Source: Octopus sinensis (taxonomy: Eukaryota). From it: DNA of 64,000 nucleotides. A program made the translations under genes and the position numbers. The notes beneath the pieces were generated by a model that saw nothing but the letters and a program-made list of their open reading frames with translations, was not told the DNA's origin and ran no database searches. The stretch covers positions 161,014,001 to 161,078,000 of the forward strand of contig NC_042998.1 in assembly GCF_006345805.1 (NCBI RefSeq), in the 5' to 3' direction. Positions 1 through 64,000 of this stretch are shown one piece after another. The stretch's first letter is position 1. Each line of letters opens with the position of its first letter.

Positions 1-3000
1 AACTTTTTAAAATAGAATTTAATTAAAGATTCTTATTTTTGACACGTTTTTATGATGGAATTAGTTATGGAAATAAATACTGAGTCCTTTACTGGTGTAT
101 AGGCATTGTTATGTAAATTAAACTATATATTTTAACGAAAGGCAAAATTTTGGTAATCAGTAATAGAAAAATAACATGTCCAAATATATATTAGTGAGTG
201 GACAAAGATATGTGTACATACACATTGCACATCAGAATCATATAAAGAATAATAACAATGAATTACATAGTTGTTTTTTAGACTTGATTCTAAAAAATAT
301 TTAGAACATTTCTTTTATTCATATGCTGTAAGCACAGTGTTAATGGATTAGAATAAATAAATAAAAAAGTAAGCTAGCTTGTAGATAAAATTTTCCTTGT
401 TCTTTCTAAAACTATAGTTAGCAATCATAAAATTTATACAATGAACATTTATACTACAAATTCATATTTGCATAGTACTCAAGTAAATTAAACAAAAGAA
501 TGCTATAAACAATTAAAACAATATTTGCTTCATTCCAGAATTCTTGAAATCAGAGGGGAAAATCTTACAACTAAATTTAGTGATTATCAAAACTTGTAAA
601 AAAAAAAATCCTCACTCTATCTGTAAATGTTAACATTTTGTACAATGTCGTCTCATTAATCCTGAAAACCAGTGTAGGCATTTTCATTCAAGAAGCAAAC
701 AAATAAACAATGTATAGATGTGTGTATATGTATGTGATTTATAGTATCAATAATTCAACAGAGCTTTATTCACATACAGCTAATTTCAAGATATTGATTG
801 AATTGACATATCAATATTCTTAGTAGTGGTCGGATGGAATAAAGTATTTTTTTTATTTCACTCAACATAACCAATTAAAATAAATTTATTAAAGCTTTAT
901 ATAAAGTAAAAAAGGTTTATCTGTCTTCTGAGCAACTTGCTCTTTGGTGTCTACATCAATAATGACTGATACACATATCTACTCAGTTCAATAGAATAGA
1001 TTTATCTCAATATGAAATATGGCAATATTCTATTTCCCTGCCATTGCTGTTCTGCCCAATGTTAATACCTCCAAGTTGGTAATTGACAATTTTCAGAATT
1101 TCCATTTATAGAAAATGCACATTAAAAATAAATAGAAATTCAAATACATTGATTAGGAAAATGTTTCAGTATGAATTGTACAGAAAAGCAGATCAGTGAT
1201 ATTTTTGTTTTTATGAGAGGGAAGCAGCAATTTTCACTTTCAGCTCATAGATAGAGATTTTCAAAATGTAGTTCAGTACTTAAGTAAACAAAATATCTAA
1301 GAAAATATGTACACTAAACTAATTGTTTAGAAACACAATTTGTTCTTCCTTATACAAATTTCATCTGTAAAGATATTGAGATTTAAGTCATATTGTTTGA
1401 AAATAATCATGTACAGTTGATCTGACATAATACACAAATATTTTAATGTTGTTAGCTCTAGATTAAGAAATATGTGAAAGTTATTGGGTAAATCACTATG
1501 TTGTTATCACTTTGTATTTAGTGAATGTATTTATATACTTTCTTTAATGAAAATATTTAAGAAATTGAGTATGATGGAGAATATTGTTTAAAATAGATTT
1601 GATAGAAAGTGATTTGAAATGAAGGAAAATTTAACTAAATAATATAATGAAATAGACCAGACTGAATAACCATCAACATGTCTGACATGAGTTTTTGTTG
1701 TTAAAATTATAATTTAAAGTGTTTATTTACAATATTTATATTGAGACTGCATTTTAATCAGTTCAATCTCAGATTATTAGGTCTCCTATTCCTTTAAATC
1801 CACATGATGATTAGGAGATCTTACCAATTGAAACAGAGTGTAGACATACAGATATGTACTCTCTAAGCATCAGGTTAAAAGTCTGTAAAGTGATAATCTT
1901 GTGACAACTGATATTTTTTCATCAAAATAATATTAGATATGAATATAATATTATATTTGGTGGTTCTATAAACTATATTTTTATCTTACATAACAAAAGT
2001 AAAAAGAAATTCAATATAAATTTATTAATATATTCTTTAAGATTTTATCCAAATTGTTGTCAAAATTGGAAATGCAATCTTCATCTTTTCATGAATCAAG
2101 CCCACATAATTTGAAGCATATTTTTGTAGTTCTAACACGCATATTTAAGAATTGACAAGTGCTTGCATTAGTCTTTGGTTTTGAAGGAAATCTAACCAAA
2201 TAACCGACTGTAGCCCACTGCAATTTTATTTTTTAGTTTTGTTTTGCTTTTAAAAATTTAGCCTTTAGTTTCTGATATTTCTTCTCCAGTTATCAATGGA
2301 GAGGGCATTGTCTGAAACAGATATTTTCTCCTCACAGCACCAATGCCACTTTTGACTTTTGTGGAATTACCTTTCGTCAATGCAGGCCACTGCTTACCTC
2401 CTTTGATTTTTGGTGTTTATTGGTGATGTTATTTATGCATATTAGATTGATATATTACATTTGATTAGTAACAGTAAACAGAATAGAACTAGCATTAAAA
2501 GGAATTAAATAAGCCTTGACACCCAGATACATTTAAGATATGTCTTTCCTCTGTAATTATTTTAATGAAGAGGCAAATTATAAAATTGACACATATTATT
2601 GAGGAATTTGCAGTTACTTTTCTAGAGGATATCTAAGTGAAATAAACCTGAGTAAACATCAAGAGGGTGGAATGCCCCGAAAAGATTTTAATCTATTTAA
2701 AATGAATTTTCAGACATGGGAGGAGAATTAATTTTATAGAAGCTATGTGAGTCTATTAAGTATATTGCAGTATATTTACACCATTCTATCAGAGTAGTAG
2801 ATGGATAAGCTAAGTTAAATACATAATCCCTACTACTAATTCTAAGTTGTCTTTAGGTCAGACATTAACTTTTAATGTTTTAAGTATTGAGACAAATATG
2901 CCCAATGATAACCTTAATAGAATTGTTATTAAAGGTAAATTTTCATAGAAATGCCAATTACAAAACATTAGTAAAATAGCGAAATATTTGACATTTACCA

Positions 3001-5309
3001 TTGTACATGTGTATATTATTTTTGTAGAATATTTGAATCTTAGTAATATGTTCAACAATAAAAGAAGAGTAGTTAATAATATTGCAAAAGTATCGTGTGT
3101 GAAAGTAAATGCATACATGTGCATGTGAGTGAGTATGTGTGTGTGTGTTTTATACATGTATGTGTGAATTGCTATTTCAAGGAATAAGATAAAATATTCT
3201 ACCAGATTATTTTGTACTGCGAAACATCCATGCACAAAATTACTCTATCTGTCTGTCAGCTGTCTGTCTGCCTCTCTCTCTTTCATACATACACACACAC
3301 AAAGCACACATACATAACCAGCTAACCAAAGTTATACATTGAATACACTAAAACATGTTATTATTGCTGTTTCTAACTTTATCATTTTGTAGAAGAGCTT
3401 TTCAAGAGGTTTGGTGATTAAAATAAAAGCAAATAAACAACAGACAAAAACTAAAACCAAACTGAAGTAGACAGAAGAAAAATCTATAAATAAATTAATA
3501 ATGTAATAAAGAGACAGAAGAAAGGTTTCTAGTGAAAGCTTTCTACAAGTATAAAGTGAAGAGTTCAATGAACAAGATGCTATCAGATGTCATTGAAATA
3601 ACTAGGTGCCATGGCGAATAATAAGTTCTTGTTATGACTATCATCATTGTGCTTAATTAAATAAACAGTACAAACACAGGTATATGTGTACAGATGTATA
3701 TATATATATATATACTGAGATTTACATTATTATATTTATATATAATTTATAGAACTGATTAAACTACCTTAGCAAGAAGCCTCACTGATAATACTATCTT
3801 TACATGGAAAAAACATAGGTCCAGAACAAACAAGATTAATTGTCTACCTCATCCTTCACCCATTCAGAAAAGAGAATTAGAATAAAGGAAATAAAAGGAC
3901 AAATAAAAACTATAAAAGAGAACAAGTCCCTATTGAGAAGAATGCCAATCTTAGTTAACAATTTCGTTTAGACAAAAATTTTGATCAGTACTGAGGCCTG
4001 GGTTTGTTCCAACAAAGATACATTGATGTTTGACTTGAGAATCATAAAGTTTGATATTTAGAGCAGATGGCATGTTGTGTCTGCTGCAGAGTGGCACCTT
4101 GCATCTTATTAACCCCAAATCTTGCAAATGCAAAATGTCAACAGTTCTCAATACTATAGTATGCTAGATGATGAGGCTTGCTACAATGTCTTAAGTTTGT
4201 GTCTTTATCAATTGAAAGCAAATAATTTGAGACAAGATTTAAAAGGTTAGCATATAGGATGTAACAAAACTTTGGGGGATTTTTAAAGAGAATAAAGTAG
4301 AGTTACTTTAACCATCTTGTCTTCCAATATTAACAACGCTACCATAGAATTAACACAATTGGCAAATACTTACCAGATATACATAGGAAAAATTTCAATA
4401 AGATGGATACAAAACTTTTCTGGTTTTATGCAGGAATATATAAAATTATCTGTACAATAGTCTTATATTAAATTTGAAATTCTAACAAAAATCTACATGA
4501 AAAATGCTAACAAAATCCATCAAAACTATTAGCATCAAAATGCTAACTTTTAGAGAAGCCAACAGCTCCACTTTGAATTTCAGCCAAGAATGAAAATAAT
4601 TTTCCTATTTGATCTTATCATGAAGCAATGACAATCTAAATAACAGTATATCTATGTTAGAAGCTGAATACTAACCTATTTTAGATCTAATTCAAGTATT
4701 CTTAGAATTTTTTGGTTTTTGGTTTTAGTTTTAGCTATAACAAAGTATATAATCCAATTGACTGTTTTAAAATACTATTACAAACTCTAGATCAGAGGAA
4801 GATAAATCCCATTTTATATTTAATATTTATTTGGATATAATTGCAAACAACTGAGCAGAGTCACTTATTCTGAATACTTGAATATTACAAATGTTTGGAG
4901 ATTTTACTGCAAGACAATTAAATAATTAACTGGCTGTCTGACTTTGTAAAACACAAGCAAAATACATCAAGTATAGGGGAGATAAGTATGGGATGAATTT
5001 TAAAGGTGAATTTGTAAGCTTTTATAACATTCAGTTATAAATATTTTCTCAAATATCCATCAAGAATTCATATAATATATGTATGTATATATATATGCCT
5101 GTACAAAAAAAAGAAGGAAAAAGCCCAAAAATTTTGTTTAAAATTTAATGTGTATATATATTGTAATGTGTATGCTATATAGTTAAGTTTCACCACAATG
5201 ATTACATAAGTACTTTTTCGAGTGTTTGTGTTATTTAATTGGGGCATGTATGTATTGTGTGCATGTATGTGTGTGTGTGTATATATTATTCGAAGTGTAC
5301 AGTATTATA

Positions 5310-5722
5310 TATCCATTATGGCCGATCTTAACAATTGGCTTTGCGCTAAGGATTCAACAGTGTTAGATAACAATCTGATTATATAACCCTGTGCTGATCA
5401 GAGGTAGTCATTATGGAATAAAATATGGTGACTGTGATCACATGATTGACCAAATTACAGGATGTTGTTATATTGCTGGTCACAATGTACTTTGCATATG
5501 TTATCTTTCGAATGATGCTACTCTGCTGGTTAGGCAAGTAGGCCAACATTCCCTCTGATTGGAAAGCTAGTTCATCACAGGGTTACCCATTTACAGTTGA
5601 GCAGACTGGAGTAACATCATATGAAGTGTTTGCTCAAGAATACAATGCACACTTGGTCCAGGAACTGAACCCATGTCCTAAGGATTGTGAGTGTAACACC
5701 CTAACCATTAGGCCACACACCT
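5310..5722 (-). mobile_element. tRNA-derived SINE (type 3), decayed
   Basis: The minus strand begins aggtgtgtggcctaatggttagggtg (A box) ... gggttcagttcctgg (B box), followed by a cttgagcaaacacttcat core-like segment. The 3' boundary is approximate. Confidence 0.6.
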
Positions 5723-6049
5723 TCACATACACACACATGTATATACACATCCCTCCCGCCTGCCTATTTTCTTCTCAAATCTATATGGAGCATGAAGGGA
5801 GAAAAAAAATCACAGAAACAGGAAAAGATAGTGAAGTGTGATGGGTGTGGGTGGGTTGAAGGAATTACAATAAGAGAAATAAAGTTTGTTGCATGGAAAC
5901 ATGCAATGCTAAAGATTCCTTTTAAAGATTTAACCAATTAGTTTTTCTCATGGGTTATTTATAGATGTTATAGAAATAAAAAGATGAAAATGATAATGTT
6001 ATTTTCTACACAGATTTATTGTTGTTGTTTAACTGTATTCCAGCCGTAA

Positions 6050-6195
6050 TCCAGCAAATATATGATCTAGCAATGGCCATCCATTCTTTCTTTACTCAGA
6101 CTCAGGCTAATAAGACTACATCTTCTAGTGTGTTCTTCCTTTTTTGAGACCATGGGATGAATTTGAGGGAAATTTGACTGCTATTTATAATAAGA
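6050..6195 (+). repeat. dispersed repeat fragment (retroposon 3'-tail-like), copy 1
   Basis: Shares the motif atttg-(g/a)g-gaaatttgactgctattt with 52120-52270 (+) and 57210-57290 (-). Confidence 0.5.
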
Positions 6196-7739
6196 TAGAA
6201 GGCTGTTTTGTAGATTTAGTTTTTATCTGTGCCAGATGTTTTTGCAGTGGACATGAAAACTACCACTACTTCTATTATCATCTTTTGGCTTACTTATTAG
6301 CAACTCCCATCCTTAAGAAAAACAAACAAACAAACTCAAAACAACTACTTTAGTTCCCTGCATACAGAGAAGCAAGAAGTAGGGACTACAGAAAATACAC
6401 AGAAAAATCAGTTACAGGGAGTTGATGCTAGATAATACCCCCCACTACCTCTTCATGTATTTTAACAGGAAAGCAGAGTGTGTATACAGATCAAAGACAT
6501 GAGGATATAACTTTAAACTCTTAAGGGGCCAACCAACTTCCTTTAGCCAACTGTCTCCTTTGCCAGAAAGGAAGCAGTCACAGTCTTTGTGCCCATATCA
6601 CATTTCCATCCTCAATGTATCTGAAAAATGTCACATAACATTCATCATCAACACAATCGTCTTTGACATTTTAGGAGCTAAGTAAGAAGCACAACAAACC
6701 AAAAATGGTAAAGTTAAAGTAGATGCTTCAAGGAAGTAAGGGTCACCTTGTACATAATATCTTCTCAACATGTTATCTTTATTGCTTAAGTAAAAAGAAA
6801 GTGAAAACAATAAATAAAAAAAGCAGATAAATGTATCAATATTCTTATATCCATATACAATGTAATGAAAAATGTGCATTATATATACATGTGTGTGAGT
6901 ATTGTGACTTTTCTTCTCATTACAAGTGTAATTTCAATTGATTGAAAATTCTTTTTGGCTCACTACACAAAGTATGTTGGCCAGCACTTAACTATACATG
7001 CATATATACATTCATACATAGGTACAGAACAGACACACAGACACATACAAAGTATCTCGTTCAAATCACTAACATAGATCCTCTCATACACACACACACT
7101 CATTCTACAGTGTTTTCTTTTATCATATATGATGCTGCTATTTTACTTTGCAAACAAAAATTGCATTAATAAAAGATACACTCAGGCATATACAAACGTA
7201 TGCATACATACATCCATATGTATATTTATATACATTTATTCAAAGGTGAGTTTTTACCACATACATATATATATATAAACATACATACACAGGCACACAG
7301 CACTTTTATCTTGTTTATAAATCCAAACACACTCATCATAGCCACACATGCATATATACATACATACAAACACATTTACATATAAACAACATGAATGTGC
7401 ATTTATAAAACAAAAACAAAAAACAGAAAAGAGAATTAAATAGGTTTTTTCATAGTGATCTAATATGAAGCTAATTATGACCAGTGGTAAGATAGTAAGT
7501 TTATGTCTTGAACATATATTTATGAACTTATGTAGATGTGTACGCATGCGCATGCGTGTGTGTGTGAAGGAGAAAGTGACTGAGTGTATCTTTTATTAAT
7601 GATTTTTTTGTCTGTGAAATAAAATAACATCATCATGTTAAAAAGGAAATTTGTAGAGTAAGTTTTATAACAGATCTACACTTGTTTAAAAAAAATAGTA
7701 ACAAACTCTAGCTTCTTATATATTGTTTTGTAATGTGGT

Positions 7740-7935
7740 GAGATCTTTGTTTAATAATCTGATAGCTGGGGAGACACTTGGAACAGAGGGAGGAACAAAA
7801 AAACTAGAGACCTTCATAGATAAGCTGACCTCCAAGATGACCCTGGTGCCAGAAGTATCCCAAGTTAACTTAGGATGCTCTGATTATGTTAAAGAGGTGA
7901 AGGAGTATGTTCAATAAGCCAGTGTGAGTTAATAA
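7740..7935 (+). mobile_element. possible old CR1/L2-like LINE 3' remnant
   Basis: The peptide LETFIDKLTSKMTLVPEV loosely resembles the C-terminal F.K.LD.FL..IPD.P motif of CR1/L2 ORF2. Support is weak. Confidence 0.25.
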
Positions 7936-8836
7936 GGATTAAAACAAATCATATTTTATTGTTAATTGTGAAAGGAAAAAAGAAAAACTTCAACAGCGCT
8001 TCATACAAATTGCTTGCTTGTTCCACTTGACAACTAGCAACAAAACAACCTCAACAAGGCCATAACTATACTGTAAAAAAAGATCTCAGACCTGTCCTGA
8101 TTGTATCTATGAACATCTTCATTTTGGCGACATGTTAAGTCATTCTGGTCCTGCCAAACTGTGATATACTCTCACCAGACAACTTTGTCGCCTGGGTTTG
8201 TTCAGATAATACTAAGCATCAAATAGCCCACTCTTTACTAGTACAAAGGCAGTACAGTTTTTTATTTTTTATTTTATTTAATGTCTATGATAAGAAAAAT
8301 CAGTTCTCTCAGTGGGGTATTATCACAACAACATACAGTAATGTTGTATATGTGGTACTTTACATGTGCGTAGCAGCAGAATATAAGAAAAGAAGTAGAG
8401 GTGACCTCCTTCTTACATCCCTCTGCTAAGTAGCATCACCATAGCAGCTGTTGACATGCTGAAGTTATCATCTACTTTTCTAAGGTTCATCTGGTCCTAC
8501 ACAGATACCTAATATGGTAAGGGACACTAGATGTTGATTAGAAAAACAGAAATAGATACAGATGTTTAGGAGACATTAGGATGACACAGAAGGGAAGAGT
8601 ATTCTCTCTAATCAACAAACAAAAAGAAATCCAGGAAGTGAAAGCAACAACTTCCTTATCAAAATAAGAGGGAACAAAAAAGAAAAAAAAGGGTGAAAAT
8701 GGGGACACAAGGAAACAGTATACAACAGGAAGAAGCAACTAAGACTTTAAGGAAGAATAAAATATATTCAAAAAGAGCAAAAACTATATAGCCTGTTCTT
8801 TATAGGAAAAAAATTTCAAAACATTCTTATGTATTT

Positions 8837-8885
8837 TACTACTACTACTACTACTACTGGTGGTGGTGGTGGTGCTGCTGCTGCT
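8837..8885. repeat. compound trinucleotide microsatellite (ACT)n(GGT)n(GCT)n
   Basis: Read directly from the sequence. Confidence 0.95.
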
Positions 8886-9195
8886 TTCACTGTTATTGTT
8901 TTATTTAACTTAAATACATAAATACATAAGCAGTACATTATATCCAAATTAATATAATTTTGTAATAATTTTTTGACAGAAAAATACTTTAAAAGAACAA
9001 CTAAATCACTATAATTATGGGTGAAGATGTTTGTTATAATAAATTCTAGAAAATGGTATCTGCAACCCAGATTTATAGCTTTTATTTGAATCCAAAATAT
9101 ATACATCATTAATAGCCCTTGGAAAGATATCAGTAACAAATTTTGAGTCATCTGTTTTCAGGCTTTGTAATAAATAGTTGGTTTAAGATTTTGAG

Positions 9196-9232
<37 letters not shown>

Positions 9233-9281
9233 CAGAGAGAGAGAGAGAGAGAGAGAGAAAGAGTTTATATATATATATATA
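9196..9281. repeat. compound (TA)n/(GA)n/(TA)n microsatellite
   Basis: Read directly from the sequence. Confidence 0.95.
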
Positions 9282-9929
9282 AATAAACAAACAAGAAAAC
9301 CTCATCAAACAAGATGCAGCATCTAACAATAAATGGTCAGTGAAGATGACCATAGACTTAATGCACATAAATATTTAGCTTTGTTCTTATCCGAAATTCT
9401 GTATCAGAAATTCCATCAGAATATACCTTGATTTTCATCCTTGCAGGGTGAAACCCAGGTTCATCCAGATTAACTACACACTCCCCTATAACAAGATGAA
9501 GAATTCAAGAATCAACAATAAATTGCTTCCAAGTTAAAATGATAAGAACAAGAATCCAACAACTACAGTTAAATAACTTAATGTTCTGAAGTTCCCTGTG
9601 TAGCATTTAACACTTGTTATCATATTTCTTTTGAAATACACTGATTCTGTTTCAATTAATTTTGGAATTAATGAAAACTAGTAAAATAGCTTTATCTTTA
9701 TTAAGCTTGTGTTTAGAACATAACTTAATGATATTTCAATAGAAGGTTTTAGTTTAAATCACTGTAAAACAGGATAATGTTTACTAACATAATTTTGTTA
9801 TTTGTAATTATTAATAGATAATGACTTGGTCAGATATTCTGACACTCTTTCATTTGTTCTGCTACTGGATGTGCATGATTTTCATCAGACATCTCTCAAG
9901 ATACATTTCCAACTCATTGCTGGGTTGTT

Positions 9930-10482
9930 TGGCTTACCTACTGGAACTGCTTTGCATTGTGTGCTTGATTTATTAAGGCTGCTTTTTCTCAATGCTCTTT
10001 TATTGTTTGGCTCAAGTGTAGACTGAGGTTGGGTGAATGACATCCAGAAAGTTGACAAGATAGCTCATTGATGAGCAATGGGATTAATGGAACATTAGCA
10101 TGAGCATTCTATAGAGGATATGAGAGGTAAAGGCTGGGAAGCAATTTTGGGTATTAATCAGGACAAACTGAATACTCCCTTCTAGAGGACTTGTTTTTAA
10201 TTTCCTTGCAGGGAGAAGGTACTTGCCTCAGTGTTGAAGGATATTTAAGGATTTGTTGGAAGCCTTATATTTTGTTTTTGGTTACTTTCTCCCTTTTGAG
10301 AGACATCCATAATATATCTTAACACATTTACATTTTAAACTTCTTTTACACACACACGTACTTGTGCATGCATGCATATATAATCTCTTTTTTACTTGAT
10401 GTAAAAACCACTACTGTTTTTGTTATGTCCCCCATTTGTTACTCTTTTGGCAAATAAAGAATCTATTATTATTATTATTATA

Positions 10483-10538
<56 letters not shown>
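9930..10538 (+). mobile_element. probable LINE 3' end with (ATT)n tail
   Basis: A non-microsatellite block ends in aataaagaatct, immediately followed by a ~74-bp (ATT)n tract (10465-10538). The segment ctactggaactgct near 9938 resembles the terminal LLGTA motif of RLE-type LINEs after a frameshift. The 5' boundary is uncertain. Confidence 0.4.
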
Positions 10539-10540
<2 letters not shown>

Positions 10541-13158
10541 CTTTACAGAGCCATGTCATGAAAGTAAGTATAAATATTCATTCACCCTTGTAACAAGATC
10601 AACAAGAGATGATGTCACTGATGAAAAAGTAAGAAGTAAAATAAATGAAAAGATAAAATTTGACCAAAATGAATCTTGTTCACTTTTGAAGTTTTAGGAA
10701 ATGTACAGCCCATAAAATAGACAGTAGTTATCAATTGTATTTTAATGAGACCAAGCTGTTTCTTGGCCTTTGAGAAAATTTGGTCCAAAAATCAGTGAAG
10801 CAGTACAACAAATTGCTGATGAAAAATCCAAAAAGAATTTCTGTTGAGCTAGGTTAAAAAAGAAGTAGTTTATGAGATAATATATTTAGAGATGTAGGCA
10901 ATGAAAAATGAAGAATTTATGGTAATGCCTCTTCTGAGTGAAGTCAATAAACAACACCCCACCACATACATAGAAACACACTGTTACATCCTCATACACA
11001 AAACAAAAATGCACATACGCAAAAAAAAGTATTTGAATGCACAGGTCGTAATAATTACTTGTGAAATAAAAATAAGTTTTCCTAGTAAAACTGACATGGC
11101 AAGAGTACAAAACCGTCAAAGTGATTCTAAAAAGATTATCAACATGAATGTTTATGGAATATATATTTGTTGGTCAATGTGGTTATAAAATGAACACAAA
11201 TGCTATAACATTCTTGTTTTTTAAAACTCAGACTATCAGTATATGATTAGCTATCAAAGAGAAGAATTTTAACAAATTAACTTTTTAAAGAATCGAAAAT
11301 AAAATCGTATATATCATAAAAAATGGAGAAATATAAGAAAATACAAAAAAAGTCAAACTCAAACATATACATAGGGAAAAATTGCTTCTTTGTTTTATGA
11401 AAGTGTATCAAATAGAGTTAATTATAAAATTCCTTCTTATTGAGATACCTATCAATGGAGATCTATTCAGTTCAGTAAAGAAGATAGCTGTCTTTTAGGA
11501 TAGATACACTTATACACTCTGTTGCTTTTTTTTTTTTTCTCCTGGCTGGCAGAAAGATTTAACCTCAGTATATTGCAAGTTAACATATTTCCTATCAATC
11601 ACACAGTGGTTCTGTTACCAAAAGTGGTTAAGAAATTAAATCACTTTACCAACACTCCAACAAAATAACACAATTTACATATTTTATAGAAGAAATAAAT
11701 GAAATACTAAGGCAACAAATAATACCAGCCTCGCAAATTCTATACTTCCATAAGATGCTGCTATACAAACTCAGTACTTATTTTTGATTAATAGGTGAAG
11801 AGAATTAAGTGTAATTAAGCAGAGAATTAAGTGTAATGTTTATTCAACAAGAGGATCATTTGGTCATTTTTGCATTTACTATGCAAGGATCTAATTCTGA
11901 ATATATGTTAATCACAACAAAACACAAACAAACTGAAACATTGTACCTCTAGACTTTATAAAAAAAAAGACATAATGGGCTGGATTAATCTTTTGGTACA
12001 AATTCTTGAATAGGTAAAACTTACACACTAATCTGAATTAATAAAAATAAGCAAATCAATTACCTCATTTTGCCTAAGAATCTGAAGATTTGAAATATCA
12101 GGTGTTTATGTAATATGAATATTCTTGTTGAAAATATATTTAATCATACATTCGAGAAAAAAGTCATTAAGTGACAAACTGGTATTGGATTAATTTCTTC
12201 AACTTATTCAAAAGCTGGTGTTTTCCTGTAATGAAACTCCACATTATCAATGGATGCATTCAGGTAACTATTGATTTTCTAATTAAAAAAACATTCTAGA
12301 CTTCAAGGAACTCTTATTCAATATCAACAGGTCTCACGAGATTCACTGTTTTTATTGCATTGCCAAATATAGGTAATTAAATATGAACTAAGGTTTATTG
12401 GTTTATGAGCCTCGTGGAAATTATGTAGGTTTCCAAAAGGCCATGCACTAATAAATTAAATATATTTGCTGACTCCTACACCACTATGTTGTTTGATTTC
12501 TAGCTCTTTCATGAATATTTTTATTTAACTTTACTTATCAGCAAAGACAGGTTTCTGATACTTGCCAAGAAAAGATAGATCCTACCTCTTATTCATATAT
12601 ACAAAGTTTCTAATGAATCAATTTTATAGAGGTGACTGATCTTTATATTCTAAGACTAAATAGAAAATTGTCCAATAATTTCTTGAACACACACTGTAAA
12701 CAGAATAAACAAGCATATATAGGATCACATTTTGGTATGTGATACTGATGTATAGGATACAGTTTTTTAGACAAGTGTTTTTGGTTATGCTATGAACTGT
12801 AGAAGCTGTTGGAGAAATTAATTTAACAAATCGTTCTTAAATTTGTTAATAAATGGAGCCAACACCGGGAATTATAGACCATAAAGAATGTTAGAATGCT
12901 GCAAAATATTGAACAATATTCTTGTATTTTTGTCTTTTATGAAAATTTAAAATCTTTCATCACTCCCAGTAATTACTGAATAAAATACAAGTGTCTGTTG
13001 TAAAATTGTATTTGACTAGTACTTGTTGGTGACTAACAGTATTATTTTGAGATAAGAGTTTAAAGGGGTCCTATGAAAGAGAATTAATATATTCCCTTTG
13101 ATGTAAATATTCTGAGAACTCTTCATCCTGCTATTCACTTTCCTTGATTTAATGTGTG

Positions 13159-13976
13159 TGCATATAAACATGCACATGCATTCACCAAAATCCTCAAAAC
13201 ACAACATTGCACATCGCAAAGTTTCTTTAGAAATCCTAAGGAGGAAAATTTAGTCTTCAGAAATTGAATGTGTGTGTGTATGTATGTGTGTGTGTGTGTG
13301 TGTTCATATAGGCGCAGGAATGGCTGTGTGGTAAGAAGTTTGCTTTCCAACCACATTGTTCTGGGTTCAGTTCCACTGCGTGGCACCTAGGGTAAGGGTC
13401 GACCAAAGCCTTGTGAGTGGATTTGGTAGATGGAAACTGAAAGAAGCCCGTCACATATATAAATATATATATGTGTGTGTATGTTTGTCCCCCCCATCAT
13501 CGCTTGAAAACCAGTGTTGGTGTGTTTGCATCCCTGTAACTTAGCGGTTAGGCAATAGAACCGATAGAATATGTACTAGGCTTACAAAGTGTTGGGTTCA
13601 ATTTGTTTGACTAAAAGTAGTGCCCCAGCATGGCTGCAGTCAAATGACTGAAGCAAGTATAAGAATAAAAGAATTAGTGCTTTTTTTGTTATCACCTAGC
13701 TTAAAAACCTTATCTAGCATCACATTCATGCATATAAACATGCACACGCATTCACCAAAATCCTCAAATCACAACATTGCACATTGCAAAGTTTCTTTAC
13801 AAATGCTAAGGAGGAAAATTTAATCTTCAGAAAATGAATATATATATATATGTGTTTGTGTGTGTGTAAGTGTGTGTGTGTGTGTGTAAGTGTGTGTGTG
13901 TGTGTGTGTGTCTGTGCGTGTGTTCATTGGTGCTTTTTTGTTATCACCTACCTTAAAAACCTTATCTAGCATCACA
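13159..13976. repeat. two-unit tandem duplication (~200-250 bp unit), first unit interrupted by a SINE
   Basis: A1 13159-13307, SINE, B1 13675-13724, A2 13729-13927, B2 13928-13976. The unique part of A differs at 7 of ~111 positions between the copies. Confidence 0.92.
13311..13674 (+). mobile_element. tRNA-derived SINE (type 1; resembles octopus OK-like family)
   Basis: A box tggctgtgtggt, B box gggttcagttcc, body ccaaagccttgtgagtggatttggtagatggaaactgaaagaagcccgtc, and an aagaataaaagaat tail. Homologous to 20912-21308 on the opposite strand, with a ~20-bp internal deletion relative to it. Confidence 0.9.
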
Positions 13977-15544
13977 ATTTTCCTTACACTAAGATGCAAT
14001 TTATATCAGATGAAAATTATTGTTAAATAATATATGCAAACCTGGGGAACAGAAATAAAAGAAAAATATTCTTGGCAATAAAGAGTGTAACAAAAAAGAA
14101 AATCTATTTCCAAAATGAAACACATGGTATCATTTACTCGCTTGGCTCATGTCACATTTTACCTTGAAGTGCTTTGAATAGGGGAAAGGTAAACACTAAT
14201 CATTCGAAGAAAACATGATTAAGCTTATGAAACTATAAAATAATTTTAAAAAGAAAGCAATAAAAAAAATCACACCATAGCATGTGATATTCTATTAGAG
14301 AAAAATGAGAAATGTCTCACAAATTTGGTGTTATCCATAAATAAAATTAATGTCTTTTTTCTTTTTTTTCTTTAAAATAAACATCTGAGAAAGAAACTTT
14401 TTACAAGGCATAAAAAGCCAAAAAGAATTAAATAAATAAAGTTAAAATAAAACAAGTAATGCCATATGAATAATGATGACAAATAACTTTGCTATGTTCA
14501 CTCTACCCATAAACCTCTAGTACTGATTATATAAGATATAAAACAGATATTGGTTTTAGAATATTCTAGATTGATGCTAACCATATAAAATCAGTAAAAT
14601 TTTCTTTTCCTTGCCTCCAACTCTTGCCTTGCCATATAGCTTTCACATCAGCAAACAAGTCTGCACATATACACAAGTGATTTATAATTGCAAGAAAATA
14701 TTGTTAGTATTCTTTTCTGAAGAATGCATTGGCATCTGGTTGAAATGTCTGTTGGGAACTGTCCAAGTAACAAACAGCTCAAGAAAAATAACAAAAATGA
14801 AGCAAAAAAGAACAGGTACAAAAATATATGAGAGAAAAAAAAACAAATTGCCCAATATAGATCAAGAGAAGGAGACAAATTTGTCATTGGGTTCAATCTG
14901 ATAGTGTGTATTGATAGGTGATTCTTCATGGTTGGCAGGCAGTTAGGTGGACCAGGTGAAGGAGATAACTTCTTTAGACAGCACAATTGGTGCCCAAAGT
15001 TGATAAGAACTGATGTGGTCCTGAATTTCAAATGAGCTACCTGATTTATAGAGATCATATGCCACAGTTAAATGAGTTATTGTAGTATTGCTAACAGTTA
15101 ACAATGAGAAAATCTTAGGCTAAAAATACAAGTAACTTTGGAGGAGGGGAAAAAAAACAATCAAACTCATCTTTTTTTACACCTCTCTTTCAACTCAACA
15201 ATATATTAGTGGAGGAACAGTTTTTTCTTTCTTCCCGACACCTAGCCAAAGGATAGCCAGCAGTATCCAGAGCAGGATAAATAACTTAAATTGTCTTTTT
15301 TGAAAGCTATGAACTTAATCTGTAATGAATACAGAACAAAATAAAAATATATCTAAAAAGCACTAAATGTAAAGTTTTTTATTAAACTGAACCCCTATTT
15401 CATAAAAAAATTATTTTTCAGAGCTTAGCATTTAATTAAAAGATAAAAAAACTATAAGATTTAATTAATTAGAAAATATAATAATTTGGATTCACAGTAG
15501 TATAAAGTTTCAGGTAAATATAAAGTTGAAGTCTAAACACTTTT

Positions 15545-15725
15545 GAGGCAGTTATAATTGATTAAATTGACCCAAGTACTTGACTAATATTTATTTTATT
15601 ATCTTTGGGAAGATGAAAAGTGAAATTAATACTGGTGGGAATTGAACACAGACCTTAAAAGTGACACAATTAAATGTCACAAGTTATTTTATCCAGCATT
15701 CAACCACTTGGGCCATCCACTTCAT
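15545..15725 (-). mobile_element. decayed SINE (type 2)
   Basis: Degenerate match (gattaaattgacccaagtacttgactaatatttatttt...gaagatgaaaagtgaaatt...ggtgggaattgaacacag) to the copies at 43508, 55502 and 60084. Confidence 0.5.
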
Positions 15726-16899
15726 ATTTGGGAAAGAGAATGGGGGATTAAATCATCTTTTAAAATACAATGGATATTTATTTGTTTACCAGTGGGATCT
15801 GAACTTGGAATTTAGAGAGGCATGATTAAATACCACAAAATATTTTATCAGGTACATTCTGCACCTAAAGCCATAGTAATACTATCAATAATATCTGCAA
15901 TGCTTACATTAAACAAAGAAGTAAGAAAGAATAGAGTATGTTAAATAACACACTATACAATGTGTGTATATATAATTACAGCTAGTAGACTCTTGGAAAC
16001 TCATCACCAGCACTGAAATGCTTCTAGAACTAAGGTACTTAACTCAGTATACTCCAGTTCACCAAATTAGATAAAATCGATAAGTTAATATTTTGTTAGT
16101 TTGTTGGGCTAAGTAACCCCTTCTTTGTTTGGTTGTAGCTTGGAAAAGGAAATATGTTTCTAAAATGGCTTGGTCTCATAAAGGCAAAGTTTCTGGTTGT
16201 ACCATTGTAATCCTATATCTATCTGTGTGTGTGTGTGTGTATGTATGTACATATAACTATAGAGGTTTTTGTAAGTGTATAAGATTTTGAACATATGTAC
16301 ATCAATGTAAAGAGAAATAAAAGATATACTCTACTAAGCCACTTAAAACACTAAAAACTTCTATCATGCAATGTCGCAGGCATACATTCACTTTCAGCCT
16401 AATGACAAGAACTGGAGCATTACCACACAAACCCATATAATACCAACAGTACTCTTCTTCCTCTTGTAAAATTTACTTATAATCAGGTCTTCCTTTTGCA
16501 CTTCCACCTTCATTTTTAAATAGTAATCTAAGTTGGTCATAAGACTCTTGTTGGAGAGAAGGTCGACTCTTTTCCTAAGATTTGTTTTTTGCTGTCAAAT
16601 TCAAAGGAAAATCTACTTGAGATCAATATATTCATAATACAAAAAGAAGCCACCTTGCAGAAATAAGCATAAGATATGTAACAAATTTGATGCGTGGTTT
16701 AAGTAAATGTTACATGATAATCTATGAACTAAATTAAACATCTTGCACCTATTGAAGGCCAGTCACAATAAATCTATCACAACTTTTTCAGAGCTTACCA
16801 TACAGATATCTGTTACTTGGACCCAACGAATAGATTTTTTATTCCTTATACTTTGACAGTACAATTTTCATTCTTAGTGTCAAATTAGCAGCCCATAAG

Positions 16900-17475
16900 T
16901 AATGGTTGGAACTTGTCGTCAAACATGCGTATTTTGAACACAAGGTGATGCTCTGTGTCTGGTGGAATTATGAGGAGATAGTTCACAACGATTTTATTCC
17001 AGACAGTCAAACCATTGATGCCAACCTGTACTCCAAACAGTTGGAGCAGATGTATGCCATTGTATGGCAAAAATATCAACAGAAAGTGAGCTCTTTTGCA
17101 AGACAATGCAAGACATCATATTGTTCAAATGACCTAGAATAAACTCCAAGAACTTAAGAGAATCAAACTGATGTCACACCCAGCATATAGTCCGGACCTG
17201 GTGCCCTTGGATTATAACTTGTTCAGATCCATGGCTCACTTCCTGTGCTTGTGACACTTCATCAACTAAGAGGAGGGGGAAAGCTTCAGTGAAGGTGTTT
17301 TTTATTTTAAAGAACAAGAGCTGGTATCAGTGTGGGATCAAATAATTGGCAGAAAGGTGGTTTCAGACAGTGCAACATGATGGCTTCTGCTTGGAATGCT
17401 AGGCTGTTGTCATAACTTGATCAATGAAGCAAATAAGTTACTAAAATATTGCAAAACTTTTGACTCAACACAATA
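16900..17475 (+). mobile_element. mariner (Tc1/mariner) transposon, 5'-truncated, transposase pseudogene
   Basis: Translates to KVMLCVWW...TIDANLYSKQL, LLQDNARHH (D at 17102) and HPAYSPDLVPLDYNLFRSMAHFL, with an in-frame stop and a frameshift. It ends in a TIR-like caaaacttttgactcaacacaata with terminal TA. No left TIR was seen. Confidence 0.9.
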
Positions 17476-20400
17476 CTAAGATTTTATGATGATGGTGGGT
17501 TGCTAAGAAGTTAGAATTTTCTTCATTCAGTTTTGTAATGATCAGGGTAAGATATGCGTTAGCAGTGAGGTTAAGTATCTACCGATAATATAAAACCTGT
17601 TTGAATACTACCCTGAATCTGACAATGTATTATGTATAAAAATAACAACTGAAATTATTGTAAAAAAAAAAATAACATATATCACAGAAAATAATAGTAT
17701 TTTGAACTATCTAATAAGTGTGGTATCATTTAAAATTTTTTGAAATTTCATAAAAGGAAAATAATTATTTGTCAAGTTATGAGAAAATTATTATTTTAAT
17801 AAAAAAAACAAAACAAATGTGTGTGAGTGTGTGTATTGATTATGATTTGATTTTGAAGCTAATCTAAATTATAAGAAAATTATAAAAGTAAATAGCTGTT
17901 TCATAAGCTATAAAAACTATATCAATAAATGTCTTGGCAGACTATCTTCTAGGTCATGTTGGCTAACAAGAAAAGTTGAATTGAGATTTTTAAGAATAAA
18001 CATGGAAATGAGGTATAAGGAGAAGAATAAATAAATAAATTTTAACAATAATTATAAATTTAGAAAAAAGAAATTGCTAATTTTGAATTAGGGTTAATTT
18101 ACTTATAATTTGCTAAACATTTTTTTACTGCTTGTCTTGCTTGCTTTTATAATTAAAATACTAATTTTGATTTCAATCAACAAAAGATAATTGCAAGTAA
18201 TTATTTTATGTTAATATTTATTATATTTATGTAAAAGCGTTATGTAATAATAAATAAAATAGAAATGCTGTAAGACAAGAAAAACACAGGAAAGAGAATC
18301 AGGAAAACAATGTAGTATTCCATGAGCATTTATTTGATGATAAACATAATTACAGTGCGTGTGCACTTCAAACAGTAATTTTGCTGGCTGTAGCTATAAA
18401 AGCACTATCATACTATCAAAAAGTACCAGATATCTTGGTACATTCTGTAACTTGAAATGGGAAATACTAAATGCCACTTATTACATTCAAAGCATTTGAA
18501 ACTAAAATTGTCATTGAGAAATGGACATAAATTCCAAAAGGAATTGCCAGGATAAGGAATGCATTTTAAAGTGAAATGCTCTTAGAAGATTTTACAGTCA
18601 ATCCAATTCTAACACTCAATTTGTTGCTGTTGTGAATGACAAAAGCAGAACATTCTGTCCAAAATCAATAGTATGATCTATTTCTTGTTACACTGGCAAT
18701 TGTATCCTATTGGTATTAACAGCAAGCGTTTATGAATGATGAAATTAATTTTGAGAGCAAGTATTCCTACAGTAGACTTAAAAGACAAAAATAAACCCTC
18801 AGGGTATCTATGTACACAGGTGGCTAGTATCATGGAACCTTCTGAGACTGAGTGATGGTTTAGTGTGGACATTGGACATGACAAGCAGAAGGCTGTAAGC
18901 AATTTACATCAATCATTGATCACAGAAGTCTGGTGCGAAACCAAAAGAAAAGTAAAAAGCCACACCCAATGAATGCCTGTAATGTAGCATGTTGAGATAA
19001 AGGAAGTGAAGAGAAAAAAGTATCATGAAGCAAAGAGGAAATTCCTCCACTTGAAAGAAGGAAAGTTTAAAAAATCATTGTTCTTGGTTTAGTTAAATAA
19101 TTTGCATAATAAAAGTTTATAATTCAACAGATATGGATAAATATTTAAACAAATCCTTATATTTAAGAGCACAGATGTGTGGATATATACACATTTGTAC
19201 AAAGACACGCACATACATATAGTATACAAGGCGAACTAATAGAGTTGTGAAAATGATGGAATAATTGTTTTGCAGTATTTGTGCTGGTTCTCTAAACCCT
19301 GAGTTTATATCCATACAAATCCAAATTTATTAACCTCTGAAAAACAAATAAAGAACTAGCCCAGGGCAGGCACAGGTAGAATAACTAAAATGTCAAACAA
19401 GATGTCTTGTGGTATATGTAAGTATGCATGTGTGTGTGTATATATATACTTATATATATATATATATATACACACACACATGTGTACAGAGTATAATTTT
19501 TGTTATTAATGTATACATAAATGACTCACATATACATACATACCACCAAACATATATATATATACATGTATATATATATGAAAAGAGAGAGAGAGAGAAG
19601 AAAAGAGGAGAGAGAGATGGTGGTAAGAGGCAGTAGAAATAGTTTTATATTATTGCTGGCACTGTAATACAGGTGTATCTTCTCTGAGGATTGAATTTAG
19701 GAATAAGTTTTAATTTCCGTTGCTAATGCTCTTGTTAAAGTCATAGACATCATAATTTGTTACTTCCCCATCCCAACCTAAATCGTTATATCTACATAAA
19801 GCGATATATGAATGTGAATGTGTATGTGTGTATGTTTGTCTGTGTGCATGAAGGGGAAAAAAATGTAGGCGTGAAGGAAGTGTGCCATGGAGACAGAGGC
19901 AAATATGTATGTCTCTCCCAGTGACTATCAAAACAAAACATATTTCAGCATGAAATAACTGTGTGTATAAATTTTCTCCATGTGATTATGATTTTAAAAC
20001 AATAGTCTGAGAATATAATAATTAATCTTCTAATACTTCAATCAATCCTTAAATGTTGCAGAAGTTCATTAACTAAATGCAATAATCTAGTCTAAAAGAA
20101 ATAAAACACTATTATAAAAATTACAAAGATCTGATTATTATTATTGTTGTTGTTAATAATAATAATAATAATAATAACAACAACAATAATAGTAATAATA
20201 TAAAACACATACATACACACATGCACACATGCCATGCAGAGTACAAGTTAAATGCAATTAATTTTAGCTTTGGAGTATTCCACGAAGGCAATAGTAGAAT
20301 GGAGATGGAATGAGAAAGCATAACAGACATCATATCAGGAAAGGGCTTACAACTGTCATCAGCTAGCTCATTCCCTAATTTGGACAACAAGCTAAAATAT

Positions 20401-20911
20401 GATGAGAATGTATGAAGTATGATATCTGGCAACTTACCATATAAAAATGAAGGGTGGGGTTAACTGAAAGAAATTAAAATTTCTTTGTGCTGCTGTCCAC
20501 AGCGTCCTAGGCTGAGTATGATAAAACACAAATCTAATCATTACATAAGCAAAGTAATATCAACACATACACAGCGTATGTATGTAGAAGTCATATCTGT
20601 GCATATACACAAAAACATATTCATTCACCAAACAGTTTTACATGGATAAGCATAATAATTCACAAATATATGCATATGAACTGCATACACACATGTATAC
20701 ACACATAAGCATGTGTGTGTGCATAAGCATGTGTGTGTGCCCTCAAATATGTCTATATATATGTTCATATATATATAAACACAGACATACATATAGATGC
20801 ATATATATATACTCATGCACATATGTATACACACACACATATATGCATATATAAGTGCTTGTGAGTGTGTGTGTGTAAGTTAGTAAATGTACATGTTTAT
20901 ATAATACATGC

Positions 20912-21308
20912 ATTCTTTTATTCTTTTATTTGTTTCAGTCATTTGACTGCGGCCATGCTAGAGCACCACCTTTCTAGTTGAACAAGTTGGCCCCAAGACT
21001 TACTCTTTGTAAGCCCAGTACTTATTCTGTCGATCGCTTTTGCTGAACCACTAAGTTACAGGGATGTATAAACACACAAACACTGGTTGTCAAGCGATGC
21101 TGGGGTGATAAACACAGACACACAAATATATACACGCTCACACACATATACGACGGGCTTCTTTCAGTTTCCGTCTACCAAATCCACTCACAAGACTTTG
21201 GTTAGCCCGAGGCTATAGTAGAAGACATTTGACCAAGGTGCCATGCAGTAGGACTGAACCTGGAACCATGTGGCTGGTAAGCAAGTTACTTACCACACAG
21301 CTACTCCT
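20912..21308 (-). mobile_element. tRNA-derived SINE (type 1), near full length
   Basis: Reverse-complement homolog of 13311-13674, with A/B boxes at 21255-21305 and an attcttttattctttt tail. Confidence 0.9.
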
Positions 21309-21917
21309 ATATATATATCTATACATACACACACACACTAAATGTATACACACACTTACACATACACACATATGTACAAACACAAACATATATACATATA
21401 TTCAGTGACGGTGATGTTGAGTAGGATGGCATTTCTTATTGTAAAACAATATGAGTGATTCAACAAACAACAAAATATGAAGCCTAGTGAATCCAGACAG
21501 GCTTTTAACAATGATGAAAGTACACTATAAAAGTCCACTGAGTAGAAGACACCAGTTGAGTATATTTAATCTTTAGTGGGTGGTGTGTACTGAACTCCCT
21601 ACACAAACAAATTATGTATAACAGAATGAAGTTATGTTAATCTCTTACTGATATATTACGTACAGGGACAAGACATGTTCAGCAACTACAGAAGTACTAT
21701 TTTAAAACTAATCTCCTCTAAGTCTGCTATCAGCCAAATCAAAGGAATGGTGCTTGATATTTCGAGTTGGGAGTGTTCATTGTATCATAGATGAGTTACT
21801 CAGCATTTATTCTAGTCTACTTGCTTTTTCTATTATTTCATACATAAACACTCGTATGTTTTATATTTTTATATATAAATGTATGCTTATAAACGGACAG
21901 TCATTGGAACTGTACTT

Positions 21918-21950
<33 letters not shown>

Positions 21951-21952
<2 letters not shown>

Positions 21953-22755
21953 CATCATCATCATTTAACGTCCGTTTTCCATGCTAGCATGGGTTGAATG
22001 GTTCGATTGAGGTCTGGGAAACCAGGAGACTGCACCAGGCTATAGTCTGATCTGGCAGTGTTTCTATAGCTGGATGCCCTTCCTAATGCCAACCACTCTG
22101 TGAGTGTAGTGAGTGCTTTTTACGTGCCACTGGCATGGAAGCCAGTTAAGGCGCCACTGGCATTGGCCACATTCAGATGGTGCTTTTTACATGCCACCAG
22201 CATGGGTATCACAACTACAATTTCCATTTGATTTTCATTTTTATGCTGATGTACTTTACTCAATAGGTCTCCTCAAGTACAGTAGGTCACACTATGATCC
22301 ACGGTACTATTGAATGGGCTGGGGCTGGTTATGCAAAAGCCGTGAACTCACTTTATTTGCCAGGTCTTCGCAGTCACAGAGGTTTCGATCTTTCAGTATT
22401 GCCTCTGTGAGGCCCAACGTTTGAAGGTAATGCTTCACTACCTCATCCCATGTCTTCCTGGGTCTACCTCTACCCTGGATTCCTTCAACTGTTTCGGAGT
22501 GCACTTCACACAGCTCTCCTCATCCATCTGTAAAACATGACTATACCAGCGCAAACGTCTCTCTTGCATGCCACATCCGATGCTTCTTATGTCCAACATT
22601 TCTCTCAGGGCGCTTACACTCTGTCGTGTGTGCACACTGACATTACACATCTAGCGGATCATGCTAGCTTCATTTCTTTCGAGCCTACGCATGTCCTCTG
22701 CAGTCACAGCCCATGTTTCACTGCCATGAAGCATGGCTGTTCGCACACATGCATT
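21951..22755 (-). mobile_element. RTE-clade LINE 3' end (ORF C-terminus, 3' UTR, (ATG)n tail), pseudogenised
   Basis: Translates across stops and frameshifts to ACVRTAMLHGSETWAVTAEDMRRLERNEASMIR*MCNV...RRLRWYSHVLQMDE...GRGRPRKTWDEVV, the typical RTE C-terminus. It ends in gatgatgatgat abutting (TA)15. Confidence 0.9.
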
Positions 22756-22938
22756 GGAAGAAAGAGTGAGAGAAAGTTGTGGTGAAAGAGTACAGCAGGG
22801 TTTTCCACCATCCCCTGCCGGAGCCTCGTGGAGCTTTAGGTGTTTTTTCTCAATAAACACTGACAACGCTCAGTCTGGGAATCGAAACCGTGATCCTATG
22901 ACCATGAGTCAGCTGCCCTAATCACTGGACTATTGTGC

Positions 22939-22940
<2 letters not shown>
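22756..22940 (-). mobile_element. tRNA-derived SINE 5' part (type 4), joined directly to the RTE fragment
   Basis: The minus strand reads ggcacaatagtccagtgattagggc (A box) ... ggtttcgattccc (B box) ... ctcactctttcttcc, then switches abruptly to RTE coding sequence aatgcatgtgtgcgaacagcc. Confidence 0.8.
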
Positions 22941-22984
<44 letters not shown>

Positions 22985-23059
22985 GCAGACACATGTACAC
23001 AAGATTCAATGCATGATACATATATACATGACAATATATTGCTTTACTTTTGAAAGTCT

Positions 23060-23700
23060 TTCTTTCGAATTATGAATATGGTACAAATCCATTTTGATGG
23101 ACTCAAATCCTAACATGCAGTGATGGCAGTTACAAACAGCTCCTATGTGGACCATCACTTTCTCACTGAACTATATATTTGGTCCTGATTTACTTTTAGC
23201 TTCCTCATTCATTACTTGAAGAAGTTTGAAGCTATTTATTCCACATTATGATTCCTCACGACTCAACAGATTACAGTGAAGAAGAGCACTCTATTAAAGA
23301 CTTACTGTAATTTGACAAATGCGATATAAAGTTGTTTGTCCTTTACAAAGTACTTCTGCAAGTAATTTATCCTCCAGAAATACAGCATATATGATTTCCT
23401 AGCATAACATAAACTCAAATTACATCTTACCCAACTCTAATATCTCCACGTCTTTAATTGCTTTACTCACTGTCTCCTGTTGGCTCCACAGGGACGAGAC
23501 ATTCCCTCTTCTATTTATAATGTTCCTCAGCAATTTCTCATAATGACAAATCCATTGGTTTTGTTGTTCAGCATACTTTCATCAAACTGGTAATGCTTTC
23601 CTTCAATGACATCATATTTTGCCCTGAGACACTCTCCCACATGCTGCTCATCCTAATATATAAAACTTTTCACTCACTACTTCTCTTCTTGTTAGGAACA
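23060..23700 (-). mobile_element. old RTE reverse-transcriptase remnant
   Basis: The minus-strand peptide LQKYFVKDKQLYIAFVKLQ*VFNRV (~23280-23365) resembles the RTE RT motif LQEKY....K.LY.AFVD.EKAFDRV. It is heavily decayed and the boundaries are approximate. Confidence 0.5.
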
Positions 23701-26700
23701 CAGTTGACACCTTTCTTTTTGTGTAACCTAAAAATATAGTTCCTTGAACTCATTTTTTAAAAACTATTTCTCTAAAGCTTGTATATTTCTTGTATTCAAT
23801 AGTATTCCAAGTTTACTTCAATAATAAAACTTGCAATGTGTCAAGTATACCTCAGTGTGTCTACCATTATATTTCTATCTACTTCTCAGAATAAAGGTAA
23901 CATCACTCAGTTTCCAAACACATGATCTGATGTAGTCGTTTCAGCCTTACCTAGTTTGTCTACACTCTAATTGTTTTTTTTTGATAGGATTAAAGTTTAT
24001 GTTGCTTGTTCACAACTATATTCAAAAGAATACAAGGAAAATTTGTTCCTTCATATTTAGAGAGCCACATGCATATCAGTGTATCTGTTATGTTTCTCCT
24101 TGCCATTCCCCTTTGTAGTTTTCTGGTTTCATATAATACATCCACCAACTTACATGGATACACACATTTAGTAAGATAGACATAGATAGATAGATAGATA
24201 GGTAGAGAGCATAGCTTTGTAAAAGGCAACAGATAAAAAGACCATCCAGAGTGGAATCTCTAAAGTGGTTGGATTGACTAATCATCATCTAGTTCTTGTA
24301 ACCATTTTTACATCAACCATCATATATAGTAAATACTATACGCCTCGAGTGGACAGTCAAAACTATTTTTATCTAATATGTTGGTGACTCCAGTGTTGTG
24401 ATCCCTACATTTCTAATTATCATATCAGTCTGAAAGCTAGTTCTACTCACTGAATTTGTAGGTAAAAAAATGGTTACTGCAATAAAGAATAATATTCTTT
24501 GAAAGAATCAATAGAAAAAATTTATACACAGTAATGAAATAACAGTGATAAGTTTACAATGACAAACAAGCTATATATTTGTCTCACTAAGAGAATACAT
24601 TACATTTGACACTTAGCAAATGGCTGAGTTAGTTAATTTCAATGTTTCTTTATTTGCTACATTTTTTTCTGACTTCGTGGTAATTAAGAAAACAGTAACA
24701 AAGTATAAAAAAAAATGCTTGTATCATCACCTTAAAATGCCATCTCATCTATTAGTAGTTTATTCTAACAGTTGTCATGACCAGAGCACGCTGTATGTAT
24801 AACAAATTAAAAAACAATAACAGCAATAAACTTATCGACAACAACAACAACAATAATAATATTGACATTGTCCCTTTTCTTGTTTTAATAAACCAAACAA
24901 GTATCTAAATTCAACTAATCTTGTCTATAGATATGTCCTGCAGATAAATCTTATGACAAATTTAGAGTGGATTTATTATGCCTCTGTAGATTAAGTAAAT
25001 AAGGTATTATTGGCAATTATAAATAGATTCCACTGGAATACTGACTGAACTGACTCTCAAAATGTAGCTCTCTGAAAATAACTAGAGTACAATCATTTTT
25101 CAAGTATTTTGCATTGATAAAATTGAAAGAAGAGGATTAGCAGAAAAACTGGATAATTAGTTAAAACATTCTTGGGCTAGTTGAATAACAGAATCTATTT
25201 AAGTGCAAATGAGCTTCTCTATTACTTTTTGCCTAAGTTGTTGTCATACAGAAATACTGATGAGATTTAATCCCCTATGTAGAACAACAGATAATCTCTT
25301 AAATAATCTTCATCATGCTAAGTAGATTCACCTATACTGTAAAAATACTGATACAGGATTATCATAAAAAAATCAGTTATTAAAGATTTAATTGTGGAGC
25401 TTCTACAATATATGAGAAATAATCTAATATTAGTTCAATGACTAAATCTCTTTTTCATTACATGAATATAACATAACATCCAATACATGCAGAAATTCTT
25501 CGATCTGTCTTTCTTTAATTAATTTCAATCATGCAAAAATAAATTAAGTGAAATACATATTTTTCCAAATAGTTGTCTACTTTTCAGCAAGAGAGAAGAG
25601 AATGTATTTCAGTAAACTTATACTCAAAAGATCTATTTGAAAATATAACTAAAAAAAAAAAAAAGATTATAATATCATTTATAACAATTGGATCGCCTTC
25701 TCTTTCTTTTTTACTGGTTTTTAATATATTAATTTAAATTTTGTGATGCTGAAAATTATGATTATCTTGAAAACATATTTCAGTTGAAAGGGTATTTTAA
25801 CTGATTGTTTAGGCTGAAACAGTTAAGATAACATTAATAAAATCAAGAGAATCTGAACGTAGAGCACTAAAGACTCCGTGCAAAACTCTTTAAAACAAAT
25901 TCTAAGTTTGGATATTTAGAAATATAGCAATCATTTTGAATTATTAGTTCTAATTTGAACATCTTGATATTCTGGACAAGATCAGAGTGAACTTTGTAGT
26001 CATTAGAAGAATGAGTAGAGGGAAGTTGTTGAAAATGTTGTGGTTATGAGTTGATAAGATGGTGACAGAATTAATATTATTTTCAAGCATAGATGAATAT
26101 TTATGCATAAAACTTTATAAGCAAACAGAGGCTGGCATGTAAGCAAACAGTAAAAAATTCTCACAAGACTACACTGAGAGTTGTGTTGCAGAATTAAACA
26201 TAACACACTGATATTGCTGAACATACAGCAACAGAGAAATAAAAAATATGATTGCTATGAGAATTGAGAAGAAAATTATGTAAGAAAGTTTATATATGAA
26301 CACTGACCTAAGAACATATTAATGTAAATTCATGAGAGAAGGAATCAGATGATATTAATTGGATTATCAAATATGGTTCCTTGAGGGACACATTAAGAAA
26401 GGTGAAAGTAAATATCTGATAAAATTAATAGCTTTTTAAAACTATGTTTGATATTTATTAAGATTGGTATTTGTCAAATTTGGATGATTGTGCCATTAGA
26501 TGATCATGCTTAGAGAAATTCTAGACCAGCTTTAGAATACAGAGGAAATTGTCAATTTAAACTTCCTGTTTATCAACCTAACCAATCAGTCAGAATTAAT
26601 AAAAATTGAATAAGTTTGTGTGCCATGAGAAGAGGTGAATTCTAATGTTTTGGAAATGTGTTGGATGGCTGTAAATAAAGTTGACGAGGTTTAGAAAAAT

Positions 26701-28200
26701 GAGAGAGAGGAGTCAACCAGTAAGAACAGTAGGCCATAGGAGGTTAATAGCCAAAGCAATGATATGAGAAGTTGATTTCTAAGTGTATACATATAGGCAC
26801 TCACATATGCATGCAAACACAAGTGAGGGAAGAAGATGGAGTGTTAAAAGAAGAAACAAGATAATAACTATGCATTCAATGCATAGACACAACATACAAG
26901 TGCTAACACAAACACACATGTGCACCCACATCCCTTTAACTGTTAAGACTTAATATAGGTAAGCAATTCCTAACACTAGTAGACAAATGTGATAAAATTG
27001 AAAAAGCCTTGGCAAACTTATTTAAACATCACAGCAAATTTCTTCACAAAGTGCTCTCTTTTTGTAAGCTTTCACTTGCTCATAACCTAGTAAATACTCA
27101 ACACTCTCCATACACACAAAGGGCTGCTACCTTCCTTACCATTTAACTGGTTGCTTCTAAACTTCTGTACTGATACTGATATTGATTCATATCTGTTATG
27201 CAAATTCTTATAAATTCAAAACAATGACACACTGCATTATTTAGATAAACCATCATAATTTTTATATATCAATCACATACCACCCAATACACACACAATA
27301 CCAATTGAGAAGAATAGGTATTATTATGGAACAGTAAATATATATGCTGCTTTCACTAGTTGGTTTTGAAGACCAGATCCACTTTGAGATTACTTTGTCA
27401 AAAAAAATTTAATCAATCGATCTTATTGGTAATTTGTTTGCTGTTTTAAACCATAAAACATCCATGAAGAAAATTTTGTCAACTGATTACTTGACTATGT
27501 TACATGTGAAACCCTTCTATATCTGTATATAGCATGTAGAATGTTATGCTGAGTTGGCTGTTACATTGGAGTTTCCCAGTCATGTAGCAAGTTCTTCTAA
27601 CTAGAATAGATTGAAATATCTAGGCTACCCCTGTCGAAGAACTATACTTATCAGGTAGGCCACTAGATCAACCAAAATAAACTATTTCTATCTTCTACAG
27701 TACTGAGCACTAGTTCCATTCATTAAAATCAACACACACACACGTACATGTGCATGCACATACACACACACAAAAAAAAATACAATTAAGGTTTCTAATC
27801 TGGAGGGCACTGTTTCAAAATAAAACTGCTATACTATTTGGGGCAGCAGGGAAAATATTTTAGTATTTGGAAGGATAGCAAGCAATAAAAACTGCATCCA
27901 ACCCATATCAGTAAGGAAACAGGTGATGTTACTGCTGCTGCTAATCAAAATTTTGGAACCCAATGAGATTTCTACAATTACAAACTTATTAATATAAGTA
28001 TACCAAACTGTTAGGGAAACCATTTATAAGATATTTATAACACACACAACCCTGCAAAGAAGAAACTTCAGGAACTACAAATGTATACATATAAACACAA
28101 AGAAATATTAATATAGTGTTTGAAACATACATTAAAACCATAATCTGATAATTGAAAAAAAAAAAATGTCAACATCTTAAAATTTCTTTTTATTTTGTAG

Positions 28201-28311
28201 GTCATATGCAAGTTCTATTTCCTCATAGTAGTTCATCTATTGTTCAGAATGAATTAATCAACAAACAGTTACTTCCAGCTGTTAATGAAATTAATTCTTA
28301 TGAAATTATAA
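28201..28311 (+). CDS. candidate internal exon, product unknown (HMQVLFPHSSSSIVQNELINKQLLPAVNEINSYEII)
   Basis: Strong acceptor tttctttttattttgtag, a 111-nt open frame (phase 1/1) and a moderate donor A|gtgaac. No homology was recognised, so this may be chance. Confidence 0.25.
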
Positions 28312-29415
28312 GTGAACAAATTTTCTGTTATTCTTTTGCTATTCATAATGCATGAATGTATGTATATTGTAAATGTGTATCTATCTATTTGTTTGTGTGT
28401 GCATGCATGCACATGTGGTGTGTATGAGATAGATAGATAGATACATAGAGAGAGAGTAGTTTGTAAATCTTGTAACATACGTTGAAATCTCTCATATTTG
28501 TCAAGACAGGCGGCAACACTTTTGAGTAAGTGGAAAACTTTTAACTAAATCGTAACTGTGGCAATGTTTGCAACAAAGAAGGAATGTGAACAAAAATGCT
28601 AATGCTCCATTTTCTTTTTAAGGAAAAACACCACAAGGAATTTATTAAAGGAAACTGAAAAATTACAGAGTAAGGAAGAAATTAATAGAATATGAAAAAG
28701 ACAGAAAATGTCTTTATCCTGTGTCTTTTAAGCAAGCTTCCTTTTGAGAAATAGTAACTTAGTTGAATTGTTGTTCATATGGCGCTACTTGGAGGTATGT
28801 GTATATACAAAGAACAATTTTAATCAATTCTAGAAAAATGAATTACTATGAAAAAACTGTTAAAAGCATTTTCAATTGTAAAAAAAAAAGAAGAAAAAAA
28901 TATTTAAAACATTATTCAAACTATGAATATCAATAAATTTTGCAATTGGTTTATGTTGTTTCTGTCATGTGTCTTTGCAGGAAATGAACATGCAGAGAGA
29001 ATGGGATGTGAAGGAGATATGCTAAGAAAACTTAAAAACAAAAAGAGAAATTTCTTCCAGACAAGCTTTCAAAGGATTCATAAATTATATACTTTTACTA
29101 CCTCCCATCATATTTTCACTTTTACAAATTGCTTAAATCATTAGCATTCAGCTTAGGATGAACATATTTCAAGGATTTGTGAATTATGGGACATAAGAAA
29201 ATCAAAAGATATGAAATATCTTAAATGTTCTTTAAGCATTTCAGAGTAAGAAACATTACTATTTTACAACTATTGACATGAAATTATGTTCTTTTGATGA
29301 ATTGGTAATGTTGTTAAATAATATTTTCCCCATGATTCATCGTATAAAGTAGACAATGAATTTTGGTAGGTGGAAACTGAGCAGAAACATGTAATGTGTG
29401 CATGCATGTGTGTGT

Positions 29416-29446
<31 letters not shown>

Positions 29447-31254
29447 CGCCTATGTCTGAATTTGTATCAGAGTTGTTTTTGTGTTTTGTTCCTTTATATC
29501 CTGTAACTGAGCTGTTTCTCAAATTTAGAGATTGATAAAATAAGTACCACACTGTGATATATACTGAGGTTAAGATGATTAAGTAAAGCCTTGAAAGCAG
29601 TTCCTCAGGAAAACCCCAATGCAATGACTAGCATCAGTAAATGAACAACAGAATTTGGTTCAATAAATCAAAAGAAAAAATACAACTTGCAGAAAAATTA
29701 AACAAAAATGGAGTTTGAATTTCTTTGAATTTCAGCATTGAGATATTTGGTGAAGAGGATAAAAAAAAAGACTATCAAGTGAATTGGATCATTTAAACTT
29801 GTAAATTTTAGTAATTAAACTTAGACTCAATTTAAGTTTTCAATATAGTCTATGAAGTAATATGCATGCTTCATGAAAGTGCATTATCAAGACAAAGACT
29901 TAAAAAAAGGTAAAATCAATTTGAATGATGTGTGTTCAAAAATGTTTTTTTTTCTAAATCTTTTTATTACTTCATAGGACTAGAAACAACGAAATTCCAA
30001 ATTTTACCTCTACTGTCAAGAAAACCTACATCAGTTTAAATTAGGAATGAAGAAAACTGGTCATACCAAAGCTAGAAGCAGTAATGCGATGATAGAGAAT
30101 AAACAAATGATTGAAAAAATATTTTGGCAATGAGAAGAGTGGCAGGGAGAGGTTAAAACTCACAATGAAGACACATTTTTGCCTGCATCAGATATGTTCC
30201 AGAATTACTGTCATCTGGCTTTCATCAAGAGCAACAAGGCAATAAAGGGAAGCAGGGAAGAAGATTCCAGGGGATAGCATTCAAATTACATACTAAACTA
30301 ACATCTTGGCAAAAGGAATAAATAATAAACACAAACGAAAAACAACAAAACTATTTACAATATGCAGGAAAATAATAAGAGAACTCTTGCCATATATAAA
30401 ATTAACAATAGCATTAATGCTAATAAAACACAAATATTTTATATGCCCAATGAATAATAGTTTCCATTGCAGTAGCAGAATCTAAAATGTTGAATTGAAA
30501 TATTTCTAAATTAACCTTTCAGTAATTTATATACCTCCTTAGATTAAATATATCTTTTCCAACTGTCTTACAAATATAATTTTAGATCGTACAGTATATA
30601 TAAATGAATAACAAAGTATTAATAAATAAATGTACGTTTCAGAAAAAGAAAATGAAAGCTAAAAGAAAAATACATGACTTAGCTGATCAATGTTATTCTA
30701 TAATGACCAACACAAGAACAGAAAGAAAAAAAAGAAGCATATTATGTAGATTTGTAGATTTTAATATTACTGACTAGATTCATGGATATTATATAGGGAC
30801 ACTAGGCATTATTTATGGCACATACAAAATAAATAAATAAATAACCAACTTTCTCAATAATATAACATAATGTAAGTGATTTTAGCTAATAAGGTTTCAT
30901 ATATATCAATATCTATCTATCTATCTATAAATATATGGATGTATTACAGGCAAAAAATGTTATAGTAGTTGCATGATATTAAGAACATGACAACCAATAT
31001 AGTGTTAAAGTTGCAATAAAATGTACCCAATACACAGTGTCAAGTAGTTGGAATTAGGCAGGGCAGTTAGTTATTGAAACAATGGTGAAATAAAGTATAT
31101 GAGTGATACATGGTTCTCTGACATGTCTACACAGAACAATAACTCTGAATATGAGCTGACTTAGATTCTGATGGCCCATTTAACTTATGTATGGCAAGAA
31201 GATATAAAATGATGATGATGATCACACACACACATACATATATCTTCATTTGCT

Positions 31255-31370
31255 TTTTACATCTGTTTTTCCATGCTAGCATGGGTTTGATGAATGTATT
31301 ACTGAGGCAATGTTTTTGAGCCAAATGTCCTTATCACTCACCATTATTTGTTTTTCAAGAAAGGGACACA
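31255..31370 (-). mobile_element. short RTE-type 3' tail remnant
   Basis: Contains ttttccatgctagcatgggtt, which is shared with the RTE 3' ends at 21975 and 43878. Confidence 0.5.
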
Positions 31371-34300
31371 CACACACATAAAACATGCAGAAATGATAAC
31401 AATTATATAAATTATTGTAATTTATCCTCTTAGTTTGATAAACTAAGTATCTGTCATGTTCTAGGGTTTATTTAATCAATTATATCTGTTCATTTACGAA
31501 TTTGTTGTCCTGGGTCAATGTAAGAAAGAAATCATTAATAAGGCCAATATAATTATTATTTTCAATTCTTATTATCAGAAGGAAATCATATTTTAATCAT
31601 AAACTATCTTTTTTCCAAATTAGTTTTCAATGTCTTGTTAAATCATTGAAAAACTACAAAACTATTTACATCTGATGCATATACACCATATACATATCTG
31701 ATGCATATATGCCATATATACTCAAAAGGTAGAAAATAGCCAGAGATCTCACCTGATTTTGTACACTATGTACTCTTATAATGACAGTAAATTTAAATCT
31801 TGTGCACTTCTTTCTCTACAGAAAAAGTACTGAGTTTAGAACTCTGCTCTTAAGTATTTCTTTTATATAATCTACTAACACAACACCTAAAGTGAAAAAT
31901 TTGAGTATTTCAAAGAGAGACATTTCTTTAGATATGTTCTGCTATGTTTGATAACTGTTGATTCATTCTAAGTGTTATCATCTAGTTAATTTTTAAAAAC
32001 GAAGAGTAAATAGAAAATTAACAGTCTGTTTCATTTATTCGTGATGTTTTCATCAAGTTAGTGTCACATAAAGTTATATTTATCAAACATTTGTAATGAG
32101 TTCTTTTTCCTTGCTAGTTGTTAATGCTTTTCATTGAAAAGTATCAAGTGATTATACTTGCAACCTCCAGGCAAACTCACGCAATGACATGTGTTTATAG
32201 CGTCTCACTAGTTACTGGTCTCTCTGGATTCTGACAAAGCTTCAGGGAGAAACCAAGATGGAGTTTATTTCTAATGCTTCCAGTATTAACTGTTCTTGAT
32301 CTCCCTTTACAGATTAATTATAGACAGATTGTTTGAAGTCCATGCAATGTACATTTCCACACTGTTGGGAGCAACGTCTTTTAAAAAAAAAAAAAAAAAA
32401 AATCCTCTCCCACGCACACCTTACTCTGTAATGTTAATCATGCCAACATGGTCACAGAACTACAAATACACACTCCAGGGCTTGAAAGAGTCATGCACAC
32501 TGAAATTTTAATTAAATATCTTTGTTTAGGTTAAGTTTTCTATAATTTATTGCTTTATTGCACATTTCAATTTTCTTTTTAGTTCTTCAATTGCAATCAA
32601 TAATTGACAAGATGAAACTCTCAAAGCTAATACAATGAATAAGAATGATTAAACTTTACAAACTTCATATCAATCTTGACTTAAATTCTGACAAAATAAT
32701 CAAATCAGTGGAATATAGTATTTTTATTAACCTTCCTGCTGTAAAGATATTTATCTGAGAATAAGTTGCAAGACTAAGAAATCTAAGCAAATAAGATATT
32801 TATTATTTTCAATTCTTATTCTAGTTCAACAACTCTGAAGAAGTTCAGGTCAGATAAGTGTAAATAAAAATAACAGCAATAGCAATGATGCATATTATTT
32901 AAGACTGCAATGCTTGAGTGGTCATTGATTTTGTCAGATGTTATACTCACATGACAATTGATATGGAAAAGAGAAAATCAGAATTAATGCATTTCATTTG
33001 GTATATAATTTCTGTTTTTTGTAATTGAATTGACAGCAGTATATAACTGGTATAATTTTATCAGACACCCTTGCCAGACAATCCTGCTCATGAATATAAA
33101 ATACAGTTAAGTTCAATTGTTATATTTTGATATCATTTAACTTGAATCATACTAATAGTAGTTATTATTCATTTAGATTATATTACACATGGTTTGCTTT
33201 ATTATTTTGTAAAATACTTTGGAGTTTCCTTTAAAGAATAGGAAGGGGAAAGGGTACGAGTAAGATAGATTTCTTGATTTTGAATGATGTTAAATAAAAC
33301 AAGGTAAACACTTGTTAGGAATCTGTTTAAAGTAATAGGTTATGACACTTTAAATGTTGTTTTCAACTAGTTTTTTTAAAATATATTTTTAAACATTTTT
33401 CAAAACTGAGAATTTATTAATTGATAACAAGAAAGAAAAATAAATATTTAAACTTTAAAACAATTATAATTAAAATAAACAACAGAAAATAAATATTTTA
33501 AAAATTATTCCAATACTAAATCTGGTATGCATTTAGCAATTTGTCCCAAGGAAACTAAATACAATGTTGAAATGTAAAAGTAGTTGTATCAGTAGAAGAG
33601 CTAGTGGTAGAGTAGGGTGAAGGTGGTGGTAGTGGTGATAGCAGTGTCACATAAATCAATTTGATGAGGACAACGGTTGCTTTAAATTATGAGGACACCT
33701 ATGAATTAATATACATAATTCTTTTATTATCAGTATAAGGATGGAATTTCTTTAGTAATCTAAATAAATATAAACAAAATGATATTAAATATTAATGAAA
33801 GCTAATAACAACATTGAAATGAATCAGACAGACAATCAGACTAACATGAAAGAAAAACTTCAGTTGTTAAACATGGGAGATGATATAGTATTTGTGTTGG
33901 TTTTTCTAGTAAAAAAAAACTATATAAATAAATTAAATAAATAAAAATGAAGTGAAAAGCAACAACATTCTAATGATGTTCTTGTCATGACTAGCAAAAT
34001 TCACAGAACAATAACTTTCATAATTTTTCAATCTTTCTAGATTACAAGATCAAATAGAAAAATCAATAATATTATAGAATATTTTTAGATGATTTTATCA
34101 ACTGAAATCAGCTGAAATACTATTTTAATTCAAGACAGCTCAATACAGTCTCGGAATTTGGGCAGCAGCAGCAGCAGCAGTTATTGGCCTTCATTATATA
34201 TGAACAGAAGGAAAACTGCAAGTGAAGAATAAAGGCAATGAGGAAAGTAAGAAGAATAGAAAGATTGAAATGGTAAATATAGAAAGGAAGGAAGAAAAGC

Positions 34301-35859
34301 CAACAGAAAGGTAATGGGGGAAAGGAGAGAAAGAAAGGCGGGAGAGGAGTGGGAGAGGGAAAGAGAAACAGTAAAAGAGAGTTTTTAATAATTTATATAG
34401 CAGCCATTAACTGTAATGTGCAATGGTTGAAAAAGAATTTGAAATCCATAATCCTCTTATATCTCATGCATATGGTTTGGATATTTATCCGGCTGAATGA
34501 AAACATGAAATATATCCAGTGGAAAAGATGATGACCTCTCAATCATAAGAGAAAGAGAGAGATACAGACAACCATATGATGTGCAAGGAAGTGAGCATAA
34601 CAAAGTAATAAGAATGAAAGTTGCCACAAGAGTGGCTTATGCCAGAAAACATCTCACAGAGAATTAAAAAGTGAAAATTCAAAAGAAGACAAGCCAGTTA
34701 TTGCTAGCAGAGATAAATCTACAGTGGCTAACTACAAAAGTTACCATGTTGAACATACTAATCTAAAATATATAGGCTGTATAAAGACCACCAAGAAAAT
34801 TTGTCTAAATTACTTCACCTGGATGTTACAATGAAATTTTATGAGGGAGCTTAAAATAATAATCATAAATGTGCTTCAAACTAGGAAAAGAAAACAGAGA
34901 AGCTATTTTTCTATAGCTAAAGTATATTAAATTTTATGTAGATGCTAACAGGCATAGGGACTTTCTGAAAAAACAAAATGTAAAAAGCAGAAAAATATCT
35001 TATGAAAACTGTCAAAAGTAAATTTTAAAATATATCAGCCATATTTATCTTTTCCATCAAATGTAAACAAAACCCAGATGACTGTAATTTTGTCAGATTT
35101 TACAACACAATTGTATGAAATAATGCATTAAAATCTTTCAGTGATGATGAAAGCAAGACTTAAAAAACTTTATATCTTACTAGAGAAGCCAAATGAATAA
35201 TAGAATCAACACACAAAATGAAAAGAGATTAAGATAACGTTTGAGCATATGCAAAACTAGTTCCATGACCAAACATCTCTACTATAGGATTTTGCAAGGA
35301 TATACACTCAACTGATTAACAAAACTACAAACAATAGTTAGTTCTCCAACATCAGTAACACCTTCCTTATCAGCATGCCTTACAGAATGACAAAACATCA
35401 GATACAGAAAAGGGTGTATGAAAGTATAATAATACACTGGAGATCAAAACTATTTTTCTTCCTTTGATGATATTAAATTAATTTCTTTTCTTTTTTTTAC
35501 TTTTTAAATATAATAGCATGAGCTGAAATCCCACAGGGATTTATAAAATGTATTATATCACTTTCACATGTCGTCCATTATAAATAGTTATTATTTATAG
35601 AAGAGAAAATAGAATTAGAGCTAAGGTCTTGATTATTGAATTGTCATGGTTAATTTATTACGATAGGGAAATTTTCTAACAGATAAACAGCAGAGAAACT
35701 AATTTAATTTATGGATAGCAACAGACGGTTTAACATTACTAGTTAGTATGAAACTAATAAGTAAATGAAAGCAGAAATATACCAAACTAGTGACAGTATT
35801 AAATCACAAACTGAAGATGGTGGATTGCTAGAATCAGTGGAGGGTTCAAAAAAAATTCC

Positions 35860-36210
35860 TTGTAGTATTTGTTCCAGCTCTTAACATTTTGATTTCAAAT
35901 GCTGCTGAGATAAATTTTGATTTTTATTTCCTTGAGGATCAATAAAATACCAGTGAAGTACAAAAGATGATTCATTCAACTAACACCCACCGTTACCAAT
36001 TTTTGATGCTGTGCCTATGTTATAAAATTAAAGAAAAAAAAAGCAGTGGATTGACTGAATCATTAAAGTTTTTACAAAATATCTTGCAGTATTTCTGGCC
36101 CTTTACATCCCAGGTTCATATCCTGCAGAGATCAACCATGAATCTCTTTTCTTCAGGGTCAATAAAATACTCTCCAAGTATTAGGGCTGATTTAAATGGA
36201 TAACCCTATT
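35860..36210 (+). mobile_element. two strongly decayed type 2 SINE remnants (~35860-35965 and ~36050-36210)
   Basis: Both retain ttgcagtattt...tcaaat/tcatat...ggatcaataaaatac/gggtcaataaaatac, matching the type 2 core. Confidence 0.4.
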
Positions 36211-36361
36211 GACTAAATTGAAGACCTTGTGGCTTTGTTAGAAACAGTTGAGGACATCTGTGAGCAGCTCTTGACATACTGAATGTAGTTACTCAACTGC
36301 CTTCAATAAATTCTTTACTATGGTCAAAATAGTGGGTACAAGTTTTGAGTCCTTCTCTTAG

Positions 36362-36459
36362 GACAACATGGACTGATTATGACTAGAAATACAAAAGGAA
36401 TCAAACTAAATATTTCAACTGATCAACAATCTCCATGTCCTGGTTGTGTTGAAGCAGAA
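36362..36459 (+). CDS. candidate internal exon, product unknown (QHGLIMTRNTKGIKLNISTDQQSPCPGCVEAE)
   Basis: Acceptor ccttctcttag|G, consensus donor GAA|gtgagt and a 98-nt open frame (phase 1/0). No homology was recognised. Confidence 0.3.
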
Positions 36460-36837
36460 GTGAGTAAGGTTACTCAACAAGTTTCACACGACCTAAAACT
36501 ATAACAAATATTTCAAACAGACATAAGTTTGTTAAGAGGATTAAATAATAATAGGAAAATAATTTTAAACAATTTATATCACTATCCATAAGTTTTATTT
36601 ATGTTCTCAGTAATCTGTAGTCTATATAAACATGTCAGTTTGTGATGACTCTAGCAATGAAATAGTAAACTTCATAAGGAGTTCTTAACTTTCATATTTC
36701 AATAAATAAAACAAGGAATAATTTAAGTGATAGGGGGAATAATAACTAGGGGATATGTCTCATAGCTACAATATGACAGACTTTTCAGTAACTGCTAATG
36801 GAAAGATCTATTATAATAGTAATTATAAAGGAGTAAA

Positions 36838-37050
36838 TTGGTACAATCATTAGCATGCCAGACAAAATGTTTGGTGGCATTTCTTCTTCTGCCATTATGT
36901 TCTGAGTTCAAATTTTGCTGAGGTTGATGTTGTCTTTCATTCTTTCAGGATCAATGAAATAAGAACCAGTAGAGCACTGGGGTTGATGTAATCAACTCAT
37001 TGCTTCCCCCAAAATATCAGGCCTATTACCTATTTTAGAAAGTATTATTA
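36838..37050 (+). mobile_element. tRNA-derived SINE (type 2)
   Basis: cattagcatgccagacaaaatg...ttctgagttcaaattttgctgagg...ctttcattctttcaggatcaatgaaataagaaccag...aggcct, ending in an ATT-rich tail. It is the reverse complement of the 43508-43724 type. Confidence 0.8.
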
Positions 37051-39618
37051 ATAATAATTATTAGAACCTTGTATATTATAAGAAACAAGTGCAAAGTTGA
37101 CAGAAAGTAAGGCATATGAGAAAGAGAAAAGGAAAGAAGGGTTTTAGGGGAAAAAATAAAGAAAAAGGGAGTGAGAGAGAATGAACTATTAAACTTATTA
37201 CTAGTCTTATATTAGATGAACATACTTTTTGTTTAATTGTATAAACAATACAATTTTACATTAAATTATCTATTTGACTTGTCTGACTTCATACTTGATA
37301 AACTAGTTAGAAATTATCCATTCAGAAAAACGCCTAAATAGTTGTTCTTATTTTAGAAATGATATATTTATAGTTAAAACACATCACTTCATAGCAATAT
37401 GAATGTTAACATGCAAATATTTTTATAAAATAAATAACAAAAGTCAATAAAAGTAAATTAATCTTCATAGCTGAACATTAAATATAATCAGCCTAGTAAG
37501 CTGTCAATCTCAAAATGACAATACATAAATTGCTCTTGTCACCACAATAGATTATAGTGGCATTTTGATAAGAAGATAAACTAAGCATGGTCACTAATTA
37601 CACAAAGCTTCATAGTTTAAAAAATATGGCAATGTTTGAAGCTAGTTTACAATGTTAAAAGTGCTTTAACTGATTTCCCTGGCAGGCATCAATTGTAATT
37701 CTTTCTATTGACTAAATTACGGCTATTCCCATTTCAACATGTAAATAATAAAAACTAGAAGATACAGATGGCAAACATCCCTTTAATAATAATTTATAAT
37801 TAAAGTAAAATAAAAGGGAAATAATTAGATCAGTGTTGAAAGATAATTAAACAGAAACAAATAATAATTTGTGTACAAGATACTGGTTAGACACTTTTCC
37901 TAAAAAATACACCTCATACTGCTAATAAAACAGTTTAAAGCAATAAAACATCGATTTGGAAACTATGACAGCTTCAAGAATGGAGGAGAAAAGAAAGAAG
38001 AAAAGAATGGTAACAGACAGTGATATTATGTGTGTGACAATTTAGGCCAAATAAGTCAACAATATTGTCATTGATTCATCTGAATATTTTTATTGACACA
38101 ATAAATTAGGGTTAACAGGTCATAAAACCTATACAATAGTGAAACAAAATAGAATTAGAAATCACAGTCACAATCAGCGGACATGACTTACACAGAGAAT
38201 AATGCAAATAATCCTTGAACAACAAAATTTTGTTTGATTTTTAACAATTTTTTTTTATATGACAGACCAACATATATATTTGTCTTTTACTTTATTCAAT
38301 AAACTTGAATATTATATTTTAGTTTTTGCTTTAAAATATTTAATAAATAACAAACTATTTCTGTAAAAAAAAAGCCAAAAAAGGTTTGAATTTTTTTTTA
38401 TCTAAAAGTTCGTAAAGACTAAGGGATGGTGTAGATGATATAAGGTTGAAAAAATGACACAAAGGGCCCTTTATGGCAAATGAAAGGTATGTCTTTTATA
38501 TGCAGAAAGTGACCTGTTTTCATGATTCATTGAATGAGCAGCCATGAGAGACTGCTGAACAATAGTCACTGTTTTATTACGGATACAAGCACTGGATATC
38601 AATTGAAACATAAAAAAAGGACAACATTTTTTAATAATAATGATCAAAGCAGCAACTAACAATAGTGTGATAGTAAAAATATGTTATCAGATTTTTTTTT
38701 GTTGTATTTAGGAACCCAATGTAATGACTTTCTTGCAGCAGATTATGTATCAGCCCCCACCATACCACACTTCACCGCTGCTGCCACTGCCACCGCCACC
38801 ACCACCACTGCCATCAGCCCCACCGCCATCATTAGTTTAATGTCCATTTTCTCCATGCTGGCATGGAACACTATTAATATGGAAGCTATTGAAGTTCCTA
38901 CAACCATAAAGAACTAGATATGTTTAACAAGATATTGTTTTCACACAATTATGAATACCTAATTTATTAGGAAATATTTTAGTTACTCTTATGGCAGTCT
39001 TATTATAGTAACACAACGCTAAAAGATTAGAGCATTCATTATGCTTATTCATACATATTCAAACGCAGTGAATGTGGCTCTGTTAACAAATTTTCAATAG
39101 AAGAGTAAAGTGTTTTATTTGGAAATTCTTATTTCATTCTGAATTTTAACTTTAATAGAAATATTGTTTTGTTGTTGGCTTCAATAAATCTTCTAGGTTA
39201 TCTTTTTTTTTTTTAGTTTTGATTTTCAAAGTTTGTCAACATTTACACTTGAAAACAAATATGTTTCCTTTGTCCTAAAAATGTGTAACTGAAAAACCTG
39301 ACAGCAGTCTATAGGCTGATATCAATAAAGAATAGTGATTCTGACTGAAATATTTGAGGTGAACTAAATGGTACAACAAATGCGGTTGATTATTCAAAAA
39401 TGACAATGGTTATGGGACAGTAAGTCTGAGCTGGAGAACATTTTTAGTAATGGAGACAAATTGTTAGTACATGTGAACCTATAGGCAGATTTTAAAAATT
39501 TATAGGTATTCAATTATTTTAAAATACCATTTTGTCTTGCAAGCTTAAACCATTTATTCTTTTCAAATTTTTAGGGACATCACCAGTGGATGCTTTCAAA
39601 TATATATATATATATATA

Positions 39619-39779
39619 TTCCTTTACCTCCTCTATTTCATCACTGCTGATCACCATTCGATCTGTTGGTACGTTGTCTGACTGCATGAACTTAGTATTC
39701 ATGCAGTTCATCTTGAGACCTACTGCAGTGTTTTTGATGTCGAGCTCTGTCAGCATGGTCTGAAGCTGATCCATGGTTT
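39619..39779 (-). mobile_element. RTE-clade LINE, inverted 5' segment (RT domain part)
   Basis: Open minus-strand frame DQLQTMLTELDIKNTAVGLKMNCMNTKFMQSDNVPTDRMVISSDEIEEVKEY. This is the RT segment that follows the ADD motif and directly precedes the YLG motif found on the plus strand. Confidence 0.9.
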
Positions 39780-39793
39780 GATCCATTGTATTG

Positions 39794-40380
39794 ATGTCTA
39801 CCTGGGACAGGAAGTGAATATGTGCCAAGATATCAAAAAGGAGATCTCATGGAGAGCAAGGGCCAGATGGAAGGTGTTTAATGGCATAAAGGATATGCTC
39901 AAGGGAAGGTTGGACAGGACCACCCGCGCCAACCTCATCAACAGTACAATTCTACCTGCAATGTTATATGGCTGTGAAACATGGGCTACAACAAAGAGAG
40001 AAGAGCAGAGACTGGTAATGGCTCGAAGAGCCATGGAAAGGTCAATGCTTGGTATCTTGTTGAGAGAGCACATCAGTAGCGAGATCATCAGAAAGAAGTC
40101 CGGTGTGAGCGATGTCATTGTAGAGTATACACGCAGCAATTTTAGATGGGCTGGACATGTCGCCCGGCTCACCGATAATCGGTGGGCCCGCGTAGTTGCC
40201 GAGTGGTACCCGCATGAGCGGAAACGACCACCCAGAAGGCCTCCACGACAATGGAGTTATGATTTCAGGAGGACGATTGGGATCACGTGGATGAAAAAGG
40301 CGCGATCCAGAGAGAAGTGGACAGCGTGCTGTGACCAGCGGTGTCAACTGGACGCCTGACGGACTGGTCGGTCAAGGTGA
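39794..40380 (+). mobile_element. young RTE-clade LINE 3' segment (ORF C-terminus plus 21-nt 3' UTR)
   Basis: Uninterrupted frame VYLGQEV...ILPAMLYGCETW...FRWAGHVARLTDNRW...EWYP...KRPPRRPPRQW with stop at 40357-40359. It is about 50% GC and CpG-rich, and (TA)10 follows. Confidence 0.95.
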
Positions 40381-40800
40381 TATATATATATATATATATA
40401 TCAATATATAATATTGATATATATATTATATATGCATAATATCAATATGTTATATAATATTAAACAACATATGTTTTAATGAAATATTATACATAACATT
40501 ATTGCATGTAATTAGAGAAAATCTTAAAGATAAACATGCTGAATAAATCTGGTTCTCAAATATGTATATGTGAATGTGTGCATGTTGGCAAAAAGATTGT
40601 TAGTAAATATCTACATCAAACAAATGTAGTTTGTGGTATTTGCTTCTATGTAAGTTACACCTCATTACACTCAGACTGACTTAGCCTTTCCTTATGGCCC
40701 CTATCTCATCACTGAGACCAAAAAGAGGAAAACATAGTGAAGGAAAGAAGAAGAAAAGTAAAAACAAACGTTTCTATATTTAACTTCAAACTGTTATACT

Positions 40801-41034
40801 TTAACTCTTTTGATACCAACCTGGCTGAAACTACTTCTGGCTCTGTAGTACAAAAACATGTCTTGCTTTCAAAAGTTCTGAATTAAAATCTCCCATCAAA
40901 CCTTAGTCACAATCTATGTTCATAACACTAGCTTAATGATAACTAAGTTAGTTTACTAAATTCTTTGTTATATTTGAAATTAATTGAAAGAAACACAGAA
41001 CATCTCAACATTAATATGATAACCAAAGGGTTAA
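40801..41034. mobile_element. probable piggyBac-like non-autonomous MITE
   Basis: TTAA on both sides (40801-40804, 41031-41034) with imperfect TIRs, ctcttttgatacc and gataaccaaaggg. There is no ORF. Confidence 0.5.
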
Positions 41035-42494
41035 AACAGGATTTAAATTTGAGTAAAAATATGAAATATAGTTAAGAAAATACCACAAAATTTATACTAA
41101 ATGAGGTAAAATACTTTTTTGCTATATAGGAATGTAAGTGAAATTCTGTGTCTAAATTTTTGCTATATTTGTCACATAAGTATAATATAGCCTTCCGTTC
41201 TCCTTTCACAACTAAGTTTGTTTTATCATTAGTTAAGAAATGGTCATTATGTATATAAGAAACATGGAGAAATATTTCTTTTGGAATGGATTAATTTCCA
41301 GAAAAGAAAATAATCAAGTGAAGAGTGGAGGTCGAAACAAATCCATCCTGTCTTGAAACAATATCTTCTAAATAACAGCATATCAAAGACATAAGATTTC
41401 AACAAATATGAATTTGATTTCAAATAACAGTTGTTTTAAATAGATTGAACTTTAATCTTCAATTTCTGATTCATTCAGTTTAGATATAATTCCTCAACTG
41501 CAGCTGCTTCTCTTTTCAGGTTTTTCATTTCTTTCTTTCTCTCTTTTTCTTTCTTTCTTTATTTATAGAATAACATCTAATTGAATATCACAACTGGATT
41601 CAGTCAATGACAGAACACATAGGGTTAATCACATCACTAAGGAAGCATTCGCTTCATTGGGAAGTGAAGCAAAAACAGCAAGCGTCTTGAATCAATCTAG
41701 CTAATACCAACCAGTTAAGACGCAAGTTGAGCATGACCGTACTTTCTGGTTGATACTAACAATATAGAATTAGTGTGTTCTTGAAACGACATCGAAGGTA
41801 AGCTACTAATATCAAAATGGCAAGATAGTAAATATAATCCTGCCATTGATAAACATTGATTGTGACTGCAGAGAAATCATATTAAGCTGATACCCTGAGC
41901 ATTCAGAAATTGATTGCGTTCAAGCAACTGCTGGAATCACAATGACAGCATAGTCGGCCATAGTCTTCATGTGGCAAGGGACGAATGAAAAGAGAATGTC
42001 TTGTATCTTAAATAGAATAGAGCTGGATACTGATAATACTGTCACGTTACCATTAGGAATTCTTGTCTGTTCTTTCACTAGCTGCTTCTCACACTCACTG
42101 ATCTCTTAAGCAATAAGTCCAATCAAGCTATGAACTCATAGGAGCAAACTTAGCTCTCAAATTAGAGGGATTTGAAATGAGAATACTGTAACAGTTTAGA
42201 AGTATTTATATAATTTCTTCACTAAATGACCGAGAAATAAAAGAATGCATTCTATAGAGAAATTTATAGCAACAGCTATCATAATCTCTAATCTTATGAA
42301 AAAGTCAGAAAAAGTTCAAATAATAATATAATATAAAGTTAAAATAATAATATTATAATTTCATGAAAGGACTGAAGCCACTATTAATTAGTATTAATGT
42401 ATTCAAGAAGAATATGCATACATATATATGTGTGAGCATGTGTGTGTGTGTGAATGTGTATGTGCATGTGTATGTATGTGTGTGAGTATATATA

Positions 42495-42535
<41 letters not shown>

Positions 42536-42899
42536 AACAATAGCAAAATGAGCATTGCAATGGTATAGCAAGAGAATGAATAATTAAATATCCAAAAGAA
42601 TGGAGAATGAAATATTAAATGAATTATGATGCATAAGAACTAAAACTAGTAGTATCAGAACTTGAGAAAAAATAACGAGATTAAGTTGAAATTCTGAGAT
42701 TTTGAGTAAATGTTACATACATACATACATACATGCATGTATATATATGGATATATATGGATTAGTTACAGAATTCATTAGAATGTAGGCATATCACTAA
42801 GTAGGACACCAGGAATGGTTGGGTTTTTAGTACTGAGTTTACAGTGAGGTAAACAACCCTTAGTTATCATTTGTTGGTAGTATACTGTATGTAGATATA

Positions 42900-43082
42900 T
42901 ACACACACACACATATATTTATACATACATACATATATCATATATATACACATCTATATATATATATATATACACAAATATATACATATAATATATATAT
43001 ACATATACATATATATACATACATATGTATATAATATATATAAATGATATATATATATATATATATACATACATACATACAT
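42900..43082. repeat. long impure (TA)/(CA)/(TACA) low-complexity tract
   Basis: Read directly from the sequence. Confidence 0.9.
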
Positions 43083-43462
43083 ATGGCCATAACTATCTTT
43101 ATCTAAATAGGGCTCTATAACTTAGAGTGTGCTTCTCATTTGGATTTATGATCTAGTAACAGTATAATGTGCTTAAAGATACACATATACTCAAGGTACC
43201 AAATTCAATATAAACTGTAGAGCTGACTCAGGGTTGGTTCCAGGTGTGGTGTATGTATAAAAGAACAAAAGTGAGGGTCAAAATTCACAACTGTTTCAGC
43301 AGCATTTTATTGAAGCATTCTTAGATTACAGCATAGCAAAAACCTGTCATCATCAGGTAAATTTAAAACATAAGTAAGGCAAAACCAGGGGAGGACCTGC
43401 TCACAAACAACCATGATGAACAAGTCTTGTTTTTGTTTTTGTTCTTCTTCTACTTCTTAAGC

Positions 43463-43507
<45 letters not shown>

Positions 43508-43510
<3 letters not shown>

Positions 43511-43718
43511 TTTTCTACTCAAGGCACAAGGCCTGAAATTTTGGGGGAGGGAGCCAGTCGATTAGATCAACCCCAGTACACAACTGGTACTTAATTTATC
43601 AACCCTGAAAGGATGAAAGGTAAAGTTGACCTTGGTGGAATTTGAACTCAGAATGTAAAGGCAGATGAAATATCATTAAGCATTTCGCCTGGCATGCTAA
43701 TGTTTCTGCTAGCTTGCC

Positions 43719-43724
<6 letters not shown>
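43508..43724 (-). mobile_element. tRNA-derived SINE (type 2), well preserved
   Basis: The minus strand reads aaggtggcaagctagcagaaacattagcatgcc...ctgagttcaaattccacc (B box)...cctttcatcctttcagggttgataaattaagtaccag...aggccttgtgcc. It is flanked by (TA)n on both sides. Confidence 0.9.
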
Positions 43725-43774
<50 letters not shown>

Positions 43775-43795
43775 ATATATATATACATATATATA

Positions 43796-43836
<41 letters not shown>

Positions 43837-43844
43837 CATATATA
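43725..43844. repeat. ~120-bp impure (TA)n tract
   Basis: Read directly from the sequence. Confidence 0.95.
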
Positions 43845-43944
43845 TCATCATCATCATCATCATCATTTAGCGTCCGCTTTCCATGCTAGCATGGGTTGGA
43901 CGGATCAACTGGGGTCTGTGAAGCTGGAAGGCTTTGTCAGGCCC
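43845..43944 (-). mobile_element. severely 5'-truncated RTE 3' end (~100 bp)
   Basis: catcatcatcatcatttagcgtccgctttccatgctagcatgggttgg closely matches the 3' terminus at 21951-22000. It is flanked by (TA)n. Confidence 0.8.
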
Positions 43945-46600
43945 ATATATATATATATATATGTATTAACATAGAAAATGTGACAGTGTGGTATGCAAAT
44001 CACTTTCAGAACAATTTAAATACACTAATATGATAGGCTTTCGAAATAAATATTTACATGTTTTACGAATAAAAGTTCTTCATTTAATGGCGAAGTTGTA
44101 CAATGTATGTTACCTAAAAACATAATAGTAGCAGTGGGATTTGAAATAATGATCAACATTTTTACATTTTAAAATGTAGTAAAGTTTCAAGTGTGTGATT
44201 ATTACCCTGCATAGAAGTGTATTTCAAGTAATGATACAACCAGAAGAAATTTGACTTGGGAGTTTATTCTGTTCTAAGTAATAAACTAAGTAAATATTAA
44301 GTTATCCATATTGTTCTCTACAGCATCTGAAATCTGCTGCAATGAACTGAACTAGTTGAAAACATTGACTTTTAGAAATAACTTTGCAAATACACATAAA
44401 CTGTCTCCAATATAACAAGATGTGGCAGACAAGCCAAGTATTATGAAATTAATTCCTTCAGTAATGTGCAAGCAAGGCTTCAGATACTTGTGTTTAGCTA
44501 GCTGAGTTGTGAATAAAGACAACAGCTTAAAACTGGACAAAGAGTGCAACAAAGCACAGAAACTTAATAGTAAAAGATCAATTGATTGATTAAATGTAAT
44601 GACACTTCAACTTAACATGTGGTCTGTCTTTTCACTTAATTTCTTAAGCATGAACATTGCAAGACAATGTAAAAGTAGTAATAAAAAATTTAAAAAGTAT
44701 TCAACTGAAAACAAGGAGGATGAAACTAACAATGTTTAAGTTGTTGCTTGCAAAAGTAATTTTTTAATGTTTTACAAATGATATTCATGAATTTATTTGA
44801 AATTATGAAGACTTAAGCAATGAATCAATACAGTAAGTGATCAATTAATTTGATATGTTATAAATCATATTCTTCATGATAAACCTCCTTAATCAAATTA
44901 TCTTTTATTTGGTATGCTGAATGACAATCTTTATAAACTAAAAAAAAAGAATGTGTACTGGAGGTACTAAATAATGTTGTACTTATCTCTATTTAGTTTT
45001 AAGAAAAACTTCTATCTAGTCATATTTAATTAACAAAACATAACAAATTAGAATTTAATTTCTTTTGATTTATATTAAAAATGAGTTTAACAATTCATTT
45101 CCCAAAATTTTATTACATTTTAGAGTTAATGGATGGTACATCATCACTATAAGATATGCGTCAGCTTTTGTTAAGTATTATGTAAGGGCTAAAGACATCT
45201 TCAGGATTCAGTACTAATCAAAACACACTATAATGAGCTCCCTATAGCTGATATCTCTTAAATTATTTAGATAGAGCTTAGAGCAACAAACTTACTGAAC
45301 ACTTCCTCTAGCAGCCTAATATAATAAGTAAAAGCTGCTCCTAACTATTAAATCATAGGGATTCTTCATAGCTAAACAATTCTTTTCACTATAATAGAAT
45401 TAGTGTGCTAATGAGGTTTCTCTCCGCTGAATGAGATAATCACAAAGCAGTCTTATAAGTTTGCAGTTAAAAATGGAATGAAATAAATGACCATGGGTAA
45501 ATAGACAATAAATACCAGTTAAATGTAATCAAGGCAATAAATAAATTGAGAAACAGTTAATTCTTAGGTTTATATAGTGATTGATTTATTTGTTCATTTA
45601 TTTACTTTCAGAACTAGCCAACATACAAATGAGGTGGTTATCTGATTAATACCAACCTTAACCAAACCATCATCATCATCATCAACAACATCTTAATGTA
45701 CTGTTTTTCTATGGAGATATGTTGGGTAGGTCTACCTCTCATCTAAATTATTTCTCATCTCACCTAAGAGGACAAATATTTTAACACTGTCCTTTTATCA
45801 GTTGTCAGGTGAAAACCAAATTAAAACTTTAATACAGTATCACATGATAAGTAAAGTGTTATAGCCTAGAAGTGGCTGAAAACTGTTCAGTTTCTTCATT
45901 TCTAATTCTTGTAGATTGTACATTCAATGCAAAGGGTGTTGTGACTAGTGTGTTTCCAGTAGTAACTGCATAATAAAACATTAATTGAGCGATGTTTGAC
46001 AAATACTGCTTCTAAACATAAATAAACAATGTGATTATTAGAGTGAGGACAGTATAAATGTGTAACTAGTTTCTTAGGTATAATAATAAACTCCCTAATT
46101 GCAATATCTTTGCAAGAGAAAGGTAGAGATAGTTCACAGAGAAAAAAACGATGGATTTTGGTAATGGATGACCCTGTTTAAGAAAAAACAGTATCTTCTT
46201 GACACACGACCTTCTAGAGTTAGATGTAATTCCAGATGTGGTTGTGATGGTTCATCAACGATAAGATTAAGAATATTCTTGAACTACTTAATCATAAAAT
46301 CTTAAAATCTTCAAGGGTGATTTTAGCAATAAAGATAGCATATTCTTGAATAATGTATTGGGTAAAAATAGTTGCGTATGGTCGAAGTAATAATATACTA
46401 GGCAGTATACCCATCACCAACTAAAAATTTACCCAACATGTGAGAAAATGACAAGCATGTTTTAATAAAAGTGATGTGATGTTCAAAGCAAAAATAGAAT
46501 TAAAAGTACTAGTTTTTGGTGAGTATGTATGACTGTGCTGTGTTTTTCTCTTTTTTAATCATCGGTTTTGAAAAGAACACACACACACACACACATTCAT

Positions 46601-46670
46601 GCTGCCTTGGTGTAATGGTTAGTTCAACTCTATGCTTTACAGCAAACACGAAGTTCGATACCCGTAGATT
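46601..46670 (+). pseudogene. tRNA-like sequence (Val-TAC-like), pseudogene or SINE head
   Basis: A box ggtgtaatggttag, tgctttaca resembling the tRNA-Val(TAC) anticodon arm, and B box aagttcgatacc. The stems do not pair well, so it is not a functional tRNA. Confidence 0.45.
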
Positions 46671-49600
46671 ATACTACAACTTTTTCCATCTCCTATATTT
46701 ATGCATATATATTTGCATAAACTTAAAGTCAGTTAAGATGCAATAAAAACCTATTAGGGTTTATTTCAAACATTTAATTTGCAACTACGGGAAATTAAAG
46801 TATCTGCAATGTTTATAATTGATATAAACTGAAGAGTAAATTTAGAATAAATATGTGGAAATTTTATATATAAAATTTCACTGCCGCTTTCACAGCTGAA
46901 TATTAGAAATAAAAGTATATATATGTACCAGTCCTGTTACATAAGATTAAATTCCTACAATAAATTTAGCTCTAGCTTTAACACCACCTCTCATTTCATA
47001 CTAAACAACCTACAGTAATAATTATATCTGTTGCAAAGCATTATCAATGAAATTATTAAAGAAATACTTTAAGAGTCCCTTTAAAAATTTACATAAAACA
47101 AGATGTATGAGCTGATCACTGTATTTTTTTTATGTGCTGTTTTTAGACTGAATCATTCATTAACCAATTATCTTGTCAAGACTATTCTAAAATGTTAACT
47201 GTAACAATCAATAAAAATAGTGGAAAGTAGTGAAAAGCTAAGTCAATTTCTAGAAGTTTTATTTAATTAGAAGCTGTGAAATAAGAGGATAAATCATGTA
47301 TCATTTTTCTCAATGAAAATGCACTAGCACTGTATATGAAGTAGTCATTGATTAGTGGTACTGACTGACCAGGCAGGTTCAGTGTATAAAGTTTCAGCTG
47401 ATCTACTTGAGTTGGTACTCAAACATAAATGCATGCTACCTGTTGTTATAACAAGTAACAGGACAGTCATAAATGGAAATCACTCACTCATAAATTATTC
47501 ACAGTGATTCGATTGAATTTATTAGAAAATTCCACAATAACCTACTATAAATAAATGCTGATAATGCTTGTAACATAACAAATTATTTTTTCTTCGCAAA
47601 CTTAGAATTGTTTTGGCCAATTACTGATTGTTTCATAGCAATATTGCATGTATTTAATTACCTGTGTATGAAATATTGTTCATGTTCTTCAGCAGCAGTA
47701 AAAACGTAACTGAAGATTTAGTTTTTCATGTGCTTTGCACTATAGAAAATATAAATACACTGTAGCTCATTGGAGGTGAAAGTCTACTACCTTTGGCCTA
47801 CTTATATGTTGGCAACCAATTACTATGTATGTGTGTGTGTGTACAGGTATATATGTACATACGACCATACACACACAACACACAGACATTAACCAAGTAA
47901 TCAGGACTAAACTGAGCTTAAAGACATAAAGCCTACCATTTTTAGTGGAGAAAAAATAAGAATTTGCTAGTGATGAGAATAAAGTAAAATGACAAGAATT
48001 TGTTGTTCACCAGTAATTCTGACTGAATAAGAGAATAACTTTCCTTATGTTATATTTTGGATAAATAGTTGATTTGCAAATATAACATCCAAGGCAATAA
48101 AAAAGCTCATTTGTTAAAGGAAAAAAAGAAAAGGGTTAATTATGTAAACTTAAATGATGGCAAAATAAGTTCAAACAAAGATTAGTGGATATCAGATTGT
48201 TTTTAAAGTTGTATCTGTCACAAACAAAAGATATATCCAATGTTTAAACTAAAAGCCAATAACATCTTGGAAAATATCAGCCTATGGTGGCTGTGAAATA
48301 CTTTATAGTGTAGCTTGTTGATGTAGTAGGAACAGAGAAACTACCAGAGGCATTCAGTAATCAATTCGTAGTTTGTTGTTTAGAGAGAAAGAGAAAAGAG
48401 GGATGAGACAGCTGCAAATGAAAGGAAATTTATTGATCAATGTCACTGTCCAGCAACTCAACATCTGATAAGGTCCTAGTTATTGGACATCTAATATTTT
48501 TCTACATTTTGTATAGTATTGCACCAAAGTAGTTGGCATTATCACCGACCATCTTCTAGTAAATGACTTGTGGTGGGATTTGTTGGCAGTTAAAAGCAAA
48601 AGACCTTTGACAACAGATCCATTCATATTTGATCACATAGGCAAGTTTGATAATCTCAAAGCAGCCAATGAGAATCATTTGTGAACAGGTGGCTTTTGTT
48701 TAATTGAAATTTTAAAATCAATAAACATGCTTTGAACGAACCATGTCTGCAAATCATATCTACTTTGACTTGGACTACTTTCTTTCTATATTCTACATCT
48801 TCATTAAAATAATTCTATAAAACTAAAGAACATTCAAAACATTTAACTTAAAAAGTAGCAGATGAAAAAAACAAAGCAAACAAGAAAGTTTATGCTCAAG
48901 AGTAATTAGGAGGATTTAGAAAAGATATTAATTTTTACATCTCAATGTATAAATTTTCATTTAAAAATATTAAATTTTTCTTACCATGAGCGACCCATCC
49001 ATGCTTACATGTGTCACATGATCTAAGGTGCAACTTTCCAGGGGCAAAACATTCACACATACAATTTGGCAGTGTGCAACGTATAGCCTGCAATAGATAA
49101 AAATAAAATTTGGTATAGTAGTAAATATATTTGATAAGTTGTAATGATAAAAAATACTATTGTATTTGAATTTTGTTTGAGATCATCACACACATATATA
49201 GACACACTCTTTCTCACACACAATTTTCTTTTAAATCAACAAAACACCACTTACACACCTGATGTCACAGAGAAGGTACAAGAAATAAATTTTGAATGAT
49301 ATACAAAAAAAAAAAAGAACTAACTGGAAGATATGACTTTTGAATATGCTACCATAGTAATGGTTATATACATTATATATGAAGAGTTACTTATTGGTGA
49401 AAATAGATAGAAGTGTCTATGAAATTTGAGCTGTGATAAAACCTGGCAAAATAAGCTACTTTGCTGGCACATAAACTGCCATCTATATAGAGTTGACATA
49501 ATCAGATATCTAGTCTCCATTAGCTATTTTTTAGTGTCTGCTTTTATAGCTCTGGTTTATGTTGAAGCTCTATTGTTTTAAGGTTAATTGTGGCTGTTTC

Positions 49601-52119
49601 TGTAAAGGAATATATGAAAGCATCATTAACATACTTTCTATACAGAAAGCTATCTCCTGGTAAATAAAAGTTGGGATGGGAAAGAAAATATTTAACAAAT
49701 AATATTTGGTCAAAATTCTGTTATATCTTATATCAAAATAGAGCAATCAAATTAAAAAACAATCAGTTAGACGTTTGAAGATACTTTGGCAAGGAAGCGA
49801 AATCTTGCAAGAGATCCAAATACCATATTTTCTGAATGTTATAGTTGTCATAAGATAATCAGCAACTGCAACTACTCTCTACTCATCTCAAAGGTATATT
49901 ATACAAATACATAAATATATTTATTCATGAAATAAACTAAGCAAAATTTCCTTTGATTTTTGTTAACTGATACTGTACATAACAGAACAGAAAATTGATA
50001 TCTAAATATTTCTCAATTTAGAGGAATATGGTCTGTATTTGAAGAAAGTTACTGATTTGAATTCTATTTTTGATATCTAATTCAACTTTTACAACAAGAG
50101 GTGAGCCACAAAATCTATTCTAAAATACTACATGCAGTTTATGCAGTTTCAAGGGTCAAGATATCTGTTAGGAACATTTTTTAGAACAATAACAATTATT
50201 TTCTTGAATAATTCTGTTTTCCTCTCTCTCTCTCTCTTTCTCTCTCTCCCTACACACACACGTTGGTGGTGGGGTTCAAGATAAGATTAAACTAAATCAG
50301 ACAAAAAAAAAATGTTTATTTTAGCACATCTGTTCCATTTTGATAACAGTTATGAGAAAAAAGTTTATTTCCTCAGCATTGATTTGATTGTCTTCTAACA
50401 TTGACATTGTAATAACAGAAACTTTAAGGGGAATATAAATGATCAGGTTAACACCTAGAAGAGATTATTACAAACTGATAGTAATGATCACAAATCAGCC
50501 ATTATTGTAATGATTAAAGAAAACAAACAGGAATGTAAATATTAGAGGTAAAGGACAATCCAATGAAACATTTGGTCAGAAACTAAAGTTCCAGGTTTAA
50601 ATGTAAACTACTTGTACAAAACAAAAGTAGTCTATTGTATGTAGAGAGGTAGAATGAAGCGATAAAGGTCTACAGGTATCATAGAATTGCGATCAACATT
50701 TTCTAACTCACTGCAGTTAGAAAATAGCACAACAAGGTTGGGCAGAATGTATAGAAGGGTAGGAGCAGGTTAATAAGAATAATAAGATTGGGTACTCTTT
50801 CATTTTAGAAGTTCAGATATAATGTCTGATAATAAACATAATTAATCAAAAGCAGAAGAATAAATGACTAACTGAATTAACTCTAAATAATTGGCAGTAA
50901 TTTCAAATATATTTCATCAAATTCTTATTTGTATGAAAGCCATAAGCATATAATAAAATAAACTAATATAGAAGAAAAGAAAAAATGAAAACAGCATCAT
51001 CCAAGCACTACAGTATATGTCAAATCTATGGCAAGTTTCCAAAAGAATTTACATCTTTCAACTTTAAAAACATATATGTTATCCATTTTTATTATAATCT
51101 TTCTTACTTTAAGCCTCCCGCTCCACCTCTTTAAAATGTTTATTACATTTGATTTAAAGAGATTCTAACTCATATCTACTACCTTTCTATCTGAAGCAGA
51201 TGTCTTAAATTCTGAGACTAACAACAGTTGAGGACGAGAAGGAATTGTACCTAAACTAAACTAGAGCACGATATGAAGTAATGACTAGCAGGTGTATGCA
51301 CAAGCAAGATGAAAAGAAATGGAGTTAGAAATGATGCAAACTAAATTAAAATTAAGAAAAAAAAAATTTGAGAATTAAACAAGAAAAAGATTATTATAAA
51401 CACTAATGCATGTGTATGCATGTGTGTATGTGTGATCATAAAAATTAAAATCAGTAAAATAATATATAAAAGGAAATATATATATATATATATATATATA
51501 TTCATTTATTCATTTAAGTAGTTTTACAAAATATTCTTTTCTTTTCTAAGGTAGTTCAGTTTCTTAGTCAGCTGAGGGTGGGATGGGGAAACACAATTAA
51601 CAATATTCATTGAATTTGTACAATAGTAGAGAAAATTGAAATTTAATTTCTGAGCTCGTGAATCAGTTTGAGTATTACATAAACAAAATCTTCCATCAGA
51701 AATATCAATGAAGAAAGTAAAACACTAAATTATGAGGATTATGATTATTTATTATCAAAAGAATTAGAGCAAGTTTGAAACATTTTTATATGCGTGATAA
51801 AATAAAGCTATAACCTGAAGAAATACCCAGTGTATAGTATTATCTTATTATCAGTCCATTATTATCTTACAGATCAGATAATGATTTCTATGCATTAATT
51901 TCTGATGTTGATGACAGTACTGCTTTAATTTGTTATATCTCTATTGAGACATATGCAACAACTCTATGATGCATTAGGTGACTTACAGAAACCTTTTGAC
52001 ATCAGCCATTGAAGAACTGCTTGTAAAAATTCTCCACATTGAATCAGAATTATAGGGTCAAGTTTGGTTATTGAACTCAGTGAAAAGTTGTAATCATTGC
52101 ATTTTTTTTAGTCCCAGTT

Positions 52120-52270
52120 CAGTAGTGATCAAGCAGACTTAATTCATAGGTATATTTAGCAATGACTACTCTATCCTTTTCTTTTCAGGCAATCTTCAGT
52201 CTGCGCTTGCATTCTTAAAAGAGAATAAAGTACAATTTGGGAGAGAATTGGCTGCTATTTCTACCAGTTT
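52120..52270 (+). repeat. dispersed repeat fragment, copy 2
   Basis: atttgggagagaattggctgctatttcta and the upstream segment match 6050-6195. Confidence 0.5.
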
Positions 52271-53914
52271 CACTCAAGTTTTGTTATCATATGGTTATGT
52301 CCCCTAGAATTCTATCTTTAACTTGTTTCTGTTCATTCAATGACAAAGAATTTAGGATTTTAGATTCATACCAACTATTATGTAATCTGATGGCCTAGGT
52401 GTTGTACAAGTTTAAAACATTGAAAAGAGGACTTATGTAAAAGAAATCTGGCGATAGTCTGAAATAAATCTTAGTAGCAAAGATCACAAAAGTGTAACAG
52501 CAACAGGGAAGTGGCCTTGTACATTATGCAGGTATAGTGTATTATTCAAGTAGTCATTCTATGTAATTAATGTACATAATGAACATACAAAAAAATGCAT
52601 GGAGATTGTTTTGGGCTGCATATATTTTCTGGAACTAATAGATAAGTTCTGTTACCAAGGTAATATAATTACGACTAGAGATAGGATAATAATAGCATCA
52701 TGGGGAGAGCTGGAAGGGAAGGAATTACAAATATTAGCTCCATTAGAAAAGATAGACAATGTGAGATATGGTCAATGAGTGATGTTATACAGAAATTTAA
52801 ACAAGCAATGAATGTTGAGGATCTACAACCAATGAAGTTAATAATTACACCAATGGATAGGCATTGTCAATAATAAATATGACAGAGCTACAAGTTCAAA
52901 GAGTGATGTACAAAGAAGGTGCTGGTATGTAGGAGATGTATCTATATGTGTGGATGGGTGATGTATCTATATATGTACGGACGTAAGATGAAAAAGTGCA
53001 CTGAGTTCCAATAATGTGCAAAACCTAAGTAGTAGTAGTAGTAGTAGTAGTAATAGTTAAATCAGACTTTTGCATAACATTAAACGGAAAACTGTTTTAG
53101 TGTATATCACTATGGAAAAAATAACATTAGAATGTTAAAGATATATTTTTCAACACAAACTAATCCACACTAACACCTACACATGTGTGTATGTGTGCAT
53201 GATTGAGTGTGAGTGTGTGTGCAACTGCACGTGTGTGTGTCTGTGTGTAGGAGGTGGCACATGCATACTTACACTTATTACTATTCTTTATATTAATCTA
53301 TTTGTTTTAGGATTTTTCTTTCACTACTGAATGATCATACACACACACATACAGACAGGCAGACAAACACACACACATACAGACAGGCAGACAAACACAC
53401 ACACACACATACTCAGTCACTGGATCAGATATGGAGAACCAGTGGCATGAAAAATTCTGAATCTGGTACAAATATTGTCATAATTCAAGGTGACATAGAT
53501 ATTTTAATAATAAAGAGCTAAAAAATATATTTCCATAAACAAAAACATATGCTCATCAACTGCATTCAATTTTCTTTTAAAATGAAAGCAAGAAAAATTT
53601 ACTTAGCAAGATAAACAACTCTTTATAGTTTTCTTCTGTCTAGTTGAATTATGCTCATTATGGTACTCAAAAATAATTAGGTAGAAATCCATTTAACTTG
53701 AAATATGCAACCATTTATAAGTAGTCTGAATATAAAATCTGTTAAAAGCATAGCTGTTTAATAAACACATAGATAATTAAATGACATAAAAATGTCATAA
53801 ATATACATACATATATGCATATATGTGTGTGTATGCTTACACACATGTAGGGAACTGTATAAACATCAATCTATTTCTCTCTCTCATATACATATATTCA
53901 CCAAATGTATGCTG

Positions 53915-53915
<1 letters not shown>

Positions 53916-53951
<36 letters not shown>
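53916..53951. repeat. (TG)n microsatellite
   Basis: Read directly from the sequence. Confidence 0.95.
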
Positions 53952-53957
<6 letters not shown>

Positions 53958-55260
53958 TTTGTTTATTCTTTCTATAAAAAAACTATTTGTTATGAAGCAA
54001 CATACAAATAACCGCTAAGTTGCTTTAACTATAAGTTAATTTCTAAATGTGTAAATATGATTTTAGACCATCTAAAATATCTGAATAACACTAGGATTTA
54101 GAATAAATATGAATATCTTGATAATAAAGGGAAAGACATAATATTTTAAAGCATCATCAAAAAGTAATTTTAAACAAATCTTTATTATATGAAATTGTTA
54201 TTTTTTTAGCCTCTTTCTCAACAAATTGTTTTAACACACATACTGTATAAGCAAGAACAACTCTCACTGATTCCTCATTTAATGACAAATATTGCTGAAA
54301 CTATGATGTTAGGACATGAATTAACGAATTCATAATCTATATATTCTCGCCAGGTTTCCATAGACTGTATTCTCAATTCTCCAATTTAGCATTCCTAAGA
54401 GCTCAGGAAATGAAAGGACAATCAGTCGACTAGCTCTTATTGATGAGAGAGCTCGGTGGTAAGAGGCAACACAAATATGAGGACTGATTGGAAATTTAAT
54501 TATAGGAAATAAAAGGGTATTTTGCAAACATTACCAGCAGCAATAACGGGATTACGATGGCATCCTGTCAAGCTGCTGTCGAAAGATGTTACTGTGAACA
54601 GCCAATCAGAGTTATCAGTTTATAAGGTAGAGGGTGGAGAAGTAATGCATTACTTTCTGGTGGTTTTGGAGGAAGGTGGGGAGAATCTATTGCATGGTAT
54701 TTTTAGATAAAAATTAGGTCCATCTCCATGAAATAATAATATAATTTTTATATCTATCGCAAAACCTTCTGAAAAAATGACTCATATATATTTTTTTTGA
54801 ACACATTTATTTAGCAAGTGTAAAAATTAGAACACATAAAGAATATGTTATTTTATTTTGTTTTCTTTGAACAAACAAATGGAAGCTATTTCTGTTGTTG
54901 ATTGATATTTTCACTGCCAAAAATCACTATATCACATTTTCCACATTAGCTTGCTAAACAAATTTACTGACCATTATAAATCTATTGGACACAGTAAATT
55001 CTTTGACAATATATAATAAATCCTATATAATCAATGTATCCTTTTTATATCAATAAAATATAATATAATAGATATTTGTATTCATTAGAAGTGTTTGAAT
55101 GCCATAAAAGATGAGGTAAAACTAAAATTAAAAGAACGAGCAGTTTAGTTTTTGCATGAACTATGAATAAAAAAAAACAAAAGAACAGTATATATACTTA
55201 TGTGTGCATATGTAAGAATGTATTTATTAGCTGTATCAGTGAACACACACATGTATGTCA

Positions 55261-55292
<32 letters not shown>

Positions 55293-55501
55293 ATTGCTAT
55301 TTATTTTAACCAGTTTTAATTTTTTCACATAAAAACATTTAAAGGGAGACTTTGGTAAGTCGCAATTAACTGTAAGCTCACAATTAACTGTAAGAAAAAA
55401 AAATAGTCTGGTGGTTAAAAGAAGGCAGTGAGATGCAGTAGTATATTCAACAGATAAATGAGAAACTGAATAAATAAATAGATTAATAATAATAATAATA
55501 A

Positions 55502-55697
55502 TTTCGAATTTTGACACAATGCCAGCATTTTTGGAGGAGGAGATAAATTAACCCAAGTGGTCAACTGGTATTTATTTTATCGACCCTGGAAGGATGAAAG
55601 GCAAAGTCAACCTTGGTGGAATTTTAACTCAGAATAGACAAAATGCCACTAAGCATTTGGCTTGGCATGCTAATGATTCTGCCAGCTCTCAACCTTA
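55502..55697 (-). mobile_element. SINE type 2, first of a tandem pair
   Basis: ctggtatttattttatcgaccctggaaggatgaaaggcaaagtcaacc...ggcatgctaatgattctgccagc...cctta, flanked by (AAT)n. Confidence 0.85.
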
Positions 55698-55706
55698 ATA
55701 ATAATG

Positions 55707-55920
55707 GTTTCAAATTTTGGCTCAAGGCCAGCAAATTCAGAGAAGGGGGCAGGTCGATTACATCAACCCCAGTGTTCTGCTGGTACTTATTTTAACAACT
55801 ATGAAAGGATGAAAAGCAAAGTCGACATCATCAGAATTTGAAATCAGAATGTAAAGCAGGAAGAAATGCTGCAAAGCATATTGTCCAGCGTGCTAACAAT
55901 TCCATCAGCTTGCCACCTTA
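55707..55920 (-). mobile_element. SINE type 2, second of a tandem pair
   Basis: Same family and orientation, separated from the first by ataataat and followed by (AAT)n. Confidence 0.85.
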
Positions 55921-57209
55921 ATAATAATAATGATGACAATAAGAGTAATTTGCCACACAAACATGTGACATAATACAGCCTTAATTGTTAAAATCTATTT
56001 TAAATTCTATAAATTCTATAAAAAGGCATGGATCTTTTCTACCCTAAACAATACTAAAGAGCCAAAAATCCATGTATTATATTGATTATATCATTACCAA
56101 AGGAGAGGTATTCATAAAATATAACATGTATTTGTAGGTTTGTTAAAGCAAATATATCTTTTTTCTAACTCCTCCTGCTACTTAAGATTACAGTCTTCAA
56201 TTATGTGTCACATTTCTCATTGCTGCTAACAACAATCAAATGGGCACAGCGTCCCTCCCTTCCCAAATGGAAATTTGCATGTAAGTCTAACTTACGAAAC
56301 AATGCAATCAAGAATTAAAGTAAAAACAATTGCAAGCTGTTTCACTTTGAAGGGGTTCATATAAAATTATATAAGCCACTTTGTTTAAACATTATAATTA
56401 TGATGCATTAAAAATTCTAATATATTTTCAAACAAAACTCCAATGTAAGAAGTAACAGTTTTTAATATATTGTCTAATGAAATCCTAAACCATATGGAAA
56501 ATAGTATTCATTAATTGAATTCACCTAACTTTCTACACTTTCCTTCAATTATTAAGAAGTAATTGTAATAGGATAGTGATTTCATCTACAGTAGTGTACA
56601 TAAATGAGTACAAAATAAAATTTAAAATAATATTCGTAAATATTGTGAGAAACAGGTCAAATATTTTTGAAAGTTTGGTTCCAACCCAATCAAAAGAAAT
56701 ATATTTTTCTTAATGATTTTCTGACCACCTCACCACCAAAACTATAAAAAATAAAAACAAAGTTTGTTCATTCATCACAAACCATAGTGCATCATAGACT
56801 GAAGATATTAGTCTTTAAAACGGCTTATAACTTCACAAATGCTTTGTGAGGGGTATTATGTATGTATTCCCATGAAGCCAAAAAGAAGAGAGAGAAAGTA
56901 GAAGTATAGATTAAGAGACTAGTAAAACAATGTGAAACAGTTCATGTGAGAAAGGTTTAAGATAGAGAGATTAAGTAGTTCGTTTCTGAATGAAAGTTCT
57001 ATGCAGAAAACTTTTGGCATCTTTCAAATATAGATGATAGATTGATTTAAAAAGACAAGGAGTAAATTATTGATAAAACTAAAGACATAAACAGTCATAT
57101 TGGAATTGATTGCCATTTTCCATGCACAATAACAAATAGAAGTTTTATATACATTTAAACAACCCAATACGAAGTGAGCCAACAATGAGGTCCAAAAGTG
57201 GTTGCTTAA

Positions 57210-57290
57210 CTAGCAAAAAAATAGCAGTCAAATTTCCTACAAATCTCAGCCTGCCATCTTAAGAAAATAAGTACATGTTAGATAGTGAAG
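57210..57290 (-). repeat. dispersed repeat fragment, copy 3
   Basis: aaatagcagtcaaatttcctacaaat is the reverse complement of the motif at 6159-6186. Confidence 0.5.
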
Positions 57291-57319
57291 TGTGCGAGCC
57301 AAAGTATTAGTAGTTAGAA

Positions 57320-57323
<4 letters not shown>

Positions 57324-57358
<35 letters not shown>
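57324..57358. repeat. (GA)n microsatellite
   Basis: Read directly from the sequence. Confidence 0.95.
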
Positions 57359-57361
<3 letters not shown>

Positions 57362-59173
57362 AATCTGGCAAGCGTAGCTAGAGTACCAGTTTCAAGATAT
57401 ACAACAGATGTATGATGACTATGATGAGATTTTTTGTACCACATGGATAAACCTTTGTGAAAAGAAATGGAGGAGTACAACAACTATTTCAACTTAGAGC
57501 AGGATTACAACAAACTGAAAATTTCTTTTAAGTGCTGATTTACATTGTTTAGTAATTAGTTTCTTTTCTAATGAAAATAGATAATATCCTAAATACATCG
57601 TCAATAATTTGGATGTGTACTTTATGTGGTTTTCAAGTTTTTATTGGACTCCAATTTTTTTTACTTTATTTTTATTCATTTAGATATGAAAAAAGAAGAC
57701 AAAAAAAAGGAACAGAATAGTCAAAATCGTTATATTAAGCAACTATAAAATATTAAACTGTTCATAATTTTATAAATTTTTATCAATTGAAGAAAACTAA
57801 ATATCACAAATTAGGTAATTTGACAAACATAAAAAGTCAGTCGACTATAAAATGTTTTAAAGCTTCTAATATTTGTCCAAATGTTAAAGAGGAAGGAAGA
57901 GAGAGAGAGTGAAACCATTCATGTATTTAAAAGCTAAATTTATCTTTTTATTGATACTTTGTTATTACACAAAGATAATCATAAGCTTGCTTGAAACGAT
58001 CATGCAGTCCATAATTGGCTGAGAGTGATTTTCTTTTCTTAAAATAATATTTTTTATTGTTAAAAGCCCTTAGAAATGGGAATGTTTTGTCATGTATCAT
58101 TCCCATGAAACTATCACCTGAAGAGGTCACAATTCATGAGATGAATTTGGTTCCCAAGCAAATCACGATGTTGGTGAAAGAATAACTGTGAGCTCTTTTT
58201 CATACGACACATTTATCATGCTTTGCATTATGTACAGATAATAGATGAATAACTTTTGTAGCAAATGTTTAACAATCCATGGGCTAAGGGATAATTTGCA
58301 TATGATATAAGTTCAACAGAAAATGTAAAAGAAACCATTAAAAAAGGGACAGATAAAATATGCCACAGATAATCAGAAATATTTCAAATAAACACTATCT
58401 TCCTCAAATTCATTTTAGATATCTTAAATGGTTATATATATATATTAGTATTTAGTATAAATATCAATTATTCATTCGCTTATGTAGGATATTATTATTT
58501 ACAAAACTGCTTGCTTTTTTTAGTTTTGCTAAATTTGTGACAGAAATGACAATTTTCATTAAGATGTCATTATTGCCAAAATAAGAATAATTAGCTTTGT
58601 TTGGTGGGTTAAAGATGAAGAAACTTTGACAAATATCAACACAAGATTTATTTGTTTGTTTCATTAAATAAATAAGACACAATGGAACAGATTATAGACA
58701 AAATAATTAGATTTGAGGCAATAAATTAATCTTTAATATAAACAGAATGAGCTACAACTAAATCTGTTATCTTCACCAAATAATGAACACTTTTACTTGT
58801 GTCATTTTAGCTTTATATAAATGATTGAAATTCACTGGCATAATTGGCATGGTAAATTATTTGAAAACATATAAAGCTTACAATTTGTTGAATAAAAGAT
58901 AATTTTTAAATGACAAAATTCTCATAATCAAAAATGCATGGCCATTTCCCAATGCAGTTTTACTGTAATGGTGTCTTGCAGTGTTTTTTTTTTTAAATAG
59001 ATATCTCCTGGTGGGAATTAAAAATCTGTTGTCCATAGGAATGGGAAAGGGACGGTGTGGCATTTTATACTTTTACTAGAGTGATATAAGAACAGCAGAG
59101 TTATTAAAATTAGGAATTAAAGTTACTTCCTATTTTATAGTACTTGTAAATATGGCCAAAATTAATGTTAACA

Positions 59174-59193
59174 CTGCTGCTACTACTACAATA

Positions 59194-59233
<40 letters not shown>

Positions 59234-59346
59234 ATAATAATAATAATAATAATAACAACAACAATAATAATAATAATAAGAAGAAGAAGAAGAAGAACAA
59301 CAACAACAACAAGAACAACAACAACAAGAACAACAACAACAACAAT
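59174..59346. repeat. compound trinucleotide microsatellite (GCT)(ACT)n(AAT)n(AAC)n(AAT)n(AAG)n(AAC)n
   Basis: Read directly from the sequence; the blocks share a single trinucleotide register. Confidence 0.95.
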
Positions 59347-59347
59347 T

Positions 59348-60060
59348 GACTTAGAAACAGAAGTAATTATACATGTGGCACAAGAGCAAGCATTGAAGAC
59401 AAACTATCTGAAGAGCAGAATTGATAAAACAACTGAGAGTGTGAAATGCAGAATGTGTAATGAGATGAGCGAAACAGTGTGACACATTACTAGTGAATAC
59501 CCCAAACTGGAACAATGTGAATACAAAAGGCAACATGACAATGAGGCAAGAATGATCCATTGAGAGGTTTGTGGAAATGATGGCCAAGAATGATCAAAGA
59601 CGTGGTATGACCAAATCCTAGAAGGAATTACTGAGAAAGAGGATTTCAAAATCCAGTGGGATGCAATGTTTCAGTGTGACCATCAGATTAAACATCAGAA
59701 ACCTGACAATGCTGTAGTGAATAGAAAAGAAAAAAACATGCCTGATAATTAACAAAGCATGTCCTGGTGACAACAGGATGGAAGAGGAAGTGAGCAACTA
59801 TGATAAACAGAAGTGAGAAATACACAGGTTGTGGGTAATGAAAAAAGTGGATGCGATACGAATAGTGATTGGTGCTCAAATACTAACGTGACTCAAAAAC
59901 ATTGGAGCAAATACGAAGATAAAACACCAATAAAAATCATCATTGCATGGAACTGCAAGAGTTCTCCACAGGGTTCTTGAAGCATGATTAGTAAACAAGT
60001 GTCCCCTTAGTCTGCTGGCTGTGGACAGCTGACACTTTCCATCATACCCAGCAAAATAAA
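59348..60060 (+). mobile_element. R4/Dong-like non-LTR retrotransposon 3' fragment (zinc knuckle plus restriction-like endonuclease), pseudogenised
   Basis: Translates to AQEQALKTNYLKSRIDKT...KCRMCNEMSETV*HITSEYPKL...YKRQHD, then KIQWD...DHQIKHQKPD (PD motif) and terminal LHGTARVLHRVLEA*. These are hallmark motifs of RLE-bearing R4-clade ORFs, with stops and frameshifts. Confidence 0.85.
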
Positions 60061-60083
60061 GCTAAAATTTTTATGACTTAGTA

Positions 60084-60291
60084 ATCCTTTCTACTATAGG
60101 CACAAGGCCTGTAACTTGCGGGGAGTGGGTAAGTCGATCACGTTGACCCCAGAACTTGACTAGTACTTAACCCCGAAAGGATGAAAGGCAAAGTTGACCT
60201 CGGCGGAATTTGAACTCAGAATGTAAAGACGGGTGAAATACCACTAAGCATTTTGCCCAGCATCCTAACCATTCTGCAAGCTTGCCACCTT
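60084..60291 (-). mobile_element. SINE type 2
   Basis: ggcacaaggcctg...ccccgaaaggatgaaaggcaaagttgacctcggcggaatttgaactcagaatgtaaag...cttgccacct. Confidence 0.9.
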
Positions 60292-60367
60292 TTTTCATGA
60301 TATAATAATAACAACAATAATAATTTCAAACAGCAACACAACCTACTACGACTAATAATAAATAACT

Positions 60368-60587
60368 GCTTCTAAGGCACAAAGCCTGAATTTTTGTGGG
60401 AGTGGATTGATGGGTGGATGATCAGTCAATTTTATTCACCCCAGTTCCTGATTAATACTATATTTTGTTAACTCCAGAGGGATAAAAGTGGAAGTTGAAC
60501 TTGGCAGAATTTGAACTTTAAATATAAAGAGTCATAATACTGCAAGATATTTGTCTGACTCTAGCTACTCTCCCAATGCACCACCTT
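60368..60587 (-). mobile_element. SINE type 2, older copy, tandem to the previous one
   Basis: Decayed homolog in the same orientation, separated from the first by an AAT/AAC-rich spacer. Confidence 0.7.
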
Positions 60588-61489
60588 CACTATTACTATA
60601 CGTCCAAGATGATTGATTTCTCATCATATCTCTGGTGAGAAATTGATAAGCTTGGACCAATCAGTTTCAAAATCATTGTGCAATCATTTGATGCTCTGCA
60701 TTCAAATAAATATTTTATTGCACATATAATCAAATATATTGAGTCCTTCTTTGCATAAATGATCTCCTTAATCTCCTGATTAAGGTAATCGTATTATCAA
60801 CATACACACACACACACACACACACACAAGCATGCACATACACAAATACATAACATATATGTATGTATACATGTGTCACATTACCAGTTTATAAAGCTTA
60901 TCATTTAAATAAATGTACTGGACACTGGTTGAAAACAATCACATAACAACAGTTCCTTTCCAAATCATATATCGGAAATAAATCAAGTCAGTGTTCTCTA
61001 AGACTTAAGTAGCATTTTGTCAATAAAATATTATCATTTTACATGCTTGCATTCAAGAAATTGATTGTAAGCAATTTACTTAATCTTACAATAAATAAAT
61101 GAATATTAAATAAGGAAAGATCAAATAAGAATTAAGTATTTAAATTGTATTTCCAACATGCAGATACATTTTTTTGAGCAAGTAAATGACAATTGAAGAA
61201 AATTAGGAATAATTTTCAGATTGACTGATTAAAATTTTGGGACACTTTCACTAATGACAAATCAGTTTACTTTAAGTAATTAAGAAAGATGGAAATGATG
61301 CACTAAAATTAGGCAATTAATTTTATTCTAAAAGATTAATCCATAATTACATTAATACTTAAACAATACTTTAACATTTAGAGATTTTATGCTTATATGT
61401 GAATGTATGTGTGTTACATTCTGTGCAGTATATGCATGAAAAGTGCATGTTGTATTCACCAAATATAGGTTAATTTTAATATGTCTGTA

Positions 61490-61895
61490 AAATGGGAAGA
61501 CTGAATGGAATATGTTTAAGAAAAAGTAATGTTGTATAATAGTGTAACACAGGTGATGGTGAAGTTTGGCACAGGCTGATTGAGAAAGGGTTGAGCATGA
61601 TCCATTGGATGTGCAACATGTAATGGTGTGAAGAAGTTAAATGTGAACAAGAGAGGATGATTGGATTGCTGTCTGATTTTAATAGACAGCATGAGATAAG
61701 TGAAGAGAGTAAATAGATTGTAGAAGGAACCTTTAATAAAGGTAGATCAAAAACCAAATCAGTGTGGGGTGGGGTGGGGGTAAATAGAGAAGTCATATCT
61801 GAGAATAGTAACACTAGGGATATGATCAACATGAATGAATATGTGTTGAAGGAACTTCAACCCAAAGCAGTGTGAAACAAAAGATGATGATGATG
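61490..61895 (+). mobile_element. old RTE 3' remnant
   Basis: agcatgatccattggatgtgcaacatg = SMIHWMCNM (compare SMIR.MCNV at 22650), and it ends in gatgatgatgat like the other RTE tails. Confidence 0.55.
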
Positions 61896-62209
61896 ATAAT
61901 GTATAATGATTGTAACCTTGACAATATGGATGATGTTGATTTCAAATAAGAATATCCTTTAAATGTACAGTTAAATCTTTGTGAAATCTAGTTCCTTGAT
62001 ATCATTTAAATTAATATATTAAAATAATTGAAATAAACTGAGACTTATGTATAATAAGAAAAAGTTTTTCACATGTTGACTTATCATCATTGCCAAACTG
62101 CATTGCTTATGGAAGTAACCAGTAGAACCCTATATATCAATACTGATCTAGAAATCAAATAAAATTTCAAACTAATATTTTAGTAGAAGGAGGCTATAGT
62201 AAATAAAAT

Positions 62210-62360
62210 GATCCCAGTTTCTTATTGCTACTTATTTCATTGGATACAACCAGCTAAAAGATAAAATTGACACCAGAGAGATTTGAAGTGAAAGATTTAA
62301 GATTAAATATTGTAAGGCAGTTGCTCTGTTGCTTTATCCAACTCAATGCATTTATGAGAC
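62210..62360 (-). mobile_element. strongly decayed type 2 SINE remnant
   Basis: gatcccagttt...tacttatttcattg...aaaagataaaattgacaccagagagatttgaag. Confidence 0.4.
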
Positions 62361-63346
62361 TAATATTGAATGATGAAATAATCAAGTAGGAAATAAATAA
62401 TGGAAGACAGTGGAAAAAAAGCCATGGGAGAAGGATAAGCAAACAGGATGAGAGGGAGAAAGAGAGAGAGAGAGAGAGAGCTATGGATCTTTGTGATATT
62501 TGTGTAATGCTAAAGGATATAACTAATTGCTGTTTTGTTAGAAATGATTTGAGAAAAAGGAAATGATTTGAGAAAAAGTATACAATATAAACACTTTAGT
62601 AAATTTGGTTTTTACATATATTTGTGTGTACATATGTATGTAATCAGAATACTGAAAATATCATCTATAGTAATTAAAGCAATAATTAATTTTGTTTTTA
62701 AGAGATGTTTCTGATATATATCTTGAATTAATGAATAATCCTCAATGTTTTCCATTGTAAAATTATATCAAGCATTTCAAATATTAAAATAAAATGCACA
62801 ACAGTAATTTATTAAAATATTATCTTAAAACAAGTCTAAAATAGCCTTCTTCTTGCTGCATTATAGTAATACAATGGTGATATATATCTTATCCCTCTGA
62901 TTCAGTCTGGTAATATAGATATTAATTGAAATACTTTGCCTCAAAACACTAGTCTCTTGGTAATGGATGACATGCATGTATGTGTGTGTATATAAATACA
63001 CATAAACACACATATGTACAAATACATGTGTGTGTATGATAGATAATGGGTATATAGATAATATACATACACAGAGGTTGTTTTGTTGATGTCAGTTTTC
63101 AAAAATTTAGATCTCTATATTTTAATTTAAGGTTATTGAAAAAGAATACAAGATTCACTACCTTAAGAGGAAAATTCATGGTGACAGGCAGATATTTTCT
63201 TCATCACATAATCTGATATATAAAAGTACTATCTAAAACAATAGATAAATAAATACCTAGTGGAAACCTTTAATCAGTAATGAGAATATATCTGGGTTCC
63301 TGAGAATTATCCAGATTGACATAAAGACAGCCCACTTTGAAAAATG

Positions 63347-63378
63347 GTGACAGTAATCTTGTCAAAGATTACTGTCAC
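63347..63378. other. perfect 14-bp inverted repeat (hairpin, 4-nt loop)
   Basis: gtgacagtaatctt-gtca-aagattactgtcac. Confidence 0.95.
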
Positions 63379-63635
63379 TTTAGTTTGATTATTTCTCAGA
63401 GTCAACTTTAAAGATATAATAACAGCAAAAGTCCTCAGTACGGGTGGTCTTTGTTGACATAATGCCACTAATTAGCAGTAAAACAAAACAATAAAATTAA
63501 ATGAAAACATATCTAGAGGCATTGCCATAGAGGGGAGGATTTCTTTATGCTGAACAAGATAACTAATCAAAAGATTTTTTTATGCATTTAAAAACATCAT
63601 CTGTAATGGATACTATCAATAAAGACCCTACTTCC

Positions 63636-63663
63636 TAAGTCACATGGATTTGCATGTGACTTA
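63636..63663. other. perfect 11-bp inverted repeat (hairpin, 6-nt loop)
   Basis: taagtcacatg-gatttg-catgtgactta. Confidence 0.95.
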
Positions 63664-64000
63664 AACACTTTTAGAAAAAAAGGTCTCCAATTATAAATAA
63701 CATAAATATTTAATAATGCAAAAGATTGATTTGTCTTTAAATAAGGGATTGATAGACCATTTATGCTTGATTGGTTTTCTTTGAAAATTATAGCAGTAAA
63801 GAAAAAAAGAAAAAAATCAAATATAAAAGCAAGTAATAGAGTGATATGCTTTTTATCAAGACAATCATAATTTGACAACAATTTTGAAATCAACAGCATA
63901 TCAATGGTGAGTTTATTTGAAGCCCTAACCTTATATGTGTCATACAAATTGGTGAAAAACAAAATTTAAATATTGATCATTTAAAATTATAACTTACAAG

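Follow-up and report, generated by a model that had tools for sequence, protein, structure and literature searches.

A dead copy of an RTE-like retrotransposon, 760 bp long, sits within a TA microsatellite in the 64-kb stretch of DNA analysed here (the window), and its first 160 bp are flipped. A single ORF is split here into two oppositely oriented pieces that abut in element coordinates, with a complete 3' end and with TA arrays at both ends. The copy is 5'-truncated and 5'-inverted, and it is without function of its own. The best explanation, and probably the correct one, is a single RTE-like insertion into a pre-existing (TA)~15 microsatellite that was completed by twin priming. Twin priming is a known accident of LINE insertion and has, to our knowledge, rarely been reported outside mammalian L1.

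An earlier note on this DNA had described the arrays, both pieces and a short duplication, and all of these features were found in their places. The layout is as follows.

39600-39619, no strand: left (AT)10 array, target microsatellite plus presumed TSD (TRF, regex)
39619-39780, minus strand: inverted 5' piece, RT coding (translation, tblastn, DNA alignment to the relatives L002 and L001, protein alignment)
39781-39795, no strand: internal junction filler, atccattgtattg(at) (TRF, repeat search)
39796-40359, plus strand: sense 3' piece (ORF listing, protein identity, DNA alignment)
40360-40379, plus strand: 20-nt 3'UTR, complete, with one tail unit, cggactggtcggtcaaggtg (homology to the 3' ends of relatives)
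40380-40401, no strand: right (AT)11 array, target microsatellite plus presumed TSD copy (TRF)
40402-40460, no strand: degenerate TA-rich remainder of the pre-existing microsatellite (TRF rows of period 2 and period 33)

The left array and the element have position 39619 in common and possibly 39616-18 as well (the A of GAA and the TA(T) of a Tyr codon). There is a near-perfect palindrome in or at the right TA-rich tract, with arms at 40392-40407 and 40411-40426 (repeat search).

The minus-strand frame from 39792 to 39619 reads NTMDQTMDQLQTMLTELDIKNTAVGLKMNCMNTKFMQSDNVPTDRMVISSDEIEEVKE, and the Y then comes from 39618-16. Within this frame the inverted piece encodes (Q)TMDQLQTMLTELDIK...SSDEIEEVKE without a stop codon. 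Its outer end (x) is at 39619 (GAA). For its inner end (y), the assignment is secure as far as 39777 (ACC) and plausible as far as 39780 (CAA, where relatives have GAA). Translation and tblastn bear out the suggestion that RT coding sequence on the minus strand runs into the TA array. On the plus strand, the ORF (...IDVYLGQEVNM...CDQRCQLDA) terminates at 40359. Of this, the sense piece makes up 187 codons, VYLGQEVNM to CDQRCQLDA, in a frame that is open throughout, with the stop TGA at 40357-59. The ORF listing likewise agrees with the continuation proposed for this strand, from VYLGQEVNM to the 3' end and then into a TA array.

The sense piece is 73% identical to P0001 and 64% to P0002 at the amino acid level, and DNA identity to L002 is 75% for the sense piece and 78% for the inverted piece. 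The ranking of the relatives is identical for the two pieces (P0001 > P0005 > P0002 > P0003), and their GC contents are 0.44 and 0.51 in comparison with 0.31 in the host. As both frames are open, the ranking is identical and both pieces are GC-rich relative to the host, the sequences indicate that the two pieces are from the same lineage. A Pfam search of both pieces gave no match because they are too short or C-terminal to RVT_1. Fold-back (snap-back) cDNA and inverted duplication were also considered as origins of the arrangement and are ruled out, as the two pieces have no sequence in common.

The join between the pieces, IEEVKEY/VYLGQEVNM, aligns without gaps to 10 homologous proteins and 4 DNA relatives, so the pieces abut in element coordinates and the apparently uninterrupted EYVYL reported earlier holds. 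On L002, GAA falls at position 1230 and GTC at 1234, with exactly one codon in between. The Tyr codon is TAC, not TAT, in all 4 DNA relatives, which suggests that part of the 'TAT' may be array and puts any loss or duplication at the breakpoint between -3 and +2 nt. The earlier note had proposed aligning both segments to map the breakpoints and had stated that almost nothing was lost there; aligned to relatives, the breakpoints are contiguous within this range, so the pieces do adjoin but zero loss is not established. Secure homology of the sense piece begins at GTC 39796, and the 'AT' at 39794-95 is not securely from the element. The exact positions of x, y and the sense start (z) rest on relatives that are 60-78% identical and not on a same-family consensus.

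At the inner junction, tgatccat is present at both 39767-74 and 39779-86, as had been noticed, but what lies here is more aptly called a templated-looking filler than a plain duplication at the junction. The 8-mer is the core of an imperfect tandem duplication of 12 bp (TRF period 12, 2.3 copies), in which 39779-39790 (tgatccattgta) is a 10/12 copy of 39767-39778 (tgatccatggtt). The adjoining TTG at 39791-93 together with ATGTC remakes the 8-mer TTGATGTC, which is also found at 39734-41 (repeat search). The filler of 13-15 nt therefore looks locally templated. Read on the minus strand it gives NTMDQ where relatives keep VLIAE or VLVAE, suggesting that it is not element sequence. An inverted piece that reaches FADD ('GAC ATC', 39798-39793) would have a length collinear with relatives, but the 15 intervening nt match at 5/15 and the extension would put NTMDQ for the conserved VLIAE; the filler is preferred. 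The junction has no clean microhomology and the filler is compatible with end joining, which also occurs outside twin priming.

The 20-nt 3'UTR has homologous counterparts at the ends of L001, L013 and L014 (relatives: ...GACAGACTGGTCGGTCAAGGTA[ATCAAGGTA]), and this homology shows that the sense fragment carries the normal 3' end of the element. The tails of the relatives consist of 7-9-nt units, (ATCAAGGTA)2, (ATCAAGATA)2, (GATACAGT)2 and (TTCGAAA)2, and not of (TA)n. Since the relatives carry non-TA tails of their own, the flanking TA arrays are target DNA, and (TA)n as the element's own tail is ruled out by the same 3' ends. A very short 3'UTR ending in short unit repeats is a hallmark of RTE elements (PMC2887409, PMC6007223), and is seen here in the 3'UTR of the copy together with the tails of its relatives. 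The window copy holds the RT C-terminus only. The protein database matches bear generic names only. Its relatives carry Pfam RVT_1, and a decayed copy among them (L001) has an EN-like GDFNA... motif upstream of RT. These features are consistent with an RTE-like, putatively APE-type non-LTR element and with assignment to the RTE clade.

There are no other copies of the element in the window, where a search returned only (TA)n matches and one unrelated RT fragment. That fragment is old and lies at 22.4-22.8 kb; in a protein search it matched ENA entries without names and one acoel sequence. No same-family copies were found in the metagenome scan (relatives at <=61% identity only), in genome contigs by protein scan or exact 22-mer, or in viral contigs by exact 22-mer. 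No record corresponded exactly to the window ORF, whichever start was taken, and an Rfam search gave no match.

Arrays of (TA)>=7 are rare in the 64 kb, with only 19 that total 433 bp (regex), yet both ends of the element touch one with zero gap. The chance of two unrelated fragments abutting within +/-3 nt in a ~3-kb element is about 0.2%, and for an exact 8-mer to recur at a distance of 12 bp at a given junction the expectation is ~1e-4. Taken together, these figures exclude a chance origin. The right flank is TA-rich and degenerate to about 40460, and TA arrays also flank three further retroposons of the window on both sides (four including the RTE-like copy). These observations and the non-TA tails of the relatives strengthen the earlier proposal of an insertion inside a (TA)n microsatellite. 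The (AT)10-11 flanks are compatible with a (TA)n TSD, the length of which is unreadable as both flanks are (TA)n.

Twin priming would account for the copy in the following way. The element's endonuclease would nick the bottom strand within (TA)n and the 3'-OH would prime cDNA1 on the RNA 3' end (...GGUCAAGGUG/A), with synthesis running leftwards from 40379; the right (AT)11 array is presumed to be the site of this first-strand priming. The top strand would be nicked about 10-12 nt away, the TSD length typical of RTE, to leave a ...TATATAT-3' overhang; in this scheme the top-strand primer would end, on its 3' side, in the left array. This overhang would anneal to the RNA at ...GAA-UA(U/C)-GUCUAC, by 3-4 terminal bp and 6-7/9 overall, and prime cDNA2, the antisense copy now at 39619-39780. 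On meeting the cDNA2 primer, cDNA1 would halt at GTC 39796, and for this reason the two pieces would abut. Host end-joining would then link the two cDNA 3' ends and add the locally templated 13-15 nt at 39781-39795.

Consistent with this, the alignments recover the geometry that the earlier note had recognized, with the 5' piece inverted, the 3' piece in sense orientation and complete at its 3' end, and the outer end of the inverted piece adjacent to the sense start. Among the 9-mers of the retained 749 nt, the one at x is the most complementary to (TA)n. A TAC source codon would give 3 nt of microhomology at x (ATA) and a TAT codon 4 nt, with 6-7/9 nt overall. The idea that a TA-ended target strand primed on AUAU is supported as regards complementarity at the priming site (3-4 terminal nt, 6-7/9); a full AUAU would need a TAT source codon, and relatives have TAC. 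The outer junction is seamless and the inner junction has the templated-looking filler, which is the asymmetry that twin priming predicts between a priming and a repair junction; the features of such junctions have been described (PMC2912911, PMC2837659). RTE TSDs peak at 10-12 bp and second-strand priming has been argued to need overhangs of at least 10 nt (PMC4245944). Against twin priming count the single copy, the dependence of the breakpoints on relatives of 60-78% identity, a microhomology of only 3 nt at x with a TAC codon, the unreadable TSDs and the inner junction, which has no clean microhomology. Additionally, 5' inversion in experiments has been seen nearly exclusively with human L1 in human cells (PMC4245944).

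The arrangement could also have arisen after insertion, if a 5'-truncated sense copy in (TA)n later had its first ~160 bp flipped in situ by two breaks or a replication template switch. The breakpoints would be at the array/element boundary and the ATAT at x/z, and palindromic, break-prone AT-rich repeats would have helped. Because (TA)n is self-complementary, the array does match A-TA(T) at x by an inverted microhomology of 3-4 nt, an AT-rich palindrome adjoins the locus and a filler is typical of end-joining repair. We nevertheless consider this unlikely. One break must hit the array/element boundary exactly, with zero TA residue between y and z, and the x/z break may lose no base on either side, though the other junction was processed. 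The right edge of the flipped segment has no inverted-repeat arm (repeat search), and two events are needed in comparison with one for twin priming. It is very unlikely that the real element is collinear and that the assembler flipped a short segment beside palindromic (TA)n. Such arrays are hard to assemble. The flipped piece is, however, only ~160 bp, unique and GC-rich, and misassembly would not give rise to so specific a filler, made up of TTG and an imperfect copy of 12 nt. An inversion introduced by assembly is normally bounded by a repeat arm on each side, and 39781-39795 has no such arm.

The left (TA)n might instead be an inverted copy of a (UA)n tail of the element, made on the top strand by 'dual priming' or a tail-priming variant and followed by a template jump to x. 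Tail-priming variants have been described for L1 poly(T) loci (PMC2837659) and an inverted (TA)n tail is indistinguishable from a direct one. We regard this as highly improbable, as the tails of the relatives are (ATCAAGGTA)n-type units, one of which also closes the window copy, the extra template jump would have to pass over the entire 3' piece, and the degenerate TA-rich tract in the right flank is older than the insertion. The least probable explanation is that two members of the same family inserted independently, in opposite orientation, into the same microsatellite, and that a deletion followed. (TA)n is apparently a recurrent target in the window, which makes nested or adjacent insertions plausible in general. 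Non-LTR copies retain their 3' ends, however, and the inverted piece has no 3' end and stops internally. An exact deletion would be needed besides the ~0.2% chance of abutment, and the pattern of relatedness is identical for both pieces.

The data on the four loci point to a (TA)n target preference; coming from one window, they could also reflect an AT-rich EN preference or fragile DNA. It is possible, but doubtful, that the RTE-type machinery in this genome prefers (TA)n and that a self-complementary overhang, able to pair with any AUAU, leads regularly to twin priming of RTE-mobilised elements. If this were true, 5' inversion would be driven by target sequence and would not be L1- or host-specific. 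A (TA)n preference would shape the TE and microsatellite landscapes in this genome and may outweigh the single copy in usefulness. One dead copy alone has zero functional consequence.

The copy would be a single instance of a known mechanism, in an unusual LINE clade. Twin-primed (5'-inverted) L1 insertions in human and mouse were reportedly described by Ostertag and Kazazian in 2001. In such L1 insertions (PMC2912911, PMC2837659, PMC4245944), as here, an inverted 5' and a sense 3' fragment of one element are near-adjacent and the 3' end is intact. The L1 insertions also have microhomology at the outer 5' junction, for which the window copy has a candidate of 3-4 nt, and an internal junction made by end joining, with which the filler here is compatible. 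In contrast, the window element is RTE-like and lacks poly(A), its tail being a short unit repeat. The primer would have been a (TA)n microsatellite overhang in place of an A/T-rich L1 target, the two (TA)n flanks hide the limits of the TSDs, and the inner junction has a 13-15 nt templated-looking filler in place of simple microhomology. With RTE-clade LINEs of Lepidoptera (PMC2887409) and of plants and animals (PMC6007223) it shares a putative APE-RT ORF and short unit-repeat tails in its relatives, the 20-nt 3'UTR and the frequent association of 3'-partial copies with microsatellites. It differs from them in that the (TA)n on both sides is target DNA and not its own tail. Dong, Waldo and Mino are microsatellite-targeting non-LTR elements of the R1/R4 group with demonstrated sequence specificity. 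They too insert within simple repeats, and several window retroposons lie in a (TA)n context; they belong to other clades, and the putative preference here comes from four loci in one window.

The literature searched, which did not cover Ichiyanagi & Okada 2008, contained no documented 5' inversion for RTE, in agreement with the earlier note within that scope. A single 5'-inverted insert of Nimb-2_DR with a TSD of ~12 bp has been recovered in chicken DT40 cells (PMC4245944). It resembles the present copy as a 5' inversion in a non-L1 LINE, with a TSD of intermediate length in the Nimb-2_DR case. It differs in being an experimental de novo insert of an I-group zebrafish element, whereas ours is a genomic fossil and RTE-like. 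Inversion has been argued to depend on the LINE species, on host factors and on a long (>=10 nt) top-strand overhang (PMC4245944). If a microsatellite overhang primed it, the natural 5'-inverted copy described here, RTE-like and of a clade with a TSD peak of 10-12 bp, would fit this overhang model and carry the mechanism over to a further LINE clade.

Layout of the insertion (window positions, with the source of the call in brackets)
Up to 39599: unique AT-rich flank, left of the array (sequence)
39600-39619: (AT)10, left array (TRF)
39619-39780, minus strand: inverted piece, GC-richer, in open frame (translation)
39781-39795: short junction between the inverted and sense pieces
39796-40359, plus strand: sense piece, a 187-codon open frame from GTC to TGA (ORF listing)
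40360-40379: 3'UTR of 20 nt, cggactggtcggtcaaggtg
40380-40401: (AT)11, right array
40402 to about 40460: degenerate TA-rich tract, right flank

On the minus strand the inverted piece reads ...(Q)TMDQLQTMLTELDIKNTAVGLKMNCMNTKFMQSDNVPTDRMVISSDEIEEVKE, and the next codon, Tyr, coincides with the array's first TAT. The inverted piece has a GC content of 0.44 and the sense piece, with its 27 CpG, one of 0.51; the flanks have 0.28-0.32 and the window as a whole 0.31. This contrast in GC and CpG, together with two unbroken frames of about 245 codons in all, points to a fairly young insertion. Directly to its right, at 40392-40426, is a near-perfect AT-rich palindrome, ATATATATATCAATAT-ATA-ATATTGATATATATAT.

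The joined translation of both pieces matched 22 relatives in the protein search, the best being a Scleropages formosus entry (71% identity), followed by an ENA protein (61%) and then several turtle proteins; Pfam RVT_1 is present in those protein relatives that extend upstream. None of 10 aligned proteins has a gap at the join between ...IEEVKEY and VYLGQEVNM..., across which the homologous protein P0001 reads IEEVEEYVYLGQEVNM. The closest DNA relative, the Logan contig L002, shares 78% identity with the inverted piece and 75% with the sense piece. On this contig GAA (39621-19) maps to 1230 and GTC (39796) to 1234, with one codon, Tyr, between them. That codon is TAC in all four DNA relatives but TAT in the window copy, so the TAT may be partly array sequence, and the offset between the pieces in the element would range from 3 nt lost to 2 nt duplicated. 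The earlier note had proposed that almost nothing was lost at the breakpoint; the gap-free join bears this out to within that range. Relatives rank in the same order for both pieces (P0001 > P0005 > P0002 > P0003). The inverted piece is less identical to them, and the same region is less conserved among the relatives themselves.

At the inner junction, the 8-mer tgatccat reported as a duplication is indeed present at 39767-74 and 39779-86, and forms the core of an imperfect tandem copy with a 12-bp unit (tgatccatggtt / tgatccattgta, 10/12 identical). Read on the minus strand, NTMDQ stands where all relatives in the protein alignment have conserved VLIAE or VLVAE after FADD, and the junction stretch is therefore filler rather than element sequence. 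Two parts make up the filler, the 10/12 copy of the neighbouring 12 nt and TTG; TTG with ATGTC remakes the 8-mer TTGATGTC, which the repeat search also located 57 bp off at 39734-41. We infer a locally templated insertion of the kind left by end-joining polymerases.

RTE-type elements have very short 3'UTRs with simple-repeat ends (PMC2887409, PMC6007223). Among the DNA relatives, the 3' end of L013 (70% amino acid identity) reads ...GACAGACTGGTCGGTCAAGGTA ATCAAGGTA, then ATATATAT; the tail is (ATCAAGATA)2 in L003, (GATACAGT)2 in L004, (TTCGAAA)2 in L001 and a single unit in L014. The window copy terminates in ...GGTCGGTCAAGGTG, one such tail unit, with (AT)11 directly after. The tail of the lineage is not (TA)n, and the flanking arrays are therefore target DNA; for the same reason the left array is ruled out as an element tail product ('dual priming', PMC2837659). 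On the right, the flank runs on as an older, degenerate TA-rich tract containing a palindrome; the left flank is unique sequence. There are 19 arrays of (TA)>=7 in the window (433 bp, 0.68%), of which 8 adjoin a retroposon end. Three further retroposons in the window have TA arrays on both sides.

Other TA-bracketed retroposons
22961->21951, minus strand (region 21921-22984): composite retroposon, bracketed by (TA)11(GA)11 and (TA)15
43509-43724, minus orientation: tRNA-like SINE between (AT)17 and (TA)17
43846-43944: 5'-truncated copy (about 100 bp, (ATG)7 tail) of the '...catggaaagcggacgctaaatgatgat' element, flanked by a TA array and (AT)9

The last two lie within 43475-43962. In the composite, a tRNA-like SINE head (ggtttcgattcccag) is followed by the decayed C-terminal part of an RT (MLHGSETWAVT..., with about 30% identity to the RTE relatives) and by a 3' region ending ...ggaaaacggacgttaaatgatgatgatgat; a second protein search, with this RT fragment as query, matched ENA entries and a single acoel entry. 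Since these three are likewise TA-bracketed, retroposons in this genome seem to insert habitually into (TA)n. Taken with the relatives' non-TA tails and the older tract on the right, they uphold the placing of the insertion inside a (TA)n microsatellite. The window also has frequent compound microsatellites in which (TA)n adjoins (GA)n, (GT)n or (CA)n (9196-9281, 13838-13900, 19440-19480, 42440-42530). In L013 (70% identical), ATATATAT also comes after the tail, at 575-600, a hint that a leaning towards TA-rich targets may belong to the lineage and not just to this genome. The metagenome RTE relatives L003 (1790-1893) and L004 (3150-3252) differ in tail units and have the same downstream sequence, TAAGTGAATGTTTGCTGGCTTGCC..., reflecting either repeated insertion at one site of one repeat family or a shared downstream module.

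The geometry of the window copy is that which the L1 model of twin priming predicts (PMC2912911, PMC2837659): as the earlier note had it, the pieces are in opposite orientation and adjoin in the element with almost nothing lost. The bottom strand would have been nicked within the array, priming cDNA1 on the RNA 3' end. A top-strand nick some 10-12 nt off, the TSD peak typical of RTE (PMC4245944), would leave a ...TATAT-3' overhang; this could pair at GAA-UA(U/C)-GUCUAC and prime cDNA2, the antisense piece 39619-39780. cDNA1 ends at GTC, presumably on meeting the primer of cDNA2, and the two cDNA ends would then be joined. The outer junction is seamless, with 3-4 terminal complementary nt. Assuming TAT, ATATGTCTA is, of all 9-mers in the retained 749 nt, the one most complementary to (TA)n (7/9; 6/9 with TAC), a partly circular test. 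The seamless outer junction, its asymmetry with the unclean inner one and the composition of the filler all fit twin priming.

It is unlikely that an ordinary truncated copy had its first 160 bp flipped after insertion. Palindromic, fragile (TA)n could allow such a flip, but one break would have to fall exactly at the boundary of array and element, there is no TA between the inner end of the inverted piece and the sense piece, and the second break, between the outer end of the inverted piece and the start of the sense piece, must lose nothing on either side. Two events are required, and the repeat search gave no inverted-repeat arm at 39781-95. Misassembly is less probable still: so specific a filler would not be invented, and no repeat arm could serve as pivot. 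Every non-LTR copy retains its 3' end; the inverted piece has none and stops at most 3 nt from the start of the sense piece, which rules out two independent insertions. A fold-back duplication is also ruled out, since self-comparison found no sequence common to the two pieces.

No copies of the same family were found in the metagenome, genome and viral contigs searched, or by exact look-up of the window ORF. Putative membership of the RTE clade has the support of the architecture of 3'UTR and tail, of an EN-like motif that precedes the RT in L001, and of a C-terminal RP-GRP--RW motif as in BovB. Besides proteins from ENA or Logan assemblies, the closest named RT relatives (P0001, P0003, P0006 and P0007) are from a bony-tongue fish (71% amino acid identity) and turtles (53-57%), whereas the window DNA is AT-rich and invertebrate-style in look. 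This affinity is compatible with horizontal spread, as reported for RTE-clade elements. L014, an ENA contig of 2.2 kb, has a gene of the N6_Mtase family (403 aa, 67-1278) directly beside a decayed RTE fragment (1400-2000) with an in-frame stop at EEV*SY; it may be chimeric or may represent a eukaryotic locus.

Among the papers searched, none joins twin priming with an RTE-clade insertion. Experimental 5' inversions come from human L1 in human cells only, plus one Nimb-2_DR event, and none were obtained with ZfL2-1, whose TSDs are 5 bp (PMC4245944). A 5'-inverted genomic copy of RTE-like type fits the 'long overhang' idea put forward there. A broader reading, in which twin priming is frequent here among RTE-mobilised elements owing to their (TA)n targets, has a low probability. 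Twin priming is a mechanism known from L1, and the window copy is a probable genomic RTE-like example of it, in a single copy.
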